In this document: piece by piece, positions 1 through 64,000 of the stretch
Position numbering within the stretch: position 1 is the stretch's first letter
How the letters are laid out: each line of letters starts with the position of its first letter
Source of the DNA: Polyangia bacterium
Lineage (GTDB): Bacteria; Myxococcota_A; Polyangia; Palsa-1104; JAEUJZ01
Direction: 5' to 3'
NCBI GenBank assembly: GCA_044222245.1
Contig: JBGANQ010000021.1
Location: 3,597-67,596, forward strand
DNA length: 64,000 bases
The notes under the pieces: generated by a model
Seen by the model: the letters and a program-made list of their open reading frames with translations, nothing else
Database searches by the model: none
Told to the model about the DNA's origin: nothing
Made by a program: the position numbers and the translations under genes

Positions 1-420
1 CTAGGCCTGATTAAGGGTGCGCTCATTGGGGGCGGGATAGGCTACTGCCTGCTCAAGCTCGGCAACCCGAGCGGGGTCTTGGTCTATCTGTGCTGCGGTA
101 TCGTCGGAGCCGTGGTCGGGCTGCTCTGCGGGCGGGCTCCCTGGCATGCAGAGACCATCTGGACCCCGATCCTCAAGGTGATCTTCGGCTTCGGGATCGG
201 CGCCGGGCTTTACGCCCTGGGGCACCGGTTCGCGCCGGGCATGACGCTCACCATCCAGGGCTTCACCGAGCCGACCTCGCTGCGCTCGGGCGCGACGCTG
301 GCGCCGATCATCGGCATGCTCTACGGGCTGTTTGTCGAGGTGGACGATGGCGCCACCGGCACGACGACCTCGAGCAAGGGCCGCATCAAGGCGCTGCCCG
401 ACGGCGACAAGGACCTGTAA
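1..420 (+). CDS. Membrane protein of unknown function, 5'-truncated at window edge
   Basis: Frame is open from base 1 (LGLIKGALIGGGIGYCLL...) to TAA at 418-420; several hydrophobic Gly-rich segments. Confidence 0.7.
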   Translation, partial: LGLIKGALIGGGIGYCLLKLGNPSGVLVYLCCGIVGAVVGLLCGRAPWHAETIWTPILKVIFGFGIGAGLYALGHRFAPGMTLTIQGFTEPTSLRSGATLAPIIGMLYGLFVEVDDGATGTTTSSKGRIKALPDGDKDL

Positions 421-435
421 AGACCTCGCCGCCGC

Positions 436-978
436 TCAGCCGGGCGGCGGCGCCTCACCTGCCGCCTTGGGCGGACTCAGCTGCTCCAGCTGCCGCTTCA
501 GCTTGGCCACATCGGCGGCGCCGCTAAAGCCTTCATTAACAAACCGCACCACGCCGTCGCGATCGATGACGTAGGAAGACGGCATCTTGGGCGGGTCATA
601 GACCTCCGCCACCTTGCCCTCTGGATCGTGCAGGAGCTTGAACTTCAGCTTCAGGGCGCCCGCCAGGTCCAGGGCGTTCTTGCGCTCTTTGTCCAGGCTG
701 ATGCCGACGATGACGACGCCGCGCGCGGCGAGCTGCTGGTGCAGCCGCTCCAGCTCGGGCAGCTCCTTGGTGCACGGCTCGCACCAGGTCGCCCAGAAAT
801 CGACCAGGACCACCTTGCCGCGCAGCTCGCCCAGCTTGACCACGCCGCCGCGCAGCTCGGGCAGGGCAAAGTCCGCCGCCGGCTTGCCAGCGACCTGACC
901 CGCGGCGGCCGGTGGCACCAGGCCGCCCAAAAGGAGCAGGCCCAGACCCAGACCGGCGCGGCGCCCGCCTGGGTTCAC
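436..978 (-). CDS. TlpA/ResA-family thiol-disulfide reductase
   Basis: Signal-like N-terminus; LRGKVVLVDFWATWCEPC active-site motif; P-S-SYVIDRDG. Confidence 0.9.
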   Translation of the reverse strand: MNPGGRRAGLGLGLLLLGGLVPPAAAGQVAGKPAADFALPELRGGVVKLGELRGKVVLVDFWATWCEPCTKELPELERLHQQLAARGVVIVGISLDKERKNALDLAGALKLKFKLLHDPEGKVAEVYDPPKMPSSYVIDRDGVVRFVNEGFSGAADVAKLKRQLEQLSPPKAAGEAPPPG

Positions 979-1874
979 TGCGCCCTCATCGCGGCCCGCT
1001 CCTGCTCGACGTAGCTGCGCAGGGCGTCGACCGAGGTGATGCCGTTGGCGCGCTTGCCGTTAATAAAGAAGCTCGGGGTGCCCTGCAGCTCCAGCTTCTC
1101 GCCGACCTTGCGCTCGCGATCGACGCGCGCCTTGGCGGTGACCATGTCGGCCTTGAACTGCTCGACGTTGAGGTTGAGCTCCGCCGCGTACTTGAGCAGG
1201 TCGGGCATGCGCAGCTTGTCCTGGTTGTCGAACACCTTGTCGTGATAGGCCCAGAACTTGTTCTGCTTGCCCGCCGCCACCGTCGCCGCCGCCGCCAGCG
1301 CGGCGTTCTGGTGCGACGAGATGGGGAAGTTCATGAACACCAGCTTCACATCGGGATTCTCGCTGATGATCTGCTTTATCCACGGCTCGGCCATGCGGCA
1401 GTGCGGACACTCGAAGTCCGAGAACTCGACGATGGTGATCGGCGCCTTGGGATCGCCGCGCACCGCGGCACCGGTGATGTCGATGTCGTAGGGCTTGTTG
1501 TTGAGGAAGCGGGCGCTGTACTTCTCCTCCGCCTCGCTCTCCAGGAAGCCGTCGCTGATCATCTTGTGCAGAAACCGCGCGGCGACGCCCGAGACGGCGC
1601 ACTTGGGATCGGTCTGCAGCGACTTGAGCAGCGAGTGCGGCTTGCCGCACGCCGAGGGGAACTTCTCCAAAAGGCGCCGCAGGGTGTCGACTTCCGACGG
1701 CGTCATGCTCTTGACGTCCAGGCCCGCGAGGTCGCCGCCCTGAGCCTTGGCCGGCTCTGGTCCGGCGAGCGCTCGCCCCTCGCCGAGCCCGAAGCCCAGC
1801 GCCGCGCACAGCGCTGAGGCCATCAAGCTGGGGATAACTAGGTGCCCGGTTCTCCGCTTCATCTGGCTGTTCAT
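975..1874 (-). CDS. DsbA-family thioredoxin-fold protein
   Basis: GDPKAPITIVEFSDFECPHC and GTPSFFING motifs; 4-bp overlap with the downstream TlpA gene. Confidence 0.9.
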   Translation of the reverse strand: MNSQMKRRTGHLVIPSLMASALCAALGFGLGEGRALAGPEPAKAQGGDLAGLDVKSMTPSEVDTLRRLLEKFPSACGKPHSLLKSLQTDPKCAVSGVAARFLHKMISDGFLESEAEEKYSARFLNNKPYDIDITGAAVRGDPKAPITIVEFSDFECPHCRMAEPWIKQIISENPDVKLVFMNFPISSHQNAALAAAATVAAGKQNKFWAYHDKVFDNQDKLRMPDLLKYAAELNLNVEQFKADMVTAKARVDRERKVGEKLELQGTPSFFINGKRANGITSVDALRSYVEQERAAMRAQ

Positions 1875-1960
1875 CGTGTTTTTACCGTGCCGTTTGCTGG
1901 GCCGCCTTGCTTGGACGACTCAGACGGGATTTTTATCATAACTTTGGCTTGGGCCTGCCC

Positions 1961-3580
1961 TCACCCTGGGGCCTTACCTTCAAGGGCGCGCAAGATCGGG
2001 TTTTCGTAGTCCGGCCGGCGGGCGAACACGCCGTCCAGGCCGCGGCCGCCGGTCTCGGGTCGCTTGACGTCGGCGAACACGCCCTTGGCGATCGCCGACA
2101 GCAGCCCCTCGCCCTGCACGCTGCGCAGAAGGTCGCGCGCCTCGCCGAGCACCTGCTGGGCGCGCGCCACCACGCGGCCGCTCGGGTTCCAGCGCAGCTC
2201 CTCGGACAGGTGCTGCGCCGCGGTGAACACGTAGTCGGCGCCCTTGATCGCGGCGAAGCGATCCTGCAGGAGCGGCGTGTGGATGGACTCGGTCATCATG
2301 CCCAAAAGCTCGATCGTCTGCTCGGTCATCACCCCGACGAGGTCAAACAGCCCGTCGACCCGGTGCGACCAGAAGATGTCGCCCGACTTGTGCTTGGTCG
2401 CCGGCATCCACTTTATCGGATGCACCGGGAAGACCTGCCGCACCAGCTGCGCCTGCGCGACCTCCAGCAGGAACGAGTCGGGCAGCGACTTGTCGATCTC
2501 GAAGGCGTGGCCCAGGCCCGCCTGCTCTTGCTTGAGGCCGGCGCGCAGGGCGAACGCTTCGTTAATAAACTGCGAGGCCAGCACCGTGTGCGCCGCCACC
2601 ACCGCGTCGGCGGTGGTCAGGTAGTTGTCCTCGCCGGTGTTGATGATGATGCCGGCGCGGCTGATGATCCGCCGCGAGAAGTACTGATCGCACAGGGTGC
2701 GCCGCGGGTTGATGTCGCGGAACAGGATGCCGTACATCGCGTCGTTGAGCAGCATGTCCAGCCGCTCGATCGCCCCCAGGTAGGCGATCTCGGGCATGCA
2801 CAGCCCCGAGGAGTAGTTGACCTGCTGGAGGTAGCGGCCCAGGCGCTCCTGCTCCTCATCAAGCGCCCGGCGGACGATGCGGAAGTTCTCCTGGGTCGCC
2901 CAGGTGCCGCCGTAGCCCTCGGTGGTGGCGCCGTAGGGGACGTAGTCGATGAGCGACTGCGCCGTCGAGCGGATGACGGCGATGATGTCCGCCCCCACCT
3001 GCGCCGCCGCGCGCGCCTGATCGGCGTCGTCATAGATGTTGCCGGTGGCGACGATGACGTACTTGAGCGGGGCGCCGCCGCCCGGCCGCACGATGTCGCC
3101 CTGCGGTGGCGGCCGACCCGGCCCCAGGCCCAGGCGGTGCCAGGCCGCCAGCCGCTGGCGGCGCGCCTCATCGATGGCGGCGATGGCGGCGGCGGTGGGG
3201 GCCTGGAGGGCGCGGCGGGCGCTGTCGCGCAGCTCGCTGGGGATCGCCGTCGCCGGGCTGCTCAGGCAGGGGGCGTCGCCGTAGGCCAGCTCCTCGGCCG
3301 CCTCCTGCAGGGTCAGGCGCGGCGAGCGGGCCAGCGCCATGCCGAGGAACAGCGCTATACCGTGGTCGAGCAGCCCCGCCGCCTTATAGCGGTCGACGCA
3401 GCGGTTGACCAGCGGCACTCCCTGATCGTCGGCCCCGTCGACGCCGTAGGCGCGCAGCACCGTCCGCTCGATCGAGACCGTGCTGTGGGCGTCGATAAAC
3501 GACTGCACCTGACCGGCCACGGCGGCTGCCAGCTCCCGGCACTCGTCTACGACCCGCGGGTCAATGGGCAGAGGATACAT
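1961..3580 (-). CDS. kamD: Lysine 5,6-aminomutase alpha subunit
   Basis: HSTVSIERTVLR, YVIVATGNIYDD, AVIRSTAQSLIDYVPYGAT, NYSSGLCMPEIA and INTGEDNYLTTADA motifs; start taken at ATG 3580. Confidence 0.9.
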   Translation of the reverse strand: MYPLPIDPRVVDECRELAAAVAGQVQSFIDAHSTVSIERTVLRAYGVDGADDQGVPLVNRCVDRYKAAGLLDHGIALFLGMALARSPRLTLQEAAEELAYGDAPCLSSPATAIPSELRDSARRALQAPTAAAIAAIDEARRQRLAAWHRLGLGPGRPPPQGDIVRPGGGAPLKYVIVATGNIYDDADQARAAAQVGADIIAVIRSTAQSLIDYVPYGATTEGYGGTWATQENFRIVRRALDEEQERLGRYLQQVNYSSGLCMPEIAYLGAIERLDMLLNDAMYGILFRDINPRRTLCDQYFSRRIISRAGIIINTGEDNYLTTADAVVAAHTVLASQFINEAFALRAGLKQEQAGLGHAFEIDKSLPDSFLLEVAQAQLVRQVFPVHPIKWMPATKHKSGDIFWSHRVDGLFDLVGVMTEQTIELLGMMTESIHTPLLQDRFAAIKGADYVFTAAQHLSEELRWNPSGRVVARAQQVLGEARDLLRSVQGEGLLSAIAKGVFADVKRPETGGRGLDGVFARRPDYENPILRALEGKAPG

Positions 3581-3670
3581 GGATCGGAGCGTATGCCGCA
3601 CCGCCGCCAGAATCAACCCCGGCCGGTCAAGGTCCGGCGCCGCGGCGCGCGGCGGCGCGCTTTATCGGCT

Positions 3671-4378
3671 TTAGTTGGCGCCGGAGGCGGTGCCGCCCTG
3701 CAGCTCTTGGATGAGGCGGACCAGCTCGGCGCTCAAAAGATCGATGCGCCGCGGGAAGTCGCGCAGCTCCAGCAGCCGGCGCCGCGTCCGCGGCGGGCGC
3801 ACCAGGGCCGCCGACAGCACGTCGCACAGCCGGCGCGGGCGCGGCTCGGCGGCGCACAGGCTGCGTAGCGCCTCGCCGCCCTGCGGCAGCAGCCCCGCCA
3901 GGCGGTCGACAAGGACGACCAGCGTGCTGCGCGCCGCCGCCAGATCAAAGCTGTGCGGCCAGTGGTCGTGCAGCAGCCGGGCCCGCACCTCGCGGTAGGA
4001 GTGCCGCGGGCTCGCCGGCAGCTCCTCGCAGATCCCCACGCGCCCCAGGCCCCGCAGCAGGATGTTGTAAGTCCCATCGGGGTTTTGCCGGTGGGCGATG
4101 ATCTTGCCCACCCCGGCGATCCGCCGCACCGGCGGCCGGCCATAGTAGTCGTCAGCAAATCCCGGCCGCAGCGCCGCCACCGCCATGATGCCGCCGCGCG
4201 CCAGACAGTCGGCGGTGAGCTCGCGGTAGCGCGGCTCGAATACATAGAGCGGCAGCAGGGCGCGCGGGAACAGCTGGACCTGATCGAGCGGGAAGATGGG
4301 CAGCTGCGACAAGACGGGCGCGAGCAGTAGGCGGAGCTTGCGGGAGCGCGCCGTTTTCGTGTCTGAGCTTTTTGTCAC
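3671..4378 (-). CDS. Stand-alone Lon N-terminal substrate-binding domain protein
   Basis: LPIFPL..LFP..LPLYVFEPRY and DGTYNILLRG motifs; no ATPase or protease domain; start uncertain. Confidence 0.85.
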   Translation of the reverse strand: MTKSSDTKTARSRKLRLLLAPVLSQLPIFPLDQVQLFPRALLPLYVFEPRYRELTADCLARGGIMAVAALRPGFADDYYGRPPVRRIAGVGKIIAHRQNPDGTYNILLRGLGRVGICEELPASPRHSYREVRARLLHDHWPHSFDLAAARSTLVVLVDRLAGLLPQGGEALRSLCAAEPRPRRLCDVLSAALVRPPRTRRRLLELRDFPRRIDLLSAELVRLIQELQGGTASGAN

Positions 4379-4464
4379 GAGGGAACCTGTGACAGAACAG
4401 ATGCCGCAGGTGGCCCGGCAGCGCCTGAGATTCGTGCAATTCGTGCGCCCGGGCAAGGCCCCGC

Positions 4465-5133
4465 CTACATGGTGGGCGGACCGGAGGAGCCGGAGCCCGG
4501 CTTGCTGCGCGGCACCGCCCAGATGTGGCTGAAGCTCTCCGGCACCGAGATCGCCGCCGGCAGATCGCACGACTGACAGGCTTTGGGACCGCGCGGGTCG
4601 GTGCAGCGGGCGCAGCGGTCGAGCACATCGATCGTGGTGTGAAACTCGCGCCCCAGCCGCTCGATGACCTGGATCTTGCGGCGCAGCTCCTCGACATGCT
4701 CGGTGAGGATCCGCTGGATCTCGTGCGCCGAGTCGCGCACGTCGCTAAAGCGCGACTTGACGCGCAGGATCTCGCGGATCTCCTCGATCGAGAAGCCGCA
4801 GGTGCGCAGGTCCAGCACCAGGCGGAGCTTGCTCAGCTCGGCCTCATTGAACAGGCGGTGGCCGCCGCGCGAGCGCTCGGCCGCGGCGATGAGCTTCTGC
4901 GACTCGTAGAAGCGCACCGCGCGCGCGGTGGTGCTCGCCCCCTGCATCATGTCCTTGAGGGTCAGGCGGCGGCTCGGCGCGGCGGGCTCCGGCGGGTCCT
5001 GTTCGCGAGCGCGCTTGCGCGGTGCCGGGGCGGCTCGGCCCTCACGCCTGACCACGGCCGGCGGCGCTGCGGCCCCGGCGGACCCCTCTTCTTGGGCGGG
5101 GCACTGCGGCGCTGCGGCTCGGTTGCTGATCAT
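4465..5133 (-). CDS. MerR-family transcriptional regulator with C-terminal Cys cluster
   Basis: TTARAVRFYESQKLI..ERSRGGHRLF..GFSIEEIREIL HTH, coiled coil, then CARC..CQSC; start uncertain. Confidence 0.85.
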   Translation of the reverse strand: MISNRAAAPQCPAQEEGSAGAAAPPAVVRREGRAAPAPRKRAREQDPPEPAAPSRRLTLKDMMQGASTTARAVRFYESQKLIAAAERSRGGHRLFNEAELSKLRLVLDLRTCGFSIEEIREILRVKSRFSDVRDSAHEIQRILTEHVEELRRKIQVIERLGREFHTTIDVLDRCARCTDPRGPKACQSCDLPAAISVPESFSHIWAVPRSKPGSGSSGPPTM

Positions 5134-5409
5134 GGGACGCACCAAGTTGTTGGCGGGGTTGCGGTTTCAGTCAGTCGGGGCCGCGCGTGGCGCCGGACCC
5201 CGGGTAAAAAGCGGCGGCGGCCGATTCCAGCTTGCGCCGGACCCGGGCGCCGAGGATGACTTTATTTTCGAGCGTGCGCCCGGCACTGTCAATCTGCGGC
5301 GTCGCCCGCGCCCGCCTGGTCGCTCGGGGCGGGGCGGCGGGGGTGGCAACTGGCACCGGGCGCGATAATAATGAGGACGCCCGCGCCTCGCGCGGAAAGG
5401 AGTCCGCCC

Positions 5410-5835
5410 ATGGGCATGCTCGGCAGTGTGGTCCTCGTCCTCCTTGGCGCCCTCGCCAATGACACCCGGCTTGGCAAGCGGCGCGCCGACCTGCGCTTCT
5501 GGCTGCAGGCGCTGGCGCCGCTGTCGGGCTTCCTCGGCCTGGGCGCGGCGGTCAATGGCCTGCTGTGCGTCATCCAGATGCTGGCCTACCTCGGCTTTAT
5601 CCGCCACGCGCCCACGGTGTGGATCGGCACGACGACGGCGGGGGTGGTCTCGCTGCTGCTCGGGCTGCGCTTTGGCTATCCGATGCTGGCGAGCCTCGTC
5701 GGCGACCGCCTCAGCGAGTCGCAGCGCGGCCTGATCGAGCGCCTGCACAAGCAGCTGGTGGTCAGCCAGGAGCCGCTCGGCGCCGCCGGCATCGCCTTCG
5801 GCGTGTTCTGCATCGCCCTCAACCTGATCCGGTAG
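5410..5835 (+). CDS. Small multi-pass membrane protein
   Basis: GGAAAGGAG RBS before ATG 5410; about four hydrophobic segments. Confidence 0.65.
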   Translation: MGMLGSVVLVLLGALANDTRLGKRRADLRFWLQALAPLSGFLGLGAAVNGLLCVIQMLAYLGFIRHAPTVWIGTTTAGVVSLLLGLRFGYPMLASLVGDRLSESQRGLIERLHKQLVVSQEPLGAAGIAFGVFCIALNLIR

Positions 5836-6568
5836 CCGGCGCAAAGCCATGGCGGCGCAGGATCGCCTGCCCGCGCGGCCCACAGATGAAGGCGGCGAGC
5901 TGCGCCGCTCCCGCCTCGTCGCCGCCGCGCACCGCCGCGAGCGTGGCGACGAGCGGCGGGTGGGCGCTGGCCGGCACCAAGGTGTAGGCGTCGCCGTCGC
6001 GCATAAGGGCCAGCGCGGTGAGCGCCACATCTGCGTTTCCGGTCTGGGCGAACTGCAGCGCCTGGCGGACATTCTCCGCGAACACCAGCCGCGGCCGCAC
6101 CGCCTCGTAGAGGCCGCCGCTGCGCAGCGCCGCCACCGCCGCCTGACCGTAAGGGGCGTGCTCGGGGTTGGCCAGCGCCACGCGCCCCAGGCCCGGCCGC
6201 CCGAGCTCGGCCAGCGTCCGCGGCAGCGCCACCCCCGGTCGCGCCCACAGCACCAGGCGGCCGCAGGCGAAGTCGCGCTGCGACTGCGGCACGAGCCGCC
6301 CGAGCTCGGCCAGCCGCTTGATGAGCGCGGTGCTCGCCGAGGCGAACAGATCGAAGGGCGCGCCGTGCACGAGCTGCTGGGTCAGCGACCCCGAGCTGGC
6401 GAAGCTCCACACCACCGGCCGCCCGCTGGCGGCGTGAAACTCGGCCGTGAGCTCCGTGAACGCCGGCTCCAGATCCGCGGCCGCGGCCCCGCGCAGCGCC
6501 CGCCGGCCGCCCCGACTGCAGGCGGCCAGCACCGTGCCAAGGAGCAGCTGCCGGCGGGACGGTCGCAT
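5819..6568 (-). CDS. modA: Molybdate ABC transporter substrate-binding protein
   Basis: AAAADL, FASSGSLTQQ..GAPFDLFASA, ALANPEHAPYG and ENVRQALQF motifs; RR plus LAAC lipoprotein/Tat-like leader. Confidence 0.9.
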   Translation of the reverse strand: MRPSRRQLLLGTVLAACSRGGRRALRGAAAADLEPAFTELTAEFHAASGRPVVWSFASSGSLTQQLVHGAPFDLFASASTALIKRLAELGRLVPQSQRDFACGRLVLWARPGVALPRTLAELGRPGLGRVALANPEHAPYGQAAVAALRSGGLYEAVRPRLVFAENVRQALQFAQTGNADVALTALALMRDGDAYTLVPASAHPPLVATLAAVRGGDEAGAAQLAAFICGPRGQAILRRHGFAPATGSG

Positions 6569-6589
6569 CGCCCAGGCGTCCTGTCGCGA

Positions 6590-8560
6590 TTACTTGAGCG
6601 GGGCCGCGGGCGTCGCCGGGCTCACGCTCAGGTAGGTGACCAGGGCCTCGACCACCGCGTCCTGCAGCCGCTTGGCCGGCTGGACGCTGCCGTCCTCGCC
6701 CAGGTCGTTGACGAGGATGGAAAAGGCCAGCGGCGGCCGCAGCGGCTGCGAGCCCGGCGCCGGCGCCCCCGCGTACCCCGACAGGCAGGAGATGCCGCTG
6801 AGCGTCCCGGTCTTGGCGCGCACATAGCGCTCGGCGACGCTGCCGGCCATGCGGTGACCGATCGTGCCGTCGGCCCCGGCCAGCGCCAAAGACGCCACGA
6901 AATCGGCGGCGAAACGGAAATCGCGGTAGGCGGCGCGCAGCAGCATCACCACCTGCGTCGCCGTGAAGCGGTTCGAGTCAAAAAGCCCCGAGCCGTTGAC
7001 CATCTGATACTTGCCAGGCGCGATGCCCAGGGTCTCCAGGTAGCGGCTGACCGCCTGCAGGCCCTTCTGCCAGCTGCCCGGCTTGCCGCTGGAGTCGGCG
7101 CCCAGGCTCTTTAGCACCTGCTCGGCCATGAAGTTGTTGGAGTGCTTGTTGATGTTGCGGGCCAGAACGCCGAGCGGCTGCGAGTAGTGGCTATCGACCA
7201 GCAGGGCGGTGGGCGGGGCGGTGCCGCGGCTGACCTTGCCGCCGACCTGGATGCCGCGGCGGGTGAGCAGCTCGAGCAGCGTCGCGCCGGCGTACAGGTC
7301 GGGGTGGGCGACGCGCTTGTTGAAGTCCTGACCGCTGTCGCTTGCGCGGATCGTGCCGCGCACCCGGATGACAGTGCGCTCGCGACCCGGCGGCGCGTCT
7401 TTTTCCTCGCTCGCCTCGACGACCAGGCTGGTGCGGCCGCTCTGGACGGTGCGCGCCTCGTTGCTGATGACGAAGTAGGCCGACTGCGGGTCCAGGGCCA
7501 CCCGCGGCGGCTGGCCGTCGCCGCCGCCCGGCTGGACGCGGATGCCCACCGCGTTGTAGTTCAGCGACACCGCCCCCTGCGGGGCGCGGTAGGCGTTGTC
7601 CTGGTTCTTCTGCTCAAAGGCCGGGCCGACCCGCTGGTCATCAAAGAAGCTGTCGTCGATGATGATGTCGCCCTTGATGCGCTTTATCCCGCGCGAGGAC
7701 AGCTCCAGGGTCAGCTTCCACAGGTCTTCGGTCGACAGCGACGGGTCGCCGTAGCCGCGCAGGTACAGGTTCTTGTACTCGCTGCGATCGGCGCCGCGCT
7801 CGGCCGACAGCACCGTCTTGAAGCGGTACTCCGGCCCGAGCAGCGCCAGCGCCGCGGCGGTGGTGAACAGCTTGACGTTGGAGGCGATGTTGAGCGGCGC
7901 GACGTCGTTCTTGCCGTACAAGAGCCGGCCGCTGTCGACGTCGAGCACGGCGATGCCGACCCGGGCCCGTGTCGGCAGCAGCACCTGGGTCACCTGATCG
8001 ATGCGCGCCTCCAGCCACTTGAGCCGCTGCGCCGGGTCGCCCGGCGGCGCGACGAGCGGCGGCGCGCTCAGGCTGCTCGCCGAGGGCGGGCTTGGGTGCT
8101 CGACCTCGCCCGGGGCGGCGCTCGGTCCGGCGGCCGGCGCGACCGCGGAAGTCGCCGCCGGCGTGCCGGACGGATTGGCGGCCGGCTTGGCCACCGCTGG
8201 CGGCGCGCTCTGGCTGGACGAGGGCGCGGGCGGCTGCGCCTGTGCGAAAATTAGCCTCCCACCCAAAGCCGCATTAGCGTGGACGCTTCGTCCCTCTTGC
8301 GATGTGGAAGCGCCCTGCGATGACAGACTTGGCCGCGACTCCGGCCCTACGCCCAGGCTCGGGCGTGAGTCTCGTCCCGTGGCCGCTCCATCCGCCGGAG
8401 CCGCGGCAAGCTCGGTCGCCCCAAAGAGCAGCGCTCCGACGCCGAGCGCCGCCAGGGGCGCGACCCAAGCGGTCCGCCGACCCTGCGGCCGGGACCGCTG
8501 CGTCGGCCCGCAGCCGTTGTCTGGGATCGCTTGCGGGATCGCTCGCGGAGCCGCGGCCAT
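6590..8560 (-). CDS. dacB: D-Ala-D-Ala carboxypeptidase/endopeptidase (PBP4, peptidase S13) with long low-complexity N-terminus
   Basis: ASNVK (SxxK), SNN (SxN), KTGT, GYGDPSL and NGSGL motifs; start uncertain. Confidence 0.9.
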   Translation of the reverse strand: MAAAPRAIPQAIPDNGCGPTQRSRPQGRRTAWVAPLAALGVGALLFGATELAAAPADGAATGRDSRPSLGVGPESRPSLSSQGASTSQEGRSVHANAALGGRLIFAQAQPPAPSSSQSAPPAVAKPAANPSGTPAATSAVAPAAGPSAAPGEVEHPSPPSASSLSAPPLVAPPGDPAQRLKWLEARIDQVTQVLLPTRARVGIAVLDVDSGRLLYGKNDVAPLNIASNVKLFTTAAALALLGPEYRFKTVLSAERGADRSEYKNLYLRGYGDPSLSTEDLWKLTLELSSRGIKRIKGDIIIDDSFFDDQRVGPAFEQKNQDNAYRAPQGAVSLNYNAVGIRVQPGGGDGQPPRVALDPQSAYFVISNEARTVQSGRTSLVVEASEEKDAPPGRERTVIRVRGTIRASDSGQDFNKRVAHPDLYAGATLLELLTRRGIQVGGKVSRGTAPPTALLVDSHYSQPLGVLARNINKHSNNFMAEQVLKSLGADSSGKPGSWQKGLQAVSRYLETLGIAPGKYQMVNGSGLFDSNRFTATQVVMLLRAAYRDFRFAADFVASLALAGADGTIGHRMAGSVAERYVRAKTGTLSGISCLSGYAGAPAPGSQPLRPPLAFSILVNDLGEDGSVQPAKRLQDAVVEALVTYLSVSPATPAAPLK

Positions 8561-8658
8561 TGCCGGCAGGCCGGAGCGGGGGTCGGGCCCGAGAACCAGA
8601 ACCATACCGGCAGCCTACCAAAAACTGCCGCCCGCCGTCGTATTTCTGCGCGTCGGCC

Positions 8659-10266
8659 GTGGCCCTTCGGGGCCGGCGGCGGTCGGCCCTGGGGGTTGTG
8701 CTGGCCCTTGTGTGCGGGCTCGCCGGCTGCCAGCGGCAGCGCGTGCCGAGCGACGAGCTGGTGGTGCTCATCGAGCAGCCGCCCAAGAACCTCGACCCGC
8801 GCTACGCCTCGACCTCGTACGACCTGAAGCTGGAGTTTCTGTGCTACGCGCGCCTGGTCTCGGTCGACGATGACACCCTGGAGCCCAAGCTCGACCTCGC
8901 CGAGGCGATAACCGTCCTGCCCCCAGACCCCGCCCAGCCGGCGGCGCTGCGCTTTGATGTCCGGCTGCGCCCCGCCCGCTTCGCCGACGGCGCCGAGGTG
9001 ACCGCTGGGGACGTCGCCTACACCGTCGAGCGCCTCGCCGATGAAAAGACCGGCAGCACCACCATGCGCCGCCGCTTCGCCGAGTCCGGCCTGCAGGTGC
9101 CGCCGCAGATCCTCGACAGCCGCACCGTGCGCTTCACCCTGGCCCACGCCCACGCCTCGTTCCGCACCGATCTGGACTTCGGCATCTTCCGCCGCGGCAC
9201 CGCCGAGCCGACCAGCAAGCGGCCCAGCGAAGGCGGGATGCCCATCGGCGCCGGCCCGTTTGTGCTGGTCAGCGAGGTCGGCGAGGTGACGCGTTTTGTC
9301 AGAAACCCCAACTTCTACGGCGGCCCGCCGACGCTCAAGCGGCTCACCGTGCGGGTGGTGCGCGACTCCAACTCGCGGCTCTTGTCGCTGGTCGGCGGCT
9401 CGGCGGATCTGACGCAGAACACGGTCTCGCCGCTGCTCTTTGACGCGATCGGCAAGTGGCGCACGCGCCTGCAGCTGCAGACCGCGCCGTCGGCGCTGCT
9501 GTACTACCTGGGCATGAACAACGAGGACCCGCACCTGCGCGAGCCGCGGGTGCGGCGGGCGCTGGCGCTCGGCATCGATCGCGAGCGCATCGTCCGCACC
9601 AAGCTGCACGGCAAGGCGACCCTGGCCTCGGGTCTCTTGGCGCCGCTGCACTGGGCGTATCAGGCCCCGCTGGAGCCGCTGCTCTACGATCCGGCCAAGG
9701 CGCGCCAGCTGCTTGACGAGGCGGGCTTCCCCGACCCCGACGGCCCGGGTCCGCGGCCGCGGTTCACCCTGCAGTACAAGACCTCGACCGACGCCCTGCC
9801 GGTTGCCATCGCCCGCGTCATCGCCGCCCAGCTCGCCGAGATCGGCATCGCCGTCGAGCTGCGGCCGCTGGAGTTTCACCTGTTTTTGTCCGACGTGAAG
9901 AAGGGCAACTTCCAGCTGTACACCCTGAGCTCGTCGGAGATCGCCGAGCCCAACGTCTACCGCAACTTCTTCCACTCGTCGTTCATCCCCACCGCCGCCA
10001 ACCTCGACGCCGGTCTGAACCGGATGCGCTACCGCAACGCCGAGATCGACGCCCTGCTCGACGAAGGGCAGCGCGAGATGGACCGCGACAAGCGGCGCCG
10101 CATCTACGCCCGGGTGCAGACGATCCTCGGGCGCGATCTGCCGATGCTGCCGCTGTGGCACCCCGACAACGTAGTCGTCGCCCGCCGCCTCGTGCAGGGC
10201 TTTCGCATGTGGCCCTCGGCGCAGCTGTCGGGCCTGGCCGGCGTGACCAAGCTGCCCGAGCGCTAG
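8659..10266 (+). CDS. ABC transporter substrate-binding lipoprotein, family 5 (peptide/nickel)
   Basis: LAGC lipobox; NLDP, PIGAGPF, VRRALALGIDR and YDPAKARQLLDEAG motifs; start uncertain. Confidence 0.88.
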   Translation: MALRGRRRSALGVVLALVCGLAGCQRQRVPSDELVVLIEQPPKNLDPRYASTSYDLKLEFLCYARLVSVDDDTLEPKLDLAEAITVLPPDPAQPAALRFDVRLRPARFADGAEVTAGDVAYTVERLADEKTGSTTMRRRFAESGLQVPPQILDSRTVRFTLAHAHASFRTDLDFGIFRRGTAEPTSKRPSEGGMPIGAGPFVLVSEVGEVTRFVRNPNFYGGPPTLKRLTVRVVRDSNSRLLSLVGGSADLTQNTVSPLLFDAIGKWRTRLQLQTAPSALLYYLGMNNEDPHLREPRVRRALALGIDRERIVRTKLHGKATLASGLLAPLHWAYQAPLEPLLYDPAKARQLLDEAGFPDPDGPGPRPRFTLQYKTSTDALPVAIARVIAAQLAEIGIAVELRPLEFHLFLSDVKKGNFQLYTLSSSEIAEPNVYRNFFHSSFIPTAANLDAGLNRMRYRNAEIDALLDEGQREMDRDKRRRIYARVQTILGRDLPMLPLWHPDNVVVARRLVQGFRMWPSAQLSGLAGVTKLPER

Positions 10267-10305
10267 CCCGCCGCCGCGCCGTCTGCCAAAGGGGCGGACG
10301 GCGGC

Positions 10306-12531
10306 TCAGAACAGCTTGAGCTGCGGCGATTTCGGACGACGCCTGGGCGGGGCCGGCTGGTGGACGAGGTGGGCGGGCAGCTCATCGAGGAACGGCGAGG
10401 GGCGATCGGCGGCGGCGGCGGGCTGGCCGGCCGTCGCCTCGCGGCTGACGCACGAGACATAGAGGCGATCCTGGGCGCGGGTGAGGCCGACGTAGAACAG
10501 GCGGCGCTCCTCGGCGAGCTCGGGGGCCGAGCAGCCGCTGCCGGGGAGCAGACCGGCCTCGCAGCCGGCGATGAAGACGACGGGAAACTCCAGGCCCTTG
10601 GCCCCGTGCAGGGTCAGCACCGCCACCCGCTCTTCGGCCGCTTCCCACTCATCGGACTCGTGGCCATGGTCGGCGAGCGGCAGGCTCTGCGGCGCCAGCT
10701 GGGCGAGCTGCGCGCGCACCGCGGCGGTGTCCTTGTCCGGCGCCGCGAGCGCCGCGGCGAGGGCCGTCAGGCGCTCGGGCAGCGGGAGCGGGGCCAGGGC
10801 GGCCAGGCGCGTCGTGATCGCCGCCCGCAGCGCCTCGGGCACCGCGGCGAAGCGGGCCGCGCTCGACCCAGCGGCAAGCGGCGGCGCCGCGGCCGCGGGG
10901 TCAAGCCCGGCCGCCCGCGCCTCCCAGCGCAGCACCCGCCACAGCGCCCCCACGTCGGCCCCGGGGTCCGCGGGCCGGGCGCACAGCCGCAGGTAGGCGA
11001 CCAGATCGCGCGCCGCCGGCGAGTCCAGGTGGGCGCGCCGCGGCCGCTGGATCGGCACCCCCTCCTGCTGCAGCGCCGCGGCCAGCTCATCGGCGCGCGC
11101 GGCGGTGCGGGTGAGCACGGCGATGTCGCTGAAGCTGTAGCTTGGCCCGGCCCAGGCGGCGGCGCGGCGGGCGTCGTGCGAGAGCAGGCTGGTGCCGCCG
11201 ACCAGGCTGTCGATCTCGCGCACGATGCAGAGGGCCTCGGCGAGCGGGCTAGGGGCGGTCAAGCGGGTGAGCGGCGCCCCCGCCGGCCGGGTAGCGAGCG
11301 GCGGCGGCGCTGCCCGCGCCGGGTCGTGGGCGATGACCGCCGCCGCCGCCGCCACCAGGTTGCTCGCCGCGCGGAAGTTCTCCCGCAGGTGCACCACCGC
11401 CGTGCCAGGGAAGTCGTGGGTGAAGGCGTGGAAGTGGCCGACTGCGGCGCCGCGGAAGGCGTAGATCGCCTGATCCGGGTCGCCGATCGCCAGCACCCCG
11501 GCGTGCGCGGCGAGCGCTCGCAATAGCTCGCGCTGCACCCCGCTCACGTCCTGATACTCGTCGACCGCGACGTAGCCGAAGGTGCGGGCGGCGGTGCCGG
11601 CGCGCAGCGCGGCCAGGGCGTTTAGCAGCAGATCGTCCAGGTCCTCGGCCTGATGCTGCGCGAGCAGCTCGGCGTAGCGCTGCGCCGCAGCGGCGAAACT
11701 CTGGCGGTGGGGACCGACCAGCTCGTCCACCAGCTCCTGGGCCGCGGGCGAGGTGCCAGTCAGTTCCGCTGCCGCTGGTGAGGCGTCGGTCAGGCCCGTG
11801 GCCGTGGACGCTGCAGAGGCGGCGGCCAGCGCCCGTTCCGTAGACGCGGGCGCGGGGTCGATCAGTCTCGTGGGCGCGGGCGCGGCGCTGGCCAGCCCCT
11901 GCAGCCAGTCGCTGCGCTGTCCCTTGAGGAGGCTTAGCACCCGGGCCAGCCGCGGCGCTAGCTGGGCCGGCTGGTGCGGCCGCAGCGTGCCGAGCTCCTC
12001 CAGCGCGTGCTCCGCGAACAGCAGCCGATCGCCCTCGCCGAGCAGTGTGGTCCCGGCAGGCAGCGGCCGCAGCAGCAGAGCCACCCGGTGGAACGTACCC
12101 ACCGCAAGCTCGCGCGCCGGCGGGCCCAGCGCCGCCAGCAGGCGCTCCTGCAGCTCTGCCGCCGCCTTGCGGGTAAATGTCACTGCCACGATCTCCGCCG
12201 GCCGCACCTGCGCGGTGGCAATCAGGTGCGACAGCCGCGCGGTCAAGGTCCGTGTCTTGCCTGCCCCCGGCCCGGCGACCACCAGCAGCGGCCCACCGAC
12301 GTGCTCGACCACCTGCCGCTGCGCCGCGGTCAGCCCGGACAGGACGTGCAGCTGCGCAGGGAGCGCCGCCGGCGCGGGCGCTCCCTGCGGCAAGTCGCCC
12401 GGTGCCGCGGCCAGGGGCGGTGCTGCTGCCAGGGGCGAGGCTGCTGCTGCCAGGGGCGGTGCTGCTGCCAGGGACGCTGCTGCTGCGAGAGGGGGTGCTG
12501 CTGCGAGAGGCGCGGCGAGGGGCTCTGGCAT
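10306..12531 (-). CDS. UvrD/Rep-family SF1 DNA helicase
   Basis: AGPGAGKT (Walker A), VTFTRKAA, VDEYQD, IGDPDQAIYAFRGA, TLHGAKGLEF and EERRLFYVGLTRA motifs. Confidence 0.92.
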   Translation of the reverse strand: MPEPLAAPLAAAPPLAAAASLAAAPPLAAAASPLAAAPPLAAAPGDLPQGAPAPAALPAQLHVLSGLTAAQRQVVEHVGGPLLVVAGPGAGKTRTLTARLSHLIATAQVRPAEIVAVTFTRKAAAELQERLLAALGPPARELAVGTFHRVALLLRPLPAGTTLLGEGDRLLFAEHALEELGTLRPHQPAQLAPRLARVLSLLKGQRSDWLQGLASAAPAPTRLIDPAPASTERALAAASAASTATGLTDASPAAAELTGTSPAAQELVDELVGPHRQSFAAAAQRYAELLAQHQAEDLDDLLLNALAALRAGTAARTFGYVAVDEYQDVSGVQRELLRALAAHAGVLAIGDPDQAIYAFRGAAVGHFHAFTHDFPGTAVVHLRENFRAASNLVAAAAAVIAHDPARAAPPPLATRPAGAPLTRLTAPSPLAEALCIVREIDSLVGGTSLLSHDARRAAAWAGPSYSFSDIAVLTRTAARADELAAALQQEGVPIQRPRRAHLDSPAARDLVAYLRLCARPADPGADVGALWRVLRWEARAAGLDPAAAAPPLAAGSSAARFAAVPEALRAAITTRLAALAPLPLPERLTALAAALAAPDKDTAAVRAQLAQLAPQSLPLADHGHESDEWEAAEERVAVLTLHGAKGLEFPVVFIAGCEAGLLPGSGCSAPELAEERRLFYVGLTRAQDRLYVSCVSREATAGQPAAAADRPSPFLDELPAHLVHQPAPPRRRPKSPQLKLF
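12405..12525. repeat. Degenerate 18-24 bp coding tandem repeat (AAAPPLA units) at the UvrD N-terminus
   Basis: Repeated tgctgctgccagggg / tgctgctgcgagagg units. Confidence 0.8.
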
Positions 12532-12542
12532 GGGCGGCTGCC

Positions 12543-13874
12543 TCAGGCGAACAGGGACATCTGAGGGGTCTGGGCGGTGCCGCGGCCGCGCTCGCCGGGT
12601 TCGAAGATGCGCAGGGTGCCGTACTCCCCGTCGTAGCCGGCGGCGAACTGCAGCCGGCCGCTGCGCACGCGGCGGATCGCTTCCCCAAGCAGCTCGGGGC
12701 CGGCCTGCCGCAGCTCGTCATCGCTGGCGCGGCGCAGGATGTGCAGCTCGCTGCCCAGCTGATCGAGCAGCCGGTAGTAAGCGCGGGCCACGCCGTCCGC
12801 CGCTGCCGAGACGCCGAGCACCTGGGCCAGGACCTCGGTGAGCGGGACCAGGCTGGTAAACGGCCGGGCGCGCGCGGGGCGGTAGGGATCGGCAGCCGGG
12901 CGATCCGCCAGGGCCTCGACGCGTGAGAGCACGCCGACGGTGACCGGGCGATCGCAGCGCGGGCAGCGGCCGCCCAGGCGCTGGCGCTCGGCGGGCGCAA
13001 GGCGCACCTGGCAGTCGCGGTGGCCGTCGAGGTGATACTTGCCCTCCTCGGGATAAAACTCCACCGTGCCAAGGAAGCGCTCGGGGTCGCAGTGCTCGAT
13101 CGCGGCGCGCAGACCAGCGAACGTCGGGTCGCTGCCAAGGTCGACCAGGTTCAGCTCGCGCCCGAGCTTGGCCGGCGAGTGAGCGTCGGAGTTTGAGACC
13201 AGGGTGAAGCGATCGAGCATCGACAGCCGGTGGTTCATCGCCGGGTCCGACGACAGCCCGGTCTCCAGCGCGAACAGCTGCGGCGTCAGATCGCCAAAGC
13301 ACGCCTCCAGCGTGTCAAAGCCCGACAGCGACCCGAACACCGAGAAGTGCGGCGTCCAGATGTGGGCGGGGATGAGGTAGGCGCGCGGGTGCGCTTCCAG
13401 CACCAGCTCGAAAAAATCGCGGCAGGACAGCCCGAAGATCGGTCGCCCGTCGGACCCGAGGTTGCAGCCGAGCCGCAGCAGGCGCTCGCACAGCGCGTCC
13501 GCGGTGTCCAGATCGGGGAGCAGCGCGAGGTTGTGGACCTTGCGCACCGCGCCGTCCTTTTTGTAGATGTGCGAGACCTCGGAGGTCAGCACGAACCGCA
13601 CCGGCCGCCGGCAGGCGCGCGGGATCGACTCGTCCAGGGCGGCGCGCAGCTCGGGGCGCAGCTCGAAGAAGCCGGGCTCCTCGCTGCCGCTCACCCGCGA
13701 GGGGACAAGCTGGTCGCGCAGCTCGCTGCGCCAGCCGGGGTGGGTGAAGTCGCCGGTGCCGACGATGTCGATGCCTTTGCGCTGCGCCCACTGGTAAAGG
13801 TGCGGCAGATCAAGGTCGCGGCTGGTGGCGCGGCTAAAGTGAGAGTGAATGTGCAGATCGCAGGTGAGCTCCAT
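12543..13874 (-). CDS. Endonuclease Q-family (PHP-domain, TIGR00375-like) protein
   Basis: DLHIHSHFSRATS, GTGDFTHP, PAHIWTP, ETGLSSDP, SNSDAHS, EEGKYHLDGHRDC..CPRC and GYDGEYG motifs. Confidence 0.92.
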   Translation of the reverse strand: MELTCDLHIHSHFSRATSRDLDLPHLYQWAQRKGIDIVGTGDFTHPGWRSELRDQLVPSRVSGSEEPGFFELRPELRAALDESIPRACRRPVRFVLTSEVSHIYKKDGAVRKVHNLALLPDLDTADALCERLLRLGCNLGSDGRPIFGLSCRDFFELVLEAHPRAYLIPAHIWTPHFSVFGSLSGFDTLEACFGDLTPQLFALETGLSSDPAMNHRLSMLDRFTLVSNSDAHSPAKLGRELNLVDLGSDPTFAGLRAAIEHCDPERFLGTVEFYPEEGKYHLDGHRDCQVRLAPAERQRLGGRCPRCDRPVTVGVLSRVEALADRPAADPYRPARARPFTSLVPLTEVLAQVLGVSAAADGVARAYYRLLDQLGSELHILRRASDDELRQAGPELLGEAIRRVRSGRLQFAAGYDGEYGTLRIFEPGERGRGTAQTPQMSLFA

Positions 13875-13979
13875 GCCGCAGGCATAGGCCCGCTCCCGTC
13901 GACCAGGCAAGCGCGACAGGGCACTATTTGGGAAAATTGTTCTCGGGAAAACTTGAGTCCGTTATAAAAAAGGACCGCC

Positions 13980-14336
13980 ATGAAGGTGATCGTGTTCGAC
14001 GATGAGCTGACAGCGCACGCCGCGAGCTACAAGATGCCCGAGCTGACGCTGCTCTGCTTCGATCACGCTGACGACGCGGTGGCGATCGTCGCCGCCGAGC
14101 GGCCCGACGTGGTGCTGATGGACTACAACATGAACGCCCAGCTCGACGGGACGCAGGCGATCCGGGCGCTCAAGCGGCTCGGGCTGCCGCTGCGCATCGT
14201 CGCGATCTCGGCCGAGCGGGCGCGCAACCTCGCCCTGCTCGACGCCGGGGCCGACGAGGCGGTGCCCAAGACGCACATCCGCGGCTACCTCCACAAGCTC
14301 ATCGAGCACGAGCGGCTGCGGCGCATCTCCGGCTGA
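13980..14336 (+). CDS. Single-domain response regulator (receiver only)
   Basis: VIVFDDE, PDVVLMDYNM, AISA and AGADEAVPK motifs; AAAAGG RBS. Confidence 0.88.
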   Translation: MKVIVFDDELTAHAASYKMPELTLLCFDHADDAVAIVAAERPDVVLMDYNMNAQLDGTQAIRALKRLGLPLRIVAISAERARNLALLDAGADEAVPKTHIRGYLHKLIEHERLRRISG

Positions 14337-14340
14337 GCGA

Positions 14341-14844
14341 CTAGCGCAGCCGAGCGGCGATCAGCTGGACGAGCTGCGGCAGGTACAAAAGGCCGACAAA
14401 GCGCAGCACGAAGCCAAGGCCGCTAAGGGCGGTGAACGGCCACAGGCTCATGCCCATCATCCCGCACAGGATGCTGTACAGGTAGCTCGGCGGCAGGCCG
14501 ACCAGCGCCGAGATGAACAGCAGCCACGCCGTCGAGCCCTTGTAGGACGCCAGCCGATCGCGCAGCTGGCCGAGCCGAGCCAGGCCCCGGGTGCGCAACA
14601 GGCGCCCGTGCAGCTGACCGGGCAGCATCCCGCGCCCCGAGGCGTAGAGCAGCAGCTTGGACAAAAGCTGCCCGAGCGCGGTGAGCAGCATGACGCCGAT
14701 AAGGTGCCACGGGTTGCGGGTGAAGGTGCCCACCGCGAGCAGGAATACCTCGACGCTGAGCACCGGCACGACGCCGCTGACGAAGCTGAACAGGAAAGCC
14801 CCGAGGTAAAGACCAAACCAGTCTATGAGCTGCTGCGTGGACAT
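14341..14844 (-). CDS. YqaA/VTT (DedA-like) membrane protein
   Basis: FSFVSGVVPVLSVEVFL, LLYASGR, SALVGLPP.Y and G..LRF patterns. Confidence 0.75.
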   Translation of the reverse strand: MSTQQLIDWFGLYLGAFLFSFVSGVVPVLSVEVFLLAVGTFTRNPWHLIGVMLLTALGQLLSKLLLYASGRGMLPGQLHGRLLRTRGLARLGQLRDRLASYKGSTAWLLFISALVGLPPSYLYSILCGMMGMSLWPFTALSGLGFVLRFVGLLYLPQLVQLIAARLR

Positions 14845-14923
14845 GAACCCCGCGACTTACAATGAGCATAGCCCGGTCTGACAAAACAGGGGGCGCGCGG
14901 CGACGGGGCGCGCGGCGGGCGCG

Positions 14924-14983
14924 GCTAACGGACCTGCTAGCGAACTGGCTAGCGGACCTGCTAGCGGACTGGCTAGCGGACTT
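14924..14983. repeat. 5 x 12-bp tandem repeat (GCTAGCGGACYK-like)
   Basis: gctaacggacct gctagcgaactg gctagcggacct gctagcggactg gctagcggactt read directly. Confidence 0.9.
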
Positions 14984-15380
14984 GAAAGATGACGTGGCCG
15001 AGGCTGGTCTGGCCGAACAGCCGCTGCTGGAACGTCGTCTGCGCCACCGCCTGAAAGCTGTCGTTGAGGGCGATGGCCTGGACGGTGTAGACGCCGGCGG
15101 GCACCGAGAAGGTCTCGCCGGCCATGTTGGCGCACGGGAAGTCGAACACGCCGCCGCTCGGCGGGGAGGGGCTCATCTGGACGCGGATGGTGGCGACCTT
15201 CTTCTGGGCGCAGGTGAGCGCCGGCGCGGTGTTGGGATCGGGCGCCGCGGCATCGACAATCTGCCAGGTCAGCGAGGCGGTGGCGGTGGTCTGGGGGGTA
15301 CCGCAGCCGGTGGCGAGCAGGCCCAGGCAGAGGGCAAGCCCGGCACCCGGACGGAAGGGGCGGAACAGGTGGAAGCGCAT
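14973..15380 (-). CDS. Putative lipoprotein, beta-rich, unknown function
   Basis: LLATGC lipobox; GGAGAG RBS-like sequence; two further Cys. Confidence 0.7.
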   Translation of the reverse strand: MRFHLFRPFRPGAGLALCLGLLATGCGTPQTTATASLTWQIVDAAAPDPNTAPALTCAQKKVATIRVQMSPSPPSGGVFDFPCANMAGETFSVPAGVYTVQAIALNDSFQAVAQTTFQQRLFGQTSLGHVIFQVR

Positions 15381-15485
15381 CAGGTCTCTCCTTGGCGCGG
15401 CGCGCCGTATAAGTGGCCCCTATTGTGCGACGCTAAACTACAAAATGGGAGGGGGTCGCAGCCGCCGCGGCCGGCTATCCCCGGG

Positions 15486-16550
15486 CTAACCGCTGACCGG
15501 CAGGCCGACGGTCGACAGCAGCGTGGTCAGCCGGCGCTCGAAGGTGTGATCGCGGTGGGCGCGCGCCTGGCCGCGGGCGGCGATCGCGGCGCGCTCTTCG
15601 GGGTGGGCGAGGTAGTAGGCGACTTTTTCGCGCAGCTCGCGCGGGCCGCTGAAGGTGGCCACCTCCTGCCCGGGCAAAAAGTAGTCGCGCAGCGCGGCGC
15701 GCTCGTCGGTCAGCTGGAAGGCACCGATGCCGGCGAGCTCGAAGGTCCGCTTGTTGACGTCGCCGATGCCGGCGTAGTGGTTTGTGTTGAGGGCAATCTT
15801 GCACGCCCGCATCGCCCGGCACTTCTCATCGCCGCTGACCTCCTGCCCGGCCCAGAAGTCGCGCACCTGGTGGTGCAGCCAGCGCGGCGGCCGGGCCCCC
15901 CACAGCTTGAGCGTCAGCCGCTCGGGATCGCCGCTCGGGCGGCTGGCCTGGGCGAGCAGCGGCTCGAGCAGGCGCGCCCGGTAGGGGTAGTAGTTGCCGT
16001 AGGTCGCTACATCGGCGGCGTAGCGCTGCTCATCCGCCGGCGACAGCGGCAGCGGCCGGTGCAGGCTGGGATCGCAGCACTGCGCCAGGTGGTGGATGTT
16101 GCTGGCGCCGAGCGACTGACTGAGGCGCTCGACGATGAAGCGGTCCTGGAAGAACAGCGCGTCCCACGGCGCCAGAAGGAACGTGCCGCGGCCGAAGCTG
16201 GTGAAGGCGTCGGGGAACCAGCCGACGCAGCGCACCCCGGCCTCGCGCAGCGCGGTCACCGTCTCGGGCAGCACCCACAGGAGCTGCACCACCAGGACCA
16301 GATCGGCGCGCAGCGCCCGCGCCTGCGCCACAAGGGCCTTCTGGGCGAGATAAAACGGCTCGCGCACGGTGCTGCGCAGCAGGTACTCGGCGACCAGGAA
16401 CGCCAGCGGGTAGCGCTGCAGCGGGCCGGGCACCCCCAGGTGCTGGCGCAGGTCGCAGATCTCGGCGGTGTGGCCCAGGGCGCGCAGCCCGCGCACGCAG
16501 CCCATCTCCGAGGTATCGACTCCGGAAGGCCCGACGACCACGATGCGCAT
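15486..16550 (-). CDS. CgeB-like glycosyltransferase (Glyco_trans_1_2)
   Basis: KIALNTNH...VNKRTFELAGIGAFQLTD...AIAARGQARAHRDHTFERR C-terminal signature. Confidence 0.85.
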   Translation of the reverse strand: MRIVVVGPSGVDTSEMGCVRGLRALGHTAEICDLRQHLGVPGPLQRYPLAFLVAEYLLRSTVREPFYLAQKALVAQARALRADLVLVVQLLWVLPETVTALREAGVRCVGWFPDAFTSFGRGTFLLAPWDALFFQDRFIVERLSQSLGASNIHHLAQCCDPSLHRPLPLSPADEQRYAADVATYGNYYPYRARLLEPLLAQASRPSGDPERLTLKLWGARPPRWLHHQVRDFWAGQEVSGDEKCRAMRACKIALNTNHYAGIGDVNKRTFELAGIGAFQLTDERAALRDYFLPGQEVATFSGPRELREKVAYYLAHPEERAAIAARGQARAHRDHTFERRLTTLLSTVGLPVSG

Positions 16551-16556
16551 GGGCTG

Positions 16557-18623
<2,067 letters not shown>

Positions 18624-18635
18624 CTACTGTGCCAC

Positions 18636-19694
18636 CTAGGGCCGACGCGCCGTGGTCGGTACCGTCGCTGTCGGGCCGGGCGCGGCGGCCGCCTGATCCT
18701 CCCGATTATGCGCTGGCGGGCGGCGGGCGCGCAGGGCGGCGGCGCGCACGGTCAGCGAAAAGGGCAGGGCGCGACCGCTGGCCTGCTCGGGGCGGCCGCG
18801 CCCGGGGTGGCGCTGCCCGGCGCGCTCGCCGCCCCGGCAGGCGAGGTCGATGGCGGCCTTGAGCTCGGCGAACGCCGCCTGCATCTGCGGCCCCGCGCCG
18901 CCGAGAATGGTCTTCCAGGTGGTGAGCGGGCCGTACTCGATGACCGGGGCGAAGAACAGATCGGTGCCGCCGGCGATGAGCAGCGAGAATGGCGTGCACT
19001 GCAGCTCCAGCTCGACCAGACCCGCCTCGCTGGCCCAGCCGAGCACGGCGGCCGCGTCGGGCCACGCCGACAGGTGGGTGCGCAGCCGCGCCCCGATCCC
19101 CGACTCGGCCACGCCTTCGCGCTCGGCCTCGGCGGCGCCGAGCTTCTCGATGAGCGCGTAGAACTCGCCGAAGGTGCCGCGCAGGGGCAGGGTGCACAGC
19201 ACCTGCGCCCCCGGCTTGGCCACCCGCGCCATCTCCTTGAGGAGCAGCCGCGGCTGCGCGACGTCGTAGAGGCCGAGGTTGGAGATCACCAGATCGAAGG
19301 CCGACTCGTCGTACGGCAGCCGCGGCTCCGAGGGGTCGGTCTTGAAGAAGATGCGGCGGTTGGCCTGCGCGCCCGCCTTCTGCCGCGCGACCTCGAGCAG
19401 CGCCGACGAGGAGTCAACGGCGAACACCCGCGCCTCGGGGAAGCGGCGCAAAAGCTCCAGCCCCGGGTAGCCGGTGTGGCACATCACGTCGAGGATGGTC
19501 GCCTTGCCGAGCGGCGCGACCTGCTGCAGCAGCAGGCGGCCAAACGGCTGCGTCCACACCGGCGCGATGTCCCGCTCGTAAAGCGGCGCCAGGCGGGGAT
19601 CGCGACGGAACCGGTTCGACGGGGGAGGCGGCGGAGGCGGCGCTGGCCTTGAAGCGAGTCCGGTGGGGGATGGCAGCATGGCGGGGGCCATCAT
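18636..19694 (-). CDS. Class I SAM-dependent methyltransferase-like protein
   Basis: ILDVMCHTGY (degenerate motif I), VFAVDSS, FDLVISNLG and EMARVAKPGA motifs. Confidence 0.8.
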   Translation of the reverse strand: MMAPAMLPSPTGLASRPAPPPPPPPSNRFRRDPRLAPLYERDIAPVWTQPFGRLLLQQVAPLGKATILDVMCHTGYPGLELLRRFPEARVFAVDSSSALLEVARQKAGAQANRRIFFKTDPSEPRLPYDESAFDLVISNLGLYDVAQPRLLLKEMARVAKPGAQVLCTLPLRGTFGEFYALIEKLGAAEAEREGVAESGIGARLRTHLSAWPDAAAVLGWASEAGLVELELQCTPFSLLIAGGTDLFFAPVIEYGPLTTWKTILGGAGPQMQAAFAELKAAIDLACRGGERAGQRHPGRGRPEQASGRALPFSLTVRAAALRARRPPAHNREDQAAAAPGPTATVPTTARRP

Positions 19695-19747
19695 ATCCAG
19701 CGAGCACAGCTTATGCCATGATGACGGGAGGGTAAAAGGCCCATCGC

Positions 19748-21256
19748 GTGCGCGCCGCTCCTCCCAACTGCAGCCGTGCTGCCTGCCTGCTCCTCAGCTG
19801 GGCGGTGGCGAGCCTTGTGCCAGCGCTCGCGCTGCCGGCCCAGGCTGCGTCGCCGCGTCCCGGCCCCGGCGCGCGGCCTGGCCTCGCCGGACCGCGGCCG
19901 CAGCCCGGAGCTGCAAGCGCGCCGCCGGCGAGCGCCGCCGAGCCGCTGTTTCCGGTGAGCAAGCCGCGCGGCAAGCGGCAGCTCCCGGCCGGACCGCTGC
20001 AGCTGCAGGCGTTCGCCAACCAGGCCAGCCAGCTCGGACCGGCGGTGGTGAGCGTGCTGTCGTGGCACCTGAGCCAGGAGCAGGGCCAGCCGCGCCGCTC
20101 GCGCGAGCAGGGCACCGGCGTCATCGTCAACCCGCGCGGCTTCATCCTCACCAACAACCACGTAGTCGAGCACGCCGCCGAGCTGCGCGTCCGCCTGCAG
20201 GACGAGCGCGAGCTGCCGGCGCAGCTGGTCGGCCGCGACGAGCGGACCGATGTCGCGCTGCTCAAGATCGACGCCGGCCCGGCGCCGCTGCCGTGGGCGC
20301 CGCTCGGCGACTCCGATCAAGTACGCATCGGCGAGTGGGTGATGGCGATCGGCAACCCGTTTGGGCTGGATCACTCGGTGACCCTGGGCATCGTGTCGGC
20401 CAAGGGCCGGCGCGAGGTGCGCCCCGGCAACGCCCAGGGCTTCTTTGACTTCCTGCAGACCGATGCCTCGATAAACCCCGGCAACTCCGGCGGTCCGCTG
20501 CTCAGCACGCGCGGCGAGGTCATCGGCATCAACACAGCGATCAACGTGGTCGGCAGCGGCATCGGCTTCGCGATCCCCAGCAACATCGCCCGCGCCGTCG
20601 CCGAGCAGCTGTACCAGCGCGGGCGGGTGCTGCGCAGCTGGCTGGGGGTGTACCCGCAGGCGGTGACCGAGTCGCTGCGGCGGTCGCTGCAGCTGCCCGA
20701 TCGCAGCGGCGCCCTGCTGGCCGAGATCTACGACGGCTCGCCGGCCGCCCAGGCCGGGCTGCAGATCGGCGACGTGATCACCGAGTTTGACGGCAAGCCG
20801 ATCCGCCGCGCCGATGATCTGATGTGGCTGCTCGGCCTCAACGACCGGCGCACCGCCGGCCTGCGGCTTTATCGCGCCGGCCGCCAGCTCGCGCTGCAGG
20901 TGCAGTTTCCCCAGCCCGAGGCGCCGGCCCCCGAGCCGCCGGCGCGTCCGCGCGCCGAGCCGACGGCGCTCGGCATCGTGGTCAGCGAGCTGACCGCCGC
21001 GCTGGCCCAGAAGCTCGGCTACGAAGACAGCCACGGCCTGGTCGTCATGGCGGTCGAGCCGGGCAGCCCGGCGATGGACGCCAGCGTCGAGCGCGGCGAC
21101 ATCATCCTGCGCGTCGGCGACCGCCGGGTGCGCAGCCTGGAGGAGTATGCGCGGGCGGTGCGAGAGGTAGAAAAGGGCCAGCTCATCCGCCTGCTCCTGC
21201 GGCGCGAGGAGCGCAGCCAGTGGCACAACCTGCTGGTCGCGTTCCCGCGGCGCTAG
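19748..21256 (+). CDS. DegP/HtrA serine protease with two PDZ domains
   Basis: ILTNNHVV, TDVALLK and QTDASINPGNSGGPL catalytic motifs; two PDZ-like segments. Confidence 0.93.
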   Translation: MRAAPPNCSRAACLLLSWAVASLVPALALPAQAASPRPGPGARPGLAGPRPQPGAASAPPASAAEPLFPVSKPRGKRQLPAGPLQLQAFANQASQLGPAVVSVLSWHLSQEQGQPRRSREQGTGVIVNPRGFILTNNHVVEHAAELRVRLQDERELPAQLVGRDERTDVALLKIDAGPAPLPWAPLGDSDQVRIGEWVMAIGNPFGLDHSVTLGIVSAKGRREVRPGNAQGFFDFLQTDASINPGNSGGPLLSTRGEVIGINTAINVVGSGIGFAIPSNIARAVAEQLYQRGRVLRSWLGVYPQAVTESLRRSLQLPDRSGALLAEIYDGSPAAQAGLQIGDVITEFDGKPIRRADDLMWLLGLNDRRTAGLRLYRAGRQLALQVQFPQPEAPAPEPPARPRAEPTALGIVVSELTAALAQKLGYEDSHGLVVMAVEPGSPAMDASVERGDIILRVGDRRVRSLEEYARAVREVEKGQLIRLLLRREERSQWHNLLVAFPRR

Positions 21257-21492
21257 CCGGCCACAGCCACTACTGCGCGGCCCACGCTCGGAGCCAGCCG
21301 TGCTCACCGCCCAGAGGCTGCTCGGCGCACCCCGCAGCTGGGCGCTCGCTACGTCTTGCCACGGTCTACCCGCACGACTTGCTTACTTCGCGAGTCCTCC
21401 GTCGAGAAATAAGGCGCGCGCAGCGTCCCTGGGCGCGGCTCCTCGGCCAGAGATTTTGCGAAGTGAGCAGGTCGTACTGGGGCGGCGGCTCG

Positions 21493-22125
21493 CTACAGGT
21501 CCGAGCTCGGCATCGCCAGGTCGGGCGGCGGCGGCAGCGCCAGGTCGGGCGGCACCTCGGCGAGATCGGGCACCTCGGCGAGGTCGGGCGGCGTCGTCGC
21601 CAGGTCGGGCCGCGGCGTCGCCAGGTCGGGCCGCGGCGTGCCCAGGTCGACGTCCGCGGTGCCCGGCAGCGGCGGATAAAGGGTCAGCTTGCGCTGCAGG
21701 TGCTGGCCGTTGCGCAGGTCGAGGGCGAACTCGGGCGAGACGCCGGCGATCTGACCGCTCAGCATGGCGCGCACGCTGAGCGTCGCCGGTCCGTCGGGCC
21801 ACAGCACCGCCACCTTGAACGGCAGATCCTGCGGGGTGTCGAGCGTCATCATCGGGATCGCCGGCTGGACCTTGCGCATGAGAAAGACCTGCAGCTGATC
21901 GGCGCGCGCGACGCCATCAGAGCCGTACAGGGTGAGCGACAAGCAGGTCTCGCTGTGGCCCTTGCAGGCGTCATTATCCGCGCAGCCAGCGGCAAGCAGC
22001 GTCGTCCCGAGCGCGACCGCGCCGACGAGCCGCGGCCACCCAAGGGGCGCCAGCGGACCTCGCTTCTGGGGCGGCGGCGGGCTCGGCTGAGGCAGGCGCG
22101 GGGACATCGGCGGCGCCGCTCTCAT
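21493..22125 (-). CDS. Putative lipoprotein with C-terminal PDL repeats
   Basis: LAAGC lipobox; (P)DLA repeats; overlaps the stop of the upstream PEGA gene. Confidence 0.75.
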   Translation of the reverse strand: MRAAPPMSPRLPQPSPPPPQKRGPLAPLGWPRLVGAVALGTTLLAAGCADNDACKGHSETCLSLTLYGSDGVARADQLQVFLMRKVQPAIPMMTLDTPQDLPFKVAVLWPDGPATLSVRAMLSGQIAGVSPEFALDLRNGQHLQRKLTLYPPLPGTADVDLGTPRPDLATPRPDLATTPPDLAEVPDLAEVPPDLALPPPPDLAMPSSDL

Positions 22126-23075
22126 AGGCTAAACCCGCTGACGCTGAGCAGCGCCGCGGGGCGCGCGTTGATCGGGCCGCCGGGCCACGAGGCGACGTTG
22201 GGAAACTCCTCGCTGGTCGTCGAGTGGTTGCGCGTCCCCAGGCCCACTCCCAGGCCGACGCCGAGCACAGCGACGGCGCCGATGCCGGTCCAGAACCACC
22301 ACTTCTTGACCAGATCGCGGGCGTGAAACTCCGAGCCGGTGGACGCGCTGGGGGCGGCGGCGGGCGCGGCGGCAGCGATCGGCTTGCTCGAGCCCTCGGT
22401 GCGCAGGGCGGGCTCACCGGGCGAGTCGTCGCCGCCGGCCGGCTGGTTCTGCGACTGCGGCTCCAGGAAGCGCGAGCGCGCCCCCGGCTCCAGCTTGACC
22501 GAGCGGCGCTCACCGGGGCGGACCTCGAGCAGGACGCGGGCGCCGCTGGAGGGGTCGGTGGGGGCCGGCATCATGACGATCTCGTGCTTGCCGGGCATCA
22601 GGCGCAGCGGCGTGTCGATCGGGGTGACGCCCACCGGGCGGCCGTCGATCTTCACCTGGGCGTTCTGGCGCGAGGCGTCCAGCGTCACCAGCGCCGCCAC
22701 CTGATCCAGCATCACCGCGAACTTGGCGCCGATCTCCTTGCGCTTGGCGTCGGGCACCGCGGGGGCGTCCTTGAGGAAGCGGCCGAGCGCGTCCAGGGCG
22801 TCGAGCGGCCGCTCCGCCTCAGCATAGGCCAGGCCGAGCGGCAAGAGGAAGCGCGGGTTGTGGCTGAGGTTGTAGGCCTTGCCGAGCTCGCTGATCGCGC
22901 CGGCGGCGTCGTGCTGGGCGAGCAGCCGCTCCCCTTCCTTGCCGGCGCGCTCGGACTCGCCGCGGGCATCCGCCTCGCGCGGGGCCTTGCTCTGCGCCGC
23001 CGCTGGCGCGCAGAGCTGCGACACGACCAAAGACAGGGAACCGGCCAGAACAAAGACAGTCGCGGAGCGCTTCAT
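22122..23075 (-). CDS. TPR/PEGA-domain membrane-anchored protein
   Basis: Signal peptide, TPR-like helices, AQVKIDGRPVGVTP..PGKHEI PEGA motif, KKWWFWTGIG transmembrane tail. Confidence 0.85.
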   Translation of the reverse strand: MKRSATVFVLAGSLSLVVSQLCAPAAAQSKAPREADARGESERAGKEGERLLAQHDAAGAISELGKAYNLSHNPRFLLPLGLAYAEAERPLDALDALGRFLKDAPAVPDAKRKEIGAKFAVMLDQVAALVTLDASRQNAQVKIDGRPVGVTPIDTPLRLMPGKHEIVMMPAPTDPSSGARVLLEVRPGERRSVKLEPGARSRFLEPQSQNQPAGGDDSPGEPALRTEGSSKPIAAAAPAAAPSASTGSEFHARDLVKKWWFWTGIGAVAVLGVGLGVGLGTRNHSTTSEEFPNVASWPGGPINARPAALLSVSGFSL

Positions 23076-23161
23076 GGAGCCTTTTTGGCACGCTCCCAGC
23101 CCCAACGTAAAGCGAGAAATGTATGCCCGGGTAGGTGGCCCAGCCCCGTCAGCGGTCGGCG

Positions 23162-26100
23162 CTAGTCCCAGACGCGGTTTATCGCCGGGACCTTCTCGCC
23201 GGGGGTGACCTTGATCTTTATGACCTCGCGCTTGCCCTTGTTGGCGTTTTCGAGGATGAGGGTGTGGCTGCCGGCGCTCAGCGCGTAGTCGCGCATCGGC
23301 GTCTGCTGGATCTTCTTGCCATCGACGTACACGATGGCCCACGGGCGGACGGTGATCGTGACGGTGCCCTTGGGTTTTTTTTCTGCCTTGGGCTTGCGCC
23401 GGTTGTGGCGGTCGTCGCCGTCCTCGTCTTCGTCCTTGTCTTTGTCGTCGGCCTTGGTCGCCTTGTCTTTGTCGTCGGACTTGTCGCCCTTGTCGTGCTT
23501 GTCGCCTTTGTCAGCCTTATCGCCCTTGTCGGACTTGTCGCCCTTGTCGGACTTGTCGCCCTTGTCGGACTTGTCGCCTTTGTCGCCTTTGTCGCCCTTG
23601 TCGGGGCTGACAGACTTGTCGCCCTTGTCACCCTTGGCGGCTGGGTCTTCATCCTCGGGGGTCTTGATGCCCTGGCGCGGGTCGAACAGGGTCGGGTCGA
23701 CGGTCTTGGCCTGCTTCTCGCCCGGCTTGAGCAGCTTGACGCGCAGCGGCGGCCGCACGTCCTTGGTGAACAGCAGCCGGCTCTCGTAAGGCTCGTATCC
23801 GGCCAGGGTGATGCGCACGGCGGCGGTCTTGCCGATCTCGCCCTTGACCTCGAACTCGCTAGGCCCCTTCTTGTCGACGCTGAGCCCCTCCACCTGGACC
23901 TCGGCGCCGGCCTGCTCGACGAGGATCGTCACCTTGCGCGTCGCCGCCAGGAAGCTCGGTGCGGCGCTGGTGCCGTGCGCCGGTGGCCAGACCCGGTTGG
24001 CGACGGCGGCGGTGATCAGCGAGACCACGACCATCAGCACCGGCCCGATGATCCAGCGGGCCGTCGGCGGCATGCCGGCGGCGGGCGCGGTCAGGGGGAA
24101 CACCATGCCGGCCGGCCGCAGCTGCACCGGTGGTCCCGCCGAAGGGCGCATCGGACCCGGCGGCAGGGTCGACTGCAGACCCTGCGGCGATGGGATGACC
24201 GGCGCCGGCATCGAGTAGACGGTGGCGGCCTGCGAGCCCACGCTCAGCGGACCGGCGCTGGGACCGGGAGATGGCAGGGTGGGTGCCGCGGCGATGACCG
24301 TGCGCGCCCCAGCGGCGCCGGCCGAAGGCGAGGCGTACACGGGGGCCTGCAGCGCCGGCGCCGGCGGGGGCGCCATGCCGCCACCGACCGCCGGCCCGGG
24401 GCTCGGCAGCTGCGGAGCCTCGGCAATCACGGTGCGCGCCCCGACGATGTTCGGAGCAGCCGCGGCACCGCCGCCGCTAGAGGGACGGCCGCCGAGCGCA
24501 GCCGCGACTTCCGGCGGCAGCTCGGTAGCGATCTGCGTCTTCTGATCAGAACCTGCCATTGTGCTCCGATGCGCCGACTGACTGACTGCCGGCGCGATAG
24601 ATGGGTCCGCCCCGGGGGGCGAACTGGAAACCGCGGGAGCGACCACCGGCTCCGCCGCCGAGACGACCTCGACCTCCCCGGACACCAGGATCTCTCCCGG
24701 GGCGGGCGGCGGCGGGGTCGGCAGCTGGGGCGGGACCGTGCGCCTGGGTTGCGGCGGCGGCGGGTACGGCGGCGCCGGGTGCGGAGCCGCCGGGTGATGG
24801 CCGGGCTGCGGCGGTGGCGGATAAGGCGGAGCCGGGTGCGCCGCGGGCTGCGGCTGCGGCTGCTGGGCAGCCGGCGGGTGATGGCCGGGCTGCGGCGGTG
24901 GCGGATAAGGCGGAGCCGGGTGCACCGCGGGCTGCGGCTGCGGCTGCTGGGCAGTCGGCGGATGCTGGCCGGGCTGCGGCGGTGGCGGATAAGGCGAGCC
25001 GGGGTGCTGCGGGCTCGCGCTGCTGGGCAGTCGGCGGATGCTGGCCGGGCTGCGGCGGTGGCGGATAGGGCGGAGCCGGGTGCGCCGCGGTCTGCGGCGG
25101 CTGCGCCCCCGCCGAGTGATGACCGGGCGGTGGCGGAAAAGGTGGAGCCGGCTGCGGCTGCTGGGCAGTCGGCGGATGCTGGCCGGGCTGCGGCAGAGGC
25201 AGAAAAGGTGGAGCCGGATGCGTCGCCTGCGGTGGCTGCTGCGGCTGGGGCGGCCCCGAGGGGGATGGAGCCGGAGGCACCGCCGTCGGCGGAGCCGGGT
25301 GCGCCGCGGGCGGCGACAGCGCTGCGGGCTGGGGCAGCGGTAGCTGCGGCGACATCCGCGATGGCGGCGGCGGCACCGGGGGCAGCTGGCGGCTCGGCCG
25401 GACTCGCCGCCGGCGGGGGCTGGCGGAGGGGCTGGCGGGGCAGGCGCGCTCGATGGTGACGCCGGCGGCGGCTCTGGGGCTTGCGGCGGCTCTGGGGCTT
25501 GCGGCGGCGCGGCGGGCGGCAAGCTCGGGGCTCGGCTCGGGCGGCGGCTCGGGCGCCGCGCGCGCGACGCTGGGCGCCGGCTCAGCGGCTGGCGGCGCGG
25601 CTGGCGCGGAGGACCGGAGCCGCCGCGCCGCCCGGTCCTTTGAGCATCGACTGCAGGACCTTGGTCCAGTTGCGCGTCTTCTCGGGGAAGAGCGTGCTCA
25701 TGAACTCGCCGAGCGACTGTGCCTCGTACTGGTACTGCGCCACCGCGGTCAGGTGGCGCGCGACCTCGCCGGCCGACTGGTAGCGCTGGGCGCGGTTGGG
25801 CACCAGCATCTTGAGGACGATCTTCTCAACCTCGTCGGGGATCTCCGGGTTGTACTGCCGCGGCGGCGGCACGATGCCGTCGCGCACCCGGCGGATGACG
25901 TCGTGCTCGTCGGGCCCGAAGAACAAGCGGTGCCGGGTAAGCAGCTCCCAGAACACGATCCCCATCGAGTAGATGTCGGTCCGCCCGTCGAGCGGCTGGC
26001 CGGTGATCTGCTCGGGGCTCATGTAGGCGAGCTTGCCCTTGACGGTGCCGGTGGTGGCGCTGGAGGCCCGCTCGGCGACCTTGGCGATGCCGAAGTCCGA

Positions 26101-27063
26101 GATCTTCACATCGCCCGAGAAGCTGATGAGGATGTTGTGCGGCGAGACGTCGCGGTGGACGATCTCCAGGGGCTTGCCGTGATCGAGCCGGGTGTGGGCG
26201 TAGTGCAGGCCCTTGAGCGCCTCGGCGATGAGGTAGACCGACATCGCGACCGGGAACCACACGCCGGCCTTGGCCGCCGCCTTCTCGGCCTGGCGCAGGT
26301 CGCGCCCCTCGACGAGCTCCATCGCCAGGTAGTAGCGCTCGCCTTCCTTGTCGAAGTCGAAGATCTGGACGATGTTGGGGTGGTGCATCTTGGCGACGAG
26401 GCGGGCCTCGTCGATGAACATGCGCACCGACTCTTCGTCGCCGGTGAACTTGGGCAGGATGCGCTTGATCACCAGATCTTTGGTGAAGCCCTCGGCCCCG
26501 AGCGTCTTGGCCCGCCAGACCTCGGCCATGCCGCCGACGCCGATGCGCTCGAGCAGGTTGTACTTGCCGTAGCGCTCGGGGGCCATCGGCCGCTGCTGAT
26601 CGACCAGCGACGGCGTCGAGGTGAAAGAGACCTGCTCGCTGGGATCCTTCTCGGCGCCCGGCGGCTTGGCTCCGGGCGTCCCGAGCGCGGCGGCCGCCGT
26701 GCTGCTCCGCGAGCTGACCAGCCCCCCGGGCACGATCGAAGGCTTCTTGATCGCCACCTTGGCCGGCACCGCGGTGAGGGTCGGCGCCGAGGTCGAGGCA
26801 TCGGCGCCCGGCGGCTTGAGCTCGGGCGCCGGGGCGGCTGCAGCTCCGCCCTTGCCGGCCGCCTTGGGGGTCGGCGCACCCCCAGACCCGAGCGCCGGCG
26901 GTCCCGGCGACCCGGCTCCGGCCGGCGCCGCCGCCAGGACGCTATCCGCCGGGCGGACCAAGCCAGGGCTGGCACCTGCAGGAGGTCCCGGGGGTGGTCC
27001 CGGGGGTGGTCCCGGGGGTGGTCCCGGGGGTGATGTAGATGGCTTCACTGGCACGATAGCCAC
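23162..27063 (-). CDS. Ser/Thr protein kinase with Pro-rich linker, TM helix and C-terminal PEGA domain; frameshifted as assembled
   Basis: Kinase motifs IGVGGMAEV, HRDVSPHN, SDFGIAK and YMSPEQ in 25582-27063. The Pro-rich linker continues in other frames (24546-25376, then 23162-25522) to a TM segment and the PWAIVYVDGK PEGA motif. Confidence 0.8.
23470..23640. repeat. 9/18-bp coding tandem repeat (DKG/DKS)
   Basis: Repeated ttgtcgccc / ttgtcggac units. Confidence 0.85.
24760..25220. repeat. Long coding repeats (HPAPPYPPPPQPGxHPPxAQQPQPQ)
   Basis: Several near-identical units containing ggcggtggcggataaggcggagccgggtgc. Confidence 0.8.
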
Positions 27064-27579
27064 ACAGACGCTCTACTTAACTGTATCACAAAGGGAGGGC
27101 CTATCGAGAGGCTATGGTCCCCTGCCCGCGGCGCCCCGCTGCCGCCCCGCGAGCTGCTTATCGCGGGGCCGGCGTCCGTGGCGTCCGTGGCGCCTGCGCG
27201 CAGCCCGCACAACCTTTTTGGTCGGCTGCCGAAGATCCCTGGGACAAGCCTGAGGCGGGCCCGCGGCCAGGCGCCGATTGCGTCCCGGGTGCGGCGGGCT
27301 CGAGTCTCGCCGGCCGGCGGGCCGGTCAGCTGCTGCTCGCCGGACTGCGGCCGGGCGGCTGCCCTGGTGATGGTGAAGACAAGACCTCGTGCCAGTTAGC
27401 GCCGCTTCGTCGCGCTTCTCCGTTGCGCTTCTCCGCTGTCCTTCGTCGCGCTTCTCCGTCGGAGAATGCGCGGTTGCTAGGGCGTCGGAACTGGCATATG
27501 ATGGCCATATTGCATGGTGTCTGCTCCTGCAGTGGGCCTGGGTCCTGGGCCGCGGATACCCATCACCAGAGAGACTTAA

Positions 27580-28845
27580 ATGCGTCAAAGTCCGGATCTC
27601 CGTACCTTGAGCTCTTCTAAGCGCGCAGCCCGCCTTGGGATTTCGCTGCTCGCAGTGACCGGCCTGGCCGCCGGGTGCACGGCGCTATCGACGGTCCAGA
27701 GCGGCGTTGACACGGCGAACAGCACCGCCAGCTCGACCAAGGGGACGGCGGATCAGACCAAGCAGCTTGGTACCGATCTCAAAAACTCGATCACCGGCAA
27801 GAAGCCGGAGGTCGAGGATCCCAACAAAAAAGAGGACGACGACGGCAAGCGCATCCTCGCCAAGCAGACCCGCCTCAACCAGCCGGTCAACGACGAGCTC
27901 AACGTCACCAAGAACGATCCGGTCGACTGGAAGGCCTACGATCTGTCGGCGGTGCAGGCGCGCAGCTGGGTCCTTTTCGAGCTGAACTGGGACGATAAGG
28001 ACGCCGAGATCAACCTCGATGTCTACGACCAGGTCGGAGCGCAGGTCGTGCAGTCGCCCGGGCGCAGCGGCATCCCGCAGAAGAAGATCCCTCTGCGCGT
28101 CGAGACGCCCGGGGTCTACTACGCGCGCATCGCCATGCAGCCGGGCTTCCCCAAGTCCGAGAGCGTCTACACGGTGCTCATGCGCACCCGCCCCGGCGTC
28201 GCCCTGGCGCGGCCGACCGACGTGCGCGCCAAGAAGGACGGCGAGGCGGCGGCCGCCGCCGGTGCACCGCCGCCTGGTGGTGCGCCGGCGCCCGGTGGCG
28301 CGCCCGCCGCCGGTGGCGCGCCCGCCGCCGGCGGCGCCCCGGTGCCCGGTGGCGCGCCCGTCCCCGGCGGGTTCCCGCAGCCTGGTGGCTTCCCGCAGCC
28401 TGGTGGCTTCCCGCAGCCTGGTGGCTTCCCGCAGCCTGGCGGCTACCCCGGCGGCTACCCGCCGCCCGGTGGCTACCCGCAGCCTGGTGGCTTCCCGCCG
28501 CCGGGCGGCGCTCCGGGTCAGGCTCCGGGCGGCGCGGCGGCCGCAGGCGGCGCGGCAGCGGCCGACGCCAACGCCATCCCGGCCGGCGCCATCACCGGCA
28601 AGGTCGTGCAGTCGTTCCGTGGCGACGACGGCAAGATGACCCTGTACCTCAACAAGGGAACCAAGGACAAGCTGCGCGTCGGCATGGCCGGCAACGTGCT
28701 GGACGGCAGCGACGGTGGCAAGACCCTTGAGGGGGCCAACTTCACCATCACCAAGGTGCTCGGCGAGAACCAGTCCGTAGCCACTTCGAGCTACGGCAAG
28801 TCCCTGGGCAAGAACAACCGCTTCATGGTCGCAAAGCCTAAGTAA
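27580..28845 (+). CDS. Putative lipoprotein: beta-sandwich domain, GGFPQP-repeat linker, C-terminal beta-barrel-like domain
   Basis: LAAGC lipobox; GC3-biased codons; similar to the downstream gene in both domains. Confidence 0.8.
   Translation: MRQSPDLRTLSSSKRAARLGISLLAVTGLAAGCTALSTVQSGVDTANSTASSTKGTADQTKQLGTDLKNSITGKKPEVEDPNKKEDDDGKRILAKQTRLNQPVNDELNVTKNDPVDWKAYDLSAVQARSWVLFELNWDDKDAEINLDVYDQVGAQVVQSPGRSGIPQKKIPLRVETPGVYYARIAMQPGFPKSESVYTVLMRTRPGVALARPTDVRAKKDGEAAAAAGAPPPGGAPAPGGAPAAGGAPAAGGAPVPGGAPVPGGFPQPGGFPQPGGFPQPGGFPQPGGYPGGYPPPGGYPQPGGFPPPGGAPGQAPGGAAAAGGAAAADANAIPAGAITGKVVQSFRGDDGKMTLYLNKGTKDKLRVGMAGNVLDGSDGGKTLEGANFTITKVLGENQSVATSSYGKSLGKNNRFMVAKPK
28370..28500. repeat. 18-bp coding tandem repeat (cctggtggcttcccgcag; PGGFPQ)
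   Basis: Exact and degenerate copies read directly. Confidence 0.9.
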
Positions 28846-28922
28846 ACCCGCTCAAGTAATGCCCTTTACCAAGCGGTCATTCCCAAACCCTGCTTCCCAA
28901 GTGGCGCGAGGCGAGACAATTC

Positions 28923-29759
28923 ATGGCGCTCCGAGCGAAACTCCTGCGGACCCTTTTGGCGGTAACCCTTTTGGCTGGTGCGGGTGCGGCCTGTAAGAAA
29001 AACGTCAAAAAGACGCCGTCTGGTCCCGACCCCGACACCAACAGCGGGCCCGACGCCAAGCGCGGCGGCGCCAAGCTGATGTTCATCAACAAGGCCGAGA
29101 CCGACTCGGTGAGCTGGCCCAAGCTCCTGCGCACCAAGTGGAAGCGCATCGACATCCAGGTGCCGGGCGTGCAGAACATCCTCGACTGCGAGCTGCGCAT
29201 CGACAACACCGGCGCCGACATCAACATCGACGTGTTCAACAGCCTCGGCACCCAGATCGGCTTCTCGCCCGGTCCGGCGCCGAACAAGCTCAAGAAGCTG
29301 GCGGTGCAGATCGACGAGCTTGGGACCTACTTTGTGCGCATGCAGGCCGCCCAGCCCAAGGACGAGTCGGACTGGTCGGTGATCTGCGCCTGGGAGGAGC
29401 AGCTGGCGCCCCCCGACCCCGCGGCGCCGGTGGTCAAGGGCCACGGCAAGCGGCCCAAGGAGCCCAAGATCGTCGCCACCAAGCCCGAGACCTTCCAGGA
29501 CAAGGTCGACAACGGCACCGAGGGCCGCATCCTGTCGAGCTTCCGCGAGAACGGCCAGATGACGCTGCTCATCGACAAGGGCGTGGCCGCCGGCGTGCGC
29601 GAGGGCACCGAGGGCACCGTGCTGGAGGGCAAGTCGGGCCGCCAGGTGCTGGAGGGCGGCGGCTTCAAGGTCACCCAGGTGCTGGAGGACTCGCGCTGCA
29701 AGGCGGTCTCTACGGTTCGTTCGATCGGAAGGAACAACCGGGTCGTACTCTTTAAGTAG
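28923..29759 (+). CDS. Putative lipoprotein, paralog of the upstream gene
   Basis: GAAC lipobox; ADINIDVFNSLG vs AEINLDVYDQVG; SFRENGQMTLLIDKG vs SFRGDDGKMTLYLNKG. Confidence 0.8.
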   Translation: MALRAKLLRTLLAVTLLAGAGAACKKNVKKTPSGPDPDTNSGPDAKRGGAKLMFINKAETDSVSWPKLLRTKWKRIDIQVPGVQNILDCELRIDNTGADINIDVFNSLGTQIGFSPGPAPNKLKKLAVQIDELGTYFVRMQAAQPKDESDWSVICAWEEQLAPPDPAAPVVKGHGKRPKEPKIVATKPETFQDKVDNGTEGRILSSFRENGQMTLLIDKGVAAGVREGTEGTVLEGKSGRQVLEGGGFKVTQVLEDSRCKAVSTVRSIGRNNRVVLFK

Positions 29760-29796
29760 GGGAGCGCTTGCACACGGCAACCAAGGAGTCGCTTTA

Positions 29797-31254
29797 ATGT
29801 CCGCACCGGGCCAGCAGGATCCGCTAGTCGGCAAGGTTCTGGCGGATCGCTTCGAGATCCTCAGCCGCATCGGCGAGGGCGGCACCGGTGTGGTCTACAA
29901 GGCCAAGCAGCTCACCGTGGATCGCATCGTCGCGATTAAGCTCCTCGGCGCGCACGTCTCCAGCGACCCGTCGTGGGTCAAGCGCTTCCACAACGAGGCC
30001 CGGGCGGCGGCGCGCCTGGACCACCCCAACACCGTCCGCCTCATCGACTTTGGCGAGACCAAAGAGGGGCTCCTGTTTATCGCCATGGAGTTCCTGCAGG
30101 GCCGCTCGCTGGCCGAGGAGATCGTGCGCCTGGGCAAGCTGCCGCCGCAGCGGGCGCTGCGCATCATCTCGCAGGTCTGCCAGTCGCTGCAGGAGGCGCA
30201 CAGCCAGGGCATCATCCACCGCGATATCAAGCCGGACAACGTCTTCCTGGTCGAGATGAAGGGGTCCGGGGACTTTGTGAAGGTGCTGGATTTCTCGGTC
30301 GCCAAGATGGACTCGCCCGACGCCCAGCAGACGCGCGCCGGCACCGTCTTTGGCACCCCGGCCTACATGAGCCCGGAGCAGGCGCGCGGCGTCAAGCTGT
30401 CGCCGCAGTCGGACATCTACGCCTGCGGCATCGTCGCCTACGAGACCCTGACCGGCAAGCCGCCGTTTGAGGCGCCGCTGCCCATGGAAGTCGTGATGAT
30501 GCACCTGCGCCAGAAGCCGGCGCCGCTGGTCGGCTTCCCGGAGCAGGTGGCGCGGCTGGTCATGAAGGCGCTGGAGAAGACGCCCGACCGGCGGCAGCAG
30601 AGCGCCGACGAGCTGCACCGCGAGTGCGTCGAGTGCCTGGAGACCCTGTACATGAAGTCGGCGACGCCGAGCGCCGGCCTGCCATCGGTCGGCGAGCCGG
30701 TGCGCAGTAACGGCCTCTCGCCGATGCAGCTGCCGCCGTCCGGGCAGGGCGGCCTGGGGGCGCCGCCGCCGCTGGCACCCCCGATGGCCTCGCCGATGAT
30801 GGCACCGCCGCCGATGGCGCCGCCGCCGATGGCCTCACCGATGGCCTCACCGATGGCCTCACCGATGATGGCGCCGCCGCCGATGGCGCCGCCGCCGGTG
30901 ACCAGCGGGGCGATGGCGGCGGCGCCGATGGGCAGCGCGGGTCCGGTCTCGGCGGCGCCCGAGCAGCGGACGATGCTGGCGCAGATGGCGCCGGTGATCC
31001 CGCCCCCAAGCCCCGGCCCGCGCCCCGGCGGCGCTGGGCGCACCCAGTCCCTGGATGCCGGTGGCATGCACAGCACGGTCTACGTGCCGGGACCGCCGGC
31101 GGGGATGACGATGTCGCCGCAGGCGATGGCGATCCGCCAGCATGTGCTGTCGCCCAAGCCGGTGGCCGCCAAGGGGCCTAAGCCCATCTTCTGGGTCGGC
31201 TGGGCGCTGCTCGGGGTCTGCCTGGGGATGCTCTTGCACATCATCTGGAACTAG
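29797..31254 (+). CDS. Ser/Thr protein kinase with Pro/Met-rich tail and C-terminal TM anchor
   Basis: IGEGGTGVVY, VAIK, HRDIKPDN, DFS (for DFG) and GTPAYMSPEQ motifs; AAGGAG RBS. Confidence 0.93.
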   Translation: MSAPGQQDPLVGKVLADRFEILSRIGEGGTGVVYKAKQLTVDRIVAIKLLGAHVSSDPSWVKRFHNEARAAARLDHPNTVRLIDFGETKEGLLFIAMEFLQGRSLAEEIVRLGKLPPQRALRIISQVCQSLQEAHSQGIIHRDIKPDNVFLVEMKGSGDFVKVLDFSVAKMDSPDAQQTRAGTVFGTPAYMSPEQARGVKLSPQSDIYACGIVAYETLTGKPPFEAPLPMEVVMMHLRQKPAPLVGFPEQVARLVMKALEKTPDRRQQSADELHRECVECLETLYMKSATPSAGLPSVGEPVRSNGLSPMQLPPSGQGGLGAPPPLAPPMASPMMAPPPMAPPPMASPMASPMASPMMAPPPMAPPPVTSGAMAAAPMGSAGPVSAAPEQRTMLAQMAPVIPPPSPGPRPGGAGRTQSLDAGGMHSTVYVPGPPAGMTMSPQAMAIRQHVLSPKPVAAKGPKPIFWVGWALLGVCLGMLLHIIWN

Positions 31255-31261
31255 GTGCAGC

Positions 31262-31882
31262 TTGCGGTTTAGCCTCGGCGGCGACGGCACTCTCAGCGAA
31301 GCGGACAAGCGCGACCTCGCGCAGCGGCAGGAGCGCATCCGCAAGGACGCCGACCCGGTCTTGCTGCGCCGCCTGCGCCGCTGGGAAGAGCACCGCATGC
31401 TGCCAAGCCGCCTGTCGACCGAGCCGCCGCGGCCGCTGCCAATGGCGATCCGGCCGCAGCCGACCCACTTCGATAGGCTCGCCGACTGGTACTGCGGCTA
31501 CCTCGGGGTGCGGCAGGAGTATGAGACTTCCTACGAGACCCAGCAGGACCTAAAGCGCGCCGTGCCGCAGGCGATCCTGCGCGACATCTACCGGCCGGTA
31601 AAGCAGCACACAGTCGACTGGGAGCCGGCCGGGATCGACATCGATCCGGGCGGCCGGCGGGCGCTGGCCGAGGCCAAGGCGGCGCAGAAGCGCGAGCCGC
31701 TGCCGGCGCCGGTCTCGGCCCTTGAGGTCTTCGCCGCCGAGCAGCGAAGGCAGCGTCGGCTGCGGGCGACTCCTTGGCAGGCGCAGCGGCCCGACAGCGC
31801 CCCGCGCCGCTACTCCGACCAGGATCACATCCGCTATAACGAGGTCGAGCAGGACCAAAATAGCGACGATGAAGAGGACTAG
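31262..31882 (+). CDS. Hypothetical protein
   Basis: Open frame with GC3 bias directly after the kinase; TTG start tentative. Confidence 0.55.
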   Translation: MRFSLGGDGTLSEADKRDLAQRQERIRKDADPVLLRRLRRWEEHRMLPSRLSTEPPRPLPMAIRPQPTHFDRLADWYCGYLGVRQEYETSYETQQDLKRAVPQAILRDIYRPVKQHTVDWEPAGIDIDPGGRRALAEAKAAQKREPLPAPVSALEVFAAEQRRQRRLRATPWQAQRPDSAPRRYSDQDHIRYNEVEQDQNSDDEED

Positions 31883-32008
31883 GCCGCCGGCTGCGCGGTA
31901 GCGCGGGCAAGCCGACCCAAAGGGCGGCTCGCAAGCGGGCTTTGGGGCTGCCTGGCCCGGTGGTGGGAATGGGTAGCTCCGGGCACGCAAGTGCGGTACC
32001 ATCGCAGC

Positions 32009-32797
32009 ATGCCAAGCTCTTGTTTCGCCTCCCGATCGCTGCCCGGGCCGCGCGGCCAGACCCGCGTACTTGTTCTTGCTTTGGGCGCGGTCACGCTGCT
32101 GACGGCGAGCGGCTGTCCGCCCAAGCCGCCGCCGCCCCGGCTGCCGCCGCGCGAGGTCCCGCGGCTCGGCAACGTCGCCGGCACCGAGGGCGATCGCGCC
32201 GACGTTATCGTCGATGCGGTGCAGCAGGGAGCGAACCTGGCGCGCATCCAGTACGACTGCGCGCAGCCGCCCAGCGTCGGCGCCGAGGGGCGCGGCGTGC
32301 TGTCGACCGAGATCAACAAGTGCGTCTTTGACTTCGCCAGCAAGACCCTGACCATCAGCAACGAGAACCAGGCCGACTGCCCGACGTTTCTGTTGACGCT
32401 GAACAACTATCACGGCCAGGCGACCTACAACACCTCGTTCCTCGGCAAGCTGAGCCTGGGCACGGCGAAGATGCGCCAGGCCGCCTGCAAGTGGGACGGC
32501 TCGCTGTGCCTGGACTGGGACGGCGCCTCCGGCCCGCACCCCGAGGCCAGCTGCACCATCGAGATCAGCTACGACCCCGGCGTCCAGTACGGGACCCTGT
32601 CGAGCGGCACGGTCAGCGGCACCTTCGTCTGCACGGACTTCTTCAGCCCCTGGAAGGGCTGCGCCGGCGCCCCCGCGCGCGTCGCCTGCGCCGTGACCCG
32701 CGCCAGCTTCTCGGTCGCCGGCTGCACCGTCATCAACAAGCCGTCCGAGGCGCCGCGGAAGAAGTCGGACGGGAAAAAAGCCAAGCGTGGCGGCTGA
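32009..32797 (+). CDS. Cys-rich putative lipoprotein
   Basis: TASGC lipobox; multiple Cys in a beta-rich mature region. Confidence 0.75.
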   Translation: MPSSCFASRSLPGPRGQTRVLVLALGAVTLLTASGCPPKPPPPRLPPREVPRLGNVAGTEGDRADVIVDAVQQGANLARIQYDCAQPPSVGAEGRGVLSTEINKCVFDFASKTLTISNENQADCPTFLLTLNNYHGQATYNTSFLGKLSLGTAKMRQAACKWDGSLCLDWDGASGPHPEASCTIEISYDPGVQYGTLSSGTVSGTFVCTDFFSPWKGCAGAPARVACAVTRASFSVAGCTVINKPSEAPRKKSDGKKAKRGG

Positions 32798-32846
32798 GCG
32801 CGCCCAGCGCGGCGGCGACCCCGCCGGCCCGCCGGACCCGCAGCTC

Positions 32847-32906
32847 GCCTGGTGGCCTGCCTGGTGGCCGGCCTGGTGACCTGGCCGGTGGCCTGGCCGG
32901 TGGCCT
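32847..32906. repeat. 5 x 12-bp intergenic tandem repeat
   Basis: gcctggtggcct gcctggtggccg gcctggtgacct ggccggtggcct ggccggtggcct. Confidence 0.85.
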
Positions 32907-33034
32907 GCCCGCCAAGCCCGCCGTCGGCGCTGGAGCGCCCGCGGCGCCGGCTGGACCTGTACCCGACGACTCCCTGCAGCTGCATTCTTAGAGCATCGTT
33001 GACAACGCGCAGAAATGACGCTAATCGCGCCAGC

Positions 33035-34111
33035 ATGGATGACCACGGCAAGGGGCCCTTAGGCCGGGCGGCCCGGCAGGCGCGGCAGGCGCCCGGACCG
33101 CTCGGCGCCGCTGCGCTGGTGCTCGCGGCGGCCACCTTGCTGCCCGGGTGCAAGCGGCAGAGCGGCGAGAACTTCGGCCTGCTGGAGACCGCCCCGGTGG
33201 TAAGCGCGACGCCGAGCGGCGCCGAGCTCACTCGCGCCGACCTCCTTTTGCAGCTTCTCAGCCTCTCTCACGCCGAGGTCACGGCGCGCCTGGGACCGCA
33301 CCGCATCGAGTCGCAGACCCAGTGGTCGATAACCCCGGTGGTCACCCCCGGGTCGGGATCCGGCCCCGCTGCCGGCCCGGGCGCAGTCCGGCCGGGCTTC
33401 AAGGTCGACAGCCCGGCCCAGCCCTACGACGGCGGCGCCGCCTGGGAGAGCACGGCGGTGACGCTGGAGGAGACGCGCTCGATCGCGGTCGACGCCGCTG
33501 GCCGGCTGCAGCTGGCCAGCCAGAACGATCACGGGACTGGCGTCGAGGCGGTATTGGACCAAAACTTTCTATATCTACGCATGCGCTATGCACCCTACAT
33601 CCGCTACAAGCCCGAAGGCGATCAGGTAGCGCGCCTGCGCGCCACCGCCTACGAGTCGGGAGCGGCGCTGCTAGAGACGGTAGCCCCCTACGTGCGGCTG
33701 AGCGCCCCGGTCGAGGCGACGGCGCTCGGGCGCCCGGCCTGGCAGGTGACGCTGGCGCGGCAGGACGCGGCGGGCGGCGGCCGGGACAAGCGGGCGGGAG
33801 GGGCTGGCTCGCTGTGGCGGGCGGCGACCGCAGTGGATATGTTGAACGGAACCGTGACCATCGACCGCCAGAAGGGAACGCTGCTCAACCTGCAGCTGCA
33901 TGTACGCTTTGTCGCCCCGCGCCCCGACTCGGCAGCGAGCGGCGGCGAGCGGGTGCAGGTCGAGGCCGAGCACCAGGTGCGGGTGGTGGCGCTGGACAAA
34001 GACGTCCCGGCGATCGTCGCGCCCGCCGACTGGATTGACCCGCCGAGCCGGCCGCGGCCAATGCTCGATCGGCAGGAGCTGCTCAACGGGCTCTCCCCGG
34101 GGCGACCCTAG
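33035..34111 (+). CDS. Putative lipoprotein, unknown function
   Basis: LLPGC lipobox; beta-strand-rich sequence. Confidence 0.7.
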   Translation: MDDHGKGPLGRAARQARQAPGPLGAAALVLAAATLLPGCKRQSGENFGLLETAPVVSATPSGAELTRADLLLQLLSLSHAEVTARLGPHRIESQTQWSITPVVTPGSGSGPAAGPGAVRPGFKVDSPAQPYDGGAAWESTAVTLEETRSIAVDAAGRLQLASQNDHGTGVEAVLDQNFLYLRMRYAPYIRYKPEGDQVARLRATAYESGAALLETVAPYVRLSAPVEATALGRPAWQVTLARQDAAGGGRDKRAGGAGSLWRAATAVDMLNGTVTIDRQKGTLLNLQLHVRFVAPRPDSAASGGERVQVEAEHQVRVVALDKDVPAIVAPADWIDPPSRPRPMLDRQELLNGLSPGRP

Positions 34112-34138
34112 CGTGGAAGCGCGGATAAGGAGCGAGCC

Positions 34139-34858
34139 TTGACCCAAGACAGCAAGCAAGAACCAGGACACCTGCAGCAGAACCGCGCGGTGATCCTTTT
34201 GCGCAGCGCCCTGGTCGGCGCCGCCAGCATCCTGCCGCTGCCGGGTGTGACCGAGGCGCTGACCGGCGCCCTGCGGCGCGGCCTTATGCAGCATGTGGCC
34301 GGGCTGCGCCACGTCGACCTCGAGGAGCCGGCGCTCGATGAGCTACTCGCCGAGTCGCCCAAGAAGAAGCGGCTGACCGTGTTCTCGGCGCTCGGCGGGC
34401 TGGTCTCGCTGCTGCGGCCGCGGCAGGCGTTCCGCCGCATGTTCATCGGCCTGGCGGTGTTGCGTGGCGTCGAGGAGGGCGCGCGCGCGTTCCAGACCGC
34501 GACGCTGCTTGATCACTACTGCGCCGTGCACCACCTGGGGCCGGGGATCTCGGTCGACAAGGCGCGCCGGCTGCGCGCGGTCATGGAGGAAGCGACCCTC
34601 ATCGCCCAGCGCGAGCTGGCCAGCGAGGCGCTGACCCAGATCGCGACCCAGGCCGGGCGGCTGATCGTCGCCGTGCCCACCTGGGTGTGGGCGCAGATCC
34701 GGCGCACCGGCGAGCCGCCGGCGCTGCCGAGCCTGGCCGGCCTGGTGCAGTCGACGCAGGAGATGCTCGCCACCCTGTCGGCGCGCCGCTACCTCGGCCA
34801 CCTGACCGACAGCTTCGACCGCAAGTGGTCCGGCGGGACCGTGATCACAGTCAACTGA
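34139..34858 (+). CDS. Hypothetical helical (possibly membrane-associated) protein
   Basis: AAGGAG RBS before TTG; GC3 bias; GAASILPLPG motif. Confidence 0.7.
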   Translation: MTQDSKQEPGHLQQNRAVILLRSALVGAASILPLPGVTEALTGALRRGLMQHVAGLRHVDLEEPALDELLAESPKKKRLTVFSALGGLVSLLRPRQAFRRMFIGLAVLRGVEEGARAFQTATLLDHYCAVHHLGPGISVDKARRLRAVMEEATLIAQRELASEALTQIATQAGRLIVAVPTWVWAQIRRTGEPPALPSLAGLVQSTQEMLATLSARRYLGHLTDSFDRKWSGGTVITVN

Positions 34859-34877
34859 TAGGCTTTACCCCTCTACC

Positions 34878-35450
34878 ATGGGAGGACGAATCGACTTGCC
34901 AGCCCGCAAACTAGATCCCCAAAAGAGCCCCACCCAGTCGGCGCGTCCCGCGCAGTCTCAGGAAAAATATCGGCAGGATGCGATCGCCGCGGCCAGCGCC
35001 GCACTCGCCAAAAAGGCGATCGAGCCTGTGCTCATCGATCTGTCCGGGGCCCAGAGCTACACCGACTATCTGCTGGTGACCTCGGCGCACGGCAGCCGCG
35101 GCGTCCGCGCGATCGGCGAGCACGTCGAAAAAGTGCTGGCCGAGCGGGGCGTGCTGCCGCTCGGGCGCGAGGGCCTGTCCGAGGGGCACTGGGCGCTGCT
35201 CGACTTCGGCGATCTGGTCGTGCATGTGTTCGATCAGAACCTGCGCGAGTTCTACGACCTGGAGGGGATGTGGTTTGACGCCCCGCGCATCGAGCTGGTC
35301 ATCCCGCCCGAGCAGCGGCTGGATGCGCAGGCGTTCCGCTACGGCGATGATCTGAGCCCCGACGAGTCCGAGGAGCCCGCCGCCGAGCCGCGCGGGCGCG
35401 GCGCCGGCGCGGCGGAGCATCGCGGCTCAAGCTACGGCGCTCTGGAGTAG
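34878..35450 (+). CDS. rsfS: Ribosome silencing factor
   Basis: KKA...DL...YTDYLLVTS, EG....WALLDFGDLVVHVF and REFYDLEGMW motifs. Confidence 0.93.
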   Translation: MGGRIDLPARKLDPQKSPTQSARPAQSQEKYRQDAIAAASAALAKKAIEPVLIDLSGAQSYTDYLLVTSAHGSRGVRAIGEHVEKVLAERGVLPLGREGLSEGHWALLDFGDLVVHVFDQNLREFYDLEGMWFDAPRIELVIPPEQRLDAQAFRYGDDLSPDESEEPAAEPRGRGAGAAEHRGSSYGALE

Positions 35451-35553
35451 ACCGCGGTAGCGACCCGGGGCGGGAGTCGGTGGCGCCCGGCCCGGGCAGC
35501 GCGAGCGAGCGCGGGCGTTGCGACGGCGGCGCGGGCTTGGCATAGTCCGCGCC

Positions 35554-36861
35554 ATGACAACGCCAAACCGAAAAGACGGCTACCCGTGCGGCGGCGGCGC
35601 CGCGGGCGAGCCGGGCAGCGACTCGCGGCGCACCGTCCACGTCCGCCGGGTCGACGAGTGCGAGACGCTGGATGAGCTCCTGCGGCACTGCCTGCCGGCC
35701 TTTGGCGGCGCCTACCTGCGTCGCATCTACACCATCCTCGATCAGGCGATCGGTGCCGACTGCCCGCTGACGCTGGCGATCGCCGGTCCGGTGACCGTGT
35801 CCGGCCAGCACCAGAGCTGGCTGCTGCCGCTGCTGGAGACCGGCTGGGTCGGCTACCTGAGCACCACCGATGCGGTCTGCTACCACGACGGCCACCGCAG
35901 CCTCAGCGAGCACCGCGACCCGATCCACGAGGTGCCGATCTTCGGCGACGACGGCGCCCTGCGGGACGAGGGCACGATCCGCGTCACCGACATGGCCTTT
36001 GATGAGCAGGTGCTGATCGATCAGGACCGCTTCCTCACCGCGTGCCTGAGCCGCCCGGAGTTCCAGAAGAAGATGACCGGGACCGAGCTGCGCTACCTGC
36101 TGGGCGCCTGCTACGCGGCGCAGGAGCAGCGCAGCGGCGTCTCGCCGGGGCTGCTTGCGACCTGCCACCGGCTGGCGATCCCGGTGCTGGTGGGGGCGCC
36201 GGCCGATGGCAGCGTGTTCCTCAACGCGATGAAGCTGTGGGCGATGAAGAAGGCCGGGCTTATCCCAGAGCACGGCTTCGAGCTCGACCTGCAGGCCGAG
36301 GTCTTCGAGTCGTGCGCCTACCACCGCTGGGGCCTCTTTGATCACCCGGCCCGGGCGCTGGCGACGCTCATCCTGGGCGGCGGGGTGCCCAAGAACTACA
36401 ACCTGCAGCCGGAGCCGGCGCTGTCGCAGGTGCTCGGGCTGCCCGAGGTGCGCGGCTACATGTTCGACGTGCAGATCGTCACCGCTCCGGTCACCGATGG
36501 CTCGCTGTCGTCGTGCCCGCCGGCCGAGGCGGTGACCTGGGGCAAGGTCGACAAGGATGTCTATCAGCAGACCACCGAGAGCATGCAGGCCGACTACTCG
36601 ATCGTGATGCCGTTTCTGGTCAAGGCGCTGCTCGACAACCGGGCGCGCTACGCGCGGTGGGCCGAGCGCATGGGCGAGGAGGCGCTTTACGCCCAGCACC
36701 CCAAGGCGCGCGGCTACCTGCGTCCGCGCACGGGCTACCGGCTGTTTTCCCAGCGCGAGGCGCTCGGCGAGAAGCTGCTGCAGGCGGTGCGCGACAACGC
36801 CGAGTGGCTGCGCGGCACCCTGTCGTATCCGCTGCCCAACCTGAGCGGCCAGCCCGGCTAG
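35554..36861 (+). CDS. Deoxyhypusine synthase-like protein
   Basis: PADGS, LGGGVPKNY, DGSLSSCPPAEAVTWGK (catalytic Lys motif) and ADYSIVMP motifs. Confidence 0.88.
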   Translation: MTTPNRKDGYPCGGGAAGEPGSDSRRTVHVRRVDECETLDELLRHCLPAFGGAYLRRIYTILDQAIGADCPLTLAIAGPVTVSGQHQSWLLPLLETGWVGYLSTTDAVCYHDGHRSLSEHRDPIHEVPIFGDDGALRDEGTIRVTDMAFDEQVLIDQDRFLTACLSRPEFQKKMTGTELRYLLGACYAAQEQRSGVSPGLLATCHRLAIPVLVGAPADGSVFLNAMKLWAMKKAGLIPEHGFELDLQAEVFESCAYHRWGLFDHPARALATLILGGGVPKNYNLQPEPALSQVLGLPEVRGYMFDVQIVTAPVTDGSLSSCPPAEAVTWGKVDKDVYQQTTESMQADYSIVMPFLVKALLDNRARYARWAERMGEEALYAQHPKARGYLRPRTGYRLFSQREALGEKLLQAVRDNAEWLRGTLSYPLPNLSGQPG

Positions 36862-36862
36862 C

Positions 36863-37288
36863 GTGCGGCTGACCATCCTGGCGGTGGGCAAGCTGCGCGA
36901 TGCCTGGGTCGCGCAGGGGTGCGCCGAGTACAGCCTGCGGCTGCGACCGCGGCTGCCGGTGGAGATCGTCGAGGTCAAGAGCGACGCCCAGCTGCCGGCC
37001 CGGCTGCCGCCGCGCTACCTGCGCTGGGTCCTGGACGAGCGGGGGGCGCAGCCGACCTCGCGCGAGCTGGCGGCCAAGCTCGGGCAGGCGATGGCGTCGG
37101 GGGCGCCGGGGATCGCGCTGTGCATCGGCGGGCCGGACGGCCACAGCGAGGAGCTGCGGCGCAGCGCCGACTATCTGCTGGGGCTATCGCGGCTGACGTT
37201 GCCGCACCGGCTGGCGCGGCTTGTGGCGCTGGAGCAGCTGTATCGCGCGGTGTCGATCTTGGACGGCGGGCCGTACCACCGCGACTGA
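36863..37288 (+). CDS. rlmH: 23S rRNA pseudouridine-1915 N3-methyltransferase
   Basis: ILAVGK, LDERG, IGGPDG and LSRLTLPHRLARLVALEQLYRA..GPYHR motifs. Confidence 0.95.
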   Translation: MRLTILAVGKLRDAWVAQGCAEYSLRLRPRLPVEIVEVKSDAQLPARLPPRYLRWVLDERGAQPTSRELAAKLGQAMASGAPGIALCIGGPDGHSEELRRSADYLLGLSRLTLPHRLARLVALEQLYRAVSILDGGPYHRD

Positions 37289-37306
37289 GGCGGGGCGACC
37301 GCGGGC

Positions 37307-38515
37307 CTAGCCGCCGCCGCCCTGGCCGGCGTCACGCTTGAGCTTGAGGTGGGTCTTGTAGCCGCCCATCCCCTTGCCGCCGCCCAGGCCGGTCATGCTG
37401 GCGGCAAACGAGAAGTGGGCGCCGCCGACGTAGTACTTGCCGTTGAAGCGGGCGTCGGCAGTCTTGAGCTTGACCACGCAGCCCGGCTTGATCTTGGCGT
37501 TGCCCAGGCCCACCGCCTCAGCGGTGATGAAGTTCATCTGGCGCTCTTCGAGGATCGACTTGGCGAGCAGGTCGGCCTCCTCGCGGGTGCGCACCGGGAT
37601 GTCGAAGATGTGCAGATCGGGGTTGTCGCCGAACGCCGAGGCGCCCATCTCGCCGCCGAGCGGGGAGGCCGAGGCCTCGGCCTTGCCGGTGAGCATCTGC
37701 GCATCGCGGCTGGTGCCGGCGGGATCCCAGCCGTGCACGATCACCTTCTTGACCTGACCCGAGGTGGCAAACTCCGGCGAGAAGCTTTCGAGGGCGCCGC
37801 CGGGGTCGGTGTTGCCCTCGGCGCCGTCGACGCCTTCGTTGGTGTAGGTCAGCTCGGCGACGGGGCCGTCGTCCTTCTGTCGCTTGCGGAAGTAGAAGGT
37901 GTCCTTCTCGACGTAGCACTCGCGGCAGGTGCGGGCGGCGCGCTGGCGGAGAAACTCCAGATCGGTCTGGTTCGGCTGGTGCAGGTGCTCGTGGAACAGC
38001 GTCGGCGGCTCGCGCCCGAAGTCGGGGGTCAGGCCGTTGTCCTGGATGATCTTGGAGACGATCTGCTGCTCGGTCTGGTTGACGAAGGTGCGGGTGCGGC
38101 GCTCGCGGGTGAGCTTGTGCATCTTGTTCATGCCGCGGATGTGCACGGTGACCGGCAGGTGGGTGTCAAACGAGGGGAAAAAGCCGGTCAGCTGTCCCTG
38201 GAAGACGATCTCTTCGCTGTCGCCTTCCTGCTTCATCTTGACGACCAGCTCGGCGCCGCCCTTGGGCGTCACCGAGAAGCGCTGGCCCTCGGGGTTGCCG
38301 CTGACAAAGTCGAGCAGGCCGCTCAAAAAGCCCATCACGCCGCCACCGCCGCCGCCGCCGCCGCCACCGCCGTCGCCGAAGTTGGAAAGGACGATCGACG
38401 CAAAGTCGGGCTGGTCGATGTCCTTCATCACCTCGAAGCTGGCGATGTTCTTGCGGTCGATCTCTTTGCCGTCGATGGTGACTTTCGGGTCACCAAATGA
38501 GATGCGATTGCCCAT
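37307..38515 (-). CDS. Phage late control D / gp27-like hub protein (VgrG N-terminal half only)
   Basis: HKLTRERRTRTF, HQPNQTDLEFLRQRA, KVIVHGWDP, GNAKIKPG and RFNGKYYV motifs; ends without a gp5 OB-fold or spike. Confidence 0.88.
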   Translation of the reverse strand: MGNRISFGDPKVTIDGKEIDRKNIASFEVMKDIDQPDFASIVLSNFGDGGGGGGGGGGGVMGFLSGLLDFVSGNPEGQRFSVTPKGGAELVVKMKQEGDSEEIVFQGQLTGFFPSFDTHLPVTVHIRGMNKMHKLTRERRTRTFVNQTEQQIVSKIIQDNGLTPDFGREPPTLFHEHLHQPNQTDLEFLRQRAARTCRECYVEKDTFYFRKRQKDDGPVAELTYTNEGVDGAEGNTDPGGALESFSPEFATSGQVKKVIVHGWDPAGTSRDAQMLTGKAEASASPLGGEMGASAFGDNPDLHIFDIPVRTREEADLLAKSILEERQMNFITAEAVGLGNAKIKPGCVVKLKTADARFNGKYYVGGAHFSFAASMTGLGGGKGMGGYKTHLKLKRDAGQGGGG

Positions 38516-38518
38516 GGC

Positions 38519-38977
38519 TCATCCGCCTCCTGACTTCCCGGTCACGGCCTGGCTGGCCTCCTTCATCTTCAGCGTGCACTCAGCGCGCACTGGCGTTCCC
38601 GTGCTGAGGAACATGGTGAACTTGACGGCGAGCGACTCGACGACGCCCTGAAACTGGATCTCACCCCAGGAAAAGATACACAGCGGCGGGCGCTTCTTGC
38701 TCGAGCTGATGATGCGCGCGAGCTTGGACAAGTCGTCGGTGTATTTCTTTTTAACCGAGGCCTTCTCTTCATATGTATCAAAATGCAGAGTCACACTAAG
38801 CGACGCCGGCGTCGGCTTGGAGAACTCCTCCGGCGGCTCATCGGTAATGGCGCCTTCTTTCTGCGTCCACTGGACCTGCTTTTCAATGGAGATTTCCTTC
38901 GGATTGAAGCAAACCACCATCTTTACCGGGCACTCGGGGTCCTTGGAAAAGAGATTCGCTTTTGCTAGTTCAGCCAT
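38519..38977 (-). CDS. eCIS tube-initiator (Afp7/Pvc7-like) protein, no LysM tail
   Basis: FNPKEISIEK, LSVTLHFDTYE, RPPLCIFSWG, FQGVVESL and KFTMFLSTGTPVRA motifs; ATG overlaps the upstream stop. Confidence 0.85.
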   Translation of the reverse strand: MAELAKANLFSKDPECPVKMVVCFNPKEISIEKQVQWTQKEGAITDEPPEEFSKPTPASLSVTLHFDTYEEKASVKKKYTDDLSKLARIISSSKKRPPLCIFSWGEIQFQGVVESLAVKFTMFLSTGTPVRAECTLKMKEASQAVTGKSGGG

Positions 38978-40070
38978 GAGCGCCAAACCTTTCTTTCGAC
39001 AACTTTTTGACCTGATTCAGATCTTCCACAACCAACTTGGCCATCGCCCGTAGCTTGTTATGGAGGTCCTTTTGGTCCTCTTTAACTTTAGGATGCGCCT
39101 GCTGGCCCAGCGCTTTGGCGACTGGTCGCGGCTCGGGCGCGTTGCTGGTATAGGAAGAGGCCGCGGCCATCTGCTTATTGCTATCGGCAAATGCGATAAG
39201 CGTCATATCGCCGAGCGAGATGCGATCATCGGCGCCGCCGTGCGCCGTCGCGTGCGCCCGCACCGCCTCCATGAGCTGGCGCGAAGCGGCGAGCGCCGCC
39301 TGGTGGGCCTGCTCCTCGGTGATCGAGCTCGCCGGGCGCTCGCCGCGGCGGCTGCTCTGCACCAGCGCCAGCGGCAGGCGATCGCGCCGCTCCTCGGGCG
39401 CCGGCGCGGGCGTCGCTGGGCGGCCGAGATCGGCCTCGACCGCGGCGATGAGCGGCTCCAGGGTCGGCCGGCTCATCAGGCCCCACAGCGGCGACGGGGT
39501 CGCGGCGGTCTTGAGCTCGAGCGCGGCGTGCGCCACCGGCGGCTCCCAGCCCGAGGCGAGGACCGGCTGGTTGGGGCGGCCCGCCTCGCTGCCGCGGCGC
39601 GCCTCGGCGCCGCTGTCGCCCTCGTCCTTGCTGCCGCTGCCGAACATCCGCTCGGGCGACGACAGGGCCATGGTCGGCCGCAGCGAGCGCGGCAGCTTGA
39701 GATCGGCGGCGCGTCGCGGCTCGGGCCGCGCGGTGAGCAGGTCCTGCGTCGGCACCAGCCGCTCGCGGCGCGTGCTGGCGGCGGGCGCGGTGGCCTCGGC
39801 GACCCCCGGGCGCTCACCGCTGGTGGGCGTGCCGGGCGGGCTGAACACCGGCTGCGCGAACAGCCGCTGCCCCGGCCCGCGACCGCCGGCTGGCCCCGCG
39901 CCCTCGACGACGCTGTCGACCAGGCGATCGGCAAAGCGCAGCGAGCGGCTGATCGGGGCCCCGTAGGGACCCACGACGCGACCGAGCACGCTCGACAGCA
40001 TGCGCTCGGAGGCCGCCGCCCCGCTTGGGGTGTAGGGCGCCGCGGCCGCGGTCTTGGGCGACTCCGCCAT
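38970..40070 (-). CDS. eCIS-associated low-complexity protein with helical C-terminus
   Basis: Tightly coupled between the tube gene and the Afp7-like gene; Ala/Pro/Arg-rich. Confidence 0.75.
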   Translation of the reverse strand: MAESPKTAAAAPYTPSGAAASERMLSSVLGRVVGPYGAPISRSLRFADRLVDSVVEGAGPAGGRGPGQRLFAQPVFSPPGTPTSGERPGVAEATAPAASTRRERLVPTQDLLTARPEPRRAADLKLPRSLRPTMALSSPERMFGSGSKDEGDSGAEARRGSEAGRPNQPVLASGWEPPVAHAALELKTAATPSPLWGLMSRPTLEPLIAAVEADLGRPATPAPAPEERRDRLPLALVQSSRRGERPASSITEEQAHQAALAASRQLMEAVRAHATAHGGADDRISLGDMTLIAFADSNKQMAAASSYTSNAPEPRPVAKALGQQAHPKVKEDQKDLHNKLRAMAKLVVEDLNQVKKLSKERFGAHG

Positions 40071-40072
40071 AA

Positions 40073-40516
40073 TCAGCCACCTGCCTTGTAAATCAATCCT
40101 TCGTGGGCAATCTCGATTGTCTCAATCGAGATCTCGTTCTTGGTCGCATCAAACTCCGGACCTTCCCACTTGCAGATCCAGGCGTTGGTGAACTGCCAGC
40201 TGTGGGCGCGCTTCTGGCCGGGGCCGTACTGGATGACGGTGCCGTTGAAGCGCTCCAGCTTCACTCCCGGGTCGTCGTTTACCACCGACTGCCGCTTGGC
40301 CCACAGGCTGCCGCCGGCAAAGCCCTGCTTGAGCACGAGGTTTGAGAATTTGGTGCGGCCGATGAGCTTGTGCTCGGTGGTGTTCAGGCCCCCCTCCTGC
40401 ACCGGGACCACCTCGGCTTCGGAGGTCAGACCGCTGCACGAGCGGAAGTACGCTTCCTGAATGCCGTCGATCTCCACCGCAAAGTGGTAAACGCCATAGG
40501 CTTCGCGTCGCGCCAT
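40073..40516 (-). CDS. T4 gp19-like tail tube protein (single domain)
   Basis: FAVEIDGI..AYFRSCSGL, EGGLN..HKLIGRTKFSNLVLKQG and AWICKWEGPEFDA..IETIEIAHEGL motifs. Confidence 0.93.
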   Translation of the reverse strand: MARREAYGVYHFAVEIDGIQEAYFRSCSGLTSEAEVVPVQEGGLNTTEHKLIGRTKFSNLVLKQGFAGGSLWAKRQSVVNDDPGVKLERFNGTVIQYGPGQKRAHSWQFTNAWICKWEGPEFDATKNEISIETIEIAHEGLIYKAGG

Positions 40517-40528
40517 TGTCTTACCTCG

Positions 40529-42307
40529 TTAAGAGCCCGAACTTGAGCGTTCAGCCATCTGCTGCTCAATCGTGAAATAAATGAACTCCGCCGGCAGTGC
40601 CGGGGCCACCCGGATCTCGGTAATCAACCTGCCGCTATCGACCACATCGGCCGCGTTCACCTCGGAGTCACACTTGACCAGGTACGACTCCTCGGGGCTG
40701 CCACCGGCGAAGTAGCCCTTGGTGTACAGGTCGTGCAAAAACAGCGACACCTCGCGCTCGATGAGCGACCACGTCTGGGCGGTGTTGGGCTCAAACGTGA
40801 TCCACTGGGTGCCGTTTTCCAGAGCGCGCCGCAGCATGATGAACAGCCGGCGCACGTTGAGGTAGCGCCAGTCGGGATCGTTGCTGCAGGTCCGCGCGCC
40901 CCAGATCCGGATGCCCCGGCCGGTGAAGGAGCGGATGGTGTTAATTCCCTCGGAGTTCAACTGTCCAACATGATCATCGGACAGCGGCAACGTAAGTTGC
41001 GTAACCCCGAAGAGCTGCTCGTTGGCGGGGGCCTTGTGCACGCCGTGCTGGATCTCGCTGCGGGCGTACACGCCGGCGATGTGCCCCGACGGCGGCTGCT
41101 TGTGGGTGGCGCCGTTCTGACCGGGCACCACCAGCCAGGGGAAGTAGAACGCGGCGTAGTGGGTGTCGCGGCGCTGGCGCAGGCGGCGCACCTCCTCGAT
41201 GTCGCGGGTGTCGGGCAGATCGAGGATGGCGAAGCGATCCTGGGTCTGCTCGCACAGGTCGATCATCGCGTCGTGGATGCGCTGCACGAACGCCCGCGCC
41301 TCGGGCACCGACATCCGGCTGTAGGCGAGCATGGCGTCGGGCACAAGGACAAGGCCGACGTCGTCGACGTTGGCCAGCGACCACAGGCCGCGGCGGTCCT
41401 CCATGCCGCGGTCGTAGCCGACGAAGTCCTCGGCGGTCATGCCCTCGGTGCCGTCGCGGCCGCCGGTGAGCTTCTCCAGCGGCGCGACCACCGGCAGGTT
41501 ATTGGGCAGGGGCGAAGTCGAGCCCAGGTCCTCAAGGCGGATGAGCTGCGACTCCTCGTTGATGACGCGCGGGGCGTAGCGGCGCGACAGCGGGCTCATT
41601 TGCAGGCTGCGGAAGACCTCGCGGCGATCGCGCAGGGCGGCGTAGATCTCGAACTCGACGACCTCGACGTAGGTCGGGGCGGCGGCGGCGTAGCGGCGGA
41701 CGATCGGCGTGTCGGTGCCCCAGGAGAAGGTCTTTTCCTTGTCGTCCACCTCGGTGATGACGACGTAGTCGCTGCTATCGCGATCGAAGATGCGCACCAG
41801 CGACCCGCGCTCGATGCCGCGCGTCGAGGTCACCCGCGCCACCCCGGCGCCCACCGGCAGATCGAGGGTGAGCAGGGTCTTGGCGCCGGTGGTGTGGGCA
41901 AAGCGGACCCAGATGCTGTTGCCCCAGCGGCCCTCGCTCTGCGACATCACGAGCAGGGTGTCCTTGTCCCAGCCGTCCTTGATGACGCGGGCGGCGGGCA
42001 CCGCGTGGTGCAGCTGCAGCTCCTCGCCGTCTTTGGGCAGGCGGGCGACCCGCACCACGTAGCAGAAGCGGCCGCCGTTGAGGAAAAAGCCCTCGACCGC
42101 CCGCGCCAGGTAGCCCTCGCTCACCGCGCCGTAGACCTCGACGAACTCGGCCCAGCTCTGCAGCCGGCGCGGGGTGTCGAGCGGCCCTTTATTGGCGATT
42201 CCGACAAAGCCGGCGATATGGGTATCCGCGATGGTGAGCGGCGTAATCCGGGACTTGGACCCGCTCTGATATACCCCAGGTGGTCTAACCTCACGGAATG
42301 CGGCCAT
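40529..42307 (-). CDS. Contractile tail sheath protein 2
   Basis: PPGVY, AYFPWL-type motif, PPSGHIAGVYAR, GVHKAPANE, GIRIWGART, WRYLNVRRL and PAEFI motifs. Confidence 0.95.
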   Translation of the reverse strand: MAAFREVRPPGVYQSGSKSRITPLTIADTHIAGFVGIANKGPLDTPRRLQSWAEFVEVYGAVSEGYLARAVEGFFLNGGRFCYVVRVARLPKDGEELQLHHAVPAARVIKDGWDKDTLLVMSQSEGRWGNSIWVRFAHTTGAKTLLTLDLPVGAGVARVTSTRGIERGSLVRIFDRDSSDYVVITEVDDKEKTFSWGTDTPIVRRYAAAAPTYVEVVEFEIYAALRDRREVFRSLQMSPLSRRYAPRVINEESQLIRLEDLGSTSPLPNNLPVVAPLEKLTGGRDGTEGMTAEDFVGYDRGMEDRRGLWSLANVDDVGLVLVPDAMLAYSRMSVPEARAFVQRIHDAMIDLCEQTQDRFAILDLPDTRDIEEVRRLRQRRDTHYAAFYFPWLVVPGQNGATHKQPPSGHIAGVYARSEIQHGVHKAPANEQLFGVTQLTLPLSDDHVGQLNSEGINTIRSFTGRGIRIWGARTCSNDPDWRYLNVRRLFIMLRRALENGTQWITFEPNTAQTWSLIEREVSLFLHDLYTKGYFAGGSPEESYLVKCDSEVNAADVVDSGRLITEIRVAPALPAEFIYFTIEQQMAERSSSGS

Positions 42308-42450
42308 AGAGTTCCTCTGCAGAGCGTGGTGGCTTCAGAAAGGGAGCGGCTCGGGCAGATCCGTGCCCTGCGCCCCAGACCTGAGATCAGGCGCGAGTCA
42401 GGGCGGCTCTATTTTACTCGGGAGTGGGGCGGCTCGGGAGGGGAAAAGTG

Positions 42451-42621
42451 CTAGCCGCGCTTGCGCGCTTCGTTAATCTCGCGGTTTATGCGGGCGATCT
42501 CACGCAGCCAGATGTGGCGCTCGTCGTGCTCCATGTCGAGCAGGTCCTCAAGCGGCCAGTGAAAGTGATACGCGATGTAGGCTACCTCCTGGTAAAGCTG
42601 CTCCAGGGGGTAGCTCGTTAT
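42451..42621 (-). CDS. DUF6760-like small ORF (56 aa) without its own start codon; probable -1 frameshift extension of the upstream chaperone
   Basis: Manual translation: ITSYPLEQLYQEVAYIAYHFHWPLEDLLDMEHDERHIWLREIARINREINEARKRG*. Not in the ORF track. Confidence 0.85.
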   Translation of the reverse strand: MTSYPLEQLYQEVAYIAYHFHWPLEDLLDMEHDERHIWLREIARINREINEARKRG

Positions 42622-42627
42622 CCCCCC
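42581..42627 (-). promoter_or_regulatory. Candidate -1 programmed ribosomal frameshift signal (heptamer, spacer, stem-loop)
   Basis: Minus strand reads G_GGG_GGA TAACGA GCTACCCCCTGG-AGCAGCTTTA-CCAGGAGGTAGC. Confidence 0.75.
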
Positions 42628-43007
42628 TGGCCGACTACGCGGCCATCACCTCCTCCCAGCAGGTCGATATCGAACTCATGCTGACAGGAGGGACACTTGG
42701 CGTGGATGCGCGGCGCGCCTTCTTCGTTGATGCGGCGGTAAAACTCCTGCAGGTACGCCAGATCCGTCGAGAACAGGTTCTCGATGATCTCGGTGTCGAG
42801 CATCGGCAGGTCGCCGAGCTTGGTGATCACGCGGCTCAGCAGCACGATGACCAGATAGGCGCGGTTATTCTGCACCCGGTAGTCCTGCAGGGGCACGATC
42901 TCGTCCTTGGCGGTGGCGAGCCGCATCACCCCGGTCCGGTGGAGGTTGCCGTCACTATCTATGTAGCCTTTAGGGAGTGTGAAGGGGAACTCGGTCTTGA
43001 ATGCCAT
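42618..43007 (-). CDS. eCIS tail assembly chaperone-like protein
   Basis: TEFPFTLPKGYID..G.LHRTGVMRLATAKDEI, LLSRVITKLG, LFSTDLAYLQEFYRRIN and CPSC motifs; AAGGTAG RBS-like sequence. Confidence 0.85.
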   Translation of the reverse strand: MAFKTEFPFTLPKGYIDSDGNLHRTGVMRLATAKDEIVPLQDYRVQNNRAYLVIVLLSRVITKLGDLPMLDTEIIENLFSTDLAYLQEFYRRINEEGAPRIHAKCPSCQHEFDIDLLGGGDGRVVGQGG

Positions 43008-43051
43008 GAGCTACCTTGGGTTTTGGGGAACGCCTCTTTGTGAGTACAGGC

Positions 43052-43957
43052 CTACATGTACTTAAAGCGCATCTCTTCGCAGTACATCTCGACCCGGACG
43101 TAGCGTAGCTTGTCGCTGCTCGACTCATGCTTGTCCGGAGTGAACTTGATAATACCAAGGTTTGTAAACGAGAGCGAGAAAAGCTCGGAGCCGAGATCGC
43201 TTGTCAGGTAGGCCAGAGATCCGGACTTTTCGTTTGACGGATCGCTCTTACCGTCCATCACGAACTCTTTGTGCCACTTGTACCAGGGCTCGATCTCGTT
43301 TTCGGGGATCGTGACGATGACGCTCGGGAAGTCGATCTGCGCTGGCTCCTTCTGGAAGATGAGCCGCTCGCCGATGCTGTTTTCGACGATGTTCTGCTTT
43401 ATCGTAATCGCGTCGACCTTGAGCACCCGCTTACAGTCCAGGCCATCTATCTGCAGGCGGAAGTTCGACGCCGTCCAGCGCTTCTGCTTGACCGGATCAA
43501 TGGGCACCGGCAGCACCGAGCCGCCGTTTGAGTACTTCATCTCGGTGTACTCGGTGGCGATCTTCAGGTTGAACTTGCCGGGCTCTTTGCTCGAAGCGTC
43601 TACCGCCGGAAAGCCAATCTCGGCAATCAGCGCTTCGAGGAAGTTCATGCGCACTAGCTCGTGATAGTCATAATCGCAGGTGATGATCGCGCCGTCTTTG
43701 CGGTCGTAGTTGTAATTGAGGCTCTTTTCGAGCCAGTCATAAAACTGCTTGGACATCGCGGCGCCGCAGGTAATCGAGATATCGTCGACCTTGACGTTGC
43801 CCGGGTGCTTGCGCACCGGGTGACCGCCGGCCAGGCGCTCGTTGACACTCTCGGTGTGGGCCTGGCCGCCCTCGGCGGTCAGCAGCCAGCCGGCGTGCGC
43901 GTTATTCAAATCAAGGAAGAATCGATTGCCAACGTAGGCCCTATTTTTGTCTCTCAC
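43052..43957 (-). CDS. Tandem two-domain tail tube protein B
   Basis: Two gp19-like repeats; paralog of 44113-45057; GAGG RBS before GTG 43957. Confidence 0.85.
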   Translation of the reverse strand: MRDKNRAYVGNRFFLDLNNAHAGWLLTAEGGQAHTESVNERLAGGHPVRKHPGNVKVDDISITCGAAMSKQFYDWLEKSLNYNYDRKDGAIITCDYDYHELVRMNFLEALIAEIGFPAVDASSKEPGKFNLKIATEYTEMKYSNGGSVLPVPIDPVKQKRWTASNFRLQIDGLDCKRVLKVDAITIKQNIVENSIGERLIFQKEPAQIDFPSVIVTIPENEIEPWYKWHKEFVMDGKSDPSNEKSGSLAYLTSDLGSELFSLSFTNLGIIKFTPDKHESSSDKLRYVRVEMYCEEMRFKYM

Positions 43958-43996
43958 AGTAGACCTCAAATTACAAAGAAGAGACCTTCGATTCCT

Positions 43997-44035
43997 GAAA
44001 CAAAACAGGCGGCCGAGTCTGCCTCGGCCGCCTGT
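43997..44035 (-). terminator. Intrinsic terminator inside the eCIS operon
   Basis: Perfect 13-bp stem ACAGGCGGCCGAG/CTCGGCCGCCTGT with 5-nt loop, followed on the minus strand by TTTGTTTC. Confidence 0.8.
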
Positions 44036-44112
44036 CTCCGGCGACCCAGCTTAGGAGCGGGGCCGCCTTAAAGACCCCTTTCTAGGCGGTCCTGAAAAAC
44101 CCGGCTCCGCGA

Positions 44113-45057
44113 CTAGCGCCCGCCGTAGACGGCGCTGCCGAAGTCGAAGCGGATGTCCTCGCAGTACATCTCGACCTTCAGGCGACGGATCGGCTCGCCC
44201 GAGGCCTCGACCTTGTCCGGAGAGACCTTGAACACGCCCAGGTGGAAGAAGTGCAGGGTGAACAGCACTTCCGCCAGGTTCGGGGTGAGGTACTCCAGGG
44301 TGCCGCTCTTCTCGTGATCTTCGCCGTTGTTGCCCTTGATCACGAAGTCCTCGTGCCAGCGATAGAACTCGTCGGCGTGCGACTCGGCCAGGGTGATAAC
44401 GAGGTTGGGGATCTCAACGCTCGTCGGCTCCTTCTGGTAGTCGCGGTGCTCACCGATCGCGTTCTCGGTGACCTTCTGCTTGATGGTCAGCGCTTCGATC
44501 TTGTTGACCTTGCCGCAGCCCGCCTCGCACCCATCGATGCGCAGCCGGAAGTTGGAGGGCAGCCACTTCTTCTGCTTGGCCGCATCGGCCGGGACGATCA
44601 CCTTGCCGCCGCCGCCCCAGGTCTTGCGGGTGGTCTCGGGGGCGAACTTGATGCTCATCATCGCCGAGTCCTTGGACGAGGCGTCGAGCGCCGGCATGCC
44701 GAGCTCGGTGATGAGGCCGAAGGTCCAGGTCAGGCGCGAGACCTCCATATTGTCGTAATCGGCAAATATGAGCGCACCGTCTTCACGACCGCGATTGTGC
44801 GAGGTCTGGTTGAACCCGGTGTCGATCCACTTATACAATTCCTTCGACATACCGGTGCCGCACTTGAAGCTGATCTCTTCGTATTTCAGCGGGCCAAGGT
44901 GCTTCTTGGTCAGGTGGTCAGAGCCGAGCTTCTCCGACACGACATCGGCAGTGGCATCGCCGCCCGCGGCTTCCTTCACGAAGCCAGCGAAGGTGTGCTG
45001 CAGCTCGATGCCATACTTGCTGATACCAAAGGCGCGATCATTGCGGGTAATAGCCAT
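44113..45057 (-). CDS. Tandem two-domain tail tube protein A
   Basis: Repeat 1 (YGIELQ..KHLGPLKYEEISFKCG..ELYKWI..PALDASS) and repeat 2 (NFRLRIDG..KEPTSVEIPNLVITL..EFYRWH..VEMYCE); GGGAGG RBS. Confidence 0.88.
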   Translation of the reverse strand: MAITRNDRAFGISKYGIELQHTFAGFVKEAAGGDATADVVSEKLGSDHLTKKHLGPLKYEEISFKCGTGMSKELYKWIDTGFNQTSHNRGREDGALIFADYDNMEVSRLTWTFGLITELGMPALDASSKDSAMMSIKFAPETTRKTWGGGGKVIVPADAAKQKKWLPSNFRLRIDGCEAGCGKVNKIEALTIKQKVTENAIGEHRDYQKEPTSVEIPNLVITLAESHADEFYRWHEDFVIKGNNGEDHEKSGTLEYLTPNLAEVLFTLHFFHLGVFKVSPDKVEASGEPIRRLKVEMYCEDIRFDFGSAVYGGR

Positions 45058-45129
45058 AAAAGCCTCCCAAAGTGAGAGCGGTGGGCCCCGGCCCCACCGG
45101 AACCGGGGGACCCACTGCCTAGTACGGAA

Positions 45130-46365
45130 CTATTCCGAAACCCCACCGCCGGCAGGCATCTGACCGATCCGGAAGATCACGAACTCGGCCGGCTTCACCG
45201 GAGCCAGGCCGATCTCGACGATCAGCTGACCGACGTCGATAACCTCGGGGGGGTTGGTCTCTTCGTCACACTTGACGTAGAACGCCTTCTCGGGCGTCTC
45301 GCCCATGAGCGCGCCCTGGCGCCAGATCAGCGTGAGGAAGGACGAAATCGTGCGCGTCACCCGCTTCCACAGGCGGAAGTCGTTGGGCTCGAAGACGACC
45401 CACTGGGTCGCGCGCTCGATCGAGGTCTCCACCATGATAAACAGGCGGCGGACGTTGATGTAGCGCCACGACGGGTCGCTCGACAGGGTGCGGGCGCCCC
45501 AGATGCGGATGCCGCCGCCCTGCATGAGCCGGATGCAGTTGATGCCGCGCGGGTTCAGGATGTCCTGCTCGCCACGCGAGACCTGGTAGCGCAGGCCGAG
45601 GGCCCCGCGGACGATCTCGTTGGCGGGGGCCTTGTGGACGCCGCGCTCGTTGTCGGTGCGGGCGTACACGCCGGCGACGTGACCCGAGGGCGGGATGAAC
45701 ACGTTGCCGCGCTCCGGATCATAGACCTGGATCCAGGGGAAGTAGAACGCGCCGTACTTGGAGTCGCGCGGGCGGACCAGGCGATCGACGCCGCCCTGGA
45801 CGGTCTCGCTGCTGTCGAGGATGGCGAAGCGGTCCTTGCGCACTTCGCAGTGGGTGAGCAGCGCGTCCTGCACCGCCGCCGAGATCTGGCCGGGGGCCGA
45901 GACGAGCGAGATCTCGTCGATCTCCTCGAAGCACTTAAGACCCGTGCGGGCGCCGGGGCCCATGTCCTTGCCGATGTAGCGGGCGTCGTTGTCGACCTTG
46001 GGCGGGCCCGACGGGGTAGCGCCGGGAGCCGCGGTGGTCGTGGCAGCGGCCTTGTCCGCCGCGGCGGCCTTGTCCGCCGGCGACAGATCGAGGTTGGCGG
46101 GGGCGCCGACGTTGACGATGTAGCAGCGCGAGCCGCCGTTGTTGAAGAAGCCGTAGATCGCATGGGCGAGGAACGTCGACTGAGTGAAGTCGCCGAACGT
46201 CTTCACAAACTGGGTCCAGTTGGTGACCAGCACTGCCTGATTCACCGGGCCCATCATCGACTCACCGATGAAGCCGACGGTGTTGGTGCCAACTGCCTCA
46301 ATCGGTTTGGAACCGCGGTCAACTTCCTCTACGTATACGCCCGGCGAAAGGTAACTAGTGGCCAT
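45130..46365 (-). CDS. Contractile tail sheath protein 1
   Basis: YLSPGVYVEEV, GFFNNGG, FYFPWI, GVHKAPANE, WRYINVRRL and APVKPAEFVIFRI motifs; AAGGAG RBS. Confidence 0.96.
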   Translation of the reverse strand: MATSYLSPGVYVEEVDRGSKPIEAVGTNTVGFIGESMMGPVNQAVLVTNWTQFVKTFGDFTQSTFLAHAIYGFFNNGGSRCYIVNVGAPANLDLSPADKAAAADKAAATTTAAPGATPSGPPKVDNDARYIGKDMGPGARTGLKCFEEIDEISLVSAPGQISAAVQDALLTHCEVRKDRFAILDSSETVQGGVDRLVRPRDSKYGAFYFPWIQVYDPERGNVFIPPSGHVAGVYARTDNERGVHKAPANEIVRGALGLRYQVSRGEQDILNPRGINCIRLMQGGGIRIWGARTLSSDPSWRYINVRRLFIMVETSIERATQWVVFEPNDFRLWKRVTRTISSFLTLIWRQGALMGETPEKAFYVKCDEETNPPEVIDVGQLIVEIGLAPVKPAEFVIFRIGQMPAGGGVSE

Positions 46366-46497
46366 GCTGCCTCTCCTTGCTGATGTGGTAGCGTGTGATG
46401 ATCCCCAGGGTTACCTTCCGCGCTGCGTTCCAAGTGATCTCGCTGAAGGTTATCGGAACGCCCTGGCGATAGTTGCTTGCCATCCGAGCCCCCCACT

Positions 46498-47127
46498 TCA
46501 CTGGCGGAGCCGGTTGAGCTTGTCCAAATCGAAAAAGCGGACTTCCCGCTCGCGAACGCGCGTGATCGGCCTGGCTGTCGTCGGGTACAGCGGGATGGTG
46601 GTCCAGCACTGCACGGCCGGCTTCAGCGGCTGGTTCAGGCTCGACCAGAAGCGCGACAAGACTGTCTCGTCGAGCTTCTGGGAGAGAAGCAAGGGCAGAT
46701 AGTCATCCGGTTCGAACGACTCGCCCTTGAGCTGAGCCCCCCGGATGGTGGGGTGCTCCATAATCGTCTTGATCGTCGCCCCGAGCAGCAGCTGCTCTTC
46801 TTCCGGAGTCTGCGCCCAGCAAGAGATGAGATAGTCCAGGCGCAGCCACATCGGCAGATCGCGAGCGACCTCGCGGACCTGGCCATCGGGACCGACATCC
46901 TCATCTATATACTGCCCGGTGCGGTTGTTGGAGACTCCCTCTTCATCGAGGGTGAGGTTGTACAGGTACAGGGACACCGCCGGCATCTTGCCTTCGATGT
47001 TTTCCTGCTTGGGCGGAGCGACCACAAGATGTACGCGCTTGTAGCCGATCTGCTTATATTCCTGCTTCAGCAGCTCCCCGATGGACTGGGAAGTCTCTTT
47101 GATGATGTGGTACTGGCCGGGATTCAT
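46498..47127 (-). CDS. DUF4255 / Pvc16 (Afp16)-like tail terminator cap protein
   Basis: PAVSLYLYNL, P.WLRLDYLISCWA..EEEQLLLG and FWSSLNQPLKP motifs; first gene of the cluster. Confidence 0.88.
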   Translation of the reverse strand: MNPGQYHIIKETSQSIGELLKQEYKQIGYKRVHLVVAPPKQENIEGKMPAVSLYLYNLTLDEEGVSNNRTGQYIDEDVGPDGQVREVARDLPMWLRLDYLISCWAQTPEEEQLLLGATIKTIMEHPTIRGAQLKGESFEPDDYLPLLLSQKLDETVLSRFWSSLNQPLKPAVQCWTTIPLYPTTARPITRVREREVRFFDLDKLNRLRQ

Positions 47128-47361
47128 GGCCTATCCACTAACTGCCGCGGCCGCGAAGCCGGGGGCCTGGGCATCATTGCTGATGAGTAGTTGCAGCAAA
47201 GGGACAGCCTACGTTAGCGGACGCGCAGACTTTCTGTCAACAGGCCACAAAAACCACTTGGGGCTACTCGTGAAGCAATCTACACAAGCTGCCGAAAGGG
47301 CCGGCCAGGAACGTCAATCTTCGTCGCCACTTGGCTGACTGCAGGCTCATTTTGGTGCCGG

Positions 47362-47397
47362 CCGGAGGGGATCCCGGAGGGGGTCCCGGAGGGGTAT
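47362..47397. repeat. 3 x 12-bp direct repeat (CCGGAGGGG core) upstream of the eCIS cluster
   Basis: ccggaggggatc ccggagggggtc ccggaggggtat. Confidence 0.75.
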
Positions 47398-47650
47398 TAG
47401 ATGGGCAGAGCGATGATGTGGGTGATTAGGAAATGATGAAGTTAAATTACTTAGCTAGGCCGATAAATTGAAAATCTAAGTGGCGGGTGAAGGAAGCGAG
47501 TTAACTCGGCAAAATAATTCAATATTTTGCGAGCGGCCGGACCTCGGCGGCTTGGCGAGCCTGACAGTCTGGCGGCCGGACGAAGAGGGGAGTGGCGAGG
47601 AGGCGATCGGCTGGCGCGAGCGCGGCGCGCGGAGTCTGGGCGGGCGAGGG

Positions 47651-49483
47651 TCAGTGGGCGTGGGCGCGGAGGGCGGCGCTGCGCAGCTCGTGACCGGTGG
47701 GGCCGTCGCCGAGCTGGCGGCGGCGATCTTCGCCGTGACCGGGACCGAGGATGTCGCGCAGGTAGGGAGTGATCGCAAAGGTGTCGGAGTGCTCTTTGGT
47801 GTGGCAGGTGAGGCAGCGCTCCTCGCTCGGGCGCGGGGTCGGCACGGGAACCTTGATCGGCGAGCGCGCGTGCAGGCTGCCGGGACCGTGGCAGACCTCA
47901 CACTGGACGTTGCGCAGATCGGGGCCGGCGGCGGGCGGTGGGTCCTTGGGCGGGGTGGCGCGCTGCCACTGCGCCAGCGTCCACAGGTTCGCGCCGCCGG
48001 CGGCGTCGAAGCCGGAGGCATGACAGCCGACGCAGTCGTAGGACAGATCCTTACCGCCGTCGACCAGGGTCTTCCAGGCGCTGGCGTGGCGGGTCTTCTG
48101 CCAGAACTCAAACGAGTCGTTGTGGTAGTGGCACGAGCCCAGGCACCCGGCGTTGCCCAGGTAGCGCGGCTGGCCCACGGGCGGCGGCGCCGGGGGGCCG
48201 GCGGTGGCGGCCAGGTTGGACTCGCCGATCTGGCGATCCAGGGCGGTCATCTGCGCGGCGACGCTGGCATCGCGCGGCAGGGCGCGGGTGATCGGCAACA
48301 GCTCGGAGATCACATAGCCGGCGGCCGGCGGCGCGGCCGGGGTGGCGGCGGCGGCGAGCAGCGTCTCCAGCAGGCGGACCTCGGCGGCGGTGGTCTTGAT
48401 GAAGATCGGATCGGCGCTCGGGTCGCTGCGCAGCGCGGCCAGGCGCGCCTGCACCACCTGCAGCTTCGCCCGCTGCTGCGCCACCACCTGGTCGCGCTGG
48501 CGGGGGCTCGGGTAGACGGTCCAGTGCGGCGGGCCGCTCGGCGGCAGATGGACCTCCAGGCGGATGAGGCGCTCGCCCTTCTGGCCGGGGACGACGAGCA
48601 GCGTGGTGCCGATCACCTCGGGCGGGTCGACACCCTCGGCGAGCTCACGATCATTGCCGGCGACGATGAGCTGAAGGCTGGGGACCTGGCGGGCCAGCCG
48701 TCGCGCCTGCTCACGGCGCAGGCCGGTGAGGGCGATGATCGCCTGCGCCCCCTGGCGCTGCAGCCGCTGCACCGCCGCCCGCGCCGCAGCGAGCGGCTCG
48801 CTGACCTGCACGCCCGGCGGCCAGCTCGCCTCGGGATCGGCGACCCCGAGGATGCCGAGCTTCACCCCGGATACGGTGCGCAGCACCTCGGGGACCAGGG
48901 AGCCGGGAGGCAGGCCGCCGACGTTGCTGGCCAGGCGCCGCCGCTCATGCAGCTCGCCGCCGTCGGGCTGGCCGCGCAGGTCTTCGGGCTGGAGCATGGT
49001 CACCGCGCCGAGCGCGCCCCAGGTGTTCTCCAGGAACTCGGCCTTCTTGCGCACCTGCGGCAGCTTGTCAGCAGGCAGCGGATCTTCGTCGTAGCGCAGG
49101 CCGCCGGCGTCGAGGAGCAGGGCGCCGCTGCTCTTGACCAGGGCGGCCAGGCGGGCGACATCGCCGAGCGGCTCCGAGGTGCAGCCGCAGGCCTCGATGT
49201 TGTTGCGCATTCGGGTCGCCAGCAGCAGGGTAAGCGTTCGCTCGCCGGGTCTGGCCGGCGGGCGAGCGGAGGCCGCGGTGGCGCTCGGATCCGGCGCCGC
49301 CGGACCCGGCGGGGAGGTTGAGGCGGCCGGCGGCGGCGCGCGGTGCGAGCTGCAGGCGGCGGCACCGGCAAGCCAGGTCCACAGCAGCACCGCGCCGCGA
49401 CCGCCGGACCCGCGTGGCCGGGCGATTGACCGGCCGGCAGTCGCGGCCGGACAACGGCGGGAAAACCAAGAGTTGAAGGCCAT
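47651..49483 (-). CDS. Multiheme c-type cytochrome lipoprotein with N-terminal metallophosphatase/5'-nucleotidase-like domain
   Basis: AAAC lipobox; NIEACGC and LLLDAGG motifs; heme motifs CLGSCH, CVGCH, CEVCHGPG and CLTCH. Confidence 0.85.
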   Translation of the reverse strand: MAFNSWFSRRCPAATAGRSIARPRGSGGRGAVLLWTWLAGAAACSSHRAPPPAASTSPPGPAAPDPSATAASARPPARPGERTLTLLLATRMRNNIEACGCTSEPLGDVARLAALVKSSGALLLDAGGLRYDEDPLPADKLPQVRKKAEFLENTWGALGAVTMLQPEDLRGQPDGGELHERRRLASNVGGLPPGSLVPEVLRTVSGVKLGILGVADPEASWPPGVQVSEPLAAARAAVQRLQRQGAQAIIALTGLRREQARRLARQVPSLQLIVAGNDRELAEGVDPPEVIGTTLLVVPGQKGERLIRLEVHLPPSGPPHWTVYPSPRQRDQVVAQQRAKLQVVQARLAALRSDPSADPIFIKTTAAEVRLLETLLAAAATPAAPPAAGYVISELLPITRALPRDASVAAQMTALDRQIGESNLAATAGPPAPPPVGQPRYLGNAGCLGSCHYHNDSFEFWQKTRHASAWKTLVDGGKDLSYDCVGCHASGFDAAGGANLWTLAQWQRATPPKDPPPAAGPDLRNVQCEVCHGPGSLHARSPIKVPVPTPRPSEERCLTCHTKEHSDTFAITPYLRDILGPGHGEDRRRQLGDGPTGHELRSAALRAHAH

Positions 49484-49555
49484 GCGCACAGTATGCTTCG
49501 GCAGCGGGTCGCGGGTAAGGTCTGCGGGCCGGGAAAGTCGCGCTGGCGGGCGCGG

Positions 49556-50365
49556 CTAGCGGCGGGCAAAGGTGATGGCGGCGCGGGCCAGCTCGTCGCA
49601 GCGCTCGTTCTCGGGGACGCCGGCGTGGCCAGCGACTTTGACAAAGTGCACCGCGGGGAACTCGCGCAAGAGCAGGCGCAGGCTGGCCACCAGCTCCTGG
49701 TTGGCCTTGGCCTTCCAGTTCTGCGACAGGAGGCCGATCGCATAGGACGAGTCCGAGTACACGACCACCGGCCGATCGCGCGGCAGCACCTGCAGGCCGC
49801 GGAGGATGGCGGTGAGCTCGGCGATGTTGTTGGTCCCCACACCCAGGTACTCGGACAGCTCGCGGCGGGCGAGCGCGCCGGTCAGATCGAGGACGACCAC
49901 GCCAAGGCCCATGGGCCCCGGATTGCCGGTGCAGGCGCCGTCGGTGTATACGTGCAGGGCGCTCTCGGGATGGCGCGAGCCGGCGTGCGGCGGGGCTTTG
50001 GACTTGCCGGCGGTCGCTGGGGCTTTAGGCTTGTCAGCAGTCGCCGGTGACCGCGGTGGTCCGCTGCCAAACAGAGGCCCGGCCGCTACGGCGGCACCGG
50101 CCGGCTGGGCCGGCGCGCCGCCCGCGCCGGGCCGCGCGGCGGGTTCGGGGGCGGCGGGCTCCGGAGCGGCCGGGCTCATCTCGGCGTCGCTGCGCACCGC
50201 GGTATCCTCGTCGGGCAGGAGGTTGCGCAGCGCAGCCCGGTAGCGCTTGCCGCCCTGCCGGTAGAGCACGTCCACCCGCTGATCCTCGCCGCCGAGCGGC
50301 TGACCGCTGGCGTCGCACTCCATCCACACTTTCGCCCCGCGCAGGCGCTTCGCTACCCAGGCCAC
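49556..50365 (-). CDS. rnhA: Ribonuclease HI with N-terminal extension
   Basis: YTDGACTGNPGP, TNNIAEL, YSDSSY and KVAGHAGVPENERCDELA motifs. Confidence 0.93.
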   Translation of the reverse strand: MAWVAKRLRGAKVWMECDASGQPLGGEDQRVDVLYRQGGKRYRAALRNLLPDEDTAVRSDAEMSPAAPEPAAPEPAARPGAGGAPAQPAGAAVAAGPLFGSGPPRSPATADKPKAPATAGKSKAPPHAGSRHPESALHVYTDGACTGNPGPMGLGVVVLDLTGALARRELSEYLGVGTNNIAELTAILRGLQVLPRDRPVVVYSDSSYAIGLLSQNWKAKANQELVASLRLLLREFPAVHFVKVAGHAGVPENERCDELARAAITFARR

Positions 50366-50542
50366 AGCGGCACCCTAGATGACCCGGCGCGGGGCTGGCA
50401 AGTGTTTCGCTCTGCGCGGGGTCAGCCGGGCTCGGCCTCCAAGCCGCTGAGAGCGCGAGGCGGTCGGGCGTAGCTGGCGGACGCGCCGCGGGGTGGCGCG
50501 TCCGCCTCCGACCGCCGCGGCCCGGAGCTCGCAGCGGGCGAG

Positions 50543-51421
50543 CTAGTACAGCGGCTGCAGCTCGATGCCGGGCCGGAGGTCCTCGACGGTCGTATAGGTC
50601 GAGCCGAGGTCGAGCACGAGGATCTTTTTGTGCTCGTCCTCCATGGCAAAGCTCGACGACAGGATGAGTTGCTCGTAGCCGATCGTCTGATAGCCGGTGG
50701 GGATCACTGCGTGGCCATAGACGATCACCTGGGCCGCGGCGACCCCGAGCAGCGCCTGCGCCTTGAACGGCGGCAGCGCCTGCTCCCATAAAAGCTGCCC
50801 GAACAGCCGCGCCGTCGCCTCGCCGGGCTTGGGGGCCTTGGCGCGGCTGCGCGCCTCCGCCTTGGGCGCCAGGTAGCGGCGGTAGTCGATCGCCTCCAGC
50901 TCGCTCAGGCTGGCGAGCTCGGCCGCGGGAGCGGCGTGGCTGAACAGCACCCCGCAGGGAGCGATCGCCCACAGCGGCAGCGTCTTGAGGAAGCTGGCCA
51001 GCCAGACGCTGTTCTCGATCCCCAGGCGCTGCTCGAGCGCCCCGGCCTCATCGCGGGCGAACACCGCGGTGCGCGGGCCGCCGATGTGGGCGTGCTCGTG
51101 GTTGCCGAGCAGCGCCGTGACCCGCCCGGGGCAGCGCTCGGCCAGAAGCTGCAGCCCCAGGATGATCGCCGGCGACTCATCGCGGTAGGGCCGACCGCGC
51201 AGCGGCGGCTGTCCGGGACCGCCGGCAGGCGCCGGCCACCCCTCGGGGGCGAGCAGCGGCCCATGTAGAAGATCGCCAAGAAAGAGCAGGTGGGCGTCGT
51301 CTCCCATGCCTTCAAAGCGGGCGACAATCGACAGAAAGTCGCGCAGGTTGCCGTGCAGATCAGCGGCGACGAGCAGGCGTCCGTGATCTGGATATCGAGC
51401 GAGCTTTGGACTGTTTGCCAT
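50543..51421 (-). CDS. Calcineurin-like metallophosphoesterase
   Basis: DLHG, GDLLHG, GNHE, SHA and YGH motifs. Confidence 0.88.
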   Translation of the reverse strand: MANSPKLARYPDHGRLLVAADLHGNLRDFLSIVARFEGMGDDAHLLFLGDLLHGPLLAPEGWPAPAGGPGQPPLRGRPYRDESPAIILGLQLLAERCPGRVTALLGNHEHAHIGGPRTAVFARDEAGALEQRLGIENSVWLASFLKTLPLWAIAPCGVLFSHAAPAAELASLSELEAIDYRRYLAPKAEARSRAKAPKPGEATARLFGQLLWEQALPPFKAQALLGVAAAQVIVYGHAVIPTGYQTIGYEQLILSSSFAMEDEHKKILVLDLGSTYTTVEDLRPGIELQPLY

Positions 51422-51983
51422 CGCGCAGGGCCAAGAGGGAAGCGTCGGTCCCCATCTGCCGCCGGCTTGGGCCTCGGGCTCGCCCTGGTCTTGTCCGAGC
51501 GGGACCACCCTGGGAGCCCGAGGACCGCCCACCTGGAACAAGCCCCGGGCGGCAAGCGATCGGCAGATGAAAGATTGCGGCGCGTAGCCATCATATCATT
51601 TCCGCGCACTAACCCTTGTCCCCGAGGGGGCTTCCGGTTACTAATCTTGACTGCTCCGAAGGGCGACCTAGCTTGAACTATCTAACTTAATGTGTCCGAC
51701 CATGTCCCTGGCCGTGGGCCTGACCGTAAGCCCAGCAAGCTCCGCACGCAGCAGCAAGGAAGCAGCCCTGGACATGAGGCGCCCGGACTCGCAGACATAT
51801 ACAATAGGCACCCTGAAGCAGCCCGGTCGCGCGCTCGGCCGCAAAGCAGGCCCGCGAGCCTCCCAGAAAATTTCACCTCCGCATATCGCACACCTCGGGT
51901 GCAGGGCTACCTTGGCCGACCCGGCCTTGGCGACCGCCCCAGGTTGACCGCAAGCCTCTGGTTATGGTGGGAAAGCAGCTGAC

Positions 51984-55183
<3,200 letters not shown>

Positions 55184-55224
55184 GCGCCGGGAATAGGCGG
55201 CGGCCCAAGGACGTTAAAATTGGC

Positions 55225-55917
55225 ATGTTGGAGCGCAACGACAAAAAGCCCGCGGACTACCGTGCTCGTTTCGAGCAGGCGGCCCTTGGGCACCTGGGCG
55301 CGCTGTACGGCACCGCCCTGCGTCTGACCCACAACCAGCGCGACGCCGAGGACCTGGTCCAGGACTCGCTCTTGTCCGCGTTTCGCGCCTTCGACCAGTT
55401 CGTCCCCGGCAGCCAGTGCAAGGCCTGGCTGTTCAAGATCCTCACCAACACCTTCATCAACAAGTACCGCCGCCGGGTGCTGGAGCGGCAGGTGGCGCAG
55501 TCGATGGAGCGGGCGGGCGAGACCGGGGTGATGTCCTCGGGCGGAGTGCGGGCGGCGCGCGACGCCGAGGAGACGCTGCAGTACTCGCTCATGTCCGAGG
55601 CCATCCACAAGGCGCTGGGCGACCTGCCCGAGGAGTTTCGCCTCGCGGTGGTGCTGTGCGATGTCGAGGAGTTCTCCTACCGCGAGATCGCCGATATCAT
55701 GGAGTGTCCGGTCGGCACCGTCATGAGTCGCCTGCACCGCGGGCGGCGGCTCTTGCAGGTGGCGCTGCGCGAGCAGGCGCTGCGCTGCGGCATCGTCCGC
55801 ACCGAGCCCGGCGAAGAGGACGAGCTGGCAGCGCGGCGCGCCCCGTTGGCGGCGGCCGCCGGGGCCCAGGTCTATCAGCTGCCCCGGCGACAAGGATCGG
55901 CGACCAAGAAACCGTAG
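55225..55917 (+). CDS. ECF RNA polymerase sigma factor
   Basis: DAEDLVQD, KAWLFKILTNTFIN, LPEEFR and SYREIADIMECPVGTVMSRLHRGR motifs. Confidence 0.93.
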   Translation: MLERNDKKPADYRARFEQAALGHLGALYGTALRLTHNQRDAEDLVQDSLLSAFRAFDQFVPGSQCKAWLFKILTNTFINKYRRRVLERQVAQSMERAGETGVMSSGGVRAARDAEETLQYSLMSEAIHKALGDLPEEFRLAVVLCDVEEFSYREIADIMECPVGTVMSRLHRGRRLLQVALREQALRCGIVRTEPGEEDELAARRAPLAAAAGAQVYQLPRRQGSATKKP

Positions 55918-55938
55918 ATTCGACGACGACGTAAGACC

Positions 55939-56706
55939 ATGCAGTGTCGAGACATCGAACGCGATCTGGACAGCTTCATCGACGGCGAGCTGGCTGTACC
56001 AGAGAGTCTTGAGGTCGAGGCTCACCTACACACCTGCGCTGCCTGTCAAAAGCAGGTCGAAGAGCAGCGCAGCATGAAGCGCTCACTGCGCCTGGCGCTG
56101 CGGCCACCCGAGCTGCCGGCGACGCTGCGCGACTTCGTGCGCGACAGCCTGCACGGCGAGCTGCGCGAGCAAGAGCGGGCCTCGCGCTGGCTGCGCCTGC
56201 GCCGGCCAATTCTGCTCAGCCTGCCGGCGCTGGGGCTCTGCGCGGCGCTGCTGTTCGCGGCGCTTTACCCGTCGCGGCCCGAGGTCGTGATGGAGTCGAT
56301 GATCATCAAGCACCAGCGCAACCTGCCGCTGGAGATCACCGGCGGGCCCGAGGTCGTGCGCAGCTGGTTTGACGGCAAGGTGCCCTTCGCGGTGCCGCCG
56401 CCGCGGGTCGAGCCGATCGCCTCGCTGCGCGGCGGCCGGATCAGCCAGCTCGGCGATCGCGAGGCGGCGTACCTGCAGTATGAGCAGCGCGGGCAGCGGA
56501 TCTCGGTGTTCGTCTTTGACCCGAGCGGGCTGCGCCTGCAGGCCCCCCGGCGGGCGGTCATCCACAACCGCGAGGTGTTCATCCAGGGCAGCCGCGGCTA
56601 CCACATCGCCGTCTTCCAGGATCGCGACCTCGGCTACGCTATCGCCGGCAGCGTCGACGAGCCGGAGTTTATCCAGTTCGTCTCGGCGATCATGCGCTCG
56701 CCGTAG
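55939..56706 (+). CDS. Zinc-binding (ZAS/zf-HC2) transmembrane anti-sigma factor
   Basis: FIDGEL..HLHTCAAC motif, TM helix, extracytoplasmic domain; directly after the sigma gene. Confidence 0.88.
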   Translation: MQCRDIERDLDSFIDGELAVPESLEVEAHLHTCAACQKQVEEQRSMKRSLRLALRPPELPATLRDFVRDSLHGELREQERASRWLRLRRPILLSLPALGLCAALLFAALYPSRPEVVMESMIIKHQRNLPLEITGGPEVVRSWFDGKVPFAVPPPRVEPIASLRGGRISQLGDREAAYLQYEQRGQRISVFVFDPSGLRLQAPRRAVIHNREVFIQGSRGYHIAVFQDRDLGYAIAGSVDEPEFIQFVSAIMRSP

Positions 56707-56732
56707 CGCGCCAGACTTCTCGCCGCCGGGGC

Positions 56733-59015
56733 TTGGCTGTAAGATCACCCGCGGTGCTGGGGACTCGATATTCCGTGCGGGCGCTGCGCAACCGGCCGCG
56801 GCGGGCCAGCTTTGGGCTGCCGCTTGGGCTGCTCTTGGCGCTCGTGCTGCCCGGCGTGGGGCGTGGCGAGGCGGCGCGCGGCGCGGCGGCCCGTCCGGCG
56901 CCGCGGCCCAAGAAGCTGCCGCCGCTGCTGCAGCACATCCGGCAGGGGGTCGCGGCGTTTCGCGCCGGCGACTACGCCAGCGTGCGCGCCGAGCTGCTGC
57001 CGCTGGCCAGCAGCGGCGCCCTGCGCGCGTTCAAGGGTGAGGACTACGCGCTCTACCTGCTGGGTGAGAGCGAGGCCCTGCTGGCCGAGGAGCAGCAGGA
57101 GCGCCGCCTGTGGCAGGGGGCGCAGCAGCACCTGCGGGCGGTGGTTGCGCTCGGCGACTCGCCGCTGGCGCTGCTCGCGCGGGCGCGGGCGGCCGACTGC
57201 GCCCGCAAGCTCGGCAAGCCGGCGGCCAAAGAGGCCGAGGCCGGCTACCGCGAAGCGCTCGGCAGCGCCAAGTCGAGCCTGGACGTCGCCACCATCCGCT
57301 TCCGCCTCGCCGAGCTGGCCGAGCAGGCCGGCCGCAGCCCCGAGGCGCGCGCCGCCCTGCGCAAGCTGTACGTCGAGTACCCCCTGCACCCGCTCGGCGA
57401 GACGGCGCTCGCCCGGCTGCACGAGCTCGATGCCAGCACCACCCTGGACGCCAGCGAGCACATAAAGCGCGCCAAGAACCTCATCCAGAACCGCCGCTGG
57501 CCCGAGGCGATCGCCGAGCTCATGGCCCTGCCGGCCGACCTCGGCCCCGCCCTGCGCGACGAGGTCGAGTACTGGCTGGCCACCAGCTTCTACCGCATGC
57601 GGCGCAACTACAGCGGCGCCGCCCAGAAGCTGCTCGAGGTCGCCAAGCGCATGCGCGGCGAGCCGCAGGCCGAGGCGATGTTCCACGGCGCCCGGGCGCT
57701 GTCGCGCGCCGATCAAGACGACGAGGCGATAAAGGGCTATAAGGCGGTGGTCGAGGCCCACCCCAAGTCGCACTTCGCCCCCGAGGCGTCGTTCTTAAGC
57801 GGCTGGCTGGAGTATAACCGCAGCCACTACACCGAGGCGATCGCCAACCTGCAGGAGACCCTGCGCCGCTTCTCCGGCCCGTTCGCCGACGAGGCGCGCT
57901 GGTACATCGGGCTGTCGCGCTACCTGCTGGGCGACTACGCCGGGGCGCTGCCCGAGCTGGAGGCGCTGGCCAAGCGCGGCGGCACCGTGGCCGCCAAGGC
58001 GAACTACTGGGCGGCGGTGGCGCTGTTCAAGCAGGACCGCAAGCCCGAGGCGCTCGAGCGCTGGCAGCGCCTGGTTGATAGCCAGCCGCTCGGCTACTAC
58101 GGCATGCTGGCGCGGGTGCGCCTGGGCGGCGAGGGGGTCAAGGTGACCCTGTTCGCCGACGCCGCGCGGCGCTCGGCCGAGGGGCTGCTGGCCTGGCCCA
58201 AGCCGGGCGAGCCGCCCGACCCCCAGGTGCTGCAGGACCCGCAGGTCGAGCGCGCCGCCGAGCTGCTCCTGGTCGGCCTGGATACCGAGGCCAGCGCCGA
58301 GCTGCGTCGCAGCGAGCCGGCGCTCATGCAGCGCTACGGGGCGGCGCGGGCGCTGCCGGCGCTGTTTGACCTTTACACCCGCGCCCAGAACTTCCAGCGC
58401 CCGCACCAGCTGGCCGAGGTCTACGGCGCCGCCGCCCTGCGCAAGGACCCGCAGAAGGTGCCAGCGGCGCGCCCGCTGTGGGAGGCGAGCTACCCGCTGG
58501 CCTACCGCGGCTTCATCGAGAAGTACGGACCCACCGGCGACAACCCGCCGCGCTACCTGTACTCGATCATGCAGAAGGAGTCGGCGTATAACCCGCACGA
58601 TGTCTCGTACGCTGACGCGATAGGCCTGTTGCAGATGATCCCGCCGACCAGCCGCCGCGTCGCGCCGTACATCGATCGCCCCTACACCGACGATGTCCTT
58701 TACGACCCGGAGGGCAACATCCAGTTTGGCGCCTGGTACATCGGGCGGCTGCTCAAGAAGTTCAAGGGGCAGGTGGCGCTGGGGGCGGGCAGCTTCAACG
58801 CCGGGCCCAAGGCGATGATCCGCTGGCTGGAGCGGCACGGCGATCGGCCGCTCGACGAGTTCATCGAGCTGTGCCCCTACACCCAGACCCGCGAGTACAT
58901 GAAGAAGCTGCTCGACATCTATGCCCACTACGTCTACCTGTGGGACGGTCAGGAGTACCTGCCGAGCCTGCAGGTCGACAAGCAGTACCTGACCGGCGAC
59001 GGCATCGACTACTGA
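56733..59015 (+). CDS. Soluble lytic transglycosylase with TPR superhelix
   Basis: IMQKES, AIGLLQM, NIQFGAWY, SFNAGP and QTREY motifs; start uncertain. Confidence 0.9.
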   Translation: MAVRSPAVLGTRYSVRALRNRPRRASFGLPLGLLLALVLPGVGRGEAARGAAARPAPRPKKLPPLLQHIRQGVAAFRAGDYASVRAELLPLASSGALRAFKGEDYALYLLGESEALLAEEQQERRLWQGAQQHLRAVVALGDSPLALLARARAADCARKLGKPAAKEAEAGYREALGSAKSSLDVATIRFRLAELAEQAGRSPEARAALRKLYVEYPLHPLGETALARLHELDASTTLDASEHIKRAKNLIQNRRWPEAIAELMALPADLGPALRDEVEYWLATSFYRMRRNYSGAAQKLLEVAKRMRGEPQAEAMFHGARALSRADQDDEAIKGYKAVVEAHPKSHFAPEASFLSGWLEYNRSHYTEAIANLQETLRRFSGPFADEARWYIGLSRYLLGDYAGALPELEALAKRGGTVAAKANYWAAVALFKQDRKPEALERWQRLVDSQPLGYYGMLARVRLGGEGVKVTLFADAARRSAEGLLAWPKPGEPPDPQVLQDPQVERAAELLLVGLDTEASAELRRSEPALMQRYGAARALPALFDLYTRAQNFQRPHQLAEVYGAAALRKDPQKVPAARPLWEASYPLAYRGFIEKYGPTGDNPPRYLYSIMQKESAYNPHDVSYADAIGLLQMIPPTSRRVAPYIDRPYTDDVLYDPEGNIQFGAWYIGRLLKKFKGQVALGAGSFNAGPKAMIRWLERHGDRPLDEFIELCPYTQTREYMKKLLDIYAHYVYLWDGQEYLPSLQVDKQYLTGDGIDY

Positions 59016-59824
59016 GGGGCGACCACCGGCGCCAGCTTCGCGCCGGGTTGTGAGCCCAGCTCTGCGCCGGCTTCTGACCGGGGCTCGGGGCCGGGCTCTG
59101 ACCCCGGCTCGGGGTAGACCAGCAGCTCGCTGGTGGCGCGGCCGCAGCGGAACAGCGCGTCGAGCACCGAGAGTCCGCCGACGAACGACGGCTGCCCCTG
59201 CGGGTAGGTGAGCGGGACGTAGGTGCGGATCGTCAGCTGCAGGCCAGCGGCGCTGAACTTGTCGGCCGCCTGGTACTTGGGCCCGCTCGGGCCCGACAGG
59301 TAGGTGGTGCCGCCCACCGCCTGCACCAGCGCCACCAGCCGCTCGTCCCCGCGACCGGCGCAGGCAAGGGTGCTGGCGCGCACCACGCGCCGCTGCAGCC
59401 CGAGGTAGGCGAGCAGCGCGTGCAGCAGCCGCTCGTTGAACTCCGCCAGCCACGGACCGGCGCCCTCGTAAAGAGGCGCCAGCAGGGCGAAGACCTCGGC
59501 GAAAAAGGGGCTGCGGCCGTAGCGGGCGCGCAGCGTCTGCAGGTGGCGCCGCGCCCAGCCCGGGTCGGCGATGCGCGCCTGGCAGATCCGCTGCAGCTCG
59601 CCCGCGCCGTGCGCCAGCGGGATCGTCAGCCACTGCGGTCCCTGCGCCCCAAGGATCCGCGTGCGCGCCACGTAGCTGCGCCCGCGCGGCAGCTGCGCGT
59701 CGTCGAGCAGGACCAGCACCTGGGCCGCCTTGAGCTTGGCGAAGAAGCCGCACCACGGCGCATAGTTCGGCTGGTGGATCGCCACCCGCAGCCCGGCCGC
59801 CGCTGCGCCGCCGCTCGGGCTCAC
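59009..59824 (-). CDS. WbqC-family protein
   Basis: AIHQPNYAPWCGFF, WLTIP, YLSGPSG..Y and GLSVLDAL motifs; GTG overlaps the upstream stop. Confidence 0.88.
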   Translation of the reverse strand: MSPSGGAAAAGLRVAIHQPNYAPWCGFFAKLKAAQVLVLLDDAQLPRGRSYVARTRILGAQGPQWLTIPLAHGAGELQRICQARIADPGWARRHLQTLRARYGRSPFFAEVFALLAPLYEGAGPWLAEFNERLLHALLAYLGLQRRVVRASTLACAGRGDERLVALVQAVGGTTYLSGPSGPKYQAADKFSAAGLQLTIRTYVPLTYPQGQPSFVGGLSVLDALFRCGRATSELLVYPEPGSEPGPEPRSEAGAELGSQPGAKLAPVVAPQ

Positions 59825-60507
59825 GCGCGCCGGTGGATGAGGGTGAAGTCGTTGGGCCGGTAGTCGTGGATGAGGCGGCAGCGCCAGTCGACCTGGCGCT
59901 GGAACAGCCCGAGCAGCCACGCCGGCTCGACATACTGCGACACCCCGTCGGGCTTTTGGGTGCAGGTGCTGAGGAAGTTCAGCCCGAAGCCGCGACTGCA
60001 GAGGGCGTGGAAGCGGCGCAGGATGCGCAGCACATACTCCTCATAGCCGGCCACCGCCACCGCCATGATGCCCGAGGCGACGATGAAATCCGGCCGCAGC
60101 GGCGGGTCCCCGGCCCGTGCGTCCAGCACATCCAGCACCGCAAACTCCGCCTGCGGGTGGCGCTTCTGCGCCGCGGCGACGATGCGCGGCGACAGGTCGA
60201 CGCCCAGGTAGCGCGCCGGCACCTGCCCGCGCTCGCCCAGGTAGTCCAGCAGGTCGCCAAAGCCGCAGCCGACCTCCAGCACCGTCGCCTGGTGCAGCGG
60301 CAGCTCGTCGAGCAGCACCTGATAGCGCGCCCGCTGCGACTCGCGGCTGCCCCAGAAGGCCTGCCAGCCGTCGCCGCGCTCGGCCACCAGGTCCTCGTGA
60401 AAGGCGGCGGCGCGGGCGCGCCACTGCGCGAGCAGCTCGGCAGCGGCGGCGGGCTCGGGGTCGGGGAGGGCCGCAGGGGGCGGCGCGGGAGCGGCGGGGC
60501 GGGTCAT
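59821..60507 (-). CDS. Class I SAM-dependent methyltransferase
   Basis: VLEVGCGFGD, YLGVDLS and DFIVASG motifs. Confidence 0.9.
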   Translation of the reverse strand: MTRPAAPAPPPAALPDPEPAAAAELLAQWRARAAAFHEDLVAERGDGWQAFWGSRESQRARYQVLLDELPLHQATVLEVGCGFGDLLDYLGERGQVPARYLGVDLSPRIVAAAQKRHPQAEFAVLDVLDARAGDPPLRPDFIVASGIMAVAVAGYEEYVLRILRRFHALCSRGFGLNFLSTCTQKPDGVSQYVEPAWLLGLFQRQVDWRCRLIHDYRPNDFTLIHRRA

Positions 60508-60516
60508 CGGCGCGGT

Positions 60517-62394
60517 CTAGAACTCGTCGTCGTCGTCGCCCTTGCTCTTGATGCTGTTGAGCAGCTTGAAGGCCTCTTGGACCTTGGGGTTCTTGGCGCT
60601 GTTGCCGTAAAGCTGCATGACCTTGCGGCACAAGAGCTTGGCCTGGCTCGGGTTCTTGGTTACAAGGCCGCGGGCCTGGCTCAGCATCTGGTCGGCCTGG
60701 CCATCCTTGGCGGGATCGGCAGCCGCGCCGGCGGCCGCCGGCTTGCCGCCCCCGGCCTTGGCCTGCAGGCCGCTGATCTTGCCGCTGAGGAAGCCCGACA
60801 GCCCGCCCCCGAGCTTCTTGTCGGCGGCGGCGGCGCTCTGGTAGGCGTCGATCGCGCCCTTGGGGTTACTGCCCTCAAGCTTGCCCGCCTTGTCGATGGC
60901 GGCCTTGACGTCCTCGATGTTGCGCGCCGTCTCTGCCGCCTTGGGCGACTTGACCGCCTTGGCGGCGCTGATCGCGCCACCGAAGTCTTTGCTCTTGTAG
61001 GCGGCCAGCGCCTTGCTGAAGTCGCCTCCGCTGGCGGGCTCGGCCTTCTTGGGCTCGGCCTTCTTGGGCTCGCTCTTGCGCTGCTGCTTGGGCTCGGGCT
61101 TGTCGGCCTTCTTGGGCGGCTCGGGCTGCTCGGGCTGCGTGTTGTCGGCGACCTGGGTCGGCTCCTCGGGCTTGGGCGCGCTGGTCAGGCGGGCCTTGAG
61201 CTCCAGGAGGTCGGTGCTCTCCGGGTCATACTCCAGCCCCTGGCTGACCTTCTCCAGCGCGGCGGCGTTGTCGTTTTTGGCCAGCGCCTGGGCCTCGTTG
61301 TAGATCGCCTTGACCGCCTCGTGCCGCGCCTGCCGCGCCTGCTGCTGCGCGTCCTCGAACTGCGTCGACGACTTGTCGACCTTGTCGAACAGCTTGAGGG
61401 CGTCGGCATACTTGCGATCGTCCAGCTGCTTTTTGGCCTGCTCGAGGATCTTGTGGAACTTGTCCTCGGTGTCGCAGGCCTCCAGGTAGTGCTTGAGCTC
61501 CTGCGAGTCGGGGGCCAGGACGAGCGCCGCCTCGAACGCCTTGCGCGCGGTGTCGTAGTGGGCGGCGGTGAAGTCCTTGGTGCCGGTGTTGTAGCTCTCC
61601 AGCGCCTTGTCGACGAGCTTGGCGGTGCCGCTGCCGCGCAGCGAGAGCACCGTGAAGCCCACCGCGCCGACCAGGAAGGCGCTGAGCAGCGCCCCGAAGT
61701 ACAGCGTGCGCTTCTTGGCGTTGCCGAGGAACCCGAGCGGCCCCATCGGCATGATGGCGATGCTGCTGCCCGAGATCATCGACTGCGGCTGCGACTGCGG
61801 CTGCACCGCCATGCCGCCGGTCCCGAGCGGCTGCACCATCGACGGGAACGCCGGCTGCGGCGCCTGCAGCTGCGGCATCTGCGGCTGCATCGGCTGCATT
61901 GGCATCTGCGGCTGCATCGGCTGCATCGGCATCTGCGGCTGCATATAGCCGGCCTGCTGCGGCGGGTAGCCCGGCGGCGGGTAGCCCATCGGCGGCTGCC
62001 CGTAGGCCGGCGGTGCCATCATCGGCGGCGCCGGCGGCGGCGCCATCATCGGCGGCGGGGCGGGCGGCGGCGGCGGCATCTCCTGCTGCGGCCGCGACGG
62101 CGGGTGCTCGAAACGGAGCAGCGAGTTGCCGACCTCGATCTGATCCCCATCGACGAGCTGCACATCGGCGACGCGCTTGCCGTTGACCATGGTGCCGTTG
62201 GGCGAGCCCATGTCCTGCATGCGATAGCCGTTGGGCTGCAGGTGGATCTGGATGTGCCGCCGCGACACCGCGATGTCGGCGATGACCAGCATCTGATCGG
62301 CGCCGCGCCCGATGGAGGTGAGCTGCCGGTTGAGCTCGATCTGCTTGCCCTGATCGTTGCCGCTGACGACGCGCAGGATGCCGTACTTGCCCAT
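60517..62394 (-). CDS. FHA-domain, Pro/Gln-rich, TM, TPR-like protein
   Basis: IGRG..VSRRH..DMGSPNGTMVNG FHA motifs; TM helix; helical periplasmic repeats; start tentative. Confidence 0.88.
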   Translation of the reverse strand: MGKYGILRVVSGNDQGKQIELNRQLTSIGRGADQMLVIADIAVSRRHIQIHLQPNGYRMQDMGSPNGTMVNGKRVADVQLVDGDQIEVGNSLLRFEHPPSRPQQEMPPPPPAPPPMMAPPPAPPMMAPPAYGQPPMGYPPPGYPPQQAGYMQPQMPMQPMQPQMPMQPMQPQMPQLQAPQPAFPSMVQPLGTGGMAVQPQSQPQSMISGSSIAIMPMGPLGFLGNAKKRTLYFGALLSAFLVGAVGFTVLSLRGSGTAKLVDKALESYNTGTKDFTAAHYDTARKAFEAALVLAPDSQELKHYLEACDTEDKFHKILEQAKKQLDDRKYADALKLFDKVDKSSTQFEDAQQQARQARHEAVKAIYNEAQALAKNDNAAALEKVSQGLEYDPESTDLLELKARLTSAPKPEEPTQVADNTQPEQPEPPKKADKPEPKQQRKSEPKKAEPKKAEPASGGDFSKALAAYKSKDFGGAISAAKAVKSPKAAETARNIEDVKAAIDKAGKLEGSNPKGAIDAYQSAAAADKKLGGGLSGFLSGKISGLQAKAGGGKPAAAGAAADPAKDGQADQMLSQARGLVTKNPSQAKLLCRKVMQLYGNSAKNPKVQEAFKLLNSIKSKGDDDDEF

Positions 62395-62794
62395 CGGCGG
62401 CGCTCCTACGGCACCCCCCGCTCCCCCGACGCCACCGGCGCTCGGACCGGGCGGCACCATCGCGTAGATGGCGACGCCGCGTCGGTGGTGGACTGTCGCC
62501 CCCGGGTGCGCGAAAGCCGGACCGTCGGAGTCGCCGAATGAGAACGAGGAAGAAGAATCAGAGGGACTCATCGGGTGAGATCTGACCAGCATTATGCGAA
62601 AGTGTATCAGCAGCCCCGCTGTCATTCCAGAGTCAGGTGCGATAACGGGGCAGCGGAGCCGGCCCGCGCTCGCTGCGCGGGTCGATCCGGCCAAACCCGC
62701 ACCGCTGCCCGCGGTTGCCCGAGCTTGGGGCGCGGCCAGCTGCGCTGACTTATCTGCCCACTTTTGCCCTGCTTACAGGAGCTGCCTTGGCGGG

Positions 62795-62884
62795 CTGGCG
62801 ACTACCGGCAGTCACCGGAGATCACTGGAGATCACCGGAGATCACTGGCGACCTCTGGCGACCTCTGGTGACCTCTGGTTATCA
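62795..62884. repeat. Array of about 8-9 degenerate 10-bp units, partly self-complementary
   Basis: actaccggca gtcaccggag atcactggag atcaccggag atcactggcg acctctggcg acctctggtg acctctggtt. Confidence 0.85.
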
Positions 62885-63229
62885 GGGCGCGGCGCTGGGG
62901 CCGGCCGACGGTCCGCCTGGGAAGGCTTGCCGGCGCTCGCTGCCGTCATCCTGCTGGATGAGCAGCTCGACCCGCTGCTCGGCGGCATCGAGGATGGCGC
63001 TGCCGCGGCGCGACAGCATCACCCCGTCTTCGAATGCCAGCAGCGCCTGCTCTAGCGACAGGCTGCCCTGCTCCAGGCGCGCCACGACCTGGCGCAGGCG
63101 ATCGAGCACCTGATCGAAGCCGAGCTCCGGCTCGTCGCCGGGACCTTGTTTGTTGCCGGCGGCGCCGGTCGCGCCGCGTCCCGCCGCCGGGCCGGCGTCA
63201 CCCGAGGAATTTGCGCTTGAATTTGCCAC
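62882..63229 (-). CDS. xseB: Exodeoxyribonuclease VII small subunit
   Basis: FDQVLDRLRQVVARLEQGSLSLEQALLAFEDGV..L.AAEQRVELL. Confidence 0.9.
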   Translation of the reverse strand: MANSSANSSGDAGPAAGRGATGAAGNKQGPGDEPELGFDQVLDRLRQVVARLEQGSLSLEQALLAFEDGVMLSRRGSAILDAAEQRVELLIQQDDGSERRQAFPGGPSAGPSAAP

Positions 63230-63309
63230 GTGAGTCTTTTCTGGCGCGGCCCGCCTGAGCTAGGCCGCGGCCGTCACCCCAGCGCATCCCCCCGGCTGCG
63301 CCGGCGCTG

Positions 63310-63669
63310 CTACTTCAGGCCGACGTTGAACTTGTAATCGAAGGTCTCGGGCTTGCCGCTCGGCGGCGGCGGCAGCTGCCACTGGATGGCGCGGCTCTTG
63401 ACGCACTCGGTGAACTGCGGGTCCTTCACTTCGTCCTTGGTAAAGGCGAACTGGTTGACCTTGCCGTTGGGCGCGACCTGGATCTTCATCTCCATCGAGC
63501 CCTTGAGCGAAGCGTTGCGCTGGCCGGCCTCACCGATGCACGCCGTGATGTCGCCGCGGTTCTGCCGCACGCCCTCGATCGCCGTGTCCTTGTACGAGTG
63601 ACAGGCGGCCAGGGTCAGGGCGCAGAAGAGGGTTCCAAAAACCATGACGGGTCGAGCAGTTTTCAGCAT
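63310..63669 (-). CDS. Small lipoprotein with AgmX/PglI C-terminal (TonB-C-like) domain
   Basis: LAAC lipobox; ITACI..LKG....I.PNGKV..CV....WQLPPP pattern. Confidence 0.78.
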   Translation of the reverse strand: MLKTARPVMVFGTLFCALTLAACHSYKDTAIEGVRQNRGDITACIGEAGQRNASLKGSMEMKIQVAPNGKVNQFAFTKDEVKDPQFTECVKSRAIQWQLPPPPSGKPETFDYKFNVGLK

Positions 63670-63795
63670 AAGTGGACTTTGCAGCCCGTTGCCTGCAAGG
63701 TCAAGCCGACGCGGCGCAAATTCGCCTAAGTCCCCGAAGGCACAGCGAAAAGCCCGCGGGTGAAATCTGCCGCGGCCCGCCTCCGGGCGAGCGCG

Positions 63796-64000: not shown

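Follow-up and report, generated by a model that had tools for sequence, protein, structure and literature searches.

Two paralogous tandem-domain tube proteins, candidate subunits of a three-fold pseudo-hexameric inner tube, in a contractile injection system operon of a Polyangia bacterium

Among the fold matches listed in this analysis, the solved contractile systems (T4 and other myophages, pyocin, Afp, PVC, AlgoCIS, the contractile injection systems (CIS) of Anabaena and Streptomyces, and the T6SS) all have single-domain tube subunits, arranged in 6-fold rings that match the 6-fold sheath. In the siphophage tubes of T5 (pb6), DT57C, P74-26 (TTP) and SH-Ab15497, and in the ring of the T5 tail tip, each chain carries two duplicated tube domains, and excerpts of two papers (PMC10034513, PMC8718954) describe the siphophage rings as trimeric and joined head to tail. 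This fused-pair, three-subunit arrangement has so far been described just for non-contractile phage tails, and a 2021 review (PMC8718954) regards trimeric tubes as found in T5 and phiCbK alone. The CIS of Streptomyces coelicolor (CIS-Sc) has, in the excerpts of the papers on it, Cis1a and Cis2 as its tube and sheath (PMC10066040) and several tube paralogues in one cluster (PMC10066040, PMC12237407). The tube subunit Cis1a has a single domain of 149 aa and assembles into C6 rings, Cis1b and Cis7 are tube initiators, there is one sheath gene, and the baseplate genes are reported to lie within the cluster. Afp, PVC and AlgoCIS are extracellular and combine a Pvc16_N cap, two sheath paralogues, gp19 tubes, a CIS_tube initiator and a gpD hub (in Afp, Afp1 and Afp5 are tubes and Afp2-4 sheaths); their tube proteins are all single-domain hexamers. 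Searches of the full-text literature (supplements and subscription journals lie outside its coverage) turned up no account of a tandem tube protein in a contractile system, of Tat-signal tube proteins or of DUF6760.

Here, a stretch of 64,000 nucleotides from a Polyangia bacterium (the window) was found to carry an operon of ten genes, two of which encode tandem tube proteins, called TT_A and TT_B (Table 1). Based on Pfam matches, the CIS core is present, namely sheath, tube, cap (Afp16), initiator (Afp7) and spike hub (Afp8), and thus the placement of the two genes in a CIS operon by the sequence-only reading holds. Its label "eCIS", however, is unsupported: the closest solved sheath (8bky_A, 461.9 bits to the 411-aa sheath) and the closest solved tube (Cis1a, 44.4 bits to the profile of the tandem family) are both those of the cytoplasmic CIS-Sc. 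The cap, the gp19-type tubes, the initiator, the hub and the pair of sheath paralogues (44.7% identity over 291 aa) are shared with Afp, PVC and AlgoCIS; no tail fibre or AAA+ ATPase (Afp15) gene was found among the ten operon genes. Unlike in CIS-Sc, there are two sheath genes, and no baseplate wedge genes (gp25, gpJ, gpI) were found within the window; GPW_gp25, Baseplate_J and Tail_P2_I lie together on another contig. Unrelated plus-strand genes lie downstream of the gpD gene.

Table 1. Genes of the CIS operon in operon order (positions are those of the window)
Feature	Position	Strand	Remarks
Pvc16/Afp16-like tube cap (DUF4255), 209 aa	46498..47127	-	first operon gene; Pfam Pvc16_N 73.9 bits
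Sheath, 411 aa, Cis2-like	45130..46365	-	Pfam Phage_sheath_1 and Phage_sheath_1C; directly upstream of TT_A
TT_A, tandem tube protein, 314 aa	44113..45057	-	ATG start; Pfam gp19 54.9 bits, 2 stretches
TT_B, paralogous tandem tube protein, 305 aa	43052..43969	-	TTG start; Pfam gp19 60.7 bits, 2 stretches
p129 with -1 frame extension, putative P2 E/E+E'-like tail assembly chaperone	42451..43007	-	DUF6760; slippery heptamer
p129 ORF; -1 frame extension	42618-43007; 42451-42621	-	
Second sheath paralogue, 592 aa	40529..42307	-	Pfam sheath domains; 306.5 bits to S. coelicolor sheath
Single-domain tube, 147 aa	40073..40516	-	Pfam gp19 114.5 bits
p366, Ala/Pro-rich	38970..40070	-	tape-measure position, equal to that of P2 gene T
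Cis7/Afp7-like tube initiator, 155 aa	38519..38986	-	Pfam CIS_tube 102.2 bits
Cis8/VgrG-like spike hub (gpD), 402 aa	37307..38515	-	last operon gene; Pfam Phage_GPD 39.7 bits

In phage P2 the tail genes follow the order FI, FII, E/E', T, U, D, and the order of the operon is that of P2 plus an inserted sheath-tube pair. The p129 gene, sited after the tube gene, ends with the slippery heptamer GGGGGGA just before its stop, and the extension in the -1 frame matches DUF6760 (53.4 bits) and, below the cut-off of 23 bits, Phage_P2_GpE (18 bits, E = 0.002). Both the heptamer and the 56-aa peptide in the -1 frame, as found in the window, are conserved in all of 21 related CIS loci; p129 is thus a candidate frameshifted chaperone of the P2 E/E+E' type, with frameshifting predicted from the sequence. 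The product of p366, which matches no Pfam or NCBIfam family, probably serves as the tape measure; across the related loci the distance between the ORFs for the 147-aa-like tube and the Cis7-like protein ranges from none to about 4.8 kb. The 155-aa Cis7-like protein shows a weak match to Phage_P2_GpU (E = 0.013).

Both tandem ORFs are free of internal stops. They are paralogues, as the sequence-only reading had held, with 42% identity over 301 residues (E = 6e-94), and in a tree 16 rows from related loci, the orthologues of TT_B, group in a supported clade. With two domains per chain they depart from the usual gp19-type subunit, a single domain of about 140-170 aa that forms true hexameric rings. 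Each is about twice as long as the 147-aa tube and has a Gly/Pro linker (GGGGKVIVPAD in TT_A, NGGSVLPVPID in TT_B) at about residues 147-158; in TT_A it joins an N domain (about 13-147) to a C domain (about 153-309). The same reading had predicted two hits per protein in a scan with Phage_T4_gp19 (PF06841), and two stretches were found in each: both whole proteins exceed the cut-off of 28.2 bits, and the N halves exceed it when scanned alone (34.8 bits for TT_A and 47.6 bits for TT_B), but the C half of TT_A (24.2 bits, E = 3e-5) and that of TT_B (17.3 bits, E = 4e-3) remain below it by themselves, while spanning positions 4-131 and 3-133 of the 134 in the profile. TIGR02241 gave 42.9 and 35.3 bits, under its cut-off of 62.4, and the Pfam family TssD matched TT_B with E = 0.001. 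A search of the ESM Atlas returned matches confined to the family of the tandem proteins itself.

BLASTP detected no similarity between the N and C halves of TT_A, nor between its C half and the 147-aa tube. When profiles of the two halves, taken as columns of one 64-sequence family alignment, were compared by hhalign, they matched with 98.1% probability (E = 5.8e-13, 150 columns, 12% identity), and therefore the repeat is real and ancient rather than a product of chance. Each protein arose when a tube domain of the gp19/Hcp fold was duplicated and fused in the distant past, which bears out the head-to-tail fusion of two gp19-like domains read earlier from the sequence.

The AlphaFold2 models of TT_A (pLDDT 91.8, pTM 0.88) and TT_B (pLDDT 91.1, pTM 0.86) have the tube fold, with its beta-sandwich, long hairpin and single helix, in both halves, so that the case in which only one half adopts it, proposed as a check of the fusion, was not encountered (pLDDT 91-92). 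In the models, the C domains resemble the tubes of CIS, T4 and PVC (Z 12-15, rmsd 2.6-4.1 Å, 137-150 residues), including Afp1, Pvc1 and Alg1 (Z 12-14), and the N domain of TT_A resembles Hcp (Z 9.3-9.8); among the matches listed, the N domain of TT_B is covered by full-length matches, none being confined to it. The single-domain CIS tubes match just one of the two domains (Z 12-15), whereas the trimeric siphophage tubes superpose on the whole chain (Z 16-17.5, rmsd 3.4-4.0 Å, 270-281 residues). The model of TT_A aligns over both domains with P74-26 TTP (Z 17.1, rmsd 3.8 Å, 281 residues) and T5 pb6 (Z 17.1, 276 residues), and with the major tail protein of SH-Ab15497 at Z 16.8; for TT_B the values are 17.5, 17.3 and 17.0, respectively, and the full-length superpositions on 8ed0_A, 9iny_A and 8xan_A range over Z 16.8-17.5. 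Judged from these superpositions of predicted models, the two domains of a chain stand side by side, like neighbouring positions of a ring.

Sequence identity to the siphophage tubes in these structural alignments is only 7-11%, and they are absent from the PDB sequence matches of the family (E<=0.1); since no sequence similarity is detectable, the fusion probably arose independently. The tandem proteins also lack the Ig-like decoration domain of the siphophage group, and their genes, unlike those of the non-contractile siphophage tails, adjoin sheath genes, of which the operon has two. On this basis they may work like pb6 and P74-26 TTP and are filed outside that family. The hubs of the gp27/VgrG type are likewise trimers with two tube-like domains per chain and pseudo-6-fold symmetry. 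However, the operon has its own gpD/VgrG-like hub, and the tandem proteins have no spike domains; no hub of this type is among their listed full-length structural matches, though a likeness to one may exist.

A prediction of three TT_A copies gave a score of 0.70, the best of three controls scoring 0.00; in a calibration with two copies rather than three, 20 of 30 proteins solved as same-chain pairs attained this mark, as did 1 of 23 solved as single chains. A custom alignment was used here, and the high score may stem from a resemblance to tube rings already solved. The runs agreed in at least 59% of the contacts, with a partner pLDDT of at least 78. The confident contacts, reported for the scored copy, are lateral and head to tail on both of its sides, linking residues 31-57 (a hairpin of the N domain) of one copy to the C domain of its neighbour (residues 211-301). 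The side-by-side geometry is itself a prediction, and such predictions may echo the ring contacts of hexameric tubes. Two geometries had been proposed from the sequence, a 3-fold pseudo-hexameric ring and covalently linked ring pairs, and the models favour the former (Z 17.1-17.5 and rmsd 3.4-3.8 Å over 272-281 residues with the tubes of P74-26 and T5, lateral N-to-C contacts), the linked axial pairs being unsupported. A stack in which the two domains follow one another along the axis, six chains making a linked double ring of true C6 symmetry, would be compatible with the length of the linker alone (about ten residues), but in both models the domains lie side by side as in the trimeric tubes (Z 17 over both domains), the pTM values of 0.86-0.88 denote a confident inter-domain arrangement and the predicted inter-chain contacts run laterally from N to C domain; we regard such a double ring as highly improbable.

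The genes for TT_A and TT_B lie between the Cis2-like sheath gene and the p129 chaperone gene, and the gaps of 72 (from the 411-aa sheath gene to TT_A), 143 and 44 nt are too short for another gene. In the window-type loci this slot is occupied by tandem genes alone, while in three of three sister Myxococcota loci (in one of which the contig ends short of the first sheath gene) the slot between sheath and p129/DUF6760 holds three single-domain tube genes; TT_A and TT_B are therefore read as inner-tube subunits. In a fourth fetched sister locus, two tube genes were the sole CIS genes. The gene order of the window is common to the 22 loci with a sheath gene among 80 related loci, which were retrieved with a 12-row alignment, and the core of sheath, tandem genes and second sheath recurs in five of five high-quality genomes from another family within the class. 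When the family profile was compared with the PDB (E<=0.1), all five matches were main tubes: Cis1a, the PlPVC1 tube, Afp1, Pvc1 and All3324. The sister-locus slot genes also bear on how the tandem proteins arose. A recent fusion of two adjacent single-domain genes was considered as their origin and finds no support there, all three of these genes scoring higher with the profile of the N domain (48-72 bits) than with that of the C domain (13-34 bits).

Taken together, TT_A and TT_B may be inner-tube subunits of the CIS, two-domain chains in C3 pseudo-hexameric rings like those of T5 and P74-26, a proposal whose chances we consider evenly balanced. Ancient duplication and fusion would have given chains of two diverged gp19/Hcp-fold domains, three of which would join head to tail, each C domain touching the N domain of the neighbouring chain, in a ring of true 3-fold and pseudo-6-fold symmetry. 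The rings would stack on initiator layers formed by the gpD/Cis8 trimer, the Cis7-like 155-aa protein and probably the 147-aa tube, and the Cis2-like 411-aa sheath would wrap the stack. TT_A and TT_B might form separate rings, mixed rings or alternative tubes.

The 147-aa protein, taken as the normal tube by the sequence-only reading, does have a single gp19 domain, but the main-tube slot is held by the tandem genes, and it may instead be a baseplate-proximal adaptor of the Cis5/Cis1b type; alternatively, it may be the main tube. Its gene follows that of the 592-aa sheath, directly precedes the genes for the tape-measure-like, Cis7-like and Cis8-like proteins, and is present in every window-type locus whose fetched DNA reaches its position. 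Its PDB hits are mixed: it matches Alg1 (the AlgoCIS main tube, 53.8 bits) better than the Alg baseplate tube (46.4 bits) and Afp1 better than Afp5, and in the other direction it matches the Cis1b-like 9gtp_a (42.3 bits) better than Cis1a (28.4 bits) and Pvc5 better than Pvc1. The NCBIfam score, 78 bits for CIS5_fam against 33 for CIS1_fam, was rejected as a call for an adaptor; all eight single tubes tested from two sister loci, those in the main slot included, as well as the C94 tube, scored higher with CIS5 than with CIS1, and therefore the comparison does not discriminate. The members of the tandem family themselves split 35 to 27 of 64 between CIS5_fam and CIS1_fam. The genome is 83% complete, so a Cis1-type gene could be unassembled.

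If the 147-aa protein were the bulk tube, the tandem proteins would be accessory rings (an adaptor, a distal segment or a cargo layer) or interchangeable paralogues like those of Hcp, and this we consider rather unlikely. It would agree with the fact that the 147-aa protein is the strongest gp19 match of the operon and resembles the main tubes of AlgoCIS and Anabaena CIS (51.5 bits to the latter), and the top Foldseek match is a tandem-domain ring protein of the T5 tail tip (7qg9_G, 298 aa), which we take to be p140. The Hcp proteins of the T6SS have the same fold, their paralogues are scattered over the genome and some of their relatives are fused to enzymes. Similarly, the window genome has two further tandem paralogues outside the operon, C90 (75% identity to TT_A) and C61 (32-33%), five related high-quality genomes have three or four matches each, all of which recalls orphan Hcp genes, and some relatives are fused to enzymes (Peptidase_S8, Amidase_2 and PLD domains in P0148) in the manner of Hcp with effector extensions. 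Hcp is, however, a single domain, and the Hcp2-Hcp3 heterohexamer of B. fragilis consists of two separate chains, whereas a tandem protein is one fused chain. Against accessory rings, it is the tandem genes and not the 147-aa tube gene that adjoin the Cis2-like sheath gene, in the slot that holds single tubes in the sister clusters, and the tandem profile matches solely main tubes in the PDB. In the afp cluster the afp5-type adaptor gene stands just before the initiator and spike genes, and the 147-aa tube gene occupies exactly this afp5/cis1b-type position.

The tandem family is large, with 902 clusters at 50% identity reaching E<=1e-30 and 2768 cluster representatives at E<=0.001, and is found almost exclusively in uncultured bacteria; every one of the 80 genome loci belongs to an assembly derived from a metagenome. 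Outside this Myxococcota class its members are mostly orphans, and the family is not specific to CIS. No sheath gene was found in the fetched flank of 58 of the 80 related loci; in 29 of these 58 the DNA extends 5 kb or more to either side of a tandem gene. A sheath C-domain above the cut-off was found in three of 15 orphan-bearing genomes (completeness not given), and Phage_sheath_1 and Baseplate_J were found in none of the five orphan-bearing genomes examined (completeness not given). Tat signal peptides were recognized in 31 of 129 family representatives and in 18 of 60 non-CIS tandem ORFs (one row was dropped as a false positive), in contrast to none of 35 CIS-linked tandem ORFs and none of 120 close relatives. 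For the members that bear such a signal, Tat export is incompatible with cytoplasmic assembly of a CIS. Because the orphans often have no detectable sheath gene and often a Tat signal, the family can work without a sheath, and such members indicate that the tube fold has a use not described so far.

These orphans raise a further alternative, in which TT_A and TT_B lie outside the CIS particle and belong to a sheath-independent ring or tube family that travels with the operon as a chaperone, a regulator or something with a separate function. Most of the family members found are orphans, the remaining 12 of the 15 genomes with orphans gave no sheath hit that passed the cut-off, some members carry Tat signals, and in a tree the CIS-linked clades are nested among orphans of other phyla. 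In addition, an all-against-all BLAST of the 2048 ORFs within 5 kb of a tandem gene in the 58 sheath-less loci revealed a methyltransferase gene as a conserved neighbour in 12 + 4 orphan loci. Nevertheless, the position between sheath and chaperone is strictly kept in 22 loci and in two families, with short gaps, all 35 CIS-linked copies are without a Tat signal, and no other gene fills the main-tube slot; a location outside the particle is thus quite unlikely.

Going beyond the preferred reading, we propose tentatively, with somewhat less than an even chance of being right, that the CIS tube of the Polyangia type consists wholly of two-domain subunits, and that elsewhere the family has been exapted for a sheath-independent role, often Tat-exported and often paired with a methyltransferase. 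The CIS would then be the first contractile system whose sheath encloses a tube of truly 3-fold (pseudo-6-fold) symmetry, possibly with mixed rings of TT_A and TT_B or with a separate tube domain matched to each of the two sheath paralogues, and a phage-tail tube module would have been exapted in other phyla for an extracytoplasmic role. Inside a sheath, a tandem tube would break the one-to-one symmetry of sheath and tube, since it would present two different surfaces, one or the other to each sheath subunit, and only half as many chains would need to be assembled. The lumen would be lined by two different domains (four with both proteins), which bears on cargo loading and on the engineering of CIS as delivery devices; that these domains shape the lumen and select cargo, as the sequence-only reading suggested, is speculation.

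Contigs of RNA libraries from four studies match the operon and give a weak hint of its expression. The summed word depth in four RNA runs is greatest over TT_A and the 411-aa sheath gene; we draw no conclusion from this, as the runs are stored as contigs, in which depth cannot rank genes, some bins are without cover and DNA carry-over is possible. One RNA-library contig of 1719 nt, with two differing letters, spans positions 43475-45193 and contains TT_A together with part of TT_B.

The two tandem tail-tube proteins, TT_A and TT_B, are 42% identical across 301 residues, in keeping with their proposed paralogy, and each contains two Phage_T4_gp19 stretches by Pfam. When the halves were scanned alone, the N halves passed the curated cut-off of 28.2 bits (34.8 and 47.6 bits), but the C halves fell under it (24.2 and 17.3 bits), though nearly the entire gp19 profile was covered. 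A BLASTP comparison of the two TT_A halves gave no similarity. When the 64-sequence TT family alignment was split into N-half and C-half columns and the two were compared by hhalign, they matched at 98.1% probability (E-value = 5.8e-13, 150 columns, 12% identity); the internal duplication is thus real and old. In AlphaFold2 models built from family alignments (pLDDT 91.8 and pTM 0.88 for TT_A; 91.1 and 0.86 for TT_B), a structure search matched the C domains (about residues 153-309) to tube proteins of contractile injection systems (CIS), T4 and PVC with Z of 12-15, and the TT_A N domain (13-147) to Hcp with Z of 9.3-9.8; the TT_B match list held no row confined to the N domain. As modelled, both halves are tube folds, and the sequence-only reading of two gp19-like domains per protein is upheld.

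The top structural matches of both models span both domains and are tube proteins known to be trimeric and pseudo-hexameric: P74-26 TTP (Z 17.1 over 281 residues for TT_A and 17.5 over 276 for TT_B, with an rmsd of 3.8 A in each case), T5 pb6 (17.1 and 17.3) and the SH-Ab15497 major tail protein (16.8 and 17.0), with the DT57C tube also among the best; Foldseek ranked the same set first. In the P74-26 tube, two domains lie side by side and three chains, head to tail, close the ring (PMC10034513), and a review terms the trimeric pseudo-hexameric arrangement unique to T5 and phiCbK (PMC8718954). Full-text literature searches gave no account of a tandem tube protein from a contractile system. A complex prediction with three TT_A copies reached 0.70, while the best of three controls stayed at 0.00. 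It used a custom alignment and a copy number unlike that of the calibration, and a pass may reflect likeness to solved rings. In the calibration, 20 of 30 proteins with solved structures of one-chain pairs attained this mark, as did one of 23 whose structures are single chains. Contacts common to the runs made up at least 59%, and partner pLDDT was 78 or more. On both sides of the scored copy, confident contacts run from the N-domain hairpin (31-57) of one chain to the C domain (211-301) of its neighbour. They fit a head-to-tail ring, which may close at three, and argue against axial stacking. Of the two geometries first proposed, the trimeric pseudo-hexameric ring is therefore favoured in silico by two-domain superposition and lateral contacts, and covalently linked, stacked ring pairs are left unsupported.

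Both genes belong to a ten-gene operon on the minus strand (47127 to 37307), with unrelated genes at its flanks, in high-GC DNA (about 0.59-0.77 G+C).

Genes of the CIS operon, in operon order
Gene product	Position	Strand	Assignment
Pvc16_N cap	46498-47127	minus	Pfam
Sheath, 411 aa (sheath411)	45130-46365	minus	Pfam
TT_A, 314 aa	44113-45057	minus	Pfam
TT_B, 305 aa	43052-43969	minus	Pfam
p129, 129 aa	42618-43007	minus	no Pfam family
Sheath, 592 aa (sheath592)	40529-42307	minus	Pfam
gp19 tube, 147 aa (tube147)	40073-40516	minus	Pfam, 114.5 bits
Ala/Pro-rich protein, 366 aa, tape-measure-like by position	38970-40070	minus	
CIS_tube protein	38519-38986	minus	Pfam
gpD/VgrG-like hub	37307-38515	minus	Pfam

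The order (sheath, TT tubes, E/E'-like chaperone, sheath, tube, then tape-measure-like, U-like and D-like genes) is that of the P2 tail, into which a second sheath-tube pair is inserted. The chaperone position is held by p129, the 3' end of which reads GGGGGGA and then a stop, while the -1 frame runs on for 56 codons (42451-42621, minus strand). The -1 frame peptide has a match to DUF6760 at 53.4 bits and a weak one to Phage_P2_GpE (18 bits, E-value = 0.002); the window shares both the heptamer and the peptide with 21 of 21 related loci. With its extension (42451-43007), p129 looks like a candidate programmed-frameshift chaperone of the E/E+E' type in a CIS operon; full-text searching found no paper on DUF6760.

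In three sister Myxococcota loci (L089, L090 and L091) with the same frame, three single-domain tube genes lie between the first sheath and the chaperone genes (9019-10565, 9525-11121 and 9678-11194, respectively), the L089 contig stopping short of the first sheath gene; a fourth tube gene follows the second sheath gene. The fourth fetched locus, L088, has two tube genes only. Multi-paralogue tubes seem to be the rule in this group. In window-type loci the slot contains no genes other than one or two TT genes. All five matches of the TT profile to solved structures are main tubes (Cis1a at 44.4 bits, PlPVC1 tube, Afp1, Pvc1 and All3324), and sheath411 is nearest to Cis2 (461.9 bits), of the same Streptomyces system as Cis1a. 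Reports on that system name Cis1a as tube, Cis2 as sheath, and Cis1b and Cis7 as tube initiators (PMC10066040, PMC12237407). Against a 140-aa chain exclusive to the baseplate entry 9GTP, which we infer to be Cis1b, tube147 scored 42.3 bits, against Cis1a 28.4 bits; in other systems the main tube scored higher (Alg1, All3324, Afp1). From synteny and kinship we infer that TT proteins would be the main tube and tube147 an adaptor. That TT_A and TT_B form accessory rings instead, a reading more at ease with the tube147 scores in other systems than with the main-tube matches of the TT profile, is in our judgement less likely. The most likely reading, to which we give about an even chance, is that TT_A and TT_B fill the main-tube slot of a CIS of Cis2/Cis1 type as structural subunits of its inner tube; accessory rings and, lower still, independence of the particle rank below it. 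NCBIfam scores CIS5_fam above CIS1_fam on tube147; the single tubes of the sister loci all share this bias, so it was rejected as an adaptor sign and carries no information.

The distance between the tube147-like and Cis7-like genes is 1.1 kb in the window, about 3-5 kb in L011, L023, L025, L027, L072 and L080, and almost nil in L089-L091, which fits a tape-measure gene varying in length or presence. No baseplate wedge genes were found within the window; GPW_gp25, Baseplate_J (1127 aa) and Tail_P2_I with a PASTA domain are grouped on contig C175 of the same genome (L007 6726-18954), separate from the tail-module contig. After them come four FHA-domain proteins, of which one also has a VWA domain. 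The arrangement points to a dispersed CIS, the regulation of which may depend on phospho-threonine.

The TT family is widespread: a word-indexed search gave 1088 relatives of similar length, and an exhaustive search 2768 cluster representatives at E<=0.001, 902 of them at E<=1e-30, mostly with full-length alignments. A search of species-representative genomes gave 123 candidate stretches, 84 of which proved to be relatives; the 80 loci retained all stem from metagenome-derived assemblies. A sheath gene is present in 22 of these, with the gene order of the window as far as each contig extends; by NCBI label nearly all are Myxococcota, with a few titles reading 'Pseudomonadota' or 'delta proteobacterium'. 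In the fetched flanks of the other 58 no sheath gene was found, and in 29 of these the sequence on either side of a TT gene is 5 kb or longer; they come from Bacillota (Symbiobacteriaceae), Armatimonadota, Acidobacteriota, Chloroflexota, Actinomycetota, Gemmatimonadota, Verrucomicrobiota, Bacteroidota, Thermodesulfobacteriota, Myxococcota and one archaeon. In whole-genome searches of orphan-bearing genomes (completeness not given), the sheath C-domain exceeded the cut-off in three of 15, and Phage_sheath_1 and Baseplate_J were found in none of five. In each of two small Actinomycetes genomes (about 2.5 Mb) with no sheath or Baseplate_J match, a single-domain gp19 gene scores very strongly (about 165 bits; G001:C1:16653-17045 and G002:C1:173268-173660) and is present alongside an orphan tandem gene.

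In a 301-genome sample of the phylum of the window, two-domain matches occur, among the matches listed, in seven genomes (its own family and family f8), plus two partial; the remaining listed matches cover N-domain positions only, and the frames that contain them measure about 111-283 aa, for the most part about 145-185 aa. In all five f8 genomes (97-99% complete) a sheath gene adjoins a TT gene and another sheath gene lies downstream; TT matches number 3-4 per genome, not all of them on the contig of the sheath genes. The genome of the window likewise has extra TT paralogues, on C90 (561-1532, L001 558-1592; 75% identity to TT_A, beside a 782-aa TPR protein) and C61 (13179-14120, L002 9132-10133; 32-33%), and an extra single tube on C94 (131566-131970, L003 9519-10397; 59% identical to tube147, in a 292-aa frame), none of them within a CIS locus; peroxiredoxin and glycoside hydrolase genes are also among the neighbours of these three. 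A quick, unrooted maximum-likelihood tree built from 97 TT sequences places orthologues of TT_A (17 rows, support 99) and TT_B (16 rows, support 100) in separate clades, each nested among orphans of other phyla, and on it the CIS label needs at least five changes.

The tube fold is thus in use without a sheath in many lineages, and therefore a CIS role is not to be taken for granted. This is the main counter-argument to the inner-tube reading; that TT_A and TT_B act independently of the particle, as this branch might imply and their place between the sheath and chaperone genes does not, we nevertheless hold to be quite improbable. The family includes an unexplored, sheath-independent sister branch, part of which is predicted to be exported by Tat. 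A twin-arginine motif followed by a hydrophobic stretch starts 31 of 129 representatives (280-480 aa) and none of 120 close relatives. Among locus ORFs, a Tat filter picked out 19 of 60 non-CIS copies, with L009 judged a false positive, and none of 35 CIS-linked copies; the NCBIfam TAT model flagged five of 64 alignment members. A canonical Tat signal peptide is predicted in about a quarter of non-CIS members (representatives P0128-P0273; loci L030, L035, L040, L044, L046-L050, L053, L058, L059, L064, L070, L074, L081, L082 and L087).

A DUF7059-MTS-DUF7782 methyltransferase gene adjoins the TT gene in 12 orphan loci of Actinomycetota and Chloroflexota (L048 8207-9787, L050 20-4900, L074 8279-9784 and nine further), mostly directly upstream on the same strand, and a MethyTransf_Reg/PKMT-type gene is adjacent in four others (L040 1212-3011 and three further). 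L050 and L059 have three tandem TT copies. Some long relatives, including metagenomic P0125, P0131, P0148 and P0221, join the tandem module to CIS_tube, an extra gp19, or Peptidase_S8, Amidase_2, PG_binding or PLD domains; they may represent genuine effector fusions or else read-through in the gene calling.

Of the words sampled from the operon, as many as about half occur in RNA-library contigs from sludge and wastewater studies; these, being contigs, prove no transcription and rank no genes. Four runs from four studies gave near-identical contigs on the operon, one of 1719 nt (43475-45193). One contig (run X4) is without 77 nt of the TT_A/TT_B intergenic region (44007-44083), which may be a strain variant, and in two runs the summed contig depth rises sharply over the p129 3' end and frameshift region (42555-42882).
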